From positions 195,537 through 259,536 of the forward strand of contig CAVZQM010000001.1 of NCBI GenBank assembly GCA_963777495.1: a stretch of DNA of 64,000 bases, read 5' to 3'. Positions within the stretch are counted from its first letter, which is position 1; each line of letters begins with the position of its first letter. A program made the position numbers and the translations under genes. This stretch comes from an uncultured Actinomycetes bacterium (GTDB taxonomy: Bacteria; Actinomycetota; UBA4738; HRBIN12). The notes under the pieces were generated by a model, which had not been told where the DNA came from, made no database searches, and saw only the letters and a program-made list of their open reading frames with translations. Below are positions 1-64,000 of the stretch, piece by piece.

Positions 1-170
1 CAGGTCCTCGCGAGCGCGACGACGATCGCGAGGTTGCAGGACGCGGTCGACGTGCGATCGGTCGGAACCCGCGCGCTGAAAGGTAAGGGAGACGAGGTCG
101 ACGTCTTCGAGCTGGTCCGGGCCAACGTCTGAAGCGTGTGGCGGGTCCCGAGCGTGGGTAGGGTCGGTCG

Positions 171-1040
171 ATGAAGGTTCGTCGTCGCGCCCGATTGGAC
201 ACCTCGCAGGTCCAGGACCGCCGTGGCATGTCCGGTGGCACCGGGATCGCCGTCGGCGGTGGAGGGATCGGCCTCGTCATCGCGCTCGTGCTGGTGGTCA
301 TGAACGCCGTCGGCGGAGGAGACGCGGGCTCCATCCTCGAAGACCTCGCCGGGCAGACGGTCGGCGGGGGATCGGCGACCGGCGACCTGAGCCACTGTCA
401 GACGGGCGCCGACGCGCGCGAGAACGAGGACTGCCGCATCGTCGCGTACGTGAACAGCATCCAGGACTACTGGGACGGCCAGATGTCCGGTTACCGCGAC
501 GCGCCGACCGTGTTCTTCACCGGTCAGGTCTCCACCGCCTGCGGCCAGGCGTCGTCCGCCGTCGGCCCCTTCTACTGTCCAGCCGACGCCAAGATCTACA
601 TCGACCTCGGGTTCTTCCAGGACTTGGAGGACGACTTCGGTGCTCAGGGCGGCCCGCTCGCCGAGGCGTACGTGCTGGCCCACGAGTACGGGCATCACAC
701 CCAGGACCTCCTCGGGTTGTTCGCGCAGGGCGGCAGCGGCGGTCAGGGACCGCAGAGCGATTCCGTGCGGACCGAGCTCCAGGCCGACTGTTACGCGGGG
801 GTCTGGGCGGCGAACGCCGTCGAGACCGGATACCTGACGGCTCCCACCGATCAGGACCTGGCCGACGCGCTCGACGCCGCCGCGGCGATCGGAGACGACC
901 GGATCCAGCGCGAGACGCAGGGACAGGTCAACCGCGAGACGTGGACGCACGGCTCATCGGCGGATCGCCAGCGGTGGTTCCGGACGGGCTATGCGTCGGG
1001 CGACCCGAACGCGTGCGACACGTTCAGCGGTCCGGTCTGA
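171..1040 (+). CDS. putative neutral zinc metallopeptidase (YpfJ / Zn_peptidase_2 family), membrane-anchored
   Basis: Intact 289-aa ORF; N-terminal Gly-rich hydrophobic segment; HEYGHH (HExxH) zinc motif; overall similarity to YpfJ-type peptidases. Confidence 0.8.
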
Positions 1041-1049
1041 CCCACGGGG

Positions 1050-1502
1050 TCAGCTCAGACCATTGCTCTTTCGAACCCGCTCGACCGCCCACCGCATCGT
1101 CTCGACGAACGATTCCCTGGCCTCGGGGGCCGAGAGCTTCGCGAGGGTGATGTCGGGGTAGTCCGGCTTGTCGAGCTTGAAGCCCGCGATGGAGCCCAGT
1201 CGCTGGCGGAGCGTTTCTTCCTGTTCCGCGATCCGGAACGGGTTGATCCGCCGAAGCGTCTTCAGCTGCACCGCGACCCGGCCGCCTTTGGAGAACAGGG
1301 AGAAGAGCTCGACGTCGTTGACCATGCCGGGGATGACGGACACGAACGACGCACCGGTCGTGTTCGGCGGCTGGTGGGTGGATCGCAGGCGCATCGAGGA
1401 CGTCGCGTCGATCAACATCCGGGTCGTCGTGGCCGCTTGCTCACCGTGGGTTTGCTCAACGGTCGTGACCAGCTCTTGGATCCATCCGGGCTCGGCCATC
1501 AC
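1050..1502 (-). CDS. hypothetical protein
   Basis: 150-aa ORF with GTG-ATG start preceded by GGTGGGGG; no recognisable family; codon usage consistent with neighbours. Confidence 0.4.
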   Translation of the reverse strand: MMAEPGWIQELVTTVEQTHGEQAATTTRMLIDATSSMRLRSTHQPPNTTGASFVSVIPGMVNDVELFSLFSKGGRVAVQLKTLRRINPFRIAEQEETLRQRLGSIAGFKLDKPDYPDITLAKLSAPEARESFVETMRWAVERVRKSNGLS

Positions 1503-1598
1503 CCCCCACCATAGCCGGAAGTCGGCCCGGTCGGTGAGGCGGCGGTCGATCGCTGCCCCATCCCGGTTGCCACCGATGTTCGCCTAGACTCCTCGCCG

Positions 1599-1970
1599 AT
1601 GGGCGTGGAGACGATCGAGGAGGGCGGGTTCGACCTCTCGGTGTTCGCTGACGAGCTCGCCGCCGCTCCGGGGAACCTCGCCGTCGGCACTTCGCGCCTG
1701 TTCGAGAACGATCGCGTGCGGGTGTGGGAGGTACGTCTGGCGCCCGGTGAGCGGACCCCTTTCCATGCGCACACGGTTCGGTACTTCTGGACGTGCGTGG
1801 ACGCGGGGGTGGCCCGCCAACGCTACGCGGATGGGACGCTGAAGGTCCTGCGCTACGCCGTGGGAGACACGATCTACTCGGAGCACACGCCCACGGAGCC
1901 GATGCTCCACGATCTGGAGAACGTCGGCGAAACGCCACTGCGGTTCGTCACGGTCGAGCTGCTCGGGTAG
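1599..1970 (+). CDS. cupin domain protein
   Basis: 123-aa ORF; two conserved His/Glu-containing cupin beta-barrel motifs (PFHAH..., EHTPTEP). Confidence 0.65.
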   Translation: MGVETIEEGGFDLSVFADELAAAPGNLAVGTSRLFENDRVRVWEVRLAPGERTPFHAHTVRYFWTCVDAGVARQRYADGTLKVLRYAVGDTIYSEHTPTEPMLHDLENVGETPLRFVTVELLG

Positions 1971-2019
1971 CGCATCGCCGCCGCTGTCACGGACGGCAGC
2001 TCCGGGGGAGGAGGCACGG

Positions 2020-2541
2020 ATGGGATTCACGGTCGCGAAGGTGATCGACGTCGCCGACGGCGTGCAGGAAGGGCAGTTCACCGTCGGCGCTCGCACGGAG
2101 CTCTCGTCGCTCGACGACCTCGATCCGATCTACCAGCAGCTCCTCGACGAGCCCGTGACGGCGGTCCTGGCGGTGACCGGCGACGATGGCCGTCCCAACC
2201 TGACACCGGTGTGGTTCGGTCATTCGTCGGACAAGGTGCTCCTGAACTTCGCGGAGCACCGGAGGAAGACCGGGTGGGTCCGCAACGAACCGCGGATGAC
2301 GATCCTGCTGCTCAACCCGGCGAACCCCTACCACTGGGTCAGCCTGAAGGTCACCGTGGAGCGGGAGATCACGGAGGACGATCCGATCGATGGGCACCTG
2401 GCGACCGAGACGATCGACGCCGCCTGGACGAAGTACACCGGAGCCGAACCACCGTACGGTTTGCGTGATCCGTCGTTGAGCGAACGGCGCGTCCTGTTCA
2501 TCTGCGGCATCGATCGTGTGGCAACGTTCGGCCGACCGTAG
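2020..2541 (+). CDS. PPOX-class (pyridoxamine 5'-phosphate oxidase-like) F420/FMN-binding protein
   Basis: 173-aa ORF with strong RBS GGGGGAGGAGG; PNPOx-like split-barrel signature (TPVWFGHS...LLNFAEHRRK). Confidence 0.7.
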   Translation: MGFTVAKVIDVADGVQEGQFTVGARTELSSLDDLDPIYQQLLDEPVTAVLAVTGDDGRPNLTPVWFGHSSDKVLLNFAEHRRKTGWVRNEPRMTILLLNPANPYHWVSLKVTVEREITEDDPIDGHLATETIDAAWTKYTGAEPPYGLRDPSLSERRVLFICGIDRVATFGRP

Positions 2542-2553
2542 CGTCGCTCCGGT

Positions 2554-3735
2554 ATGTGCGCGTGGCCGCGGGTGGGCGTCGTCGGCGGGTCGCTCGGCGG
2601 CCTCACCGCGGCGCTCGTCTTGCGCGACCTCGGGTGTCCCGTCGAGGTGTGGGAGCGCTCGACCGCCCAGCTCGAGAGCCGTGGGGCGGGGATCGTGGTG
2701 CTCGACGAGACGCTCCGCTATCTCCGTGAGCGCACCTCGACGGCGGACGACGACGTCACCATCGCCACCTCGATGGTGCGCTACCTCGATCCCACGGGCG
2801 CGATCGTGCACGAGCGCCGTCGGCCGTACCGGTACTCCGCATGGCATTCGATCTATCGGTCGCTGCTCACGAGGTTCGATGCCGACCACTACCACCTGGG
2901 CGTCGAGGTCACGGGGTTCGAGCCGGACGATGACGCGATACGGGTCGCGTTCCGCGATGGAGGAAGCGCATCCGTGGACCTGCTGGTCTGCGCGGACGGG
3001 ATCGGCTCGTCCGCGCGGCGCTCGCTCCTCCCCGACGTCGTCCCGGTCTACGCCGGGTACGCGGCCTGGCGAGGGACGGTGGCCGAAGAGCGGCTCGACG
3101 ACGCGACGCTCGCCGCGCTCGCGGATGCGGTCGTCTACCAGGTGATCCCGTCGAGCCACATCCTCGTGTACCCGATCCCCAACGTGGACGGAGCGACGGA
3201 ACCGGGGCGCCGGCTCCTGAACTTCGTGTGGTACCGCAACTACCCCGGCCCCGCGTTCGATGAGCTGATGACCGATCGGGATGGCGAGCGTCGCGATACG
3301 ACCCTCCCTCCGGGAACCGTGGCGCACGCTCAGATGCGCGAGATGCGCGCGTCCGCGGAACGCCACCTCGCGCCGGCGCTGGCCGCGACCGTGCTCGGAG
3401 CCGACGAGCCGTTCGTGCAAGCGGTCTTCGACATCGACGTCCCGCGCATGGCCTTCGGTCGAACGTGCCTGATCGGCGACGCGGCGTTCGCCCTCCGGCC
3501 GCACGTGGCGGCCGGCACGGCGAAGGCGGCATCCGACGGCTGGGCGCTCGCGGAGTCGTTGTCGACCGCTCACGGCGACGTTCCCTCGGCGGTCGAGGGC
3601 TGGGAGGCCCGGCAGCTCGCGGTCGGACGCGCCGCGCTCGAGCGGTCCCGCCGCAACGGCGAGCGGTCCCAGGTGCTGGGGACGTGGCGCCCGGAGGACC
3701 CGGACCTCAACTTCGGTCTGCTCGGTCCGCTCTGA
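2554..3735 (+). CDS. FAD-dependent monooxygenase (UbiH/aromatic hydroxylase-like)
   Basis: 393-aa ORF; N-terminal GxGxxG (VGVVGGSLGG); DG motif; C-terminal GDAAFALRPHVAAGTAKA FAD-binding fingerprint. Confidence 0.8.
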   Translation: MCAWPRVGVVGGSLGGLTAALVLRDLGCPVEVWERSTAQLESRGAGIVVLDETLRYLRERTSTADDDVTIATSMVRYLDPTGAIVHERRRPYRYSAWHSIYRSLLTRFDADHYHLGVEVTGFEPDDDAIRVAFRDGGSASVDLLVCADGIGSSARRSLLPDVVPVYAGYAAWRGTVAEERLDDATLAALADAVVYQVIPSSHILVYPIPNVDGATEPGRRLLNFVWYRNYPGPAFDELMTDRDGERRDTTLPPGTVAHAQMREMRASAERHLAPALAATVLGADEPFVQAVFDIDVPRMAFGRTCLIGDAAFALRPHVAAGTAKAASDGWALAESLSTAHGDVPSAVEGWEARQLAVGRAALERSRRNGERSQVLGTWRPEDPDLNFGLLGPL

Positions 3736-3741
3736 CGTCGG

Positions 3742-4194
3742 TCAGACGCCCGCCTCCAGGTTCGCCTTCAGCATCTTCATGCCTTTGTTCGTGGCCGGTT
3801 TGATGTAGGCGCTCAGGATGATCGGGAAGATCACGCCGCCGAACCCGTCGGGCTTGGGGAAGTCGATCGTCCGGTCGATCCGGGTCGCGTCACCGTGGGG
3901 CGTGAGGACGTACGTGTTGAGGTAGTCCTGACCCTTCTCCCGCCCTGTGAACTCGATCCGGCGAGGCTCATCGAACGCCGTCACCTCGACGTCGTTGCGA
4001 TGGTCCGCGTCCTTCGGCACCCAGCCGTACGACGTGAACGTGGTGCCGAGTCGGACGGGCCCGTCGACGCCTTCGACGCGATACGCCTTCGGCGACCATC
4101 GCGCATGCGTGGACACATCGGCGAGATACGCGAACACCTCGTCGGGCTTGCGGTTCACCAGCACGCTCAGCTGCGCCTTCGACCTGCCGCTCAT
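3742..4194 (-). CDS. SRPBCC family protein (polyketide cyclase/dehydrase-like)
   Basis: Start placed at internal ATG 4194 preceded by GGAGGGAGG RBS; 150-aa START/Bet v1-like fold protein; upstream 75 codons of the longer ORF look non-coding. Confidence 0.7.
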   Translation of the reverse strand: MSGRSKAQLSVLVNRKPDEVFAYLADVSTHARWSPKAYRVEGVDGPVRLGTTFTSYGWVPKDADHRNDVEVTAFDEPRRIEFTGREKGQDYLNTYVLTPHGDATRIDRTIDFPKPDGFGGVIFPIILSAYIKPATNKGMKMLKANLEAGV

Positions 4195-4280
4195 CGGTGC
4201 CTCCCTCCAGGGGTCCGACCGCCATGGTCGGCCCACCCCCACGACGAACGGGCGGTGGCGGTATCGACAGGGACGAGCGC

Positions 4281-5274
4281 CTACTCCGGTGGCTGCGACT
4301 CCACGATCTCGGTCGGCGCACTGTGTATCGCGGGGATGGTGCCGAGCTTGCCGGCCTGGTAGTCCTCGAAGGCCTGGCGGAGCTCGTCCTTCGTGTTCAT
4401 GACGAACGGCCCCATCCATGCGACGGGCTCGCGGATCGGCCGGCCACCGAGGAGCAGCACCTCGAGCGCGGGCGAGCGACTCTCCTGCACCTCGGCCGCG
4501 CGGACCGTGATCGTGTCACCGGGTCCGAACACGGCGAGCTGGCCGGTCGCGACGGCGATCCTCTCCACGCCCACCGTCCCCGCTCCAGCCAGCACGTAGG
4601 CCAGCGCGTTGAACGCCGGACTCCCATGGCACGTCCAGTGTCGCGCCGGGGGAGAGCGACGCGTGCACCATGGTCATCGGCGTGTACGTGTCGCCGGGAC
4701 CCGCCTGCCCGGCCAGGTTGCCGGCGATCACGCGGACCAGCGCCCCGGCGTCGGATGACGCCAGGAGGACGACCTCGTTCCCGCGGAGGTCCTGGTAACG
4801 CGGTGCCGCCCATTTCTCCGCCTTCGGAAGGTTGACCCAGAGCTGCAGTCCGTGGAAGAGCCCGCCGCTCACGACCAGATGCTCGGGCGGTTTCTCGATG
4901 TGCAGGATGCCGGCACCCGCCGTCATCCATTGCGTGTCGCCGTTCGTGATGACCCCGCCACCGCCGTTGGAGTCTTGGTGCTCGAAGATGCCGTCCATGA
5001 TGTACGTGACGGTCTCGAAGCCGCGGTGCGGGTGCCACGGCGTGCCCTTCGGCTCGCCCGGCGCGTACTCCACCTCGCCCATCTGATCCATGTGGATGAA
5101 CGGGTCGAGCTCGGACAGATCGACCCCTGCGAAGGCGCGGCGGACGGGGAATCCTTCACCTTCGAAACCGCCGGGGGCGGTGGTCACGGACCGGACGCGG
5201 CGGGGTGTCGCCGCTGGGTCGGTCGCCGGAAGGCGTCGCAAGGTGGTGACATCGTTGACGGTGATCGCTGGCAT
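4281..5274 (-). CDS. pirin family protein (frameshifted in this assembly)
   Basis: N-terminal 252-aa ORF ([11 protein letters not shown] cupin motif) and a 104-aa ORF in another frame carry the pirin N- and C-domains; frames switch near 4600-4630; strong RBS GAAGGAGGAAC before ATG 5274. Confidence 0.75.
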
Positions 5275-5322
5275 GTGTCGGTTCCTCCTTCTCGCTCCGC
5301 AGAACCGCCGAACCGGTTGCGC

Positions 5323-6315
5323 CTATTCCGCGCCCTGCGTCGCGAACACCTTCGCGAGTCCGGTCGCGAGCGTCTCCCGCGCGTCCTTCGCGGGTGTGTG
5401 ACCGGCGAGATCGAGCGCCATCAGCGCGGACCCGATCACCGGCGGGATCTCGAGGCGCTTGAGACGCGCGTCCGGCGCGACCGGGCGCACGGCCGCTTCC
5501 AGGGCATCGAGGAGGTCACCGCTCCCGCCGTTGAACAACTCCCGCGCCAACACCAGATCGAACGCCGTGTGCTCCATGCCCAAGGTCCGGACGATGTGCA
5601 CGGCCGTCTCCCCAAGCATCGCGCCCGCGCGGGCGAGCAGTCCGCGGGCGACCGCATCACCCTCCGCGGCGGCGTGCATCACCAGCGGGGAGAATCCCGT
5701 CACGTCGATCCGTTCTCGAGCCGTCCCATCCAGCAGGTCGACGACCGTCGCCGCAGCGGCCGCCCGGCACATCAGTTGTGTCAACGCGGTCTGGGGCCCG
5801 CGGCCCGTGAACGCGTCCGCCACCGCTCGGAGCGCGTCCTCGGAGACGTCGGTCTGGCTCCCGTAGTCTCCGAACTGCCGGCCGATCCCCAGGCTCCGAT
5901 ACTCGTCGCCCTCGCGGTTCCGACCGGCGACGACCGAGCCGGTGCCGGCGATGATGACGACGCCGAACGGCTGATCCGTGCCGGCCCGCAATGCCGCGAA
6001 CGAGTCGTTCACGATCCGGCATCGACCCTTCAACCCGATCGCCTCGGGGATCCCCGCCAGCCGGCGCTCGTCGACCGGGAAATCCACCCCCGCCAGCGCG
6101 AAGACGGATGCCTCGACGTCGTCCGTCGTCAGCTCCGCAGCGCTCAACGCCTCGGTGACGCACGATCGGAGCGCGCTCGCGGCCGCCGCGATGCCGTTCT
6201 GGTCCCAATCGGAGGAATCGTCGTTGGCGCCGAGCCCCAAGAGCGTGCCCGAGGCGTCGGTCAGGATGGCGTTGCTGTGGACCCCGTCACCCTCTACCCC
6301 AAGGACCAGCTCCAT
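5323..6315 (-). CDS. BadF/BadG/BcrA/BcrD-type ATPase (N-acetylglucosamine kinase-like sugar kinase fold)
   Basis: Intact 330-aa ORF; actin-like ATPase fold motifs (GVEGDG..., IIAGTGS); lies between pirin and the kinase/aminotransferase fusion on the same strand. Confidence 0.7.
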   Translation of the reverse strand: MELVLGVEGDGVHSNAILTDASGTLLGLGANDDSSDWDQNGIAAAASALRSCVTEALSAAELTTDDVEASVFALAGVDFPVDERRLAGIPEAIGLKGRCRIVNDSFAALRAGTDQPFGVVIIAGTGSVVAGRNREGDEYRSLGIGRQFGDYGSQTDVSEDALRAVADAFTGRGPQTALTQLMCRAAAAATVVDLLDGTARERIDVTGFSPLVMHAAAEGDAVARGLLARAGAMLGETAVHIVRTLGMEHTAFDLVLARELFNGGSGDLLDALEAAVRPVAPDARLKRLEIPPVIGSALMALDLAGHTPAKDARETLATGLAKVFATQGAE

Positions 6316-6343
6316 GCCTTGACCATACGACTCCTGGGGCGGG

Positions 6344-8737
6344 CTACCTCGGCGGCGTGGCGTCCGCGAGCACGCGATCGAGCGTGCTGAGCAGCACCTC
6401 TGCCTCCTGGCGCGTGACCACGAGCGGCGGCCGGACCTTCAGCACGTGTCCCTCGCGACCGGTCGTCCCGACCAGGACGCCGAGCTCCCGCATGGCGTTC
6501 AGCACCGCGCGTGCCTCGGCGACGGCGGGCTCGCGGGTGACGCGATCGCGCACGAGCTCGACGCCGATCAGGAGCCCCAGCGAGCGAACGTCGCCGATCA
6601 GATCATGCCGGCTCGCGAGCTCCTCGATCCCAGACCGGATCCACGCGCCCTGCGCCGCCGCGTTCGCTCTGACGCCCTCCTCCTCGATGACGTCCAGCAC
6701 GGCGAGAGCTGCCTCGCACGCCACGGGGTTGCCGCCGAACGTGCTGAACCACTCGGTCTCGCGAGCGAACCGGTCCACGATGTCCGCACGCGTGATCACG
6801 GCGGCGACCGGGTGGCCGTTGCCCATGGGCTTACCGAGCGTGACGATGTCGGGGATCACGCCATGAACGTCGAACCCCCATAGGTGCGATCCGGGTCGGC
6901 CGAACCCCGACTGGACCTCGTCGGCCACGAAGACGCCACCGGCGCCGCGCCAGCGCCGCACCGCATCCTGCAGGTACTCCGGCGGGGGTGCGAGGATGCC
7001 GTCGCTCGTGAATCCGGCGTCGACCACCATGGCGGCCGGACGGACACCCTTCGCGGCGAGCGCGGCGATCGCGCCGTCGACGTGCTCCGCGTAGTGCACG
7101 GCCCAGCCCGGCTCCTCGCGACGGTACCGGCCCCGGTATCCGTTCGGAGCGGGAACCGTCTCCACGTTCGGGGGAGCGGTCGCGTCCCGCCACTCTTCGG
7201 GCGACAGGTCGGCCACGACCGTGGTCACGCCGTGATACGCGTAGTCGGTTACGAGGCCGCCGGTCTCCCCCGTGACGGTCGTGGCCAGTCGCCACGCCAG
7301 ATCGTTCGCCTCGCTCCCGGAGTTCACGAGCATCACCGTGTCCAGCCCGTCGGGCATGGTGGCGGTCAGCCGCTCGGCAAGCTCTAGCGCCGAGTCGTGG
7401 AGGTACCGTGCGTTGGTGTTGAGCGTGGCCGCCTGCCGGGCGATCGCCTCGACCACGTGGGGATGCGCGTGACCCACGACGGGAACGTTGTTGTAGCAAT
7501 CGAGGTACGCGCGACCTTCGACGTCGTACAGCCACGCGCCGCTCCCGCGGACCAGGTGCAGCGGCCGATCGTACGACAGCGGCGAGATCGCCGAGCCGAG
7601 CAGGCGCGTGCGCCGTTCCACGAGTTCGTCGAACGAGCTGACGCTCCGGCGCACCGGGCGATCCGCGCGGCCGGCGGCGTGCATCGCCTCCCGGATCCGG
7701 CGCTGGTACGCCACGAGACCCATGTCCCGATAGGCGTCCAGCATCGCCCACACGCCGGCATCCCACCCGGTGATGTATTCGGCGTTCTCCGGGTAGCTCC
7801 GCACCCGCCAGGCCGAGATCACCGCCGTGGTGGCCCATCGCGTGAGCAGCAGGTCGGGCAGGAGCGCGACCTCGTCGTCCAGGAACGGCGTGACCGAGGC
7901 GTATCCGGCCGCGGTCGCCTCCAACGACTCGAAGTGATCGGGGCGCTCGCCCATCAACGGCTCGACCGTCGACACGAAGTCGCAGACCAGGGCGGAGTGC
8001 GCCATATCGCCGAAGTCGATGATGCCCGAAACGCGCTGCTCCGGATCGAGCAGGCAGTTGTCCGGTGTCAGGTCGTTGTGGATCACCTGGGCTCGGAGGT
8101 CGGCGAACACCGGATGCACGTGTTCCTCGAAGCGGTCGAGGACCTCCGCCACCACGGCGCGCCGCTCGGCGTCGGGGATGTGTCCGACCAGAGGACGGAG
8201 ATCCATCGCGTGCTTGATGTTCCACAGCAGCCGATGTCCGGCCGATGGGTGGAAGAAGCCGCGGAGCGCTCGTCCGAGCCGTGCCCCCGCGACACCGAAG
8301 GCGTGCAGCGTCTCGAGCCGAAGATCGACGGGTTCCATGGTCCGTCCCGGCAGCAACGTGACCATCCGGACGATGGAGGAGCGACCGTCGGGTCCGGTCA
8401 CGAGCGTCTGGAACTCGCCGTCGACGCTCGGCACCAGTCGCATCACCGGGAGCGTCGGGTCGGAGCGAGCCACGTGCAGCAACGCTCGCATCTGCATGTC
8501 GAGGACGCCCGGGTCGTCGGCGGGATTCGCGATCTTCAGCACGTACCCACGACCGTCGCCGGTCGTGACGGTCACGTTCTGGTCGCGCTCGCTGACGAGG
8601 GGGGTCGCGGTACCGGCGACGCCGAAGATCTCGGCGGCCGTGCGCTCAGCGTCGGCCGCCGAGAAGGCCGGAGGCGGGGCCTCGAGCGGGTCCGGCTCGC
8701 CGGCGACGCTCGTGATGTCCGCGGCGGCGTCCGTCAT
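6344..8737 (-). CDS. bifunctional APH-like phosphotransferase / class-III (PLP) aminotransferase-fold protein (kinase + putative phospho-lyase)
   Basis: Intact 797-aa ORF. N-terminal half has a protein-kinase-like fold with HNDLTPDN (Brenner HxDxxxxN) and IDFGD motifs. C-terminal half is a class-III aminotransferase with the PLP lysine in DIVTLGK and a DEVQSGFGR motif. Confidence 0.85.
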   Translation of the reverse strand: MTDAAADITSVAGEPDPLEAPPPAFSAADAERTAAEIFGVAGTATPLVSERDQNVTVTTGDGRGYVLKIANPADDPGVLDMQMRALLHVARSDPTLPVMRLVPSVDGEFQTLVTGPDGRSSIVRMVTLLPGRTMEPVDLRLETLHAFGVAGARLGRALRGFFHPSAGHRLLWNIKHAMDLRPLVGHIPDAERRAVVAEVLDRFEEHVHPVFADLRAQVIHNDLTPDNCLLDPEQRVSGIIDFGDMAHSALVCDFVSTVEPLMGERPDHFESLEATAAGYASVTPFLDDEVALLPDLLLTRWATTAVISAWRVRSYPENAEYITGWDAGVWAMLDAYRDMGLVAYQRRIREAMHAAGRADRPVRRSVSSFDELVERRTRLLGSAISPLSYDRPLHLVRGSGAWLYDVEGRAYLDCYNNVPVVGHAHPHVVEAIARQAATLNTNARYLHDSALELAERLTATMPDGLDTVMLVNSGSEANDLAWRLATTVTGETGGLVTDYAYHGVTTVVADLSPEEWRDATAPPNVETVPAPNGYRGRYRREEPGWAVHYAEHVDGAIAALAAKGVRPAAMVVDAGFTSDGILAPPPEYLQDAVRRWRGAGGVFVADEVQSGFGRPGSHLWGFDVHGVIPDIVTLGKPMGNGHPVAAVITRADIVDRFARETEWFSTFGGNPVACEAALAVLDVIEEEGVRANAAAQGAWIRSGIEELASRHDLIGDVRSLGLLIGVELVRDRVTREPAVAEARAVLNAMRELGVLVGTTGREGHVLKVRPPLVVTRQEAEVLLSTLDRVLADATPPR

Positions 8738-8792
8738 GAGGCATCACTCTAGACAACCGGGCGTCCGAGCCGGGAGCCGCGAGAGCGACGGG

Positions 8793-9737
8793 TCAGCCCG
8801 CGGCGGCGGCCGCGCGCTTCTCTTCGTACATCGTCGCGGTCGCATCCAGCATCGCGAGGTAGTTCATGATGCCCTCGCGTGCTTCCTTCGCTTCCTCCGT
8901 CAGATCCGTCAGCTGGTCGATCTTCCAGTGCTTGAACAACACGGGGAGGACGACCTGGTCGTGGTGGATGCGCAGGTCGTAGATGCCGGCCTTCGCCATC
9001 TGGATCGCCTTCGCCTTGAACTCGGGGATCTCGATGCCGGGCATCTGGAAGCCCACGACCTGCCGGTTGATCGCCAGCATCATGGCCGAGGGATCGATCT
9101 CGAGCGCGGCCTTCGCGAGCTCGCGGTAGAAGACGTAGTGGAGGTTCTCGTCGATCGCGATGCGCGCCGTGAGCTTCTCGATCAACGGGTCGTCCGTGTA
9201 TTGCCCGGTGTTGCGATGCGCGATCCGGGTCGCGAGCTCCTGGAGCGACGTATAGACCAGCCCGTCGAGGGGATCGGCGAAGAAGCCGCCCTGGCCGTCC
9301 GGGTAGTAGCCACGCGAGACGGTCTCCATCCGACCGCGCTCCAGTGCCACCGGGTCGAGGCCACGCGTCACGGTCAGGTAGTCCCGCAGCACGATCGCGT
9401 GGCGACCTTCTTCGGCCGTCCATCGGCGGACCCATTCGCCCCACACCCCGTCGCGACCGAACGTCTCCCAGAGCGCGAGGTGGTAGTAGGGGAGGTTGTC
9501 CTCGGTGAGGAGGTTGACCTCGAGCGAGACGCGAGAGATCTCACTCAGCTGACTGTCCGCCACCTCCCACGGTTCCTCGACGTAGTTCCGTCCCTTCTCG
9601 TACGGGACGTACTCGTGAGGGAACCACTCGGTGGCCTGGGACAGGTGCCGTTCGAGGCCCTTCTCCAGCGCAGGCTCGAGCTGCGTGAGCATGTCTGCAG
9701 GGGGTACGGCGGTGTCGGGTCGTCGTTGATCCAGCAT
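8793..9737 (-). CDS. desA: acyl-[ACP] desaturase (DesA1/DesA2-like di-iron stearoyl-ACP desaturase family)
   Basis: Di-iron ligand motifs (EENRH-like EEGRH, DENLH); start set at internal ATG 9737 with RBS GGAGGAA 4 nt upstream, matching the DesA1 N-terminus; the longer ORF has a TTG at 9824. Confidence 0.85.
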   Translation of the reverse strand: MLDQRRPDTAVPPADMLTQLEPALEKGLERHLSQATEWFPHEYVPYEKGRNYVEEPWEVADSQLSEISRVSLEVNLLTEDNLPYYHLALWETFGRDGVWGEWVRRWTAEEGRHAIVLRDYLTVTRGLDPVALERGRMETVSRGYYPDGQGGFFADPLDGLVYTSLQELATRIAHRNTGQYTDDPLIEKLTARIAIDENLHYVFYRELAKAALEIDPSAMMLAINRQVVGFQMPGIEIPEFKAKAIQMAKAGIYDLRIHHDQVVLPVLFKHWKIDQLTDLTEEAKEAREGIMNYLAMLDATATMYEEKRAAAAAG

Positions 9738-9859
9738 CGGTTCCTCCAGCCGGCTCTCGTTCGCCGTGGGTCGGGGCACTTCCGTGATCGCGACCGAGGG
9801 CTGGAGTCGCTCATCGCCGGACAACGTGCGGAGTGTCGCTCTCTAGCTTACGGCACGGC

Positions 9860-11584
9860 TCAGGCGATCACCGCGAAGGCGTCGATCGAAGTCTGGGTGC
9901 CGCGAGCGGCGGGTCGCGCTTGCCCCAGCACGACGATGCGCAGTTCGTGCGACCCGAGGTTCAGGCCGGCGATCGTCCGCGTCGCCGTCGCCGGCGCGCT
10001 CGCGTAGTTGTCCACGGTCTTGACCAGTGCTCCGTCGACGAAGATCTGCGCCCGGCCCTGGTGAGGACCCCGCATCGTGTGCCATACGACGCCCGTGCCG
10101 TAGAAGTCGAACGTCGCCGTCGTTCCGGCCAGGTCGCTGACGGCGACGTCACCACCGGACGCCGCCGCGTTCTTCGCTCGACCCCACGCGTGTCGCAGCT
10201 CCGGGTTCGACAGGATCGTTCCGCCGGCCTCGATCGCGTCGACCGCGACCTGCGTGTCCGGGGCGTTCTTGGACCCCTTCTGTCCCAGCACCCGGATCGT
10301 GATCGTGTGCTCGCCGGGCGCGAGTTGACGGAACGACCGAGGCACCCTGAACGTGGCCGACGGCGCGTACTGGTTGAACGTGCCGTGCGGACGGCCGTCG
10401 ATCCACACCGACGCCTTCCCCTGCGCAGGCCCCATCACCGTGTACCACGTGACGGTCTTGCCCTTGAAGTCGAACGAGGCGGTCGCTCCGGCGAGGTGGT
10501 CGACGGCGTAGGAGCGACCGAACGCGCTCGCCGACGCCACCGAGCGCCATGTGTAGTCGATCGCAGCGCTCGCCTGTTCCACCTCGGTCGGCGCCGCGAA
10601 CACGGCTTCGGTCGTCGCGGCGGCGTTCCCTCCGCGATCCACGATGGGGTTGATGGTTCCGGCCGGGTTCACGACCACCTGATAGCTCTGCCCGGGGATG
10701 AGCGCGTCGGTCGCTTCGAGCACCGTGACGATGACGTTCCCTGAGTTGCAGTTGACCTGTTGCCCCGCCTTGGAGGCGCACGTGATGGAGGCATCCACCG
10801 GGACGCCGGAGGACAACAGCGAGAGGTTCTCCGAAGACACCCTGCGCACGATCTCGCTGAACGAGACGGTGACCGGCCCGGTCACTCCGGTGGGTGTGGC
10901 GATCGTCGCCAGCGGCGCGACCGTATCGGGGTTGGGGATCAGGATCGGCGTCAGGTCCAACCCGTCGTACCAGTCCAGGTCGACGCAGCCCTGGATGCCC
11001 GGGACCGTGCCGCAGTTGCTGTGCTGCCAGATCGTCCAGCCATACCCCTGCCAGTCGTTCGCCGGGAGGATCGGCGCCGCGACCCCCCAGTGGGCGACCC
11101 ACAGCACCGTGTAGCCCGCGTCGGCGATCGCCGTGGTGTCGGCCATACGATCTTTCCAACCGTTGGGGCTGGTGTAGACCATCGGCTTGACCCCGGTTCG
11201 CTCCGTGACGCGGGCGAGCCACCCCAGCACCCAGTCGGTGAGCTCAGCGGGCGACAGGTCACCGGAGCGCTCCAGGTCGAGCACCGGCAGGATGTTGCCC
11301 GGCGCGAGCTGCGCGGTATCGACGTAGTGATCCGCCTCCGGGACGGGATCGAACGGATGGAGGTCGGGGCGGGCGAAGTGGTAGGCACCGAACGTGATGC
11401 CCGCAGCCATGGCCTCGGCGCGGTTCGTCGAGAAGCGCGGGTCCACGAACCCTGTGCCCTCCGTGGCCTTCGCGATCGCGAACCGGACGCCGGACCCGGC
11501 GACCTTCGTCCAGTCGATCTCGTCCTGATGATGGCTGACGTCGATCCCGGGGAGGCTGTCGGGAGGAGGAGCGAACGTCGTCAT
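9860..11584 (-). CDS. GH25 family muramidase (lysozyme) with two C-terminal ~100-aa tandem repeat domains
   Basis: GH25 signature GIDVSHHQ...DW...FAIAKATEG...GAYHFARP. Two homologous repeats (…TASFDFKGKTVTWYTVMGPAQGKASVWIDG… and …TATFDFYGTGVVWHTMRGPHQGRAQIFVDG…). The first ATG is at 11584, but the upstream in-frame 40 codons encode a Tat/Sec-like signal (LRRASRAITGALAALACIASLVSASAAAHA) with no canonical start. Confidence 0.8.
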   Translation of the reverse strand: MTTFAPPPDSLPGIDVSHHQDEIDWTKVAGSGVRFAIAKATEGTGFVDPRFSTNRAEAMAAGITFGAYHFARPDLHPFDPVPEADHYVDTAQLAPGNILPVLDLERSGDLSPAELTDWVLGWLARVTERTGVKPMVYTSPNGWKDRMADTTAIADAGYTVLWVAHWGVAAPILPANDWQGYGWTIWQHSNCGTVPGIQGCVDLDWYDGLDLTPILIPNPDTVAPLATIATPTGVTGPVTVSFSEIVRRVSSENLSLLSSGVPVDASITCASKAGQQVNCNSGNVIVTVLEATDALIPGQSYQVVVNPAGTINPIVDRGGNAAATTEAVFAAPTEVEQASAAIDYTWRSVASASAFGRSYAVDHLAGATASFDFKGKTVTWYTVMGPAQGKASVWIDGRPHGTFNQYAPSATFRVPRSFRQLAPGEHTITIRVLGQKGSKNAPDTQVAVDAIEAGGTILSNPELRHAWGRAKNAAASGGDVAVSDLAGTTATFDFYGTGVVWHTMRGPHQGRAQIFVDGALVKTVDNYASAPATATRTIAGLNLGSHELRIVVLGQARPAARGTQTSIDAFAVIA

Positions 11585-11700
11585 CGGCCGTGGATGCGCG
11601 GCCCGACGGGGCTGGGCGTGGGCAGCAGCCGACGCCGACACCAACGACGCGATGCATGCGAGCGCCGCGAGGGCGCCCGTGATCGCGCGGGACGCCCGTC

Positions 11701-12231
11701 TCAGTGCCGCGGCTTCAGTCCTGACGTCAGGGACTCGCAGAGGTCCGTCGACTGACCGAGGGTCGTCCTGGATGACACGAGGAAGACCCCGGACTTCACG
11801 TCGTACGTGCCTCGCATCAGCACCACGCCGGTCACCCATTGGAAGAACGACGTGCCGAGCGACGTATCGGTGCCCCAGATCGCTCCGCGGCCCACGAACA
11901 GGATCGTGCTGCTTCCGTCGCGATTCGGCGTGGACGTCAGCAACCAGTTCTCGTCGAGCAGCATGGCTCCGCCGGTCCCGCCCGTGTACTCGGTCGACGT
12001 CTCGGTACGGAGGGTCTGCAGCACCACCGAGCCTCGGCGGTCCGTCCAGGTGTTGAGGGTGCGCGGATCTCGCTGCGTGACCAGTGCCGTGAAGCCGCAC
12101 GCGTTCTCGACGGGCACACCGATGTGCGCGGGCACGGACTCGGTCGACCTGCCCGCGGCGAGCGCAGGCTGGGTCCCGACGAACAGGACGCCCGAGAGGG
12201 TCAGCGCGGCGAGCACGAGGGATCTCCGCAT
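11701..12231 (-). CDS. secreted hypothetical protein
   Basis: 176-aa ORF with N-terminal signal peptide (MRRSLVLAALTLSGVLFVGTQPALA); overlaps the upstream extension of the GH25 ORF in another frame. Confidence 0.5.
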   Translation of the reverse strand: MRRSLVLAALTLSGVLFVGTQPALAAGRSTESVPAHIGVPVENACGFTALVTQRDPRTLNTWTDRRGSVVLQTLRTETSTEYTGGTGGAMLLDENWLLTSTPNRDGSSTILFVGRGAIWGTDTSLGTSFFQWVTGVVLMRGTYDVKSGVFLVSSRTTLGQSTDLCESLTSGLKPRH

Positions 12232-12271
12232 CCGGATAGGGTCTCACGACGGTCAACGAACGCCATATACG

Positions 12272-13633
12272 ATGCTGGCGCCGATGGACGCGCACCGCTC
12301 CCGCATGCCTCGCCCTCGTGCATGGGTCGTTCCCCGGACGCTGCGTCGCTTCCTAGAGCCGTCCGTCGAGATGCGGCCGATCTCGCTGCGGTTCGTGGAT
12401 CCCGCGCTCGAGGAGACGTTCCAGGAGTCGTATTTCCGCGAGAGCCTCCCGTACGTCCGGCTGGCCCACATCCTGGGTATCGGACTCTGGGCGGTGTTCG
12501 GGTTCCTGGCGGATATCGTGATCGTCGGGGATCAAGAGACCGACCTGCTGATCCGGTACGCGATCGCCGTGCCGCTGTTGATCCTCAGCCTCGCGGTGAC
12601 GTACGCACCATCGTTCGGGCGGTTCTGGCGCTGGTGGATGTGCTTCATCTTGCTGGCCAACGCCGGGCTCTGGTCCACGCATCGGGCGTTGGTCCCTTCC
12701 GCGCCTGCCGACTGGGCGTACGCCGGACTCATGGTCGTCCTGATGTTCTGCTACGTCCTCAGCCGCCTGCCTTTCGCGTACTCGTCGATCCTGGGGGTCG
12801 TGATGATCGCGTATCACAACGTGGTCAGCTACGGGATCTTGCACGACAGCGTTCGCGAGCTCTGGCTCGCGGATTCGTTCCTGATCGGCATCGCGGTGAT
12901 CGGCATGGCGGCGGCGTACGGCCTGGACCGGACGACCCGCCTGGTGTTCCTGCGCGAGGGACAGCTGGACCGCGCGCGCCGGCGAGCGGACGAGCTCCTG
13001 CGCAACACGCTGCCCGGATCGGTCGTCGACCGGCTCCAGGCGCGGGATCGGATGCCGGAGGCGGCGCAGATCGCCGATCGCCTGGAGAGCGTGACGGTGC
13101 TCTTCGCGGATCTCGTCCGGTTCACGGAGCACGCGTCACTGGTCGCTCCCCACGAGCTGGTCGTCGCGCTCGACGACGTGTTCACGCGTTTCGACGAGCT
13201 GGCGGACCGCGTCGGGATGGAGAAGATCAAGACGGTCGGTGACGCGTACATGGCCGTCGCCGGCGCGCCGGACCCGCAACCCGACCACGCCGCCGCCGCC
13301 GCCGAGATGGCCCTGGAGATCATCGACTGCATGGCCGGCGCACGTTGGCCGACCGGAGAACCGATGGACGTGCGGGTTGGCGTGGCGTCGGGCCCCGTCG
13401 TGGCGGGTGTGATCGGTCGGAGGAAGTTCGCCTACGACCTGTGGGGTGACACGGTGAACGTGGCGAGCCGTCTGGAGTCGCACGGAGACCCGGGCCAGAT
13501 CCTCGTGTCCGGCTCGACTCACCTGCTGCTCGCGGGCCGGTACGTGTTCAGCGAGCCGCGCATCGTGCAGCTGAAGGGCAAAGGACCGACGCAGGCGTGG
13601 TTCCTGGTGGGTCGGGCGGACGGAGCCGCCTAG
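12272..13633 (+). CDS. membrane-anchored class III adenylate/guanylate cyclase
   Basis: About six predicted N-terminal TM helices followed by a CHD cyclase domain (FADLVRFT..., KTVGDAYM, WGDTVNVASRLES); ATG 12272 is the first in-frame start after the upstream genes. Confidence 0.85.
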   Translation: MLAPMDAHRSRMPRPRAWVVPRTLRRFLEPSVEMRPISLRFVDPALEETFQESYFRESLPYVRLAHILGIGLWAVFGFLADIVIVGDQETDLLIRYAIAVPLLILSLAVTYAPSFGRFWRWWMCFILLANAGLWSTHRALVPSAPADWAYAGLMVVLMFCYVLSRLPFAYSSILGVVMIAYHNVVSYGILHDSVRELWLADSFLIGIAVIGMAAAYGLDRTTRLVFLREGQLDRARRRADELLRNTLPGSVVDRLQARDRMPEAAQIADRLESVTVLFADLVRFTEHASLVAPHELVVALDDVFTRFDELADRVGMEKIKTVGDAYMAVAGAPDPQPDHAAAAAEMALEIIDCMAGARWPTGEPMDVRVGVASGPVVAGVIGRRKFAYDLWGDTVNVASRLESHGDPGQILVSGSTHLLLAGRYVFSEPRIVQLKGKGPTQAWFLVGRADGAA

Positions 13634-14592
13634 ACCGGGTTGGTCCAGGCAGAGCGCCCTGCCTCGTCGGTCGCCACGACCCGGACGAACGGCAGATCCT
13701 CGACCTTGGGGGCGAACTCCGCGGCCACGACCAGCCCCGTGGCGTCCCGCTCCAGGATCCGCGCTCCCTCCTGCCTTCCCCGGTGATCGGCGCGCACCGC
13801 CCACCCCTCTTGGAATCGCGTGTGGAGACGCACGGAGCGACACGGGCTGCACCGGACCTCGATCCGTTCGCCGTCGCGACGAACATCGTGCAGCACGGGG
13901 CCGTGCGACGCATACATGCGGCCGGAGCGGAGCGCCTGGAGCACCGCCTCGGGTGTGCGATCCGCGGCATGCACCATGGTCCACGCGTCGCCGATGTCGA
14001 ACAACGGGTAGTGGCTGTCGTCGGTGGCGATCGCGGAGAGCGACATGCCGGCCTCCAGCGACACGTCCCAGAGGTAGGAGGAGTCTCCGCGTCCGCTCTC
14101 GCGTTCCGCGCTCGCGTTGAAGAGCTCCAGACCCGTCAGTCCCTCGGCCGCGAGGATCACTTCGGGAGTCAGGCCGCTCCAGTAGGGATGGGCGACGAAC
14201 GCCGCGCCACCCCGGCCGATGATGAACGCCGCCGCCGCGGTGAGGTCGGGGAACGTTCGGAACTCGTAGTTGTCGATCGGTTCCCAGAACGCGCGGTCCC
14301 CGCCGGGATCATCCGGCAACTCGTCGATCCCGATCGCGAGGATCTCCGTGTAGCGGCCCGGCCCCAGGGGGTCGACCGCCAGCTCTGCGCCCGTGATCAC
14401 CACCAGGTGTTCGGTCGACGGCACCGATGTGAGCTTCCAGTGGTCGGTGATCGCGATGACGTCGAACCCCGCCCACTCGTAGTGCTGGGTGACCGCCTCG
14501 GGCCGCAGCTCGCCGTCGCTCTCGAACGTGTGCGTGTGCAGCGCCGTCTTCAGCCAGACCCCATCGCCCTCGAACGCACCCGCTGCTTCCAC
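13630..14592 (-). CDS. PHP-domain metal-dependent phosphoesterase (CehA/McbA-like)
   Basis: Intact 320-aa ORF; PHP motif LHTHTFESDG near the N-terminus and further His/Asp metal ligands. Confidence 0.7.
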   Translation of the reverse strand: MEAAGAFEGDGVWLKTALHTHTFESDGELRPEAVTQHYEWAGFDVIAITDHWKLTSVPSTEHLVVITGAELAVDPLGPGRYTEILAIGIDELPDDPGGDRAFWEPIDNYEFRTFPDLTAAAAFIIGRGGAAFVAHPYWSGLTPEVILAAEGLTGLELFNASAERESGRGDSSYLWDVSLEAGMSLSAIATDDSHYPLFDIGDAWTMVHAADRTPEAVLQALRSGRMYASHGPVLHDVRRDGERIEVRCSPCRSVRLHTRFQEGWAVRADHRGRQEGARILERDATGLVVAAEFAPKVEDLPFVRVVATDEAGRSAWTNPV

Positions 14593-14602
14593 GCCGCGGA
14601 TG

Positions 14603-15511
14603 CTAGCCGGTCGCTCCGGGCAGCAGGGCCACGACGGCGCCGAGTTCGCGGATCGACGCTTCGGTGATCGGGCCGACGACCAGGATCACCTCGTCCGCTC
14701 CGGCCTCGGCCATCTGCATCAGCCCGTCGGCGATCCGTTCCGGCGTCCCCTCGAGTGGCGGGTTCGCGACATCGACCGGTCGCTCGCTCGCGCCGCGGTC
14801 GAGCACGACGTGGACGCACGCGCTCCGCTCGATCTCGCGCGGATCTCTCCCGGCGCGCACGACGGCGGCGTCGATCTCGGCGTTCCGCGACGCGAAGCCC
14901 TCGGGCGTGTTGCCGTACCAGTCGAACCACGTGTTCCACACGTCGACGTGGGGGAGCGCGATCGACAACACCCGTTCGCCCGTGCTCCCGATCATGAGGG
15001 TTGGGCGGCGGGCGGGCTTGGGCAACAGCACGGCGTCGTCCACCTGGTGATAGGCCCCGCGGAACGTCACGCGTTCGCCCGCGAGGAGGCGGCGCACGAT
15101 ACCGAACGCTTCCTCGAAACGGGACGCGCGATGATCGAACGGAACGCCGAACGCGTCGAACTCCGTCCGGTTCCACCCGGCGCCGATCGCCATGACCAAG
15201 CGCCCGCCGCTCACCTCGTCGACGGTCGCCGCCATCCTCGCCAGGATCGCCGGTGGGTGGAACCCGGCGCAGGCGACCAGCGGACCGAGCCGGACGCGAT
15301 CGGTGACGGCGGCGAGCCCGGCCAGCAGGGTCCATGCATCCCACGGTCCGCGCTCGGGCCGGCCGTCGTCGCGATAGAGCAGGTGGTCGCCGACCCAGAT
15401 CGAATCGAACCCCACGTCTTCCGCCGCGCGCGCCATGGCCACGTATTCCGGCCAGCGCACGTCACGCTCGACCTCGGGGAGCTGCACGCCGATACGGAGC
15501 GGCCGCGGCAC
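14603..15511 (-). CDS. LLM-class F420-dependent oxidoreductase (luciferase-like monooxygenase family)
   Basis: Intact 302-aa ORF; TIM-barrel LLM signatures (IWVGDHLL, LGPLVA); 10 nt downstream of the PHP gene, so probably one operon. Confidence 0.8.
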   Translation of the reverse strand: MPRPLRIGVQLPEVERDVRWPEYVAMARAAEDVGFDSIWVGDHLLYRDDGRPERGPWDAWTLLAGLAAVTDRVRLGPLVACAGFHPPAILARMAATVDEVSGGRLVMAIGAGWNRTEFDAFGVPFDHRASRFEEAFGIVRRLLAGERVTFRGAYHQVDDAVLLPKPARRPTLMIGSTGERVLSIALPHVDVWNTWFDWYGNTPEGFASRNAEIDAAVVRAGRDPREIERSACVHVVLDRGASERPVDVANPPLEGTPERIADGLMQMAEAGADEVILVVGPITEASIRELGAVVALLPGATG

Positions 15512-15571
15512 CCGGGCAGTGTATCGACGGGTGCCGCGGCCGCTGTGTCGCAGCTGGTGTACGACGAGCCG

Positions 15572-16036
15572 CTACGACTCGTCGACGATGACGGTGTTCG
15601 TCGGTGCGGTGATGACCTGACGGGGACCGAGGAATCCGGCGATCATGGACACGATCCCACCCGCCAGGACCAGCCACGCGCCGATCTCGATCACGTCGTC
15701 GGCCGAGGACCGATAGACCTCGATCGCGAACAGGACGAACCCGACGACGGCGACCGCTCCCGCGAGCCGCGTCAGCCAGCCGGTCCCCATCGCGAGGCCG
15801 ACCACCGCGACCAACCCGGCCACGATCATCGCGAACCCGGCGGAACTCACGAAGGTCTCCGTGGTCTGGAAGTTCGTCGTCCAGAAGGCCTGGATGTCGA
15901 GCTTGGTGCCTTGGATCGAGCGCGTCCAGTCCATGAACGCGCCGACGATCAGACCGGCCGCTCCCACGAGCGTCAGGGCGATGCGGCCGCCGATGCTCGC
16001 CGCGGTGCTGTTGGCTGTGCCATAGGTCGTCGTCAT
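15572..16036 (-). CDS. hypothetical integral membrane protein
   Basis: Start at internal ATG 16036 with perfect RBS GAGGAGGTGG; four hydrophobic helices. Confidence 0.55.
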   Translation of the reverse strand: MTTTYGTANSTAASIGGRIALTLVGAAGLIVGAFMDWTRSIQGTKLDIQAFWTTNFQTTETFVSSAGFAMIVAGLVAVVGLAMGTGWLTRLAGAVAVVGFVLFAIEVYRSSADDVIEIGAWLVLAGGIVSMIAGFLGPRQVITAPTNTVIVDES

Positions 16037-16094
16037 GCGACCACCTCCTCGGGAGGGGGTCTTCCCCACCTCGAGGCCGCTCACACCTCCAGGA

Positions 16095-16781
16095 TCAGTC
16101 CGATCCGGACCCGGGCAACGCGAGCGTCAGGGTCTCGGGCACGACCCTCACGTACACCCCCGTGGCCGCGCCGAGGACAGCGACCTCCGGTCCGGCGAAC
16201 GACGAGAAATCCTCCGGCACCGGCATCAACGTGCCGACGAACGTCACCGCGACGCCCGGGCTGGGGACCGGCGCACCGGCTGCCTGGTATGGCATGAAGG
16301 CGACGATCATCGCGCCCGACGGAGACGTGAGTGTGAACGTCTGTTCGCTGTACACGTCCAGGACGGTCGGGCCGTCACCCATGGCAACGGAGCCGATGAA
16401 GCTCTGTGCCGCACCCAGTTGGGCGACCGAGAGCGCATCCACGCTGCCGGCGACGTCAACGGTGTGCGTCCGGTACGTGTCGGGAACCGGCAGGGCGTAC
16501 GCCGTCCAGGTGGCATCGGCCGCGGCCGGTGTCGCGGTGCCGGACTCCGGCTCAGCCTCCGCCTCGACGGTGCTCGTCGTCGCCAGCAGCACGAACAGGA
16601 GCGCGATCAGCGCCAGGACCGCCAGACCGACGATGAACGGCGCCTCGCGCCGCTCGAACCACGCCGGCGAGCGCTCTTCGATGACGGTCGGCGCGGCAGG
16701 GGCCGGCTCGGCTTCGGGAACATGAACGATGACTTCCGGTTCGCGCTCGACCAGCGAGCCCTGTGGCTCTTCGGATACCAC
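16095..16781 (-). CDS. hypothetical single-pass membrane protein with Ala/Pro-rich extracytoplasmic domain
   Basis: GTG start at 16781 with RBS AAGGAGGAACCAC; one TM helix (FIVGLAVLALIALLFVLLA). Confidence 0.55.
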   Translation of the reverse strand: MVSEEPQGSLVEREPEVIVHVPEAEPAPAAPTVIEERSPAWFERREAPFIVGLAVLALIALLFVLLATTSTVEAEAEPESGTATPAAADATWTAYALPVPDTYRTHTVDVAGSVDALSVAQLGAAQSFIGSVAMGDGPTVLDVYSEQTFTLTSPSGAMIVAFMPYQAAGAPVPSPGVAVTFVGTLMPVPEDFSSFAGPEVAVLGAATGVYVRVVPETLTLALPGSGSD

Positions 16782-16892
16782 GTGGTTCCTCCTTGGGGGC
16801 CCGACCGTGGCGGCCGGGATGGAGAGCGTCTACCCCTGTCCCGTGCGCGTCAATCGTGCATCCGGCGGTGTTTCCGGCAGTGCTTCCGGGAC

Positions 16893-17057
16893 TCAGGAAC
16901 GCACGATCTTTGCGTGGAACAGGTGGCCACAATGCGTGCATGTCATGTTCACGCGCGCGCCGGGTCCCGCGTGGGTGAACGGCTCGGTCTTGGGCGATCC
17001 GCAGTGGGGGCAGTCCGGACGCGGAGGGGGATCCTTCCGTTCGTCCTGCGCCGTCAC
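16893..17057 (-). CDS. small zinc-ribbon protein
   Basis: 54-aa product from GTG 17057 (RBS GGAAGGA); CPHCG...CTHCG double CxxC ribbon; the upstream part of the longer ORF is Arg-rich junk. Confidence 0.4.
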   Translation of the reverse strand: MTAQDERKDPPPRPDCPHCGSPKTEPFTHAGPGARVNMTCTHCGHLFHAKIVRS

Positions 17058-17106
17058 GTCCGTCCTTCCGTTCGGCCGGGTCGCCGCGCGGCCCGCGCCC
17101 GACAGC

Positions 17107-18156
17107 CTACCCGCGCCGTCGCGACGCGGGCTCGAACCACCACGGCGTGAAGCCTCGATCGTTCTCGTCCACGAGCGTCCCCGGCGGCACCACCTCGTCG
17201 ATCGCATCCAGCGTGGCGCCGTCCAACCGCACGTCCGCCCCCGCCAGCAGGTCGTCCAACTGGTCGACCCTCCGCGGTCCGATGATCGCCGATGTGACCG
17301 CCGGATGCGCGAGCGTGAAGGCGATCGCCATGTGGGTCATCGACACGCCTGCCTCGGCCGCGATCTTGGCAAGCGGCTCGACCAGGTCGAGCTTGCGCTG
17401 GTTCTCGGGTCGCGAGAGATCGAACTGGGCGGCGATGGCGGGTCCGCGCTCCTTGACGCGCGCGGCGCGGGCATCGGGGGACTCGTCGAAGTCCTCGCGG
17501 CGGTAGCGACCACTGAGCCAGCCGCGCGCGAGCGGGCTCCAGACCAGGACACCCATCCCCAGGCGCTGGGCGACGGGTAGGACGTCGTGCTCGATGTGAC
17601 GCACGAAGATCGAGTAGGGCGGCTGCTCGGTGCGGAACGCCGAGAGTCCCCGTCGTTCCGCGGTCCACTGCGCCTCGATCAACTGCCAACCCGGGAACGT
17701 CGACGAGCCGAACGCGCGGATCTTCCCTTGGCGCTGCAGGTCGGTCAGCGCGGACAGCGTCTCCTCCACCGCGGTCTCACCCTCGGGTCGATGCACCTGA
17801 TAGAGGTCGATGTGGTCGGTGCCCAGGCGGCGCAGGCTGTCCTCGACGGCCCGCATGATCCACAGGCGCGAGTTGCCGCGCTGGTTCTGTCCGGGTCCCA
17901 TCGGATTGTGGAACTTGGTCGCCAACACGATGTCGTCGCGGACCGCTCCTCGCAGCGCCTGGCCGACGATCTCCTCGGAGCGGCCCATGGAGTAGATGTC
18001 GGCGGTGTCGACGAAGTTGATCCCCGCATCGATCGCGCGGTGGATGATCCGCGTGCAGTCATCAGCGTCGTCGTTGCCCCACGTCCCGAACATCATCGTG
18101 CCGAGGCAATGCGTGCTGACCCGCACGCCGGTGGTGCCGAGTGTCCGATACTCCAT
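17107..18156 (-). CDS. aldo/keto reductase
   Basis: Intact 349-aa ORF; AKR motifs (INFVDTADIY, LYQVHRPE, LVWSPL). Confidence 0.85.
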   Translation of the reverse strand: MEYRTLGTTGVRVSTHCLGTMMFGTWGNDDADDCTRIIHRAIDAGINFVDTADIYSMGRSEEIVGQALRGAVRDDIVLATKFHNPMGPGQNQRGNSRLWIMRAVEDSLRRLGTDHIDLYQVHRPEGETAVEETLSALTDLQRQGKIRAFGSSTFPGWQLIEAQWTAERRGLSAFRTEQPPYSIFVRHIEHDVLPVAQRLGMGVLVWSPLARGWLSGRYRREDFDESPDARAARVKERGPAIAAQFDLSRPENQRKLDLVEPLAKIAAEAGVSMTHMAIAFTLAHPAVTSAIIGPRRVDQLDDLLAGADVRLDGATLDAIDEVVPPGTLVDENDRGFTPWWFEPASRRRG

Positions 18157-18168
18157 GCTCCCTCCGTT

Positions 18169-19068
18169 CTACGTCGAACCGGTGCTGTCCATGGCGGCCA
18201 AGAGCCTGACGACCGAGCCGCGCAGCCCGTGCTCCTCCGCGAGCGCCCGCAACGCCGCGTCGTCCCGCGTTCCCGCCCAGACCTCGACGGGGCACGTCAC
18301 CTCGATCGGGACCAGCTTGCGCATGGCCGCCAGATAGTCCTCAGCGTCCCGAACCCGCGCGCGGAGCGCCGGCTTCCCCTTCAACGGCCCCGGGCGAGGT
18401 TCGCCGCTCGCGGCGTCGGCGAGCAGTTCGTCCAGCGAACCGTACGTCTGGATCAGGGCGCGAGCGGTCTTCTCGCCGACGCCCTGTACACCGGGCAGCT
18501 CGTCGGAAGGATCGCCGCGCAGGATCGCGAACTCCGCGTAGCGCGACGCCGGGACACCGTACTTCTCCAGCACGGTCGCCTCGTCGAACTCGAGCAGCTC
18601 GGAGACGCCGCGGACCGTGAACAGGAGGCGGACCGAGGGATCGCGGACCAGTTGGATCAGATCGCGATCGCCGGAGACCATCTCGAATCGGTCGTCGTCG
18701 CCGGCGTCGGCGCAGATCGCACCGATCGCGTCCTCGGCCTCCCATGTGGGCGCCTGCGCCTGCCGCATCCCCGTCAGGTCGAGCGCGCGGCGCAGGAGCG
18801 CGAACTGCACCGTGAGCTCCTCCGGCTCATCCGGCCGCGTGGCCTTGTACCCCGGGTAGAGCTGGGTCCGGACCGTGGGACGCCAGTCGTGGTCGTACAC
18901 GTGGATCACGTCGTCGGGGCGCCGGCTCACGATCAACCGGGTCACCATGTCGAGGTAGCCCGCCACCGCACCGACGGACGTGCCGTCCGGGGCCTTGATC
19001 GCGTCCTTGAGCGCGAAATACGAGCGGTACCCGAGGCTCGAGACGTCCAGGAGGAGTCTGTGCACCAC
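18169..19068 (-). CDS. 5'-3' exonuclease (stand-alone Pol I N-terminal/FEN-like nuclease)
   Basis: LLLDVSSLGYRSYFAL..., YKATR, H3TH region GVQGVGEKTA; start GTG 19068 lies 3 nt after the upstream gene's stop at 19074 (ORF-track coordinate). Confidence 0.8.
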   Translation of the reverse strand: MVHRLLLDVSSLGYRSYFALKDAIKAPDGTSVGAVAGYLDMVTRLIVSRRPDDVIHVYDHDWRPTVRTQLYPGYKATRPDEPEELTVQFALLRRALDLTGMRQAQAPTWEAEDAIGAICADAGDDDRFEMVSGDRDLIQLVRDPSVRLLFTVRGVSELLEFDEATVLEKYGVPASRYAEFAILRGDPSDELPGVQGVGEKTARALIQTYGSLDELLADAASGEPRPGPLKGKPALRARVRDAEDYLAAMRKLVPIEVTCPVEVWAGTRDDAALRALAEEHGLRGSVVRLLAAMDSTGST

Positions 19069-19073
19069 GCGGA

Positions 19074-19478
19074 CTACCCTCTCCAACCCGCCACGCGTCC
19101 CGCCTGCTTGATCCATGCGCGCATCTCCGGTCCTCGCGCCTCGTCCAGGGTCTTCACCTTGACGTAGCGGCTCCGGTCGGTGGAGCCGAGCGGCGGCGGT
19201 GGGTCGAACTCCGCGCCACCGAGGAAGACCACGTTCACGGAGACGTCGTACGCGACCATCTCGATGATCCAGCCGAGTTCCGGGAGTCCGTAGTACGCCT
19301 TCTTCCATTTGACGGCGTAGCGAAGTCCGGGGATCGCCTTACGGATCGACCCATCCAACCCCTCGACGATCGGATGAAGATCCGGCATCACGCGCCGGAT
19401 CCAGTCCTCGATCTCGGCGTGGCTCTCCGATGGTTCGGGCGGCTTCCGAGTCGAGTTCGGCTTGCGCGCTTTGCCCAT
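19074..19478 (-). CDS. DUF1801 (YdhG-like) domain protein
   Basis: Intact 134-aa ORF with the typical DUF1801 core (…YGLPELGWIIEMVAYDVSVNVVF…). Confidence 0.65.
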   Translation of the reverse strand: MGKARKPNSTRKPPEPSESHAEIEDWIRRVMPDLHPIVEGLDGSIRKAIPGLRYAVKWKKAYYGLPELGWIIEMVAYDVSVNVVFLGGAEFDPPPPLGSTDRSRYVKVKTLDEARGPEMRAWIKQAGRVAGWRG

Positions 19479-19629
19479 CGCACGTACTCCTCTCCCGACC
19501 TGGCCAGGTTGACCGGGATCGAAGCGTATCGGGAAGCGGGGCGTCGAACGACCGGCCAGATCCGTCCTCCCCCCGGTAGGCGCTCAGCGCCAGGATGCCG
19601 GCAGGCGACGCGTTGGTAGCGTCGGGGCC

Positions 19630-20625
19630 ATGACATCGCCGGCCCGCACCATGGAGTCCCGTCGGACCGCCGGCATCCTGGCCGTGTCGGCCACGACCGT
19701 GGTGTGGGGCGTTGCCCCGCTGATCCTCAAGCAGATGCACATGCCGGTGCTGACGTTCGCCGCCTACCGCCTCTGGGCGGGGGTGGCGATCTTCGCGGTG
19801 GTGTTCGTGGTCACGGGACACCGGCTGACATTGGCGACGCTGCGGACGTGCGCGCTCGGCGGCGTCTTCTTCACCGCCGACGTCGCGTGTAGCTTCCTGG
19901 CGTTCCGGCTGACGAGCGTGGCCGACGCCACGATCATCGGTGCGTTGGCGCCGGTCTGCATCATGATCGGTGCCGGCCGATGGTTCGGGGAGCGCGTCGG
20001 GCGCGGCGATCTCGTGTTCGTGGGGCTTTCGCTCGTCGGCGTCGTGCTCGTGACGATCGGCTCCGCGGGGTCGCCGTCGTTCGGGGTCTGGGGCGAGATC
20101 TTCGCCGTGATCGGTGTCCTGACGTGGACCGGGCTACTGGCTCTTCTCGAAGAAGGCGCGCGCGACCGTCGGCGCCTTCGAGTACATCGCGCACGTCGTC
20201 CTGATCGCGGCGATGCTGATGACGGTCGTCGCGCTCGTCTCGGGGAGGGGCTGTCGCCGCCGATCGCACGCGGTCGACTGGTTGTGGATCTGGTCGCTGG
20301 CCCTCGGCGCGGGGGCGATCGGCCACGTGCTGCTCGCGTGGTCGCACGGACACGTCGAGGCCTGGTTGGGCTCGTTGATCACGCAGTCCATGCCGGTGGT
20401 CAGCTCGATCGCCGCGTGGGTGTTGCTCGACGAGTCGCTCACGCCGCTCACGATCGCTGGGCGGGGTCATCGTGCTCGGCGGCCACCGCGGCCGATCCTG
20501 GTGCGGTCGCGGACGGCGACCGCGGACGACCCGTTCGACGCGCCGGAGACCCCCGCCCCTGCGGGCTGAAGGCCGATCGACCGCCGCTTCGTTCAGCCGA
20601 CGCCGGCAGCGGTCTCGGCCTGTGA
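19630..20625 (+). CDS. EamA/DMT-family transporter (frameshifted in this assembly)
   Basis: N-terminal EamA repeat is in the 331-aa ORF; the second repeat (…YWLFSKKARATVGAFEYIAHVV…) is in a +1 frame from about 20130, with a further shift near 20460. Confidence 0.6.
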   Translation: MTSPARTMESRRTAGILAVSATTVVWGVAPLILKQMHMPVLTFAAYRLWAGVAIFAVVFVVTGHRLTLATLRTCALGGVFFTADVACSFLAFRLTSVADATIIGALAPVCIMIGAGRWFGERVGRGDLVFVGLSLVGVVLVTIGSAGSPSFGVWGEIFAVIGVLTWTGLLALLEEGARDRRRLRVHRARRPDRGDADDGRRARLGEGLSPPIARGRLVVDLVAGPRRGGDRPRAARVVARTRRGLVGLVDHAVHAGGQLDRRVGVARRVAHAAHDRWAGSSCSAATAADPGAVADGDRGRPVRRAGDPRPCGLKADRPPLRSADAGSGLGL

Positions 20626-21583
20626 CGCGCACGATGACGCGCCGCCGCCGTCGGCCACCTCCAGCCACCGCGTCAGGATCGGCGCGATGAGGTTCGCCAT
20701 CAGATCCTCGTTGCCGGGCGCCGGATGCACGCCGTCCGGTGACAGGTCGTCGTCGCTGACGAACGAGTCCCAATCGGCGACGACGGCGTTCGGGTACTGC
20801 GACACCAGCCCGTGGATGTGGATGTTCACGCCCGGGACGTTCTCCAAGGGACCGTGCGCCGTCTGCCACACGACCAACGGCACGTGGTCGAGCGTGTCCA
20901 GCAGGGTCACGCCGTTCTCGCGGAACGCCACCGGGTCCGCATCGTTCGTTCCGAGCTCGAGGACCACGACATCGGGACGGACGGCCGCCTGCGGCTGCGG
21001 CCGCGGTCAGCGCGGAGTTCGTCCCGCGACCGATGATCGCGTCGAAGCCGATCGTCCCATCCAGGGAGGGCCTCGAGGATCGACGGCTCGGCTCCGTCGG
21101 CGATGGAGTCGCCGATCACGAACGCCGTCGGCGGATCGCTCGCGCCCAGGCGCGGGAGACGGAGCCATCGTTCGACCGTGTCGTCGCGCGCCACGTAGAG
21201 GGTCTTCGTCGTCGCCCGGGCACGCCGAAGACCTGCATGTCTCCGCCGTCGCCGAGCGGGAAGGCGTCGGTCGGCAACGCGTCCATCGGGGTGGCCCACC
21301 GTTCGCCGATGAAGCGCTCGGCCCGACGCGATCCGGCACCGATCTCGATCACGACCGGCTCGTCGGGGGAGCAGCGGAAGCCCATCAGGCGCTCGGGAGG
21401 GACGCATCCGTCGTCGCGGAACAGCATCAGCGCCTGCGGCGGTGCGAGCTCGCCGGCCACCGGGCAGCCGGCGATACCGAGCGCGGGTGGGGACTGCGGG
21501 GGAGGCGGAGACGGGACGGCGCCCGTCGCGAGCGAGCACGAAACGGCCGCGAACGCGAACAGGGACGCGAGCGTGCGTCTCAC
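20593..21583 (-). CDS. secreted SGNH/GDSL hydrolase (frameshifted in this assembly)
   Basis: Signal peptide (MRRTLASLFAFAAVSCSLA), GDS block I (AFVIGDSIADG), block II (LGTND) and block V (DGVHP) lie in three different frames across about 1 kb. Confidence 0.65.
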
Positions 21584-21701
21584 GCGGTCACTGTATCGGG
21601 AGGAACGCGGGAACCCGGACCGAGCCCAGGGTGCCGGGGGTGTGGCGCACCGGAAGCACCTCGGGCCCGGTCCGAGCTCCTTCGACCGCTGATCGTCCGG
21701 G

Positions 21702-21933
21702 TCAGGCCCGGTCGATCATGCGGACGTCGTGCTCGAGACGTTCGGAAGGCGTGTCGAGCGCGTTCGCCGTCCGAGTGAGCGCCGCGGACATCGCCCGCAA
21801 CGCCCCAGCCGCCATGCGTCCCGAACGGCTCGGCGGACGTGGACCGCTCGCGACGGGCGATCTCGGTCGCCCGGCGGAGCTCCTGCTCACGCATCCGCTG
21901 TTCGTCCGTTCGGAACGTCGGGGTCTGGACCAT
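21702..21933 (-). CDS. small hypothetical protein (probably frameshifted)
   Basis: ATG 21933 preceded by RBS AAGGAGGTGA; N-terminal MVQTPTFRTDEQRMREQELRRATEIARRER continues best in another frame to …LEHDVRMIDRA; divergent from marR. Confidence 0.3.
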
Positions 21934-21984
21934 CTCGCGCTCACCTCCTTCCCAGGTGCTGGACACCGGATATCGGTGCCCGTG

Positions 21985-22027
21985 ATATCTTGACGTGAAG
22001 ATACTTGACGTGTAGCTTGATGTCAAG
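21985..22027. promoter_or_regulatory. candidate MarR operator/promoter: three CTTGA(C/T)GT repeats
   Basis: atatCTTGACGTGaa-gataCTTGACGTGtag-CTTGATGTCAAG lies 45 nt upstream of marR; the last copy is a 12-bp near-palindrome; TTGACG resembles a -35 element. Confidence 0.35.
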
Positions 22028-22073
22028 CAAACCGAATCCTGAAGTTTCTCGACATCGAAAGGAGCGACCGACG

Positions 22074-22602
22074 ATGGGAACGAAGGATTCGATCGACGAG
22101 TTCTTGGAGCGTGCGTGCAGGATCTTCCCCCGCCTCGATCCGGAGGTCGAAGGGGCCGTCGATCGGATCTGCAAGTTGAACAAGCGGTTCGACACCATGT
22201 TGGAGCACGCCGTGGAGGAGTTCGGGCTCAACAAGGGGGAGTTCAAGGTCCTCATCACGCTGCGGCAGCACAACGACGAGTTCACGATGTCCCCCGGCGA
22301 GCTCGGTGACGAGCTCCTGCTGAGTCGGGCGCCATGACGAATCGCCTCGATCGCTGGAGGCCGCCGGCTTCATCGCCCGCGAGCCCGACCCGGACGACCG
22401 TCGGGGGCTGATCGTCCGGCTCACCCCCGCCGGTCTGGACAAGATCGATGAAGCCGTCAATGCGGCGGCACACAACGAGTTCGCGGTCGTGTCGGTGTTG
22501 ACGCCGGCGGAGCAGAAGCGACTGAACTCGCTGCTGCGCAAGCTGATGCTCTCGTTCGAGTCCAAGCCGCTGGCGTTGGCCGCGGCCGGAGGCCACGCCT
22601 AG
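22074..22602 (+). CDS. MarR family transcriptional regulator (two single-base frameshifts in this assembly)
   Basis: RBS AAAGGAG; wHTH core …ELLLSR-GAMTNRLDR-LEAAGFIAREPDPDDRR… is recoverable only by adding one base at about 22332 and one at about 22358. Confidence 0.75.
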
Positions 22603-23661
22603 GCGACGGACGTCGCCGTTGCGTCACCGCCGGGGAGCGCGTACCGCGCGGCGACGCGCTCCACGAACGCCCCGAACCGCTCCGCCAGCGCGCCGCTGCG
22701 GATGTGCAGGACGTTCTCCGCGTTCTCCTCACCGCCGTGCGACAGGTTGTAGCTGCCGGTGAGCACGTGCCCGTCTGCCACCACCACCTTCGCGTGCATG
22801 TAGTCGTGCACGCCGCCCGAAGCGCTCCACGGCGTCGAGACCTTGCCCGAGAGGCGCGGGCGGATCGCCTCCCAGGCTGCGATCTTCCACCGGTTCGGAG
22901 GCCATCCCTCCCATTGACCGACCACCTGCCGCATCTGCGTGGCGTCGTATGCACCCACCAGATCGAACGACGCACGCCCGGCGAGCTCGGCGAGCGTTCC
23001 GAGCACCGCGCCGGACGTGATCACCGGCGAGAGGATCCGCACGCGATGCTCGGCCGCGCCGATGCGTTCCGCGGTGCGGTGCGCCAGGGACGGACCGCGT
23101 GGGGAGAACAGCGGCTGCACCTCGACGCCCCGCTCCAGCGTCGCGGATGCACCCTCGCCGCCGCTCGATTCGAGCCGGCCTTTCGCCCACAGCTGTTCGA
23201 AGTTCCGGGCGTACGCGTCCGCGACGTCGGGATGACGCCACCCGCACGATCACGTTCTCTTCCCGCGAGAACGCGTCGTCGGTCCAGTTCGTCGATCCGG
23301 TCCACACGTCGGCACCATCGCGCACCACGTACTTGTGGTGCATGAGCGCGCCCTGATCGTGGATCCCCTTCGTCGGGACCTCGAGGCCGTCGATCGCCTC
23401 CGGATCGCCGATCATCGGCGGGTTGTGCGTGGCGTCGGCCTCACGTTCCTGATTGAACGCGACGCGGACCCGGATCCCACGCGCCAGGGCGGCCTCCAGG
23501 GCGTCGGCGATCCGCACCGTCGCTCCGGCGCGCGCGTCGAAGTCGTAGATCGCGACATCGAGCGCGGTCGTCGCCTCGCCGATGAACGTCACGAGCCGGT
23601 CCGCGACCTCGGCGGCGGACTGTGCCCCGTCCTCCAGGAAGTCGGCCTCGACGCCCGTCAC
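22599..23661 (-). CDS. phospholipase D-like protein with two HKD motifs (one frameshift)
   Basis: HHKYVVRDG...GSTNWT and HAKVVVADG...GSYNLS HxK(x)4D motifs; frames switch near 23240; GTG start at 23661 overlaps the TGA of the upstream LOG gene (GTGA). Confidence 0.75.
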
Positions 23662-24374
23662 TCGCCGACCATCTCGCGTCCGTCCAGGTCGTGGTCGCAC
23701 GTGTGCTCGTAGCACGCGACCACGGTCCGCACCGCCACCTCCGGGTCGTCGGTGACGGATACCAGGCGGAGGTCGTCCTCGGCGATCAGGTCCTGGTGCA
23801 ACAGATCGCCTCTCCACCATGTGAGCTGCGGCGCCCAGTGGTCGCTGCCGAAGAGCACGATCGGGAAGTGGCGGATCACGCCGGTCTGGATCAGCGTGAG
23901 CGATTCGTAGAGCTCGTCGAGCGTGCCGAAGCCGCCGGGGAACACGATGAAGCCCTCCGCGGCCTTCACGAACATCGTCTTTCGGGCGTAGAAGTGCGAG
24001 AACTCGAGCGCGATATCCAGGTAGCCGTTGTCGCCCTGCTCGTGGGGCAGGCGGATGTTGAATCCCACCGAGAGACCACCGGCCTCGCGGCACCCGCGGT
24101 TCGCGGCTTCCATGACGCCGGGGCCGCCGCCGGTGACGACCGCCCATCCGCGCTCCGCGAATGCCCGGCCGGTGGCCGTGGCGAGCGCGTACGAGGCGTC
24201 GGCATGGTGGGTGCGGGCGGAGCCGAAGATCGAGACGGCAGGGCGGTCGATGCGGTTCACGGTCTCGAACCCGAGCCGGAACTCCTCGGCGATGCCCGCG
24301 ACCTGGCGGCCGATCTTGCCGTCACGTTGCAGGATCTCGCGATCGTCCACGCGCTCAGTGTGGTGTCGGGTCAC
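23658..24374 (-). CDS. LOG family protein (TIGR00730; nucleotide/cytokinin-riboside-5'-monophosphate phosphoribohydrolase-like)
   Basis: VSIFGSAR, GGGPGVMEAANRG, PGGFGTLDEL motifs; start uncertain (GTG 24374 chosen). Confidence 0.8.
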   Translation of the reverse strand: MTRHHTERVDDREILQRDGKIGRQVAGIAEEFRLGFETVNRIDRPAVSIFGSARTHHADASYALATATGRAFAERGWAVVTGGGPGVMEAANRGCREAGGLSVGFNIRLPHEQGDNGYLDIALEFSHFYARKTMFVKAAEGFIVFPGGFGTLDELYESLTLIQTGVIRHFPIVLFGSDHWAPQLTWWRGDLLHQDLIAEDDLRLVSVTDDPEVAVRTVVACYEHTCDHDLDGREMVGE

Positions 24375-24586
24375 GCGAGCGACAAACGTGTCGTCACCTT
24401 CACCCGGAGATGCGCGAAGGCCCGCGGGGACCGCGGGCCTTCGGCCTTGAGCAATGGAGGATGTCGGAGCTTCCGTCTCTCGACGTGGGCTGGGGCACCC
24501 GTCCCCCGAGTATCGCACCGAGCGGTCGTCCGGTCCCTAGGCCGAACGTCCCGACGTGGAGCGACCAAGGTCGAGCATCCTTCGGT

Positions 24587-26167
24587 GGTACGTTCGGCCT
24601 CGGTGGAGCGCTCCTCACGATCGTCGACGTTCGCGATCGCCGGCTTCGTCGTCGCCGTCGTGGCCACCGCGCTGGTCGCGTCGATCCCCGGATCTCCCCT
24701 CCATCCGGTGATGCCGCCGGGCGTGGAGCCGGAAGGGCCGTTCCGTTGGCTCGCCGGCCGGCTCGGCATCGACGGGCTCCGGGGGTCGGCGACGGTCGCG
24801 GCATCCGTGGCCGCGCTGCTCGGCGCGGTCGTCTCGTTCGTCTTCGTCGTGCGGGCCGCGTGGCGCGGGGAGGTCTCCCTGCGGACCGCGCTGTTCCTGA
24901 CCGTGGGGGCCCACGCGGTCGTCATCGTCCTGCCCTTGCTCGTTTCGCGCGACGTGTACTCCTACATCGCGTACGGGAACATCGCCGGCCTGCACCACGC
25001 GAACCCGTACATCCAGACGCCGATCGACTTCCCGAACGACGCCGTGTCGAGCCTGGTGGGTCCCGCCTGGTTCTCGACCCCGGCCGTCTACGGACCGTTG
25101 TTCACCGGGTTCGCGTCGCTCGTCGTGAGGGCGGTCGACTCGGTGCAGGCGCAGGTGGAGGTCTTCCGGTGGACGGCGCTCTGCGCCAGTCTCGGCACGG
25201 TGGCCGTGATCGCGACGACGGTGCGGCGCGCCAAGCCGTCGCGCGCGGCGTTCGCGGTCGCGGCGTTCGGCATGAACCCGGTGGTGCTGTTCTCGTCGGT
25301 GGGAAGCGGCCACAACGATCTCCTGGTCGCGTTCCTGGTCGCCGTGGCGCTGGCGCTCCTGCTGGCCGGACGCGACCGGTTCGCGGTGGTCGCGCTCACG
25401 CTCGGCCACGGCCGTGAAGGTCGTCGCCGGGCTTCCGCTGCTCCTGCTGGTCGTGTGGTGCACGGCCCGCGCGCCGGCCGGTCGGAGGCTCCGCACGTTC
25501 GTCACACACGCGGGGCTGGCGGCGGCGATCTGGTTGGTGTGCGCCGCGCCGTTCCTGAACCTCCACGATCCATCGCTCGGGATGTTCGAGCTCGCCGGTC
25601 ACGAGGGATGGCTCGCGCCCTCGCGCTTCTTCCGCCGGCTCGTGGATGCGGTTTCCGGCGACACCGCTCGGCGTCGTCGCACGGATCGCGTTCGCCGTGG
25701 TGTTGCTCACGATGGTCGTGCTGCTGGTGCGCGAGGTGTGGCGACGTGCGGAGCGAACCGCCGATCGTCGCGTCTCGGCGTCGTCACTCGCCGCCGCCTG
25801 GGGCTGGTCGCTGCTGTTCCTGATGCTGCTCGGTCCCACCCTCCTCCCCTGGTACGTCACGTGGGCGCTGCCGCTGGTCTGGTTGCTTCCCCGCGTCCCA
25901 CGGGTGGTTCTCCTGGGCACGTCGGTCGCGCTGGGGGTCTCGCAGTGGACGGCGGAGCCGCTGCGGTTCCGGAGCGCGTACGACGTGAACCTACTGATCG
26001 GGCACTACGTGATCACGCCGGTCGTGATCGTGCTCGCCGCCTGGCTGCTCATCGACGGATGGCGACGGTGGCGGGATGGTCGCGGGCCGCAGGATGAGCA
26101 GGACGTAGCCGATCCCGCCGGCCAGCAGGGCGCAGATCGTCGGGCCTACGCTGCCGGAGAGCGGTAA
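24587..26167 (+). CDS. polytopic membrane glycosyltransferase-like protein (GT87/DUF2029-like; frameshifted)
   Basis: More than 10 TM helices; conserved …LLVSRDVYSYIAYG… and …LLPWYVTWALPLVWLL… segments; product spread over three frames (shifts near 25400 and 25660). Confidence 0.5.
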
Positions 26168-26367
26168 CCCGAGCGGCTCCGACGCGACCCCGGCGATCGC
26201 GAGGACCGCGACGCCCACGGCGGGGGCGACCGCGACGGCGGCCGGCAGATCGAGCCCGGCCCATCGCGTCCAGCCGAACCCGGCGGCGCCGGCGAGCAGC
26301 AGCAGGACCACGGACGCCAGCACGACCTGGGACGGCGACGACGGTTCGAGCGGCTCGCGTGCGGCGC

Positions 26368-27912
26368 TCAGGGCGCGAGGGACCCGGGATCGTCGTGTAC
26401 ACGCCGCGGCGACCACCGCACCAACCGCGGATCGGCCGTGGCGTCCGGGGTCCGGTCGAACGGCGACAGGACGAACGCGACGGGGGGGCGGTCGGGATCG
26501 CTCGGGATGTCGGCCAGGTACAGGCGCGACATGGCGTCGTACTCCTCGTTGCCGCGGATCGTGGGCTCGCCGGCCAGGAAGTTCGCCGGGGTGCCGATGT
26601 AGATGCACACGTCGCCGGCGCGATCCGGGGGAACGGCGGCGCGGATCACGTTCGCGGCGCGCGTCGCCAGGAACGACGCGGTCGCATCGTCGTCGTCCAC
26701 GATGAACACGAGCGGCGTGCCCGGGGGCGGTGACCGCGTCGGCGATCTGCCCCGCGGTCGTGCGCTCGTTCGACCTCGAGTGGAGCGATGAACGGTGCCT
26801 GGCGGCTCCACGCGATGAGCGCGCCCGAGGCCATCAGTCCGACGAGCACCGCCGCGGAGAGCATCGCGAGCCAGACCCGGCGTTCGAGCCAGAGCCACAC
26901 GGCGACCACACCGACGCCCGCGAGCGCCGGGACGGAGAACCCGAACGTGATGAGCCGGTCCGCCGGGAACCATCCGGTGGCGAGTCCGACGGGCGCACCG
27001 ATCACGACGAGCGCGGTCCATGCGACCAGTACGCGGCGCGCGAACCCGCTGGTCCGCGTCGATCCGAGCGCCGCCAGCGGGAGGGCGAGCCACTGGACGT
27101 ACCGCGTCCATCGGTCGATCGCCCGCTCGAGGTACGCGTGCCGGACGGCGTCGGTCATGCCCGCCCGGCGGAGGAAGCCGTCCCTCGAGGTGTCGACGAC
27201 CAGGCGGGCCGGACCGATCGCCATCGCCAGCAGTCCGCCGCCGACGATCCCGCCTCCGCCGAGGGCGGCCGACGTCACCCGTCCGGCGTCCGCGCTCCAC
27301 CCGCGTTCGCCCCGGGCGAGCGACCACACCGCGACGCCGGCCAGCACGAGGGCTCCGATCACGAAGAACTGCGGGTGTGCCAGTCCGCCGCCGCCGAGCG
27401 CGAGGGCGGCCACGATCGTCCCCCGACGGGCGCCGGTCGCCAGGCAGACCGCGGCCGCGATGAACGGCGCGGCGAACGCCAGGTTCGCGAGGTAGCCCGC
27501 GGCCAGGTGCACCGTGAACAGGCCGGCGAGCAGGCCCGCGAGCACCCAGGCCGCTCGGGCCACGCGGCGTTCGCCGGCCATGGCGCCTGCCGCGCGGACG
27601 AGGATCGGCGGATCCCGCGCCGATCGCCGCGCCGAACGCCGCCTCGAAGCCGGCGGTGACGGCGGCGACGGGCAGGTGCGTGGCCCCGGTCAAGACGGCG
27701 AAGAGCGCGGGACTCCCCGGTCGCTCACCGACGAGCGAGAGTCCCTGCGAAGCGGCCGACGCGCGTCCACCACAGGTAGACGGGGATGTCGGGGCCCAGT
27801 CCGAAGCGGAACCCGTGACGGACGAACGGCGCCAGCAGCACGCCCAGGACGACGAGCGAGAGCGCCCCCAGCCACGCGAGGTCGGTGCCCGTCCGGGCGC
27901 GGCCCTCTTCGT
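26368..27912 (-). CDS. large integral membrane protein with C-terminal soluble domain (heavily frameshifted)
   Basis: Hydrophobic multi-TM core (311-aa ORF) plus a C-terminal segment …PLVFIVDDDDATASFLATRAANVIRA… in another frame; N-terminal limit uncertain (in-frame TAG at 27910-27912). Confidence 0.35.
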   Translation of the reverse strand, partial: TKRAAPGRAPTSRGWGRSRSSSWACCWRRSSVTGSASDWAPTSPSTCGGRASAASQGLSLVGERPGSPALFAVLTGATHLPVAAVTAGFEAAFGAAIGAGSADPRPRGRRHGRRTPRGPSGLGARGPARRPVHGAPGRGLPREPGVRRAVHRGRGLPGDRRPSGDDRGRPRARRRRTGTPAVLRDRSPRAGRRRGVVARPGRTRVERGRRTGDVGRPRRRRDRRRRTAGDGDRSGPPGRRHLEGRLPPPGGHDRRRPARVPRAGDRPMDAVRPVARPPAGGARIDADQRVRAPRTGRMDRARRDRCARRTRHRMVPGGPAHHVRVLRPGARGRRCGRRVALARTPGLARDALRGGARRTDGLGRAHRVEPPGTVHRSTRGRTSARPRGRSPTRSPPPGTPLVFIVDDDDATASFLATRAANVIRAAVPPDRAGDVCIYIGTPANFLAGEPTIRGNEEYDAMSRLYLADIPSDPDRPPVAFVLSPFDRTPDATADPRLVRWSPRRVHDDPGSLAP

Positions 27913-28548
27913 CCGTCGTCTACTCCGTGGCGTTGAACGTGCCCGTGGCGTCGACGATGGTCGCGCCGGACGTCGTCCGTCACGCCGAGGCAGGAGAACG
28001 TTCCACTCGAAGCTGTCGGTCTCCGCCGTCGTCACGGTGACATCGCATCCGCCGTCGGTCGAGGAGAACGACGCGGTCCCCGACGCCGAGCGGATCGAGA
28101 ACGAGAGCCGCAGAGACGCCGACGTCACCTGCGTGCCGACGAACGTCGGACCACCCAGCGCGAACCCGGCCCCGTCCGTCGACCACGCGAGCGTGAACGA
28201 GCCGGGCGCCGGCGCGTAGATCACGGAGCTCGCCAGCGGGAAGCGTCGGTCTCGGGACGTCTGCAGGCCGCCCGACACGGTGAGGCTCGCGTTCCCCTGC
28301 GTCGACCGAGCCCGTGGCGCCCGGGGACGTCGTGGGCAGCGACCCGGTGCCGCCGGTGATCGTGCCGCCGGTGGGTCCTGTCACGATGGGTCCGGTCACC
28401 GGAGCCGACGACGGGGCGACCGGTGACACGTTGCCCGTCGGGGATGCCTCGGGAGGTGGACCGAGCGACTCCAGCGCCGGTCCGCCGCCGCGCACGCCAC
28501 GAGCAGGACGAGCGCCGACGCCGACGCGATGGTGAGGTTCCGACGCAC
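27910..28548 (-). CDS. putative lipoprotein with beta-rich extracytoplasmic domain (frameshifted)
   Basis: GTG 28548 with RBS GAAGGGAG; lipobox LLVAC; Gly/Thr/Pro linker; domain …LTVSGGLQTSRDRRFPLASSVIYAPAPGSFTLAWSTDG…; two homopolymer frameshifts. Confidence 0.4.
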
Positions 28549-28668
28549 GCGTTCGCTCCCTTCGGGACGGCTGACTGTACCCCAGCGCTCGGGGCTACCG
28601 ACCCGCGGACCGTCCTCGACGGTAACCGTCGGCCGGTGTCCGAGAGCCGGCGTTGTAGCCTGACGGCC

Positions 28669-30060
28669 ATGCTCGATCGAGAGCTCGTCGAAGAGGTCCT
28701 CCGTGCGGCGCGTCGGCGCGGTGGTGCGTTCGCGGAGCTGTTCGTCGAGGAGAGACGTCGACGTCGATCCGTCTGGACGACGGCAAGGTCGAGGAGCTCA
28801 CGACCGGGCTCGACCGCGGCGCCGGCGTCCGCGTCTGCCGTGGGCACGTCGTACGGCTACGCGTACTCGAACCGCCTCGATCGCGACGCCCTGCTCGCCG
28901 CCGCCGAGGCCGCGAGCGCCGCGCTCCGCGAGGGCGAGGCCGGGCGACGTCGTCGATCTGCGCGCGATCGTCGGCTCGGTCGTGAACCCCGTCGAGCGTC
29001 CCGCGGAGTCGCTGCCCGGCCGCCGACAAGGTGGCGTGGGTCCGCGAGGCCGACGACGCGGCGCGTGTCGTTCGCCCGGAGGTTCGTCAGGTCATCGGGG
29101 TCTACGGCGACTCGCTCCAGCGCGTGCTGATCGCGACGTCGGACGGGCGGTGGGTCGAGGAGACGCGTCCGCGCATCCGGCTGGTCGCGCAGGTCGTCGC
29201 CGCGCGCGACGGGAACATCCAGACCGGGTTCCACGGGCCGGCGGCGCTGCAGCGGCACCGAGTTCGTCGACGCGCACCCGCCGCGGCGACGGCCGAGGTC
29301 GCGGCGCGGCGCGCCGTCACGATGCTCGACTCGATCCCGGCGCCGGCCGGGGAGATGACGGTCGTGCTCGCGCCCGGCATGGGCGGCGTGCTGTTCCACG
29401 AGGCCGTCGGCCATCCGCTCGAGTCCGACGCGATCGACAAGGAGGCCAGCGTGTACCGCGGGCGGATCGGAGAGCGGTGCGCGTCGGAGCTGATCGACGG
29501 CGTCGACGACGCGACGGTGCCGAACGCGTGGGGCTCGTTCTCGTTCGACGACGAGGGCACGCCGTCGCAGCGGACCGTCGCTGTTCGAGAAGGGCGTGCT
29601 GCAGGGCTTGCTCTACGACCGGCTGCACGCCGACGAAGGACGGCCAGTCGCCGACCGGCAACGGCCGCCGCCAGTCCTACGCGTCGCCGCCGATCCCGCG
29701 GATGACGAACACCTACATCCTGAACGGCACGTCGAAGGCCGACGACATCCTGTCGTCGACCGCGAACGGCGTGTTCGTCACGTCGCTCGGCGGCGGCCAG
29801 ACGAACCCGGCCACCGGCGACTTCGTGTTCGGCGTGCGCCGAGGCGTTCCTGATCGAGGACGGCGCGGTCGACGACGCCCGTCCGCGGCGCGAACCTGAT
29901 CGGCCGCGCGATCGAGGTCATGAGCGCGGTCGACGCGGTCGCCGACGACTTCGACACCTGGCAGGGCGTCTGCGGCAAGGACGGCCAGGCCGTGCCCGTG
30001 GGGAGCGGCTCGCCGACGCTCCGGATCTCGCGGCTCACGGTCGGAGGCACCGGTGCCTGA
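28669..30060 (+). CDS. tldD: TldD family metalloprotease (frameshifted)
   Basis: HEAVGHPLE (HExxxH) motif; conserved N-terminus MLDRELVEEVL…AELFVEER and C-terminus …PIPRMTNTYILNG…GDFVFGV…; at least three frame switches. Confidence 0.8.
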
Positions 30061-31412
30061 CCTCCACGAGCTGTGCGCCGCCGCGGTCGACGCCGCGACG
30101 GGCGACGAGGCCGTCGAGGCGTACGCCGAGGAGTCGCGTCAGACCGAGGCGAGCGCGCTGCGCGGCGAGATCGAGGGGCTCACGTTCGCGGAGTCCCGCG
30201 GGCGTCGGCGTGCGGCTGATCGCCGGACGGACGGCTCGGGTACGCGTACGCGGCCGACCCGACGCGCCGAGGAGGTGCGCGACGCGGTGCGGCGCGCGCG
30301 CGAGAACGCCGCGCTCGCGCGAGCCCGACGAGTTCAACGTGCTGCCGACGCCGCGCCGCCGGCCGAGCCGATCGCCGCGCTGTATCGCGAGGATCAGGCG
30401 GTCGATCCCGACCGACCGGAAGGTCGCGCTCGCGCTGGACCTCGAGCGACGGGCGATCTCGATCGACCCGCGCGCGTCACGAAGATCGACGCCGCGCAGA
30501 TCGGCGACGCGGTCGTCGCGGGTCGCGATCGCGTCGACGACGGGCGTTCAGGCCGAGTACGCGCGGACCGACGCGTGGTGCGTGGTCGTCTCGCTCGCCG
30601 TCGAGGGCGACGAGACGCAGACGGGGTTCTCGTTCACGATCGGCGCGCGGCTCGACGACCTGGGTTGGGAGGCGATCGCCGACGAGGCCGTCGCAGCGCG
30701 CGGTGCGCATGCTCGGCGCCGACGAAGCCGCCGACCACGAAGGTGCCGATCGTGCTCGATCAGTTCGCGGCGATGTCGTTCCTCGGCGTGCTCGCCGGCG
30801 CGCTGTCGGCCGAGGCCGTGCTGAAGCAGCGTTCGCTGTTCGCCGACGATGGTCGGCCAGCAGGTCGGCTCCGAGCTGTTCACGCTGGTCGACGACGGGA
30901 CGCTCACGATCGGGACCGGCGGCCTCGCCGTTCGACGACGAGGGCGTGCCCACCGGGCGGACCGAGCTGTTCACGCGCGGCACGCTGAACGGGTTCCTCC
31001 ACAACACGTACACCGCCGTCGCGGACCGGCGGCGACCGCGCTCGACCGGCAACGCGAAGCGCGGCGGGTACAAGAGCACGCCCGGCGTGGGGACGTCGAA
31101 CTTCTACCTCGAGCCGGGCGAGCTGTCGTTCGAGGAGCTGCTCGCGACGCGCCGAAGGCGGCGTGCTGATCCAGGACGTCAGCGGCGTGCACTCGGGCGC
31201 GAACCCGATCAGCGGGGAGTTCTCGGTGGGCGCGACCGGCCTGCGGATCGCCGGCGGCGCGCTGGGCGAGCCGCTCCGCGAGATGACGGTCGCGACGACG
31301 CTCCCCGACATGCTGCGCCGGCATCACCGGCGTCGGGAGCGACCTCCGCTTCTTCTCCTCGGTCGGGACGCCGTCGATCCTGATCGGCGAGATGACCCTC
31401 GCCGGCGTGTAG
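30053..31412 (+). CDS. tldE: PmbA/TldE family protein (frameshifted)
   Basis: GTG start overlaps the tldD stop (GTGCCTGA); conserved …GEIEGLTFAESRG… and C-terminal …LIQDVSGVHSGANPISGEFSVGATGLRI… segments lie in different frames. Confidence 0.75.
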
Positions 31413-31421
31413 GCACGCCGC

Positions 31422-31943
31422 GTGGACGACGTTCGTATCACCAGGGCCGGCGCGGAACGGATCGACGACCTGGGGCACCTGTGGAAAGAGCTGCAGGAGT
31501 ATCACCTTTCGGTCGACCCGGGACTCCGCCGGATCCCGCCGAGGACGCCGGACGATTCCTGGCCGCGCCGTCGCGCGAAGTACGTCGAGTGGTTGCGCCA
31601 TCCGGACGCCTTCGTCCTGCTGGCCGAGGATGCGGAGCGCCCGGTCGGCTACGCCCTCGTGAGCATCCACGAGCCGGCGGATGACACCCACGTCACCGGC
31701 GAGAGATGGGCGGAGCTGCAGTCGTTGTCTGTCACGCCTCATGTGCGGGGCGCCGGCCTGGGCACGCGGCTGATGGAACAGCTCTACGTCGAGCTCCGTG
31801 CGGCGGAGATCCACGAGCTCGCGATCAGCGTCATCGCCACCAACGAGCGAGCGATGCGGTTCTACGAGCGACAGGGTTTCCGGCCGTGGGTGGTGACGAC
31901 GTTGGGCAGGGTCCCCGACGTCGAGTCGTCCGTAACGGACTAG
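31422..31943 (+). CDS. GNAT family N-acetyltransferase
   Basis: 173-aa ORF; acetyl-CoA binding motif A (VRGAGLGTRLM) and motif B (RFYERQGF). Confidence 0.75.
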   Translation: MDDVRITRAGAERIDDLGHLWKELQEYHLSVDPGLRRIPPRTPDDSWPRRRAKYVEWLRHPDAFVLLAEDAERPVGYALVSIHEPADDTHVTGERWAELQSLSVTPHVRGAGLGTRLMEQLYVELRAAEIHELAISVIATNERAMRFYERQGFRPWVVTTLGRVPDVESSVTD

Positions 31944-32784
31944 ATCGTGGCCGAGCGAGCGCCGGTCGCGATCAGGACGAACACCAGCGCCGCCACGGCC
32001 AGCCGGTAGATCATGAACACCTTGAAGCTGTGCCGTCGCAGGTAGCCGAGCAGCGCCCAGATCACGACGAAGCCGCTGATCGCCGACGACACGAACCCCC
32101 AGAAGAACTCGTTCGCGTAGCCCTGGAACCCCGACTCCAGCGAGGTCCAGGCCCTTGAACAGCCCGGCGCCGGCGGTGATCGGGATCGCCAGCAGGAACG
32201 AGAACCTCGCCGCCGACTCGCGATCGATCCCGATCCACCGCGCGGCGGTCATGGTGATGCCGGAGCGGGAGACGCCCGGCGACAACGCCATCGCCTGCGC
32301 GAAGCCGAGCCCGATGCCCGTTCGAACGCCGATGGTGTCGATAGCCGCGATCGCTCGGTGAGCGAGCGTCGACCCACCACAGGACGACGCCGAAGACCGC
32401 GAGCATCACCGCGATCAACCACGGCTGCGCCGAGGTGTTCCTGGATCGGCCCCTCGAGGGCCGCACCGATCGCGGCGCCGGGGATCGTGCCCAGCACGAG
32501 CGCCCACGCGAGACGCTGATCCTGATCCTGGATCGCTCGGTGCGCGGACGGAAGCGAACCACGCCCGCAGGTACCGCACGAGGTCGGCACGGAAGTAGAT
32601 GATCGCCCCGAGCAACGTCCCCATGTGGAGCGCCACGTCGAACGTCTTGTTCAACGCCACGTCGTCCACGATGGACCAGCCGAAGAGCCACGGGACCAGG
32701 ATCAGATGCCCGGAACTCGAGACGGGCGCGAACTCGGTCACGCCTTGCGTCAGGCCGAGCACGATCGCTTGCAGGACGGTCAAG
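31940..32784 (-). CDS. uppP: undecaprenyl-diphosphate phosphatase (frameshifted)
   Basis: TTG start with RBS GAGAGGA; MTVLQAIVLGLTQGVTEFAPVSSSGHLIL…; C-terminus …FFWGFVSSAISGF…; stop overlaps the GNAT stop (CTAG); several frame switches. Confidence 0.8.
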
Positions 32785-32814
32785 GGGGTCCTCTCGGTGG
32801 AAGGTCGGCGCCAT

Positions 32815-33556
32815 GCTACGCCACCCGGCGGCGTCCGACCCGGCATCCGGCGGGGAGTTCTGGTGCCTATCCCGTCGGTGACGGCGAGGGCTCGCGGACC
32901 CATGATCGCGATCAGCAGCTGGCCGAACGCGCGCGCGTAGGCGAGTCGCGCTGCCGCGTCGCCGTCGACGAGGAGCACGACCGCGGCACCCGGATCGCCG
33001 GCCGGCGTCCCGCCGATGCCGGCACCCGTCGCGGCGTCGTCGCTCGAGGATCCGCACCACCTCGAGCTCGCTCGCCACGAGCTCGGTGTGCGGCCGCCCG
33101 CCGCCGTACGTCGCGTACACGTCGACCCGGTCGCCCGGGCGGAGGGCGCTCGCCGGGACGCCGCTCGGGACGACCACCGCGCGAAGACCGTCGGGGACCA
33201 AGGCCGCGACCGGTCCGACCGCCGTTCCGGCGAGCCGGACCTGCGTGAGGATCTCGCCGGCCTGCGACGTCCGCCGCCAGCACGCGCCCTTCGACCGGAT
33301 GCCGCGTCGACGATGGCACCGGGCGGGACGAACTCCGCGGGAACGGACGATGTCGCCAGCATGTCGGCCGAGAGCACCGTCCCCCGCGGCAGGTCGGTGA
33401 CGGCCGTCACGGTCGCCGACCGGTCGCACCGACCGCCGGATGCCGCGCCTCGACCCGTTCCTGATAGCCACGGACCAATACGAACGCCGATCCGCCGAGC
33501 AGCACGGCGATCCCCACGAGGATCTTCGAAGCGAGCGGCCAGCGACGACGGAGCAT
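32815..33556 (-). CDS. cpaB: Flp pilus assembly protein CpaB/RcpC-like (SAF domain; frameshifted; 3' end approximate)
   Basis: N-terminal TM (KILVGIAVLLGGSAFVLV); SAF region …DLPRGTVLSADMLA…VPPGAIVDA…; GDRVDVYATYGG and TELVASELEVV blocks typical of CpaB. Confidence 0.5.
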
Positions 33557-33624
33557 CGTCGAAGGTTCACACCGTCGCCCGTCCGCTACCGTGACCGTCG
33601 TCACGAACCGCGACGGCGATGCGA

Positions 33625-33807
33625 TCACTCGACCGGACGGGGCCCCTTCCTCCGACCGAGCGGGATCGTCCGTACGCGGAACTCCTCGAGCGCTTCGCGG
33701 CCGACGATCAGACGCACGGACTCCTCGATGCGATCGCCGAGCCCCTGGGCGTCGCCCTCGGTCTTGAACGTCAGCTCGATGCGAACGAGGACCTGTTCGC
33801 CGGTCAT
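33625..33807 (-). CDS. small hypothetical protein (60 aa)
   Basis: ATG overlaps the mtnP stop (TCATGA); [43 protein letters not shown]…. Confidence 0.35.
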   Translation of the reverse strand: MTGEQVLVRIELTFKTEGDAQGLGDRIEESVRLIVGREALEEFRVRTIPLGRRKGPRPVE

Positions 33808-34604
33808 GAGACCTCGAACCGAGCGCCGCTGAGGGCGGTGGCGCACGGGCAGTCGCGGGCCTCGGGGAGCGCGGGGATCACGGCGAACAGCAGGTCGCGG
33901 AGCTTCTCGTTGTTCTCGGCGAAGACGCGGACGACCTCTTCGTGCGTGACCGGCGGCACGCCCTCGACGCCCACGTCGTAGTCCGTGATCAGCGAGATGT
34001 TGGCGTAGCAGAGCTCCAGCTCGCGCGCGAGGACGGCCTCGGGGTACTGGGTCATGTTGATGACCTCCCAACCCGCCGACGCGAACCAGGCCGATTCGGC
34101 CCGGCGTCGAGAACCGCGGGCCTTCGATCACCACGACCGTCCCGCGATCGTGGAGCGGGATGTCCAGCGCGCGACCGCGCGCGATCGCGACCTCGCGCAT
34201 CGTGGGGCAGTACGGGATCGGCGAACGAGATGTGCGTGGTCTCGGGACCGTCGTAGAACGTGTTCGGCCGGTCGTTCGTGCGGTCGACCAGCTGATCGCA
34301 GATCACGAAGTCGCCGGGCTTCACCGTCGGCTGCAGCGAACCGCAGGCGTTCGGGCCGAGCACGCGCGTCACCCCCAGCTCCTTCATGGCCCAGACGTTC
34401 GCCCGGTAGGGGACGCGATGCGGCGGGTACTCGTGCTTCACGCCGTGGCGGGGGATGAACGCGACCCGCGCGGCCCCCGACGTCGCCGATCACCGGGGGA
34501 GCCGACGGCTTGCCGTACGGCGTGTCGACGTCGACGGTCTCGGTGGACTCCAGGAACGAGTAGAACCCGGACCCGCCGAACACGCCGATGTCTGCCGACG
34601 TCAT
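33804..34604 (-). CDS. mtnP: S-methyl-5'-thioadenosine phosphorylase (frameshifted)
   Basis: [15 protein letters not shown]…[11 protein letters not shown]…[14 protein letters not shown]…[10 protein letters not shown]…[28 protein letters not shown] spread over four ORFs; ATG overlaps the fmdB stop (ATGA). Confidence 0.8.
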
Positions 34605-35020
34605 GAGCCCTTCTTCCTCCCGGGTCCGGACTTCGATGCCTCGGAGCCCGAACCGGAGCCCGAGCCGCCGGACGAGCCGGAGGCGGCGCTCGTGGACGCG
34701 GCGGGCTTCTCGGCGGGCTTCGATGACTCCTTCGTGTCGTTCGTGCCGCTCTTGGTATCCGAGGACCCCGTGGAGGCGGCTGGTTTCTCCCCGGACGTCT
34801 CGCCCGATCGGTCTCCCGCGTCTCCGATGCCGACTTCGACTTCTTGCCGTGATCCGTCGCGTAGAAGCCCGACCCCTTGAACGAGATCGCCGGCGGCGCG
34901 AACACCTTACGCAGCTCGCCTCCGCAGACGGGACATGCCGTCAGCGGCTCGTCGTTCATCGACCTGCACGACGTCGAACGTGTGCCCGCAGATGCGACAG
35001 CGGTACTCGTAGGTGGGCAT
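34601..35020 (-). CDS. FmdB family zinc-ribbon regulatory protein (frameshifted)
   Basis: MPTYEYRCRICGHTFDVVQ…LTACPVCGG CxxC…CxxC ribbon, then a Ser/Gly/Lys-rich tail in a second frame. Confidence 0.6.
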
Positions 35021-35502
35021 GACGCGGTGGAGTGTAGCGGGAGGTTCGAGCGCGCCCGTCGCACGCCGGACGCACGACGACCTGGCCTTTCGGCGGAACC
35101 GTATCCGACCTTTCGGTTTAGCCTTCCAGCGGATGCCCGTATCACCCGGGAAGGCTACGGTCATCGCCTGCGAATCGCGGTGCGCCGCGCCCGCGGAGCG
35201 CCACCGGAACGATCCAAGGAGGTCGTCATGCCAGGGTCAGGGTTCGCGCGAGAAGCGAGGCGACGTCCTGATCTCGATCTGCTGTTCGGGCCCGTCGAAG
35301 CCGCCGCCATCGAGAACGACGACGGCGTCGCGTCGGACGTCACCGTGCTCGACGGAGGTGGAGCTCATCGATCCGATCGGAGCTGCCGACGTGGAGAGAG
35401 GACGGATGAGCGAGCCAGCTCACGTGACGACGCGTCGGAAAGGCCATACACTCATGAACGCCCGCCGTCGATCCGAGGGCCACGGCAAGAGAGGGTCGCT
35501 TC

Positions 35503-36383
35503 ATGCCGGTCAGGAAAGCCGTCATCCCCGCGGCAGGTCTCGGGACGCGCTTCCTGCCGGCGACCAAGGCCCAGCAGAAGGCGATGCTCCCGGTCGTCGA
35601 CAAGCCCTCGATCCAGTACGTGGTCGAGGAGGCCGTGCGCGCCGGCCTGACCGACATCCTGGTCATCACCGGCCGCGGCAACCGCTCGCTCGAGGACCAC
35701 TTCGATCGATCGTTCGAGCTCGAGCACTTCCTGGAGTCCAAGGGCAAGTTCGACGAGCTCAAGGAGGTCCAAGAGATCAGCGACATGGCGACGATCCACT
35801 ACATCCGCCAGAAGGATCCGCTCGGTCTGGGGCACGCCGTGTCGGTGGCCGAGGAACACGTGAACGGCGAGCCGTTCGCCGTCTTGCTCGGTGACGACCT
35901 GATCCACCACTCCATGCCGCTCTTGCGCCGAGATGCTCCGCGTGCACGAGCGGTACGGACGCAGCGTCATCGCCGTCCAGGAGGTACGGCCCGAGGAGAT
36001 CCGCGTTCTACGGGTGCGTCGAGCCGGAGTTCGTCGAGGAGAACCTCGCGCGCGTGATGTCGATCGTCGAGAAGCCGGCCCCCGGCACCGAGCCGTCGAA
36101 CCTCGCGGCGATCGGCCGGTACGTGCTGACGCACGACATCTTCGACGCGCTGCGCGAGACCGAGCCGGGCGCGGGCGGCGAGATCCAGCTGACGGACGCG
36201 ATCAACGCGCTCGCGAAGGAGCAGGCGTTCTACGCGTACGCGTTCGATCACGGCCGGTACGACGTCGGCAACAAGCTCGACTACCTCAAGGCGACGGTCG
36301 AGTTCGCCCTCGAGCGCGACGACATCGGCGACGATTTCCGCCGGTACCTCCAGGACCTGCTGAAGGACGACCGGCTCCGCTGA
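35503..36383 (+). CDS. galU: UTP--glucose-1-phosphate uridylyltransferase (frameshifted)
   Basis: [20 protein letters not shown]…VDKP…; central …[15 protein letters not shown]… and C-terminal …SIVEKPAPG…GRYVL… segments in two other frames. Confidence 0.85.
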
Positions 36384-36426
36384 AGGTCCCGCCCGGTTCC
36401 GCGACACCTCTGAGTAGACTGCGGGC

Positions 36427-37692
36427 ATGGCCGAGCGTCGCCACGTCCACGATCACGACGACGTCGCCGGGCTCGTCTCCGTCGAGGACGCGCGCGCGAA
36501 CGTCCTGTCGCAGATCCATCCGCTCGCGCCGCTGCAGCTGCCGCTGACCGAGGCGTACGGGTGCGTGGTCGCCGAGGACACCGTCGCCGAGAAGGACCTG
36601 CCCGAGTTCGCGTCGTCGGCGATGGACGGGTTCGCGGTGCGCTCGTCCGACGTGGCCGGCGCCACCCCGTCGTCGCCCGATCGGAGCTGAAGATCGTGGG
36701 CAGCGCGCGGATCGGCCGCCGTCCCGATGCGGTCGTGGGCGGCGGCGAGGCCGTGCGCATCGCCACCGGCGCGCCGATCCCGGCGGGCGCCGACACCGTG
36801 GTGCCGATCGAGAACGCCGAGCCCGGAGGCGAGATGGCGACGATCTTCGACGGGCCGCCCGCAGGTCAGCACATCCGCCCGTCCGGCGAGGACGTGCGGG
36901 CCGGGCAGGTGCTGGTGCCGAGCGGGCAAACGGCTGGGCCCACCGGAGATGGGGCTGCTCGCCAACGCGGGCTTCCCCCATCCGCTCGTGCACCCGCGCC
37001 CGCGCGTCATCGTGCTCTCGACCGGCGACGAGCTGATCCCGCCGACCGAGACGCCCGAGTTCGGACAGGTGCGCGACTCGAACGCGTACATGATCTTCTC
37101 CGCGTTGCGTGACGTCGGCGCCCAGCCCGTCCTGGCCGGCATCGTGAAGGACGACGTGGATGCGCTGAAGGAGACCGTGCTGAGCTACCTGATCCAGGCC
37201 GACGCGTTCATCTCGTCGGGCGGCGTCTCCGTCGGCGAGCGCGACGTGGTCAAGGCGGCGTTCTTCCGCCGCGGCGAGGTCGACTTCTACAAGGTGGCGA
37301 TGCAGCCCGGCATGCCGCAGGGGTTCGGACACATCGAGGGCAAGCCGTACTTCGGCCTGCCGGGCAACCCGGTCAGCGTCTTCGTGAGCTTCGAGATCTT
37401 CGTCCGCCCCTCGATCCTCAAGATGATGGGACGCACGCAGCTGTTCCGCCCGGAGGTGACGGCCACGCTCGCCGAGGACGTCGCCGGCCCGAAGGGCAAG
37501 CTGCAGTTCGCCCGCGTGCGGCTCGAGCGCGGCAGCGACGGATGGATCGCGACGCCGACCGGTTCGCGCGGCTCGAACCTGATCTCGACCGTCGTGCGGG
37601 CGAACGGCCTCGCCATGGTGCCGGTCGGCACCGCGGTCGCGGAGGCCGGCTCCGAGGTCCGCGTCATGGTGTTCCGCTCCTCGGAGGACTGA
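36427..37692 (+). CDS. moeA: molybdopterin molybdotransferase (frameshifted)
   Basis: MoeA N-terminal domain, GGVSVGERD motif, GLPGNPVS motif; three ORFs in different frames. Confidence 0.85.
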
Positions 37693-37693
37693 G

Positions 37694-38145
37694 GTGGACC
37701 GACGCGGCGCGGATCGTCGAGGTGGGCGAGAAGCAGGTCACGGATCGCGAGGCGACGGCCGAGTGCATCCTGTCGATGACGCCCGAGGCGTGCGCCCACC
37801 TGATCGCCGGAACGCGCAAGGGCAACCCGATCGAGGCCGCGCGGATCGCCGGCCTGATGGGCGTCAAGCGCACGCCCGACCTGCTCCCGTTCTGTCACCC
37901 GATCGCCGTGACCGGCGCCGAGGTCGTCGTCGAGCCGGACCAGGCCGCGGGCACGATCCGCGTCGCAGGTGACCGTCCGGGCCAAGGACCGAACCGGCGT
38001 CGAGATGGAGGCGCTCACCGCGGCCGCCGTCGCCGCGCTCAGCCTCTACGACACCACGAAGGAGTTCGACCGCGCGGCGCGGATCGACGGCCTGCGGCTG
38101 CTCGCGAAGTCGGGCGGCAAGAGCGGCGACTACCGCTCCGATTGA
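37694..38145 (+). CDS. moaC: cyclic pyranopterin monophosphate synthase (frameshifted)
   Basis: GTG after RBS GGAGGA immediately follows the moeA stop; [29 protein letters not shown] and C-terminal …[21 protein letters not shown]… in a shifted frame. Confidence 0.8.
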
Positions 38146-38168
38146 CGTAGCGCGACTCGCGACGCGCG

Positions 38169-41100
38169 TCACCGGAGCGACGCTGCCGCCTCGACGACCC
38201 GAGCCACCTGCGGGGCCGCCAGGTAGCGATCGCCTCGCTCCGGTGCCAGCGCGGCACGCGATCTCCCGGATGATCGACGCGGCCGCTCGCAGCTCGCGCC
38301 TCGCCATCGGAGGCGCTCTCGGCGCTGCATCGCGGCGGCGGCCGAGGGCGACCCGCGAACGCCAGCGGAGCAACGGCGACCCTCCGGGGCCGTCGGCCAG
38401 CCGGACGGCGGTACGCAGCTGCCTCCGCCGCGGCCTCGTGCGCCCCTGTGCCGACAGCGCGGACCCGAGCGTGATCAACGACGCGATCTCGTACTTCCGG
38501 CGTTTCACGGACCGCGCCATCTCGAGCGACCGGCGTGACCAGGTCACCGCGTCGTCGAGGCGGCCGACCTCGAGCTCGGCATCGGCGCGGACCGACGCGA
38601 GCCGCCCCGTGATCAGCCAGCGCTCCCAGCCCCGGCACGCCAAGGCGTCGTCCCAGGCGGAGGGCCACGCACGTTCGCACGGCGCCGACGTCCTCCAGCA
38701 GCAGGTCGGCGCCGATGACGTCGGCGCGGGCGTTCATCCACGGCATGTCGAAATCCGAGGGCCCGAGCCGGTCGGCGACGAGCGAGCTCCGTTCGAGCGC
38801 CTCGTCCAGCCAGAAGATGTCTCGCAGCGTCATCGTCGAGTAGTTCGTGACGACGTTGTCGCCCCGTCCCATCCTGCGGGCCGTCGCGATCGCACCGTCC
38901 GCCACGCGGCGAGCGCTTCCTCGTAGCGGCCCATCCCCGAGAGGATGAGCCCTTCGAGCCCGGCGCCGCGAAGCGACGTACTCGGCGCTCAGGGGTCGAG
39001 GCCGCCGGTCGCCGCCGCCAACCGCGACAGCTCCAGGGCTCGGGGGTAGTCGCCGGTCCAGTAGAAGTTGTCGGCGTGCATGTGGTACTGCTCGGCCAGC
39101 TCCAGCTGCCGGGTCCCGGGCACCCACATCTCGAGCGCGCGATCCTGTAGTCTCGATCGCGCGATCGAGATCGCCCTCCTCGCCTCGCATCGCGTAGCGT
39201 GGCACCCCAGGATCGCCGATCGCGGGAGCTTCGAGCTCGATCGTGCCGCTCGCCGCCGCGAGGTCTGCCGCCCGTTGCGACAGCGCCAGCGTCTCCTCCG
39301 CCTGCTCCGTCCAGAACGTCGACCGCGCGCGCGCCAGGATCGCCTCGATCTCCTCGCGTCCGTCGAGCTCGGGGATCAGCGCACGCGAGCTCGTCGTCGG
39401 CGCGCGAGAACTGCTCCTGCTCGGCGAGCGCGAGGCCGCGGCGGAGGCGGATGCTCCGGCGGTCGGCGTCCGTGTCCGCGAGCTCGAGGGCGCGCGTGTA
39501 GAAGTCGTACGTCTCCTCCACGGCGAGCGCCGCGCGTGCGCGATCGCCCGCCGCGAGGAGGTACTCGACGGCTCGCGCCGGCTCGCCGCCTTCGCGCCAG
39601 TGGAACGCGAGGACCCAGGCGAGCTCCGTCGGATCGGGCACCGACGCCTCGATCACCCGCGCCGTCGCCGCATGGAGGTCGCGGCGCAGCCCTCGGGGAG
39701 CGTGGCGTACGCGACGTCGCGGATCAGCACGTGCTTGAACGCGTACTCCACGTCGCCCTCGACCTGGCTCTGCGGATGTCGCCGGACGAGTCCGCGCGTC
39801 TCCAGGGCCTCCAAGCGACGCGTCCACGTCGCCGAGCTCGCCGATCCCTTCGAGCACGCCGCTCCAGAACGACTGCCCGATCACGGACGCGTGCAGCAGC
39901 GCCGTCCGCGCGTCGGGAGGAGCGCGTCGATCCGTGCGGCGATGGCGGCGCGCACGGTCGCGGGCAGGTCGTCCGTCGCCGACTCGTCCCCGAGCGCCGC
40001 CACCAGCTCCTCGATGAACAGCGGATTTCCCTCCGCCGTGGCGACGACCTTCGCGACCGTGGACGGGTCGGCTGCCGCGAGCAGCGAACCGACGACCTCG
40101 GCCGATTCCACGGACGTGAGAGGCTCCAGCGTCAGCGTCGTCTGTCCGACCACACCGGCGCCCCACGTGGGACGAACCTCCAGGAACTCCGGCCGCGCGA
40201 GCGCGAGGAACGCGACGGGGTGATCGTGGATGTGCGCGATCAGGTAGTCGATCAGGTCCAGCAGCGAATCGTCCGCCCAGTGCACGTCCTCGAACACGAG
40301 CAGCAACGGACCGCGCTCCGACAGGAGCTCGACGATCCGGCGCGCGGCGAAGAGCAGGTGGATCGGCTCCGACGCCGGTTCTCCGACGCCCAGTCCGAGC
40401 ATCAGCGAGAGGTAGCGCGTCGCGTCGGCGGCCTCCGCCGTCGGGGAAGAGCGAGCCGACGAGCGCCCCGAGCTTCTGCCGGGCCACGTCGACGCCGTCG
40501 TTCTCGTAGATGCCCGCGGCCCGACGCAGGATCTGGCCGAACGCGCGGTACGGCGTCTGCTCCTCGTACGGGCAGGCTCCGACCCCACAGGATGCGCCCG
40601 CCCCGCCCCTGGACGACGGCGGCGATCTCCTCCGCCAGCCGCGACTTCCCGATCCCGGCGGGCCCGACCACCGTGACGAGGTGTGGCGACGCCGCGGTGA
40701 CCGCGCGGTCCCACACGGTCCGGATCAGCAGGACCTCTCGGTCCCGCCCGACGAGCGGCGTCGTCGAGGTCGGTCGCTCCGCCGGCGATACGAGCGCACG
40801 CTCAACGAGCCATGCCGCCACCGGGTCGCGTTTCCCCTTCGCGTCGACGGACTCCAGCGCCCGGTAGTCGAACGCGTGGCGGGTGAGACGGTAGGTCTCG
40901 TCGCCCACGACGGCTCGGCCGACGGGCGCTGCGGACTGCAGACGGGCGGCCGTGTTGACCACGTCGCCCGTCGCGAGGGCGTCGGCAGGCGCGGCGTCGA
41001 CGGAGACGATGGCTTCGCCGGTGCATACGGCGGCACGCACCTGGATGTCGAGGCTCTCATCGCGTTCGTTCAACGACGCGATGCCCTCGAGGATGCTCAG

Positions 41101-41427
41101 GGACGCGCGCACCGCTCGCTCCGCGTCGTCGCTCCGCGCGAGCGGCGCGCCGAACACGGCCATCACCGCATCCCCGACGTACTTCTCGATGGTGCCGCCG
41201 TGCCGCTCGATCCGGTCGCGAACCTCCCGGTAATACACCTGGTTGCGATCACGGATGTCCTCGGGATCCGCACCGTCGGCCCGGGCGGTCGAGCCCACGA
41301 CGTCGACGAACAACACCGAGATGAACTTCCGCTCCTCAACGACGCCGCCCGTCCCGATGGGGACGCCGCACGACGGGCAGAACCGGGCGTCGACCGGAAC
41401 CTGCGAGCCACAGCGCGAACAGGTCAT
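38169..41427 (-). CDS. large multidomain regulator: Zn-ribbon + class III adenylate/guanylate cyclase + AAA/NB-ARC-like ATPase + TPR-like repeats (frameshifted)
   Basis: CSRCG…CPSCG ribbon; cyclase CHD (ISVLFVDVVGST…KYVGDAVMAVFG…GDVVNTAARL); P-loop GPAGIGKS; hhhhDD Walker B (LLLVFEDVHWAD); C-terminal helical repeats; at least four frame switches. Confidence 0.7.
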
Positions 41428-41484
41428 CGCGCAACCTCGCGGAGCGTGTGTCGGGCCGTCGTCATCCTCCAGGACGATAGTCCG

Positions 41485-42202
41485 CTACGTGCCGGTCAAC
41501 GAGAAGTGCATGTAGTCCTTCAGCGAGTTCCAGTCCCCGCCCCAGCCCCATCCGATCTCCGCGAAGGAGCGCACGACCGCGTCGTGTCGGTGGATCATCC
41601 CCTGGAGGTGCTGGGTGCGGTCGAGGTACGGGCAGACACGCCTTGCGCAGCACCTCGCCGTCACCGGTCACGTACGGGTTCTGCGTCGGGTTGATGTCGA
41701 TCGCCCATCCGTAGGAGTGCTGCGAGAAGCCGCTCGTCTGCCCGGTCACCGGTCGACAGTTGAACGACGCGCTCACGTTCTTGGTGCTGTACCAGTCGGA
41801 CGGCCGCGGCGGGCGCCATGCCGCGGCCAGCGCGATCTTCTGGATGGCGAACCCGGCGTCGAACAGCCGATGGAACACCGAGAGGACGTCGTCGGCGACC
41901 GTCTCGTTGATGATGAGCGGCCCCTGCTTCACGCGCCCGCCGAACGTCCAGTAGCTCACCGTCACCAGACGGAGGTCGCGGATGGGAACGGGACAGCCGG
42001 GGTGCCAGTTCCGTCCGATCAGCTCCTCACGGAGCTCCGCGTCGATCCAGCGCACCGACCCGACGAAGACCGCGGTCCCGTGGCCCGTCCGGCGATCGTC
42101 GCCGACGGAGCCCTCGCGGCATGCGCCGGGGGCGCACGCCACCAGCGTCACGACGAGCAGCAACGCGGCGAGCGCCATCGTCGATGCGTTCATCGTGTCC
42201 AT
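41485..42202 (-). CDS. peptidase M15 family (D-Ala-D-Ala carboxypeptidase / VanY-like) lipoprotein (one frameshift)
   Basis: Lipobox LVAC; zinc-binding HSYGWAIDIN; C-terminal DWNSLKDYMHFSL recovered in a shifted frame from about 41655. Confidence 0.75.
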
Positions 42203-42381
42203 CGCCGCGTCGGAGGGTGAGGGCCGGATGGCCGGACGACGGGCGGCTATCGCCTACGGAGTCGGTGCATCGGGCTGAAATCACATCGATGTGCTTTCCC
42301 ACACCATATGTCGCTGCTACCGTGCTGTTCCCGCCTAGATGTTGTGTTCGAACCGGGGGTCGACAGGCAGGAGGCTGGCGC

Positions 42382-42864
42382 GTGGATTGGCTACTCCTCG
42401 GCGCATTGGGCATCATGTGGGTGGCGTTCCTCCTGCCGTCGGACCGGCGGAGCAGAGCACCGAACACAGCGTCGAAGACTTCGAACGCAGGATGGAGCTC
42501 TTGGCACACGCAGAAACGCAGGGCGATGAGGGGCGGTGGATCGTCACCCCCGCAAAGGCGCACGGTTCGTGGGAGTGGCCGAGCGCCGACGGGCCAGGCT
42601 CCGCGAACGGCGGCGCAAGGTGCTCGTCTTCCTGCTCGAGTCGATCGGCCTCACGTTCCTGATCGGCCTCGTCCCGCCGCTCCATGCGGTGTGGGTGCTG
42701 ACGGCATCTTCGCCGGATTGCTCGTCCTCTACGTGTGGTTGCTGCTCTCGATCAAGCATCGCGCCGCGGTGCCGACCGCGCCGAGACGGCGCGCGCCGCC
42801 GGACGCCGGCGCGGGTCAAGACGCCGGTCACCGCCGTCGCCCCGCTACGTGGTCGACGACATGA
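42382..42864 (+). CDS. hypothetical membrane protein (frameshifted)
   Basis: GTG with RBS CAGGAGG; TM segments at the N-terminus and middle (VLVFLLESIGLTFLIGLVPPL, GIFAGLLVLYVWLLL) lie in three frames. Confidence 0.3.
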   Translation: MDWLLLGALGIMWVAFLLPSDRRSRAPNTASKTSNAGWSSWHTQKRRAMRGGGSSPPQRRTVRGSGRAPTGQAPRTAAQGARLPARVDRPHVPDRPRPAAPCGVGADGIFAGLLVLYVWLLLSIKHRAAVPTAPRRRAPPDAGAGQDAGHRRRPATWSTT

Positions 42865-43004
42865 GCGGATGGGCGCGTCCGACGTTCAACGGCCTCGGCT
42901 CGGTCGGCGAGGGAGACCGGGTCCACGTGGTGGTCCGGCCCGCCGGCGACATGGCCGGCGCGTAGCCGGTCCGGTCGGACCCCTTTGTTAGGCTGACCGA
43001 CTCC

Positions 43005-43081
43005 TGGGGGTGTAGCTCAGCCCGGTAGAGCGCTGCCCTCGCACGGCAGAGGTCAGGGGTTCGAATCCCCTCACCTCCACC
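43005..43081 (+). tRNA. tRNA-Ala (anticodon CGC) with encoded CCA
   Basis: Cloverleaf can be drawn: acceptor GGGGGUG/CACCUCC with G3:U70 Ala identity pair; anticodon loop CUCGCAC; T-loop GGTTCGAATCC; 3' ACCA. Confidence 0.9.
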
Positions 43082-43106
43082 AGGAGCCCTCGCGGTACGC
43101 TCGCCA

Positions 43107-44368
43107 TATGGAGCCGGCCGTGATCGACGTCGGGACCAAAGGGTTCCCGGCCGTCGATCGGCCGGTGCCCGTCGCCGACGTCGCGGCGCAGGGATGGACG
43201 CTCGCGCGACCTACCCGACGCCGGTGATGGTGCTCAGCGAGTCCGCATTGGCGCACAACCTCTCCTTGATGGCGGAGTACTGCCGGGCGTGGGGTGTGGA
43301 CATCGCGCCGCATGGCAAGACCACCATGGCGCCGTCGCTGTGGCGCCGGCAGCTCGACGCCGGCGCGTGGGCCATCACCGCAGCGACCGTCGGCCAAGCC
43401 CGCGTGATGCGCACGGCCGGGCGTGCCGCGGGTCCTGCTCGCGAACGAGCTCGTCGATCCCGTCGCGATCGCGTGGGTCGCGACGCAGCTCGTCGGATCC
43501 CGGCGTTCGAGTTCCTCTGCTACGTCGACTCGGACCGGTCCGTCGAACTCCTGGACGCCGGGCTGCGCGCGGCGCGGCGCCGACCCGCCCCCTGCCGGTC
43601 TTGGTGGAGCTGGGCTACGAGGGCGGCCGGACCGGGTGCCGGACGATCCCGGACGCGGCGCACGTGGCCGGTCGTGTGGAAGCGTCGAGCATGCTGCGGC
43701 TCGCCGGCGTCTCGGGCTACGAGGGAACGATCTGTCACGATCGCTCACCGGATTGCCTCGCGCAGGTGATCGGGTTCCTCGACCGGCTCCGCGAGCTGAC
43801 CGTGACGTTGATCGACGCCGGCAGCCTCCCGGGAACGGATCCGGTCGTGCTGTCCGCCGGCGGGAGCGCCTTCTTCGACCTGGTCGTCGACCGGATCCGC
43901 GGCCGGTGGGACGCAAGCGCCGACGTCCGCGTCGTGCTCCGATCCGGTTGCTACGTGACCCACGATGCGGGGATCTACGAACGGGTGTCCCCGCTCCCGT
44001 CGCGCGACGGCGCGCGCGGCTTCCAGCCGGCGATGGAGCTGTGGAGCCACGTGGTTTCGCGGCCCGAGCCGGAGCTCGCGATCCTCGGATTCGGCAAGCG
44101 CGACGTGTCGTTCGACATCGACCTGCCGTATCCCCGGGTGGTCCGGCGCGGATCGGGCGCGAGCGAGGCGATGGGCGACGGCCTGCAGATCCTCGAGCTC
44201 AACGACCAACACGCGTACGGGCAGGTCCGACCGGGATTCGCGCTGGAGGTCGGCGATCGCGTGGGACTCGGCATCTGCCATCCGTGCACGTCGTTCGACA
44301 AATGGCGGGCGATCCCCGTGGTGGGCGACGACGAGCGAGTCGTCGACGCGGTCACGACGCACTTCTAG
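43107..44368 (+). CDS. D-serine deaminase-like / alanine-racemase-domain PLP enzyme (DSD1 family; frameshifted)
   Basis: N-terminal …MVLSESALAHNL…APHGKTTMAPSLW…ITAATVGQA… and C-terminal beta domain in the 359-aa ORF; three frames. Confidence 0.6.
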
Positions 44369-44409
44369 GAATCGCCGCCGTTCCACCACCTGTCTCGTAC
44401 GATGGACAC

Positions 44410-45576
44410 ATGTCTGCCCGCCGCAGGGTTTCCGCTGTGCTCGTGGCGTTCGCGATGCTCATCGCGCTGCCGACCGGCGCATCGGGGCAGGGTCCCTCGG
44501 CGCTCTCCCTCGCGGCGTCGGCCGACAGCGTGGTGTTCCACGGGAGCGTGACGCTGGTGGCGACGGTGGATCCTGCCGTGCCCGGCCAGCCGGTGAGCAT
44601 CCTCGACGCTTCGGGCTCGGTGATCGCCACCGGCACGACGGGGACGGACGGAACGTTCTCGACCGACGTCGAGCCTGCGGCCAACCTGATCGTGCACGCC
44701 TCATCCGCCGGTGTCGACAGCGCGCCGGTGTCGGTGGGTGTTCGACCGCTCGTGACGGTCAGCGCAGGCGCGGTCCGGCTGTTCGACGACGTGAAGGTCC
44801 GCGGGACGTTCAGGCCGATCCGGCAAGGACAACGCGTGAGTGTCGAGCTGCAGCATCGTGGCGAGGTCGTGGGGACCAAGCGCGTCGCGATGGACGCTGC
44901 CGGGCGGTTCGCGACGACGTTCCGCGTGCCGGAGGCGGGGAGCTACCGGGTGCGCGTCGTGCTGGACGCGCCGGATCTGCTGCCGGGACGCGCCGCCACC
45001 ACGCCGTCCGTCACGCCACTGCCGGACCTGGCGTCGGGTGCGCACGGCATCTTCGTCGGTCTCCTCGAACGCCGGCTCGTCCAACTGCATTACCACCTGG
45101 TCGGCGTCGACGACGTCTTCGACTATCGGACCGCCGACGCGGTGATGGCCTTCCGCAAGGTGCAGGGGATGGCGCGGCTCCAGTCGGTCGACACCGCCAC
45201 GTGGCGTGCGCTCGGCTCGCCCCGGGTGTTCGCGCCGCGCAACGACCGGCCCGGGGTGCATATCGAGGTGGATCAGACCCGGCAGGTGCTCGCCATCGTC
45301 CGCGACGGCGAGGTGCAGGACATCATCCACGTGTCCACCGGGAAGCCCTCGACCCCCACGCGCGACGGCTCGTTCACGATCTTCTCGAAGCTCGCGGGAT
45401 ACAGCCCGAAGCGCCTGTACTACCCCAGCTTCTTCGACGGGGAGCGCGCGATCCACGGCTGGACCGAGGTTCCGACCTACGCCGCCAGTCACGGATGCGT
45501 GCGGATCCCGTACTGGGTGACCCTGTGGATGTTCGAGCAGGACCCCATCGGAACGCCGGTCATCGTCTACCACTGA
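44410..45576 (+). CDS. L,D-transpeptidase with signal peptide, Ig-like domains and peptidoglycan-binding domain
   Basis: Intact 388-aa ORF; PG_binding_1-like LHYHLVGVDDVFDYRTADAVMAFRKVQG; YkuD catalytic motif HGCVRIP. Confidence 0.85.
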   Translation: MSARRRVSAVLVAFAMLIALPTGASGQGPSALSLAASADSVVFHGSVTLVATVDPAVPGQPVSILDASGSVIATGTTGTDGTFSTDVEPAANLIVHASSAGVDSAPVSVGVRPLVTVSAGAVRLFDDVKVRGTFRPIRQGQRVSVELQHRGEVVGTKRVAMDAAGRFATTFRVPEAGSYRVRVVLDAPDLLPGRAATTPSVTPLPDLASGAHGIFVGLLERRLVQLHYHLVGVDDVFDYRTADAVMAFRKVQGMARLQSVDTATWRALGSPRVFAPRNDRPGVHIEVDQTRQVLAIVRDGEVQDIIHVSTGKPSTPTRDGSFTIFSKLAGYSPKRLYYPSFFDGERAIHGWTEVPTYAASHGCVRIPYWVTLWMFEQDPIGTPVIVYH

Positions 45577-45679
45577 GCCCTACGGCTCCTCCGGGCGTGC
45601 TCGCCCCCGAAAGCGGCGTTCAAGCTGGGACCCCCAGCGTGCCGACAACCTCCGTATACCCCGGATCCCAGGAGGGACC

Positions 45680-46165
45680 ATGAAGGCTGGCAAGATCTCA
45701 TACGCAGGTGTCGGCGTGGCCGTCGGCGGCGTGATCGGGTTCCTCGGCGTGATCGTGGGCTGGTTCAAGTACACGTACTCGCTGGGCGACGACACCGCGA
45801 CGGTCACCCTCAGCGGCACCCACGATTGGACCGGCACCGTCGCTCTGGCCGCGGCGTTCGGCGCGTTCGCGTTCGGTATCGCCTACGTGCTGTTGCAGGA
45901 TCCGCAGATGCGCCGGATCGCGGGCGTCCTCGGTGCCGTCTCCTCGGCGTTCCTGCTGATCATGTCGCTCTCCGGTTTCGCCCGGATCGGCGAAGCGGTC
46001 GGCGTGCCGGCGGCGGAGTTCACGACGGGCATGGGTACGGGCTTGGCGCTCTCGTTCGCCGGAGGAGTCATCGCGGTGGCGAGCTCGATCCTGGCTTCGA
46101 AGGAGATCCTGGCCGCAGGCCCGGTGCCGGCGGTCGAGGTGTCCGCGGAGCCCGTCGAGGCCTGA
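45680..46165 (+). CDS. hypothetical integral membrane protein
   Basis: RBS CAGGAGGGACC; four hydrophobic helices; intact 161-aa ORF. Confidence 0.55.
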   Translation: MKAGKISYAGVGVAVGGVIGFLGVIVGWFKYTYSLGDDTATVTLSGTHDWTGTVALAAAFGAFAFGIAYVLLQDPQMRRIAGVLGAVSSAFLLIMSLSGFARIGEAVGVPAAEFTTGMGTGLALSFAGGVIAVASSILASKEILAAGPVPAVEVSAEPVEA

Positions 46166-46195
46166 CGCACGAAGCTCCCGGTACCCTGAGCCTCC

Positions 46196-47446
46196 ATGTC
46201 GGAGGCACCGGAACCGCATCGCACGTGGTGGGCCCGCCCCGGACTCGATGTCCGGGGCGGTCGCCTGTCGGTCGCCGGTCGCGACGCCGAGTCCGTCGCT
46301 CGCGAGCACGGCACTCCGCTCTACGTCTATGACCTCACGCGCGTGTCGGAGCAGGCGCACGCGCTGCGATCCGCGTTCGAACGCGCCGGCCTGAACGGCC
46401 GCATCCGACTGGCACTCAAGGCCCAGCACGAACCCGAGCTCTTGCGGTTCGCGCGCGCACTCGGGGAGCCGGGTTCCCCGGGGAGCGTCGGTATGGACGT
46501 GTGCTCGCCGCGGGAGCTGGAGTGGGCGCTCGCGCACGGCTGGCGACCGGACGAGATCAGCTACACCGGCACGAACCTGTCCGAGCGCGACCTGGACGTG
46601 ATCCTGGCGCACCCGGACGTCCATCTCAACGTGGATCTCCTGACGCAGATCGATCGGGTCGGTCGCCGCGCGCCGGGTCGCGCGATCGGGATCCGCGTCA
46701 ACCCCCGGGCGGGTGTCGAGCACGGCGGGACCGCGCTCTACTCGGGCGCCCGTCCGACCAAGTTCGGCATCTTCGGCGAGCAGCTCGGCGAGGCGCTCGC
46801 CCTCGCGGGCCGGTACGACCTGACGATCGACACGGTCCATTTCCATGTCGGGGACGGTTACCTGAACGACGGGCTCGCAGACCTTGAGATGGTCGTTCGC
46901 CGGGTGGCGGACATGGTGCGCTCGCTGCACGAGCAGGGCTGTCAGATCGTCGAGGTCAACACCGGGGGCGGGCTCGGCGTGCCGCAACGCGCGGGTGACC
47001 GGCCGCTCGACCTCGATCGCTGGGCGGCCATCCTGGCGGAGCACTTCGGGCCGCTCGACGTCGTGGTCGGTACCGAGCCGGGGGACTTCCTGGTGAAGGA
47101 GTGCGCGATCGCTCTGGCGGAGGTGGTCACCGTCGAGGAGCGCGATGGCGTGCGGTTCGTCGGCGTCGACATCGGGTGGAACGCGATGGGCGAACGCTTC
47201 ATCTACCACTCGTTCCTCGACGTGGTGCTCTGCCGCGCCGCCGACGAGGCGCCGGCGCGCGAGGTGACGATCAGCGGGCACATCAACGAGGGTGACGACC
47301 TGTTCGCGGAGGACCTGCCCTTCCCGGACGTCACGGAGGGGGACATCGTCGCCGCGCTCAACGTCGGCAGCTACAACGCATCCATGACGTCGGAGCACTG
47401 TCTGCGGCCCGCGGCCGACGCCGTGTTCTTCGCCGAGCGCGCCTGA
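46196..47446 (+). CDS. PLP-dependent decarboxylase, Orn/DAP/Arg decarboxylase family 2 (diaminopimelate decarboxylase-like)
   Basis: Intact 416-aa ORF; TIM-barrel plus C-terminal beta domain; GGG(L)G and EPG motifs. Confidence 0.75.
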   Translation: MSEAPEPHRTWWARPGLDVRGGRLSVAGRDAESVAREHGTPLYVYDLTRVSEQAHALRSAFERAGLNGRIRLALKAQHEPELLRFARALGEPGSPGSVGMDVCSPRELEWALAHGWRPDEISYTGTNLSERDLDVILAHPDVHLNVDLLTQIDRVGRRAPGRAIGIRVNPRAGVEHGGTALYSGARPTKFGIFGEQLGEALALAGRYDLTIDTVHFHVGDGYLNDGLADLEMVVRRVADMVRSLHEQGCQIVEVNTGGGLGVPQRAGDRPLDLDRWAAILAEHFGPLDVVVGTEPGDFLVKECAIALAEVVTVEERDGVRFVGVDIGWNAMGERFIYHSFLDVVLCRAADEAPAREVTISGHINEGDDLFAEDLPFPDVTEGDIVAALNVGSYNASMTSEHCLRPAADAVFFAERA

Positions 47447-47451
47447 CCGAT

Positions 47452-48756
47452 ATGCTCGGCTCGATGAACGACGAACGCGTGTTGATCCGTGCCGGACGCC
47501 TCATCGACGTCGAGCGCGGGGAAGTGCTCACCGACCGCGTGATCGTCGTCGAGGGCGAACGCGTCGCCGACGTGCTGACCGAGTCACCGGCGGAGACGTC
47601 GTCGGCGACGATCGATCTCTCCGATCACACGGTGCTCCCGGGGTTGATGGACATGCATGCTCACATGGTCGGCGAGATGGAGACGGGGCTGGGTTACGCC
47701 GCCCTGGTGATGCGGACCCCGGCGCAGGAGGCCATGAGCGGCGTCCGGAACGCGCGTGCCACCGTCGAGGCAGGGTTCACGACCGTCCGCGACGTCGGGA
47801 CGTTCCGGGCATTCGTCGACTGCGCGCTGCGCGATGCGATCGACGCCGGCGACACGCCCGGGCCACGCATGATGTGCGCGGGGCCGTTCGTCACGGTGTC
47901 GGGCGGCGGCGGTGATGTGACCGGGCTCTCGCCCGATGTCGACGCCGTCGTGCCGATCGATCTCCGGTTCGGGGTCGCGAACTCCGTCGACGAGGTGCGC
48001 CAGCGTGTCCGGCGGATCCTCGGCGGTGGGGCGGACTTCATCAAGGTGATCGCGACCGGTGCGGTGCTCACCGAAGGAACCACACCGGGCGCGCCCGAGT
48101 TCACCGAGGACGAGATCCGCGCGGCCGTGGACGAAGCGGCGCTCTACGGCACGCATGTGGCCGCGCATGCGCACGGCGCCGAGGGGATCAAGCGCGCGGT
48201 GCGCGCCGGCGTTCGTTCGATCGAGCACGGCTCGTTGATGGACGACGAGTCGATCGAGCTCATGGCCTCGAACGGCACGTACCTGGTCGCCGACATCTAC
48301 TGCGGCGATTGGATCGCCGAGGAGGGCGCACGGGGTGGGTGGTCCGCCGATGTGATCCGGAAGAACGAAGAGACGACCGACGCCCAGCGCGAGGGCTTCG
48401 AGAAGTCCGTGAAGGCGGGCGTGACGATCGCCTACGGGACCGACAGCGGTGTGTATCCACACGCATGGGTCGGCAAACAGTTCGCGTACATGGTCCGGTA
48501 CGGCATGACGCCGATGGAGGCGATCCGCAGCGCCACGGTCGTCGCGGCCGAGTTGATGGGCTGGTCGGAACGGGTGGGCGCGCTTGCGCCGGGACGGTTC
48601 GCGGACCTGGTGGCGGTGACCGGCGATCCGCTCGAGGACATCTCGCTGCTCGAGTCGATCCCGTTCGTGATGAAGGGCGGCGCGGTCGTCAAGCGCGACC
48701 CGGCCTCAGCTGCGGGCTGGCCAGGATTGTTGACAGTCAACCAAACGACGCCATAG
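47452..48756 (+). CDS. amidohydrolase family protein (metal-dependent hydrolase)
   Basis: Intact 434-aa ORF; HxH metal motif (DMHAHMVGE); further His/Asp ligands typical of imidazolonepropionase/Xaa-Pro-dipeptidase-like amidohydrolases. Confidence 0.8.
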   Translation: MLGSMNDERVLIRAGRLIDVERGEVLTDRVIVVEGERVADVLTESPAETSSATIDLSDHTVLPGLMDMHAHMVGEMETGLGYAALVMRTPAQEAMSGVRNARATVEAGFTTVRDVGTFRAFVDCALRDAIDAGDTPGPRMMCAGPFVTVSGGGGDVTGLSPDVDAVVPIDLRFGVANSVDEVRQRVRRILGGGADFIKVIATGAVLTEGTTPGAPEFTEDEIRAAVDEAALYGTHVAAHAHGAEGIKRAVRAGVRSIEHGSLMDDESIELMASNGTYLVADIYCGDWIAEEGARGGWSADVIRKNEETTDAQREGFEKSVKAGVTIAYGTDSGVYPHAWVGKQFAYMVRYGMTPMEAIRSATVVAAELMGWSERVGALAPGRFADLVAVTGDPLEDISLLESIPFVMKGGAVVKRDPASAAGWPGLLTVNQTTP

Positions 48757-48791
48757 CCTCGCCCGAACGAGCGAGGAGCGAGGGTCGGACG

Positions 48792-50386
48792 ATGAGCTAC
48801 GACGCGATCGTCGTGGGCGGCGGACACAACGGGCTGGTGGCGGGCTTCTACCTCGCCCGGGCCGGGCTGCGCACCCTGATCCTGGAGCGTCGCGACATCG
48901 TCGGCGGCGCCTGCGTCACCGAGGAGTTCGCCCCGGGCTATCCGGGCGTCGACCGGGCGCCTACGTCTTGTCGATGCTCCGCGAGTCGATCTGGCGTGAC
49001 ATGCGGCTGGTGCAACGCGGCATCCAGGTCGACGCGGCCGGTCCCACGCTGAACGTCTTCCCCGACGGCGCGCACTACTACCTGGCCGACGACATGGACC
49101 TGACGCTCGCCGAGACGCGCCGATTCTCCACGCGCGACGCCGACGCCCTGGTCCGGCTCGAGGAGGACCTCGGCCGGCTGGCCGGTGCCGTGGTCCCGTA
49201 CTTCGAGCGGACCGCGCCGGACCCTCGCCTGCGGAGCGCGCACGACCTGCGCGAGCTGGCGCACGCCGGACGCCTGGCGCTCAAGCATCGTCGCGACCTG
49301 CTGGACCTGGCGTTCCTGTTCACCACGTCGGCCACGCAGTTCCTGGAGGAGCGGTTCGAGTCCGAGCACGTGATGGCCGCGATCGGGTGGCACGCGATCA
49401 ACGACAGCGTCGCCGGTCCCTCGACGCCCGGGACGGCGTTCGTGTTGTTGCACGATCACGCGAGCGAGGAGACGGGCGGCGGACCGCGCGCCTGGGGGTT
49501 CGTCCGCAGCGGGATGGGCCGGCTCACCGAGGTGATGGCCGATGCGGCGCGCGAGGCGGGGGCCGAGATCCGGACCGACGCGGAGGTCGAGCGCATCCTC
49601 ACCGTCGACGGCCGCGCGACGGGCGTCGCGCTCGCGAGCGGCGAAGAGATCCGCGCGTCGCGCGTGCTGTCCAACGCCGACCCCAAGCGGACGTTCTTGG
49701 GGCTGGTCGACGAACGCGATCTGCCCGACGCGTTCCTGGGATCGATCCGCGCGTACCGCTGCATGGGGACGAGCATGAAGATCAACCTCGCCGTGTCCGA
49801 GCTCCCGATGGTTCGCGGGCTCCCCGAGGGCGGCGTGCAGCCGTACCACACGGGCATCATGGAGATGAACCCGTTCATCCCCGAGATGGACATGCAGCAG
49901 GCACAGGCGCGGGCCGGCATCGCCGCCGATCCGGCGCACGTCGAGCTTTGCTTCCCGACGGTGCACGACCCGTCGCTCGCGCCGGAGGGCAAGCACGTGA
50001 TCACGATCGACGTGAACTCGCAGCCGTACGACCTGCGACACGACGATTGGGACGACCATCAAGGAGGCGCGGGCCGACGCCGCGATCGCGCAGATCGCGG
50101 AGGTGTTCCCGAAGCTCCCGGATCTGATCGAGCATCGACAGGTGCTGAGCCCGCTGGACCTCGAGCGGCTGATCGGGCTCACGGGAGGCCACGCCTTGCA
50201 CGGCGACATGTCGCCCGATCAACTCCTGTTCATGCGGCCGGTGCGCGGGTACGCGGACTACCGGACGCCGGTCCGGGGCTCTACCTCTGCGGCGCGGGCA
50301 CGCATCCCGGGGGTGGCGTCACCGGCGCCAACGGCCGCAACGCCGCGCGCGAGGTCCTGCGCGACGCGCACAAGAAGCTCGCGTAA
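48792..50386 (+). CDS. phytoene-desaturase-family (CrtI-like) FAD/NAD(P)-dependent oxidoreductase (frameshifted)
   Basis: N-terminal DAIVVGGGHNGL Rossmann motif; C-terminal …GLYLCGAGTHPGGGVTGANGRNAA…; frame switches near 48950, 50040 and 50275. Confidence 0.75.
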
Positions 50387-50403
50387 CTCACGAGCGCGAG
50401 TCG

Positions 50404-50932
50404 TCAGGCGGGCGCGCGGATCACGCGCGGCGCTCGCGGGAAGAACGACCTGCCACCACGCTCCTGCTTGCGGACGAGCTCGTTCGCGAAGATCCACTCG
50501 TGCTTGGGCAGCGGCTCGAGGCGCTCCACCTCGAAGAACGACTGCGGGCCCCCGCTCGTCGTCTCGTCGTCCTCGTCGTCCGGGTCGACATCGGGTATCG
50601 GTCTCGGCGGCGACCCGCCGTTCCTCGATCCACGTCGACGGCAGGAGGTCCGGCAGGTCGGGAGCCTCGGGTGCCACCCGCCGCGAGGAACGTGGCACGC
50701 CAGGTGACGGCCGGCACGGCGTCCTCGCCCGAGATCATCAGGAGGACGTCCATGCCGGCGGCCGCCACGTCGAGGTCGCCCGGGCTTCCGGCCGGGATGA
50801 CGACGCGGCCACTCCGGGCGCACACCGCGAGCGCGGCCTCCACGTGGCGCTGTGGGAGGCCGGCGAGCAGGACCCGCGCCTCGTGTTCCTCGTCATCCAT
50901 CCGACCCCCGATCATCCATGCGGGAGCGGCCA
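50404..50932 (-). CDS. hypothetical protein (frameshifted)
   Basis: Coding segments in three frames (MAAPAWMIGG…; …PEAPDLPDLLPSTWIEERR…; …SFFEVERLEPLPKHEWIFANELVRKQ…); no family recognised. Confidence 0.3.
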
Positions 50933-51054
50933 TCGTAGCGAAGAGGCTCTTGACCGGCGCCGAGGCATCCGTAGATTGTCGACAGTTCACAGCAGGAGGA
51001 CGGTCGACGCGTGCCGACGGTGCCGCGAGCCACCTGCGGAAGGGGGAAGCCGGG

Positions 51055-52558
51055 ATGGGTCGTGACGACGATTCGGCCGTGTACGCCGACGGGGAGGGCA
51101 GGCGCGGAGAGATCGACCGCCGCAGGTTCATCCGGATGGGGGTGGTCGGCACCGCGATGGCGAGCGCGATGCTGATGGACCGCGACCGCGAGGCGGGAGC
51201 GGCGGCGATGAAGCGCTCGACCGTCACCGGGGCTCCCCGCGCCGCCGGGCTGGTCGAAGCCGGGCCCGAGCTGGCGCTGCCGCCCGGGTTCAGCTACACG
51301 ACGTTCGGTGCGTTCGGATCGGCCATGACCGACGGGTTCATCACCCCGCCGATCCACGACGGCATGGCGGCGTTCGACATGGGTGACGGGACGCTGCGCA
51401 TCGTGCGCAACCACGAGCTCGGTGAGGGGAACGACGTCCCCGCCGGCACCGTGATCGGCGATCCGAAGACCGCGTACGACAAGAAGGCGCCGGGCGGAAC
51501 CGTCACGCTCGTGGTCGACGCCGCGACCGGGGAGCTGCGGTCCGACTGGATCAGCCTGAACGGGACCGACACGAACTGCGCCGGGATGCCGACGCCGTGG
51601 GGTACCTGGCTGACGTGTGAGGAGACGGTGGCCGGCGTGGACTCCGGACGGCTGAAGCCGCACGGCTACGTGTTCGAGGTGGATCCGTCCGCCGACGCGC
51701 CGACGAAGAGCAAGCCCTACAAGGCGATGGGGCGGTTCCTGCACGAGGCCGGCGCGGTCGATCCCGACACCGGCGTCGTCTACATGACCGAGGACGAGGG
51801 CCCGGACGGGTTCTACCGGTACCTCCCGAAGGATCCGGGCAACCTCGCGGCCGGCGGCACGCTCCAGATGCTCGCCGTCAAGGGCCAGCCGAGTACAACA
51901 CGATCGTCGGTCAGACGGTCGGCGACGTGCTGCCGGCGAACTGGGTCACGATCGACAACCCGGATCCCGGCCAACGCCGAAGACAACGCGTCCGCGGTGT
52001 TCCAGCAGGGTCGCGCCAAGGGCGCCGCGAAGTTCCTCGGAGGCGAGGGCGCGACGTTCCGCGACGGTGGCGTCGTCTTCGGCTCGTCCGACGGCGGCGA
52101 CGTCGGGACTCGGTCAGGTCTGGCAGTACACGCCGACGACCAACGTCGGGAAGAAGAACGAGGAGGGCGAGCTGGTCCTGTTGTTCGAGTCGACGGGTCC
52201 CGGCGTGCTCGACGGGCCGGACAACATGTGCACGAGTCCCGGCGGAGCGATCGTCATCGCCGAGGACGGCAACCTCAAGAGCAACTTCGTGCGTGCGTTG
52301 CTGCCCGACGGGAGCCTGATCACGGTCGCCGAGAACCTGGTGGGCGTGCAATGGCACTACATCGAGGCGTCGGGCAAGCTCTACGACCCGACGGTCCCCG
52401 ACGACGGTGCTTCCGCGGGCGACGGGATCGGTCACGCGGAGTTCGCAGGCCCCACGTTCAGCCCGGACGGGAAGTTCCTGTTCGTGAACATCCAGGTTCC
52501 CGGCATCACGTGCGCGATCACCGGCCCGTGGGCGAGCCTGGGCCTGCTGAGTCGATGA
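51055..52558 (+). CDS. phoX: PhoX-family (DUF839) phosphatase with Tat signal (frameshifted)
   Basis: RBS GAAGGGGGAAG; twin-arginine motif DRRRFIRMG; conserved …GYVFEVDP… and …DGPDNMCTSPGGAIVIAEDG… blocks; C-terminal part in a second frame. Confidence 0.7.
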
Positions 52559-53901
52559 CGGAGGACGTGCCCCGGATCGTCGCGACGCCGCCGGGCCCGA
52601 AGACACGGGAGATCCTCGCTCGTCAGGAGCGGGTGCTGTACCCGGGCCTCGCGCACGGTCTGGGGCCGTTCGTCATCAACCGCAAGTCCGGCTGGGAGAT
52701 CGAGGACGTCGACGGCAACGTCTACCTCGACTTCATCAGCGCGATGGCGTCGGTGCCGTTCGGCGCTGCGCGTCCCGACGTCGTGGAGCCGGTGATCGAG
52801 GCGCTCCGTCGCTACGGCAACGAGGACACGCACTACTACTCCAACGAGTACGTGCTGCCGCTCGCCGAGGAGCTGCTGCGCGTCGCGCCGGACGGACTCG
52901 ACGCGCGTCGACATCGCGCTGAACGGCACGGAGGCGGTCGAGACCGCCATCCGGTTCATGCGTCGCGCGACCGGTCGCCCGATCGTGATCGGGTTCATGG
53001 GCGGCTACCACGGCGAGACCGGCACCGCCGGGCGCGATCGGCGCGGAGACGTCCGATCTCTCGTTCGGCTACCGCGCGCTGATGTCCGGATTCGCCCACG
53101 TGCCCGTACCCGAACCCGTACCGAACCCCGTTCACCGCTCGTCCCGGCGGCACGGGCGACGGCACCGTCGACTACATCCGCGATCATCTCCTGCATCACG
53201 CGATCGATCCCCGCGAGGTCGCCGGCTTCGTGATCGAGCCGGTGCTCGGCAGCGGTGGCTGCGTGGCCCCTCCCGACGCGTTCTGGGCGGCGCTCGTCGA
53301 GCTCTGCCGGGAGTTCGACTTCCTCCTCTGCGCCGACGAGGTGAAGACCGGGTTCGGACGGACCGGTCACCTGTTCGCGGTCGAACGATGGGGCGTGCGG
53401 CCCGACCTGATGGCGCTCGGCAAGGCGATGGGCGGAGGCGTGATGCCGATCGGGGCGGTGCTCGGCACCGAGCGCGCCATGGGCTTCGACGATGTCTCGA
53501 CGGGCTCGACGTGGTCGTGGCTCCCGGCGGCCTGTGTGGCGGCGATCGAGACGCTCCGCGTCTTCCGCGAGGAGCCGCTCCTCGAGCACGTGCGCGAGCT
53601 GGACGCGGCTGCCCGGCGCGCGCTCGCGCCGCTGGCGGAGCGCTACGGAGCCATCGGGGACGTGCGCGTCACCGGTTGCTTCATCGCCATCGAGTTCGTG
53701 AAGGACCGTGTGACCAAGGAGCGGGACCTCGAGCTGATGGAACGGGTGGCATGGGGATGCATCCGGCGCGGGCTGCTCGCCGACGCGAGCACGACGTCGT
53801 TCAATCTCCAGCCGTCGCTCGTCACACCTGTCGACGTCCTGGAGCAGGGGATCGCGATCGTCGACGACGCGATCGCGGAAGCCGTCGGTTCGCCGGGATG
53901 A
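52555..53901 (+). CDS. class-III (PLP) aminotransferase (frameshifted)
   Basis: ATG overlaps the phoX TGA (ATGA); DEVKTGFGRTG and PLP-lysine motif LGKAMGGG; three frames. Confidence 0.8.
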
Positions 53902-53919
53902 TCGAGGGGTACCCGCGCG

Positions 53920-55068
53920 TCAGATGCCCACGGTGAACCGCGCGAGCACGGCCGCGTCGATCGCGCGTTCGTCCAGCTCCACCCCGAGCCCGGTGCCCTC
54001 GAGGGGTCCGACCGTCCCGTCGGCGTCCATCTCGAGCGGCGTCGTCACGCCCCACTCGAATTCCTCGGACGGCACCGCTCGTTCGAAGAAGCTGGTCCGG
54101 CAGAACGCGAGCATCACGTGGAGGTTCGCGGCCTGCACCGGCGTCTGGCCGTAGCTGGTCACCTCCACGTCCAGCCCGAACGCCTCCGCGACATCGAACA
54201 CCCGGAGCGCGGACGTGATGCCTCCCGCGAACGTCACGTCGAACCGCATCGCCGACCACGGCGGGTCTCGCATGATCTCCGTCATCAGACGGGGATCCCA
54301 GATCGCGTCGCCGGCCGGGATGATCGGGACGCGCCCGATCCGCACGAGCCGGCGGTACCCCTCCAGGTCGAGGTCGGGCAGCGGCGCCTCGAACCACCGG
54401 ACGCCGAGGTCTCCGAGCTCGCTCGCCATGCGTTCGGCGGCGTCGCGCTCCAAGCACCCTTCGGCGTCGTAGATCAACGCCATGTCGTCGTCCGCGCCGC
54501 GAGCGGCGCGGACGGCCTCGAGGTCGCGGTCCGGATCGCCCCAGGCGTGGATCTTCGCGGCGGTGTACCCCTCGGCGCGGCGGCGGACGACCTCGTCCGC
54601 ATAGGCCTCCGGGCGCCCGAGCGTGGGGAGCGAGGCATACGCCGGGAGTCGCTCCACGCCGCGGTGCTCGGGAGCGATCAGCCGGTGCAGCGGCAGGCCG
54701 GCGCGGTGGGCGGCCAGGTCCCACAGGGCGATGTCGATCGCGGAGCGGACACCCGGCATGTCGGGTGCGGTCCCGTGGTCACGGAGCTCGTCCCAGATGG
54801 CCCGCCGCTCCCGGGGGTCCCGGCCGATCACGCGGGGAGCGATCGTCCGGAGCGTCTCCAGCGGTGCCAGGTCGAACGCGCCGTAGCTGTCCGAATCGAA
54901 CTGGCCGAGGCCGGTGACCCCGTCGCCGTCTGTGACGCGCACCAGGGTGCTGGTCGTGAATGGAGCCGGAAGGTGGCTCGTGTACGCGTGACGGGGCAGG
55001 TCTGGACCGAGCGCCAGCACCTCGATGCGCTCGACCGGCGATCCGGGCTCCTCGGCTGCGTTTGTCAA
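53920..55068 (-). CDS. mandelate racemase / muconate lactonizing enzyme family (enolase superfamily) protein
   Basis: Intact 382-aa ORF (TTG start); capping domain plus TIM-barrel with KxK and metal-ligand Asp/Glu residues (…AAKIHAWG…ALIYDAEG…). Confidence 0.85.
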   Translation of the reverse strand: MTNAAEEPGSPVERIEVLALGPDLPRHAYTSHLPAPFTTSTLVRVTDGDGVTGLGQFDSDSYGAFDLAPLETLRTIAPRVIGRDPRERRAIWDELRDHGTAPDMPGVRSAIDIALWDLAAHRAGLPLHRLIAPEHRGVERLPAYASLPTLGRPEAYADEVVRRRAEGYTAAKIHAWGDPDRDLEAVRAARGADDDMALIYDAEGCLERDAAERMASELGDLGVRWFEAPLPDLDLEGYRRLVRIGRVPIIPAGDAIWDPRLMTEIMRDPPWSAMRFDVTFAGGITSALRVFDVAEAFGLDVEVTSYGQTPVQAANLHVMLAFCRTSFFERAVPSEEFEWGVTTPLEMDADGTVGPLEGTGLGVELDERAIDAAVLARFTVGI

Positions 55069-55085
55069 CGGTTAACTGTAGGCTA
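55062..55085. promoter_or_regulatory. candidate operator (AT-rich AACGGTTAACTGT) in the divergent MR/MLE and SMP-30 promoter region
   Basis: Its reverse complement ACAGTTAACCGTT matches ACAGTTTACAGTT upstream of the GntR gene at 11 of 13 positions; the only AT-rich island in the 55.07-55.39 kb intergenic region. Confidence 0.25.
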
Positions 55086-55168
55086 TCAAGCCGTCGATGG
55101 AATCCGTTCGCGATCTCGCTGTCCCTCCCGGCTCGGTCCTGCATCGAGAGGCCCCGATGCCGCTCGAC

Positions 55169-55393
55169 CTGGAACGGCGGCCCACCCCCAACGGTGGGCA
55201 CCATCTGCACGGCGACATGTCGCCGGACCAACCGCTGTTCCTGCGGCCGGTGCGCGGCGACGCGGACTACCGGACGCCGGTGTCGCGGTTGTATCTGTGG
55301 GGCGCGGGCACGCACCCGGGCGGGGGCGTGACCGGCGCCGACGGGCGCAACGGCGCGCGTGAGCTGCTCCGCGACGTCAGAGGGAGACGTTGA
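55169..55393 (+). pseudogene. 3' remnant of a CrtI-like oxidoreductase paralog
   Basis: Encodes …GGHHLHGDMSPDQPLFLRPVRGDADYRTPVSRLYLWGAGTHPGGGVTGADGRNGARELLRD…, about 70% identical to the C-terminus of the 48792-50386 gene; no N-terminal Rossmann domain; stop overlaps the SMP-30 ATG. Confidence 0.5.
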
Positions 55394-56241
55394 TGCTCGA
55401 CCGGTTCGACGAACTCGCCGAAGGGTTGAACCATCCGGAGGGCGTCACGTGGAACCCGTTCGACGGGTTGGTCTACGCGGGTGGAGAAGGAGGCGAGCTG
55501 TACGCGATCACGCTCGATGGCGAGGTCGAGCAACGCGGCGCCACCGGTGGTTCGATGCTGGGGCTCGCGGTGGACGGCGCGGGGCGCGTGTACGCCTGCG
55601 ATGCCGGCAACGGCGAGATCGTGCGGCTGGACCCGGCCTCGGGTGTGGTCGAGATCTACGGACGTGGCGTCGGGGGCGACGATCTCGACACGCCGAACGT
55701 CGCGGCGTTCGGTCCCGACGGGATGCTCTACGTGACGTGTTCCGGAGAGGACGATCGCCCCGAGATCGTCCGGATCGTGCCCGGTGCCGACGGCGATCGG
55801 CGGACCGAGCGCTGGAGCGCCGACGTGCCGCGGTACCCGAACGGGTGCGTGGTGACGACAGACGGTTCCGCGCTCATCGTCGTCGAGGCGAAGGCGGAGC
55901 GGGTCGTTCGCGTGCCGATCCTGCCGGACGGGGTTGCCGGCACCCCCGAGGTCATCGCCGACCTCCCCGACACGGATCCCGACGGGCTTGCGATCGCCGC
56001 GGACGGCGCGTACTGGGTGACGTTGTATCGTCCGGACGGCTTGTTGCGGATCGCGCCCGACGGCACCGTGGCTACGGTCGTCGACGACCACCTCGCGTCG
56101 ACGTTCGACGCGCCGACGAACATCGCCTGGGTCGGCCCGGCACTCGACCGAGTCGTCGTCGCGAACGTCGGCGACCGCTTCCTGTCGATCGGCGACGTCG
56201 GGGTGACCGGACTACCGCTCCATCATCCGGAGGTGCCGTGA
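55393..56241 (+). CDS. SMP-30/gluconolactonase/LRE family protein
   Basis: Intact ORF; six-bladed beta-propeller lactonase signatures (…EGVTWNP…, …PNGCVVTTDG…, …DGLAIAADG…). Confidence 0.85.
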   Translation: MLDRFDELAEGLNHPEGVTWNPFDGLVYAGGEGGELYAITLDGEVEQRGATGGSMLGLAVDGAGRVYACDAGNGEIVRLDPASGVVEIYGRGVGGDDLDTPNVAAFGPDGMLYVTCSGEDDRPEIVRIVPGADGDRRTERWSADVPRYPNGCVVTTDGSALIVVEAKAERVVRVPILPDGVAGTPEVIADLPDTDPDGLAIAADGAYWVTLYRPDGLLRIAPDGTVATVVDDHLASTFDAPTNIAWVGPALDRVVVANVGDRFLSIGDVGVTGLPLHHPEVP

Positions 56242-57060
56242 TGGCCCGCTACACCGACCGGAACGTGATCGTGACCGGAGGGGCTCAAGGCATCGGGCGC
56301 GGCATCGTCGAGGCGTTCCTCGCCGAGGGGGCGCACCGTCTTCGCCGCCGACATCCGCGCCGACGGGCTCGAGGGTATGCGCGCGGCGCAGGCCGAGCCC
56401 GATCGCGTGCGCACCCACGCCGTCGATCTCTCCGACTTCGAGGCCGCAAAGGCGATGGCGCGCGCTGCGATCGAGGAGCTCGGACACATCCACGTGCTGG
56501 TCAACTGCGCCGGGGTCATGCCCGGCGGCCCGCTGATCGACGTGTCGCGGGAGACGTTCGACCTGACGTTCGCGGTCAACGCCCGCGCGCCCATGGCCAC
56601 GATGCAGGTCGTGGCCGCCCACATGGCCGAACACGGAGGCGGCGCCATCGTGAACATCGCGTCGGCGAACGCGTTCAAGAACGAATCGCCCGAGGCGCCG
56701 TACAACGCGTCCAAGGCGGCGCTGGTCGCGCTCACCAAGGCGGCGGCCCACGAGTGGGGCCACCTCAACATCCGCGCCAACTGCGTCGCGCCGGGGCAGA
56801 CCACGACCCCGGAGGAAGAGATCGAGATCGCGTCCGATCCGGACGAGGCGCGTCTCCAACGCGACTACCTGATGCGGATCCCGCTGCGGCGGGCTGGGGC
56901 GCCGCACGATCAAGCAGCCGCGGTGTTGTTCCTGGCGTCCGACGAGGCCGCATGGATCAGTGGACAGACGTTGATCGTCGACGGCGGCGAGCTCGGCGGC
57001 GGCGATTGGTACGACCCGGCCGACGCGCCGCCCATCCCCGACGAGGGGCAGTCCTCGTGA
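56241..57060 (+). CDS. SDR family oxidoreductase (one frameshift)
   Basis: ATG overlaps the SMP-30 TGA (TGATG); TGGAQGIGRG cofactor motif, NASK…YNASKAA (YxxxK) catalytic motif; shift near 56330. Confidence 0.8.
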
Positions 57061-57073
57061 GCGCGGGACACCG

Positions 57074-58328
57074 ATGAGCGCAGCCACCGCTCCGGCTCCG
57101 GTCCTGGAGCTCGCCACGTTCCGCGTCGACGACGTCGTGGAGGGCCGAGCGACGTCGTGGCTGAACGGACGGCTGGAGCTCGACGTCGGAGCGCTCGCAG
57201 ACGCGGCGTCGGAGCCGGCGCTCGCCGACGTGCGGATCGACGTCGTCCGTCCGGGGGACCCGGTGCGGATCGCCAACGTCCTGGACGCGGTCCTGCCGGA
57301 CGTGAAGGCCGACGATCCGGACCGAACGTTCCCCGGTGCGCTCGGCTCGCTGACGATCGCCGGTCGCGGACGGACGAACCGGCTCGACGGCGTCGCCGTC
57401 CTCTCCGTCTGCGACTGGCTCGCCGCGGGCTACACGCAACCCGACGAGTTTCCGGACGCGCTCGTCGACATGGCGGGTCCGGGCGCGGAGGTGACGCGGT
57501 GGGGACGCACGATCGACGTCGTGGTCCGGTGCGTCCCGTCGGCCGGCGCGCCCATCGGGGACGTCGACCGTGCCGTGCGACGCGCGTCGCTCCGTGTCGC
57601 GCGCGATCTGGCCGCGGCGACGATCGATCGTGAGGCGAGCGAGGTCGCGACGCTGGAGCGTCCGCGCGCCGGCGTCGATCCCGCGCTCCCATCGGTCGGC
57701 GCGATCCTCCAGGTGGCGTCGGAAGGCCCGCTGACCGACACGTTCCTCTACGGCCGCGCGGTCGGCGGGATCGTGCCGACGCTGCTCGACGCGAACGAGG
57801 TGCTCGACGGGGCGCTCACGAACGGCGCCTACGACTGGGCGTCGGTTCGCAACGTGACCGCGAACTATCAGGATTCGTCGCTCGTCCGCACGCTCCTGGC
57901 CGGTCACGGCGAACGGCTGGCGGTTCGCCGGCTTGATCCTGGCGCTCGGCTACCTGGATACGCGCGTTCGAGAAGCAGCGGTCGGCCATGCTCTCCGCCC
58001 GCCTCGCCAGGTCGTTGGGCGCCGACGGCGTCGTGTGCACGACGTTCTCGTCGGGCAACTCGCACACCGACACGATGCTCACGGTGCGCGCGTGCGAATC
58101 GCTCGGCATCCGCACCACGGCCATCATCAGCGAGACGAACGGCGGGCTCACGGATCACGTCCCTGAGGCGGACGCCATCGTGAGCGTCGGCAACGAGGAC
58201 GAACTGATCGAACCCGTGGACGCCGGAGCGCGTGGTGGGTGCCGAGCGAGCCCGTGCGCGGCGGGCGAGCCGGTCCCGCTCTGGGCGTACCTGGGCGCGA
58301 CCGTGGCAGACGGGCGACATGGCGCTGA
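57074..58328 (+). CDS. grdE: glycine/sarcosine/betaine reductase component B alpha/beta proprotein (GrdE/PrdA family; frameshifted; 3' end approximate)
   Basis: DVVRPGDPVRIANVLDAVLPDVK region parallels ELARPGESVRIIPVKDVIEPRVK of clostridial GrdE; internal Cys-containing segment VVCTTFSSGNSH in a second frame; a +1-frame TGA at 58326-58328 is taken as the end. Confidence 0.65.
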
Positions 58329-58341
58329 CGGCGGTGCCGGC

Positions 58342-59635
58342 ATGACGGTCGTCCATTACCTCAACCAGTTCTTCGCCGGGCTGGGCGGCGAAGAGGCCGC
58401 GAGCCAGGAGCCGGTGCGGATCGAGGGCGCGGCCGGTCCCGGCCGGGGACTCGTGGCGGCCGGGCTCGAGATCGACGTGACGCTCGCGTGCGGCGACGAC
58501 CGGTTCGGTGAGCACGAGGCGGAGTCGCTCGCGCGTCTGCTGAGCGTGGCTGGACGAGATCCGGCCCGACGTCCTGGTGTGCGGTCCGTCGTTCGGATCC
58601 GGCCGTTACGGCTACGCGTGCGGTTCGCTCGCGCGCGAGGCGGGGAGGCGCGGCATCCCGGTCGTGTCCGGCATGACGCCCGACAGCCCCGGCGTGCTGG
58701 CGGCCGAAGGCGCCGCGTACATCGTCCCGACGGGGCCGAACGTCGCGAGCATGCGCACCGCGCTCCCCGTGATCGCGAGCCTCGCCGGCCGGCTGGCGAC
58801 GGGCGAGCCGGTCGGATCACCCGAGGACGAGGGATACCTGCCGCGCGGTCTCCGCACGAACGTTCACGCCGACAGGACGGGCGCGGAGCGCGCGCTCGAC
58901 CTGCTGCTGGCCAAGCTCGGCGGCGACGTCCGCTCCGAGGTCGTCCCGAGCGGCGACCGCGTGGCACCGCCTGCCGCGGTCACCGGATGTGGCGACGGCG
59001 ACGCCTCGCGCTGGTCACCGAGGCCGGCTGCGTCCCGCAGGGGAACCCCGACCGGCTGCCGACGCGGCACGCCAACGTGTGGCTGCGGTATCCGATCGAC
59101 GGCGTGGCGACGTTCGCCGCGGGCGCCTACGAGTCGGTGCACGCCGGGTTCGACACCACGGCCGCGAACGCCGACCCGAACCGGCTGGTGCCGCTCGACG
59201 CGGTGCGCGAGCTTGAGGCGGGAGGGCCGGATCGGTTCGTTGCACGACCGGTTCTACACGACGACCGGTGTCGACACGCCGGTCGCCACGTCGGCCAAGT
59301 TCGGGCGCGAGATCGCGGAGGAACTGCGGGATGCCGGGGTCCAGGCCGTCATCCTCACCGGAACCTGAGGCACAGGCACGCGTTGCGGGGCAACGCTTGC
59401 GAAGGAGATAGAGCGGATGGGGATCGCGACGGTGTTCGTCACGGCGCTCCCGACCATCGCGCAGATGGTCGGGGCGAACCGGGTGCTGCGTGGGGTGTCC
59501 ATCACCCATCCCACCGGGGACCCGTCCCTGTCCGTGGGTGATGAGCGCGCCCTTCGCCGCCGCGTCGTGGAGCGCGCCCTCGAGCTGCTCGCCACGGATG
59601 TCGGCCCGGGCACCGTGTGGGAGGTGCCGGCATGA
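58342..59635 (+). CDS. grdB: glycine/sarcosine/betaine reductase selenoprotein B (in-frame TGA = Sec at 59366-59368; internal frameshifts)
   Basis: GRDB-family N-terminus MTVVHYLNQFFAGLGGEE. The ORF track splits it into two ORFs, but TGA 59366-59368 is in frame with the downstream 72-aa ORF (59417-59635). The joined sequence reads …AVILTGT-U-GTGTRCGATLAKEIERMGIATVFVTALPTIAQMVGANRV…, where GrdB-type proteins carry U. A SECIS-like hairpin lies 12 nt downstream. Confidence 0.7.
59380..59396 (+). other. SECIS-like hairpin downstream of the grdB UGA
   Basis: GCGTTG-CGGGG-CAACGC: 6-bp perfect stem with G-rich apical loop, starting 12 nt after TGA 59366-59368. Confidence 0.4.
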
Positions 59636-60949
59636 CGGGCCGCGACGTCGCGATCACCGGCGCGTCGTTGACGTTGCAGCACGTTCCCGACCTGGTCCGG
59701 TACGGCTCGAAGCCGCGGCGCGAGCACGAGCGGCTCCCGCAGGTCGGTGACGCGCTGCGGAGCTTCAGCGACGCCGTCAGCTATCCGCCGAACCAGGTGT
59801 TCATCGGGAACGCGGACCCAGGCATCCTGCGGGAGCTGCCGCGTCCCTGGTGGCGAGATGCCCCTCCCGGGGACCCGCGCGGCGCCTTCGGCGACATCCT
59901 GGATCAGGCGACGTTCTACGAGCTCCTCGCCGAGCTCGACCAGTTCGAGCTCGTGCGCCTGAAGGAGGAGCCGCGTCCCGGCGAGCTGCCCGCTGTTCGA
60001 CGGCGCGGACGTCGTGGGCGCGTTCGCGGCGGCCCACGAGGCCGATGAGTCGCTGTCGGCGCACGTGCTCCTGGAGAACCTGGCGTGCAAGGCCGGCGCG
60101 GTGCACGCGACGCGGCACCTGCTGGCGGCGACCGGCGTCGACCCGGCGTCGATCCCGTACGTGATCGGCGCGGGGGAGGAGGCGATCGGCGACCGGTATC
60201 AGCGCGGCGGAGGCAACCTCGGCAAGGCGGTCGCCGAGGCGGCGGGACTCACCGAGGCGAGCGGCTGCGACATCAAGGCGTTCTGTGCGGCGCCGATCCA
60301 CGCGCTGGTGGTCGCCGGCGCGCTTGGTGTCGGCGGGCGTGTACGACCGGGTGGCGGTCGTCGCCGGCGGCGCGCTGGCCAAGCTCGGCATGAAGTTCGA
60401 GGGTGCGCTCGAGCACGACGATGCCGATCCTGGAGGACGTGCTCGCGAGCATGGCGATCCTCGTCGAGGCGGCGGCGAGATCGTGCGGGCCGGTGATCCG
60501 GATGGACGCGGTCGGGCGTCACCGCGTGGCGGCGGGAGTCGTCCCAGCAGGCGTTGCTGGAGGACATCGTCGGCGCGCCGCTCGCGGCGATGGGGCGAAC
60601 GATCGCCGACGTCGACGTCTACGCCACCGAGCTCCACAACCCGGAGATCACGGAGTCGTCGGGCGGAGGCGACGTCCCCGACCGGAACTACCGCATGCTC
60701 GCTGGGCTCGGCGTGGTGCGCGGCGATCTCACCAAGGAGGAGCTCCTCCCGTTCGTCCGTTCGCACGGGCTGCCGGGCTTCTCACCGACGCAGGGGCACA
60801 TCGCGTCGGCGATCCCGTGGCTTCCGCACGCGTTGCGGGCGTTCGAACGCGGCGATCTGCACACGACGATGTTGATGGCGAAGGGCAGCCTGTTCCTCGG
60901 CCGGATGACGCGGCTCTGGGACGGAGCTTCGATCACGTTGGAGGGATAG
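59632..60949 (+). CDS. grdC: glycine reductase complex component C-like protein (GrdC/GrdD family; frameshifted)
   Basis: ATG overlaps the grdB stop (ATGA); N-terminus …TLQHVPD…SFSDAVSYPPNQVFIGN… parallels GrdC; thiolase/KAS-like C-terminal part (…GHIASAIPWLPHA…) in two further frames. At 439 aa it may be a truncated GrdC or a GrdC/GrdD fusion. Confidence 0.6.
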
Positions 60950-61309
60950 ATGGCGACGGAAGCGACCGTGGAGACGTTCACCGAGCTGGTGAAGGAAGGG
61001 CACGTCCTGCTCGACGTCTGGGGACCGGACTGCGCCCCGTGTATGGCGATGATGCCGGCCGTCGAGGCCCTAGAGGACAAGTACGAGGGGCGCATCACGC
61101 TGCTCAAGCTGAACGCGCCGGAGAACCGACAGGTGTGCCGGGACATGCGCGTCGCCGGGCTTCCCACGTACATCACGCTCCGCGACGGCGGCGAGGTCGA
61201 ACGGGTTACCGGCAACGGCGCCACGATCGCCGACATCGAGGCCGCGATCGAGCGGCTCCTGGCCGGCGCACCGGTGACCGGGCTCCCGGTGCCGGAGCAC
61301 CTGCGGTAA
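60950..61309 (+). CDS. trxA: thioredoxin (CxxC = CAPC), grd-cluster associated
   Basis: Intact 119-aa ORF; RBS TGGAGGGA; WGPDCAPC active site; follows the grdC stop directly. Confidence 0.8.
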   Translation: MATEATVETFTELVKEGHVLLDVWGPDCAPCMAMMPAVEALEDKYEGRITLLKLNAPENRQVCRDMRVAGLPTYITLRDGGEVERVTGNGATIADIEAAIERLLAGAPVTGLPVPEHLR

Positions 61310-61357
61310 GGCCGGCAGCATCCTGCGATCTGAGTGAGGGAGGTGAGGACGGACGAG

Positions 61358-61816
61358 ATGGAACTCAAGGGCAAGAAGGTGATCGCGCTCGGCGAGCGAG
61401 ACAGCGTCCCCGGCGAAGCCATCGCCGCGGTGGCGCGGTCGGCGGGCGCCGAGGTGATCGAGACGCGCACGGAATGCTTCGTCTGAACCGCTTCCGGCGC
61501 CATGGATCCAGAGAACCAGGGGTTGATCAAGCGCATCGCCGACGAGCTCGGGACCACCGATCTCGTCGTGATCCTCGGAGCGGCCGACGCCGAAGCGGTC
61601 GAGGTCGCCGCGGAGACGGTGCGTGAAGGCGATCCCGCGTACGTGGGTCCGTTGGCCGGGGTCCAGTTGGGCCTCCCTGTGTGGCACATCTTCGAGGACG
61701 AAGTGAAAGACCAGGCCGATCCTGCGGTCTACGAGGAGCAGGTCGGGTTCTTCGAGCTGTCCTTCGACACCGAGAGCGTGAAGGAAGCGATGAAGCGGGC
61801 TCGGGGGGAGACGTGA
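61358..61816 (+). CDS. grdA: glycine/sarcosine/betaine reductase complex selenoprotein A (in-frame TGA = Sec at 61484-61486)
   Basis: RBS GAGGGAGGTGAGGA. Translation reads [54 protein letters not shown]…GDPAYVGPLAGVQLGLPVWHIFEDEVK…, closely matching clostridial GrdA (TECFVUTSAGAMD…; AGPLAGVQLGL). Without readthrough only a 42-aa peptide would result. Confidence 0.85.
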
Positions 61817-61930
61817 TCACCCTCCGCGCGGAAGAACCCACGGCTGCGCGGGCCCGCTCGCGGGGCTCGCACCTGCGGAGATGCCGATGGGACGCCGTTC
61901 CCGCCGCTCCCGGCCCCTTGCTTTGCCAGC

Positions 61931-61950
61931 GGTTGACAGTTTACAGTTCC
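61931..61950. promoter_or_regulatory. candidate promoter/operator upstream of the gntR-SBP-permease operon
   Basis: TTGACA (-35-like) at 61933-61938 overlapping tandem ACAGTT-T-ACAGTT; AT-rich island 65 nt upstream of the GntR start. Confidence 0.3.
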
Positions 61951-62015
61951 CCGTGAGCCCCAGGAACATGGGTTCGGACGAGGCGAGCCGGAGGGTTCGC
62001 CGGGAGGAGGGGTCG

Positions 62016-62723
62016 ATGAGCGAGACCACCAGCGCAGCCACGTTGCGGCCCCTCGACGCGCCTCGGTCCTTGGCCGAGGACGCGGCCGACCGGATCCGTG
62101 AGCAGATCCTGGCGGGCGGCTTCGCGCAAGGGGAGCATCTGGTGGAGGCGCGGATCGCGGAGCAGCTGAACGTCAGCCGCGGTCCCGTCCGCGAGGCGTT
62201 CAAGCTCCTGCGATCCGAGGGACTCCTGTTGGAGGAGCCGCGCCGAGGCACGTTCGTCGTGAGCCTCTCCGCCGACGACGTCCGGGAGATCTACAGCCTC
62301 CGGGCGGCGATCGAAGGCCGGGCGGCCCGGTTGCTCGCCGCCAAGCAGGACGTGGCTGCGGTCGCCGAACTGCGCGGGCTGCTTTCCTCGATCGAAGCCG
62401 CGGCCGCCGCGGGCGACGTCGCCGCCGTGTACCGGCAGGACCTGGCCTTCCACGACGCGGTGTGCCGGCTCTCGGGCAACGCGCGGCTGCACGAGGTCTT
62501 CGCGCGCTACGTGCCCATGTTGCGGGCGCTGCTGCACGTGGACGAACGCATGCAGGACTCGCTCGCCGCCGTCGCGGAACAGCACCGACCCATCGTCGAT
62601 GCCATCGACGCCGGCGACGTCCAGGGCGCCATGACGCACACCGAGCATCACTGCGATCAAGCCGGAGAGCTGATCGCGGCGTACCTCGACTCGCTACCGG
62701 AACGCAACGAGGAGGAACGATGA
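62016..62723 (+). CDS. GntR family transcriptional regulator (FadR/FCD subfamily)
   Basis: Start at ATG 62016 with RBS GGGAGGAGGGG; wHTH (…AEDAADRIREQILAGGFAQGEHLVEARIAEQLNVSRGPVREAF…); FCD effector-binding domain. Confidence 0.85.
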   Translation: MSETTSAATLRPLDAPRSLAEDAADRIREQILAGGFAQGEHLVEARIAEQLNVSRGPVREAFKLLRSEGLLLEEPRRGTFVVSLSADDVREIYSLRAAIEGRAARLLAAKQDVAAVAELRGLLSSIEAAAAAGDVAAVYRQDLAFHDAVCRLSGNARLHEVFARYVPMLRALLHVDERMQDSLAAVAEQHRPIVDAIDAGDVQGAMTHTEHHCDQAGELIAAYLDSLPERNEEER

Positions 62724-63832
62724 CGAGCCGTCGGATCCGGGGTTTCGCGCTGCTGGTGTCGGTGTTCGCACTCATGGCCGCCGGCTGTTCGTCCGGCGAT
62801 CCGGAAGACGGCGACAGTAACACCGCCACTCCCTCCGGCGCGGGGTCCGTCACCCCGTCGGGCACGCTTCGGCTCTTCTCCTATAGCGATGGCTTCGACC
62901 CCGCGTACATGGAGTCGTTCTACGAGGAGTACCCCGACATCGATCTCGAGACGGCGTCGTTCGGCAGCAACGACGAAGCCGTCGCGAAGCTCCAGGCCGG
63001 ATTCCAGGCGGACGTGATCAATAGCTGTGTCGACGAAGCCACGCTCGAGATGGTGAACAAGGGTCTCTATGCGCCGCTCGATGTCTCGCGTCTGGAGAAC
63101 TGGGACGACATCTGGCCGTCGATGAAGGCGCTTCCGGGGGTCCAGGTCGACGGCGAGGTCTACCTCGTACCTGCCGACGCGGGCACGGCGGGGATCCTGT
63201 ACAACGCGGACGTCGTGACGACACCCCCCACGTCGTGGCTCGATCTGTTCGATCCTCAGTGGGCCGGGAGGGCTTCCATCGAAGACCTCTCCGTCACCGC
63301 GATCGACATCGGAGCGTTGGTGAACGGGATCTCCGATCCGTTGACCATGTCCTCGGATCAGCTCGAACTGGTCAAGAACTACCTGATCGATCACCGCGAT
63401 CAGTTCCGGACGTTCTGGAAGGGTGCGGCCGACATCAAGTCGCAGTTCAAGTCCGGCGAGGTCGTGATCGCGTCCGGCTATCCCGACTACGCCAAGCAGC
63501 TTCGCCGGGAAGGTGTCAACGCGCAGTTCGCCGTCGCCGAGGAAGGCCAGATGCTGTGGACGTGCGGCTACGGCATCAGTCCGGATGCGGAGAACCTCGA
63601 TGCTGCCTACGCGTTGCTCAACTGGTATTCGAGCGTGCCGCCGCAGGTCTACGCGGCGACGGAATTCGACTACATCACGTCGAACATGACCGTGGGCGAC
63701 CTGCTGACCCCGGAGGCGATCGCGAACTCCGGTCTCGACACGTTCGGTCAGGCGACCAACGCGATCCCGGCGAGTCCCCCCAACGATCGCGAGGCCTGGG
63801 TCGCGGCATGGACCGAGGTGAAGGCCTCCTAG
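62720..63832 (+). CDS. ABC transporter substrate-binding lipoprotein (PotD/spermidine-putrescine-like, SBP family 1)
   Basis: ATG overlaps the gntR stop (ATGA); lipobox LMAAGCSS; intact 370-aa periplasmic-binding-protein fold. Confidence 0.85.
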   Translation: MTSRRIRGFALLVSVFALMAAGCSSGDPEDGDSNTATPSGAGSVTPSGTLRLFSYSDGFDPAYMESFYEEYPDIDLETASFGSNDEAVAKLQAGFQADVINSCVDEATLEMVNKGLYAPLDVSRLENWDDIWPSMKALPGVQVDGEVYLVPADAGTAGILYNADVVTTPPTSWLDLFDPQWAGRASIEDLSVTAIDIGALVNGISDPLTMSSDQLELVKNYLIDHRDQFRTFWKGAADIKSQFKSGEVVIASGYPDYAKQLRREGVNAQFAVAEEGQMLWTCGYGISPDAENLDAAYALLNWYSSVPPQVYAATEFDYITSNMTVGDLLTPEAIANSGLDTFGQATNAIPASPPNDREAWVAAWTEVKAS

Positions 63833-64000
63833 TGGCACAGGTCGCGCACCCGATCGGTCTGGACACCGCGGGGTCGGCGGTACCCGTTTCCATCCGGATC
63901 CATCGTGCCCTCAACCGCTGGGGATGGCGCGGTTTCCTCGGGATCGTGTTCCTGACGCTGTTCGGACCGCTCGCGATCCTCGTGGCGTTCTCGTTCAACG
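63833..64000 (+). CDS. ABC transporter permease (PotB-like), 5' partial at window end
   Basis: GTG directly after the SBP stop; hydrophobic N-terminal helix (…FLGIVFLTLFGPLAILVAFSFN); runs off the window. Confidence 0.5.

Follow-up and report, generated by a model that had tools for sequence, protein, structure and literature searches.

We analysed a window of 64,000 nucleotides, the whole stretch of DNA under study, from an uncultured actinomycete and found that, judged by its sequence, the gene at 61358-61816 is a true member of the GrdA family, encoding the approximately 16-kDa selenoprotein A of a Grd-type reductase. The UGA at its codon 43 is very probably read as selenocysteine (Sec) through SelB, which a downstream hairpin would recruit. 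A Sec-TGA at this place is ordinary for the GrdA family, and the gene is a textbook case in this regard; the operon around it merits more attention than the Sec codon itself. The elements of the gene and of its immediate upstream neighbour are as follows:

60950-61309, plus strand: trxA, thioredoxin (Pfam Thioredoxin, 61.9 bits), the probable reductant of oxidised GrdA
61345-61349, plus strand: Shine-Dalgarno sequence GAGGA, read directly, 8 nt before the grdA ATG
61358-61816, plus strand: grdA, selenoprotein A of the glycine/sarcosine/betaine-type reductase complex, 152 codons, with its own stop TGA at 61814-61816
61484-61486, plus strand: Sec-UGA of grdA (U43), TGA at the aligned codon in all loci compared, with purifying selection on both sides

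Translation of grdA met a single internal stop, the TGA at codon 43; the protein includes GPLAGVQLGLPV, carries VGPLAGVQLGLPV further along and ends in RARGET*. With U written as C, the product matched Pfam GRDA (PF04723) over positions 1-147 of the 147-position model at 197.6 bits (cut-off 22) and the NCBIfam equivalog for selenoprotein A (NF040748) at 200.8 bits (cut-off 130). These full-length matches, together with the TGA in 71 of 71 loci described below, bear out the preliminary description of a grdA with TGA at codon 43. The redox motif CxxU is present as C40-F-V-U43, its U coming from the in-frame UGA, and the C-terminal block GPLAGVQLGL is kept, so the GrdA likeness previously noticed in these two regions holds as well. 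GrdA has been listed among the CxxU selenoproteins (PMC13188914), and in the GrdA of C. sticklandii Sec is residue 44 of 158 (PMC3091704), the same CxxU place as U43 here. The product was 58% identical to a canonical GrdA from a Clostridia MAG and 79-95% identical to copies from actinomycete MAGs. PDB sequence searches returned no solved relative for GrdA or for the GrdB-like protein.

Like canonical GrdA, the window copy is co-located with trxA, grdB, grdE and grdC. It differs in coming from an uncultured actinomycete of about 70% GC, probably from soil, in reading TASG where canonical motifs read TAAG or TSAG, and in a weaker hairpin after the UGA, which has a 10-nt loop at clade level. The operon also departs from the canonical one, with grdA last in the gene order, after trxA, and with no glycine riboswitch, grdD or trxB nearby. 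The ribosome-binding site and the upstream trxA that had been taken as signs of expression were both confirmed: in addition to the GAGGA, a second purine-rich run, GGGAGG, lies at 61338-61343, and trxA ends 48 nt before grdA starts, a neighbourship kept in all clade loci. A scan for promoters and terminators around grdA found none.

We then assessed how well the Sec codon is conserved. Among 5.8 billion proteins searched, 1838 relatives of the grdA product were found, and the closest of these were mostly 104-residue fragments starting at the Met after the TGA, which we attribute to gene callers stopping at the Sec codon. At the DNA level, 25 genome loci and 48 metagenome loci were compared, and the motif region was readable in 71. 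The Sec codon was TGA in every one of the 71, across at least five phyla; 36 belong to the uncultured Actinomycetes/Actinomycetota clade and are 73-95% identical, and the others come from Clostridia, Symbiobacteriaceae, Treponema, Dehalococcoidales, Anaerolineales and other Chloroflexota. The preliminary description had named Cys at this codon in the closest homologues as a reason for doubt. The comparison showed the opposite, with TGA in all homologues of 73-95% identity and Cys at the Sec position only in those at or below 66% identity to the window protein.

The median dN/dS of grdA against 30 clade relatives was 0.14 for codons 1-42 and 0.18 for codons 44-150, and such low values on both flanks indicate that both parts are translated in one conserved frame. 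A near-identical contig (L001) contained no frame-changing indel or substitution within trxA-grdA. The TGA in all 71 loci, the agreement with L001 and the dN/dS values together show that the TGA is neither a chance occurrence nor a sequencing error. At the level of sequence, these comparisons demonstrate translation through the TGA, and the residue inserted at codon 43 would be Sec.

If the TGA were a true stop, the gene would yield a 42-residue peptide and a separate 104-residue protein from the ATG at 61502, in keeping with the 104-residue fragments that form most database entries and with L001, which was called as 42 + 104 residues. But no Shine-Dalgarno sequence precedes 61502, Met49 is an internal conserved residue of a GRDA profile that runs continuously across the TGA, and the catalytic residue would be lost. 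The roughly 30 clade genes compared moreover all keep the frame relation, as do 25 genome-locus translations, with an upstream dN/dS of about 0.14, and we regard a true stop as very improbable. Reading through the TGA has a practical value for annotation, as gene callers split grdA into 42- and 104-residue pieces, as in L001. A variant genetic code was also considered and rejected, because TGA serves as the ordinary stop of both grdA and grdB, which makes this a local recoding. Searches for selA, selB and selD (tblastn with E. coli SelA, SelB and SelD) and for tRNA-Sec (ARAGORN) came back empty, both for the 64-kb window and for the flanks of the clade loci.

To identify the element that could recruit SelB, we considered the RNA downstream of the UGA, where one hairpin was found:

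61495-61525, plus strand: candidate grdA SECIS hairpin, stem 61495-61505 / 61516-61525 with bulged A61502, conserved core 61499-61521

With the U of UGA numbered as position 1, the hairpin occupies positions 12-42 and pairs C12-C15 with G39-G42, C17-C18 with G36-G37, U20-G22 with C33-A35 and U24-C25 with G30-A31, leaving A19 bulged. Its apical loop CAGA (61509-61512) is specific to the window and contains the clade-invariant G61511. The 47-nt segment holding the hairpin had an MFE of -11.7 kcal/mol, and against dinucleotide shuffles the z-scores ranged from 0.06 to -1.2, which is not significant. Among 29 distinct clade sequences, 88.9% of the cells of stem 13-22/33-41 were paired, compared with 21-47% in slid-partner controls. 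Covariation within the actinomycete clade was essentially nil (29 sequences), and four of the nine pairs never varied. Synonymous-site entropy was 0.98 bits at codons 44-56 and 0.84 elsewhere, indicating no constraint around the hairpin, and when synonymous codons were resampled from clade codon usage, a fraction of 0.44-0.62 of the recodings on average equalled or exceeded the stability of the real hairpin. Since the hairpin is no more stable than such recodings, it is accounted for by the conserved peptide GAMDP(E/D)NQ(A/G)L in a high-GC genome.

RNAalifold gave no convincing consensus for the segments after the UGA (-1.8 kcal/mol for 29 actinomycete and -0.5 kcal/mol for 27 other sequences), and explicitly named hairpins were tested in its place. 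Rfam at gathering thresholds reported no SECIS in the window; a permissive scan left grdA unmatched and found only the grdB element, no family matched grdA in 12 loci including canonical ones, and no Rfam family covers any grdA SECIS. The hairpin is thus compatible with a SECIS and gives permissive support, not independent evidence. The preliminary description had been unable to fold a convincing SECIS by eye: a hairpin does fold here, yet it is weak and has no independent statistical support within the clade, so that the caution expressed was justified.

In other phyla we found a stronger hairpin, UUGACC-NGGAN-GGUCAA, at columns 20-36, in the same register as that of the window. It showed compensatory changes in 8 cells, a number reached by none of 500 shuffles. 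G28 is invariant and lies in the loop of the hairpin in all groups, which fits the rule that a bacterial SECIS (bSECIS) has a guanosine in the apical loop (PMC1088965). The matching register and this invariant loop G28 raise the odds of a grdA SECIS, and the hairpin may act as one. Reviews point out that the bSECIS model fails to cover some genuine selenoprotein genes (PMC9312934).

Sec decoding in this lineage finds its strongest support in the predicted SECIS of the grdB-like gene next to grdA. The gene and its elements are the following:

58342-59635, plus strand: grdB-like gene, selenoprotein B (substrate-specific component B), frame broken in the window by four single-base insertions
59366-59368, plus strand: Sec-UGA of the grdB-like gene, in ILTGT-U-GTGTRCG (UxxGxxC)
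59369-59406, plus strand: grdB SECIS, stem 59380-59386 / 59390-59396 with loop GGG at 59387-59389

All 21 copies recovered from the actinomycete clade, the one in the window and those of 20 loci, kept the grdB-like TGA, as did 6 copies from other phyla. The element following it filled all 38 positions of Rfam SECIS_4 (RF01990, model 1-38/38) at 33.2 bits (E = 4e-5 in a 2.4-kb search), and the canonical grdB of L017 and L018 scored 55-57 bits with the same model. It resembles SECIS_4 in its 6-7 bp stem and G-rich triloop, and differs from it in scoring under the gathering score of 38 and in having the loop GGG rather than GGU. Its fold, GCGUUGC-GGG-GCAACGC, had z = -2.4. Across 24 distinct sequences the 7-bp stem was 97.6% paired with 11 compensatory cells, a result matched by 0 of 500 shuffles. 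One compensatory change lies inside the actinomycete clade, where CGU...ACG became CGC...GUG (U-A to C-G); a synonymous Arg swap was matched by a Thr-to-Val replacement that restored the pair. By these measures the grdB SECIS is functional-looking.

This neighbouring element bears on whether a near-cognate standard tRNA (Trp, Cys or Arg), and not the Sec machinery, might read the grdA UGA. Such a reading would fit a grdA hairpin that has no independent support and a window in which the Sec machinery was not found, and the existence of natural Cys-GrdA homologues suggests that a thiol version may be workable. However, the adjoining grdB UGA has a SECIS with compensatory changes inside the clade, and 71 of 71 loci, though deeply diverged, retain TGA, not TGC or TGG. 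Unprogrammed read-through would also be too inefficient for a carrier protein needed in stoichiometric amounts. We therefore give near-cognate decoding hardly any credence and retain decoding of the UGA as Sec.

Two further genes complete the operon of the window:

57074-58345, plus strand: grdE-like component B subunit (Pfam Gly_reductase), frame broken in the window
59632-60949, plus strand: grdC, component C beta subunit, frame broken by five single-base insertions and one deletion relative to L001

The order grdE'-grdB'-grdC-trxA-grdA was kept in about 25 clade loci. The intact grdC of L001 scored 519.6 bits on NF040746 (cut-off 450), and the grdC of the window was recovered as four tblastn pieces. 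For trxA, the best NCBIfam match was clostridial TrxA at 85.6 bits, below the cut-off of that model.

The broken frames were examined against L001 (ENA ERZ25039494 contig_35016), the closest public contig, which is 97.7% identical over 13 kb. In the wider region 50963-63400, 62 indels set the two apart, nearly all of them one base long, and trxA and grdA were free of them. Such a pattern could mean that the operon is decaying in this genome, with real frameshifts and with grdA as a not-yet-degraded remnant that lacks a functional complex; about 15 extra bases relative to L001 between 57917 and 60541 break all three partner genes (grdE, grdB and grdC), and the GC3 phase flips repeatedly across them. 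Yet indels in both directions also hit neighbouring non-grd genes, among them those of the PhoX region, and L001 in its turn is faulty in grdE (L001 6679) and in the GntR gene (L001 11436), at places where the window reads intact. With coding DNA 97.7% identical, indels and substitutions occur at about 1:4, and the record naming of L001 (contig_NNNNN) and of the MFD MAG contigs points to long-read assembly. The clade loci examined by tblastn had grdC in a single piece in all cases and grdE in a single piece in most, with the grdB Sec motif conserved. Decay is accordingly improbable in our assessment, and the frameshifts in grdE, grdB and grdC are most likely errors of long-read assembly. The window as a whole looks like an unpolished long-read assembly; GC3 phase flips are unusually frequent at 24-40 kb as well.

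We next considered which class of reductase the operon might encode. The clean grdB-like copy of L002 scored 414.8 bits on the broad subfamily model TIGR01918 (cut-off 65.45), and the gene product fell below the cut-offs of the equivalogs for glycine GrdB (TIGR01917, 391.5 bits against 602.2), sarcosine (408.1 against 800) and betaine (GrdH, 368.8 against 775). All clade copies carried the motif UxxGxxC instead of UxxCxxC (GT-U-GTGTRCG and ST-U-GTCTRCG, respectively). In the E-like subunit, the pyruvoyl site SGN|CVSACDKN of canonical GrdE was replaced by NGAYDW in the window and 17 clade loci, and by AGAYDW, SGAYDW or NGTYDW in three others; the pyruvoyl-forming Cys was thus absent from the window and from all 20 alignable clade loci, apart from one frameshifted, unreadable stretch in L005. 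Glycine is probably not the substrate, since a pyruvoyl group cannot arise in this subunit. GrdI and FarE likewise have no pyruvoyl-forming Cys, and their substrates form no Schiff base (PMC10838667).

No grdD was detected by tblastn in the 64-kb window at E<=10 or within about 7 kb in any clade locus. It adjoins grdC in the canonical loci L017, L018 and L044 (Clostridia and Symbiobacteriaceae operons), and was found only beside such operons. The GrdD-less order grdE'-grdB'-grdC-trxA-grdA is common to two phyla, occurring in the actinomycete clade and in the Chloroflexota loci L019, L025 and L050. For trxB, tblastn gave only a 50-residue FAD-motif match, and none lay near the operon. The actinomycete loci contained no glycine riboswitch and have a GntR/FCD regulator instead; tandem glycine riboswitch aptamers were seen at L017:2354-2556 and L018:2603-2823, upstream of the canonical trxB-trxA-grdE-grdA-grdB-grdC-grdD.

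The marks of glycine reductase sensu stricto (EC 1.21.4.2), namely the Asn-Cys site of GrdE, a TIGR01917 match with UxxCxxC, and GrdC together with GrdD, were not found here. GrdA, for its part, is encoded with a GrdB/GrdE-type component B, component C and thioredoxin in the window and about 25 relatives. On its predicted products, the complex would not be classed as a glycine reductase, though grdA is a true family member. The betaine (GrdH/GrdI) and fluoroacetate (FarB/FarE) reductases resemble it in an E-like subunit without the self-cleavage Cys, in a B subunit that is a selenoprotein and in the use of GrdA and component C, and FarB likewise departs from UxxCxxC. The window proteins differ from them in a B subunit far below the GrdH cut-off given above, in an E-like subunit that reaches only 57.5 bits on FarE (cut-off 675), in the one Cys retained by the B subunit (UxxGxxC), and in a transporter that is of polyamine type (PotA-like) and not OpuD or BCCT. 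The GrdE-like (57074-58345) and GrdB-like proteins form a distinct component-B subfamily, with clade members in L001-L016, L030, L036, L037, L065 and L069.

The operon around grdA is plausibly a novel Grd reductase variant. With its non-pyruvoyl E-like subunit, UxxGxxC B subunit and lack of an adjacent GrdD, grdA might even serve an uncharacterised class of Grd-type selenoenzymes that reductively cleaves something other than glycine, sarcosine, betaine or fluoroacetate, a proposal that we put forward only tentatively and hold to be the less likely case. In the literature searched, neither Grd operons in Actinomycetota nor operons without GrdD were described. A conserved Grd-like operon with two selenoproteins occurs in uncultured actinomycetes of about 70% GC, mostly from soil and sediment metagenomes, with substrate-binding subunits that fail every substrate-specific family test. 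It suggests that reductive cleavage dependent on selenium extends beyond the classical anaerobic fermenters of amino acids.

The results above show the identity of the gene, a conserved Sec codon and the operon partnership; the mechanism proposed here is modelled on the established Grd scheme. Sec-tRNA(Sec) and SelB would decode the grdA UGA as Sec, with SelB recruited by the mRNA hairpin, which starts about 11 nt after the UGA. Component B, made up of the GrdE-like subunit and the selenoprotein GrdB-like subunit, would cleave its substrate, probably one other than glycine, and load a carboxymethyl group onto Sec43 of GrdA, forming a selenoether. Cys40 would then resolve the selenoether to an Se-S bond, and the C2 unit would move to component C (GrdC) and leave as acetyl phosphate. 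The co-transcribed thioredoxin would finally re-reduce GrdA.

The genes on either side of the operon may hint at the substrate. The first two features below were taken from L001 gene calls with Pfam and mapped to the window:

55393-56241, plus strand: SGL (SMP-30/gluconolactonase-like) gene
56241-57060, plus strand: SDR gene, directly upstream of the grdE-like gene
62016-62723, plus strand: GntR/FCD-family regulator (Pfam GntR and FCD), downstream of grdA
62720-63832, plus strand: solute-binding protein of a polyamine-type ABC transporter (Pfam SBP_bac_8/1/6), with a permease gene from 63832

SGL and SDR lie upstream of the grdE-like gene in L001, L002, L014 and L037 and elsewhere nearby in other clade loci. 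In most clade loci a GntR/FCD gene follows grdA within a few kb, in some cases in the opposite orientation or with SGL, SDR and MR_MLE in between. The solute-binding protein showed weak similarity to PotD/PotF/YdcS, and a PotA-type ATPase is present in relatives. Class-III aminotransferases, MR_MLE (enolase superfamily), the PotA-type ATPase and a tartronate-semialdehyde-reductase-like gene recur as grd neighbours in rearranged order. Around the grd genes they form a conserved catabolic island (window 62016-64000; L012, L015, L016) of a PotA/PotD-type ABC transporter, two class-III aminotransferases, a tartronate-semialdehyde-reductase-like dehydrogenase, an enolase-superfamily enzyme, SDR and SGL. 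On the tentative reading of an uncharacterised Grd class, the island would be GntR-regulated, with a polyamine-type ABC transporter and omega-aminotransferases. The GntR regulator came closest to a phosphonate-utilisation regulator model, below its cut-off. A PhoX-type alkaline phosphatase gene (51136-51948), located directly upstream of the island, is fragmented by indels, and a mechanical 860-residue ORF at 50500-53082 merges PhoX and aminotransferase matches. Elsewhere in the window, 9343-9410 on the plus strand matched Rfam ASdes, a mycobacterial antisense-to-desaturase sRNA, at 48 bits (gathering score 40), a match probably explained by conserved desaturase-coding DNA in an actinomycete.

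GrdA variants at the Sec position were also encountered. A natural Cys form occurs at L077:531-533 (ENA ERZ27257219 k141_778062), with TGC in TECFV-C-TAAGAMD, and in the proteins P0001, P0005 and P0009. The Cys forms are 63-66% identical to the window GrdA, and the L077 contig is high in GC, with trxA directly upstream in an ATGA overlap. Papers of 2005-2006 described GrdA as having no known Cys homologues (PMC1088965, PMC1794560); the Cys forms contradict these older statements and bear on why the family retains Sec. The database entries P0013, P0057, P0073 and P0111 have Gly or Trp at the Sec position, and the Trp probably arose when a gene caller applied genetic code 4 to a TGA.
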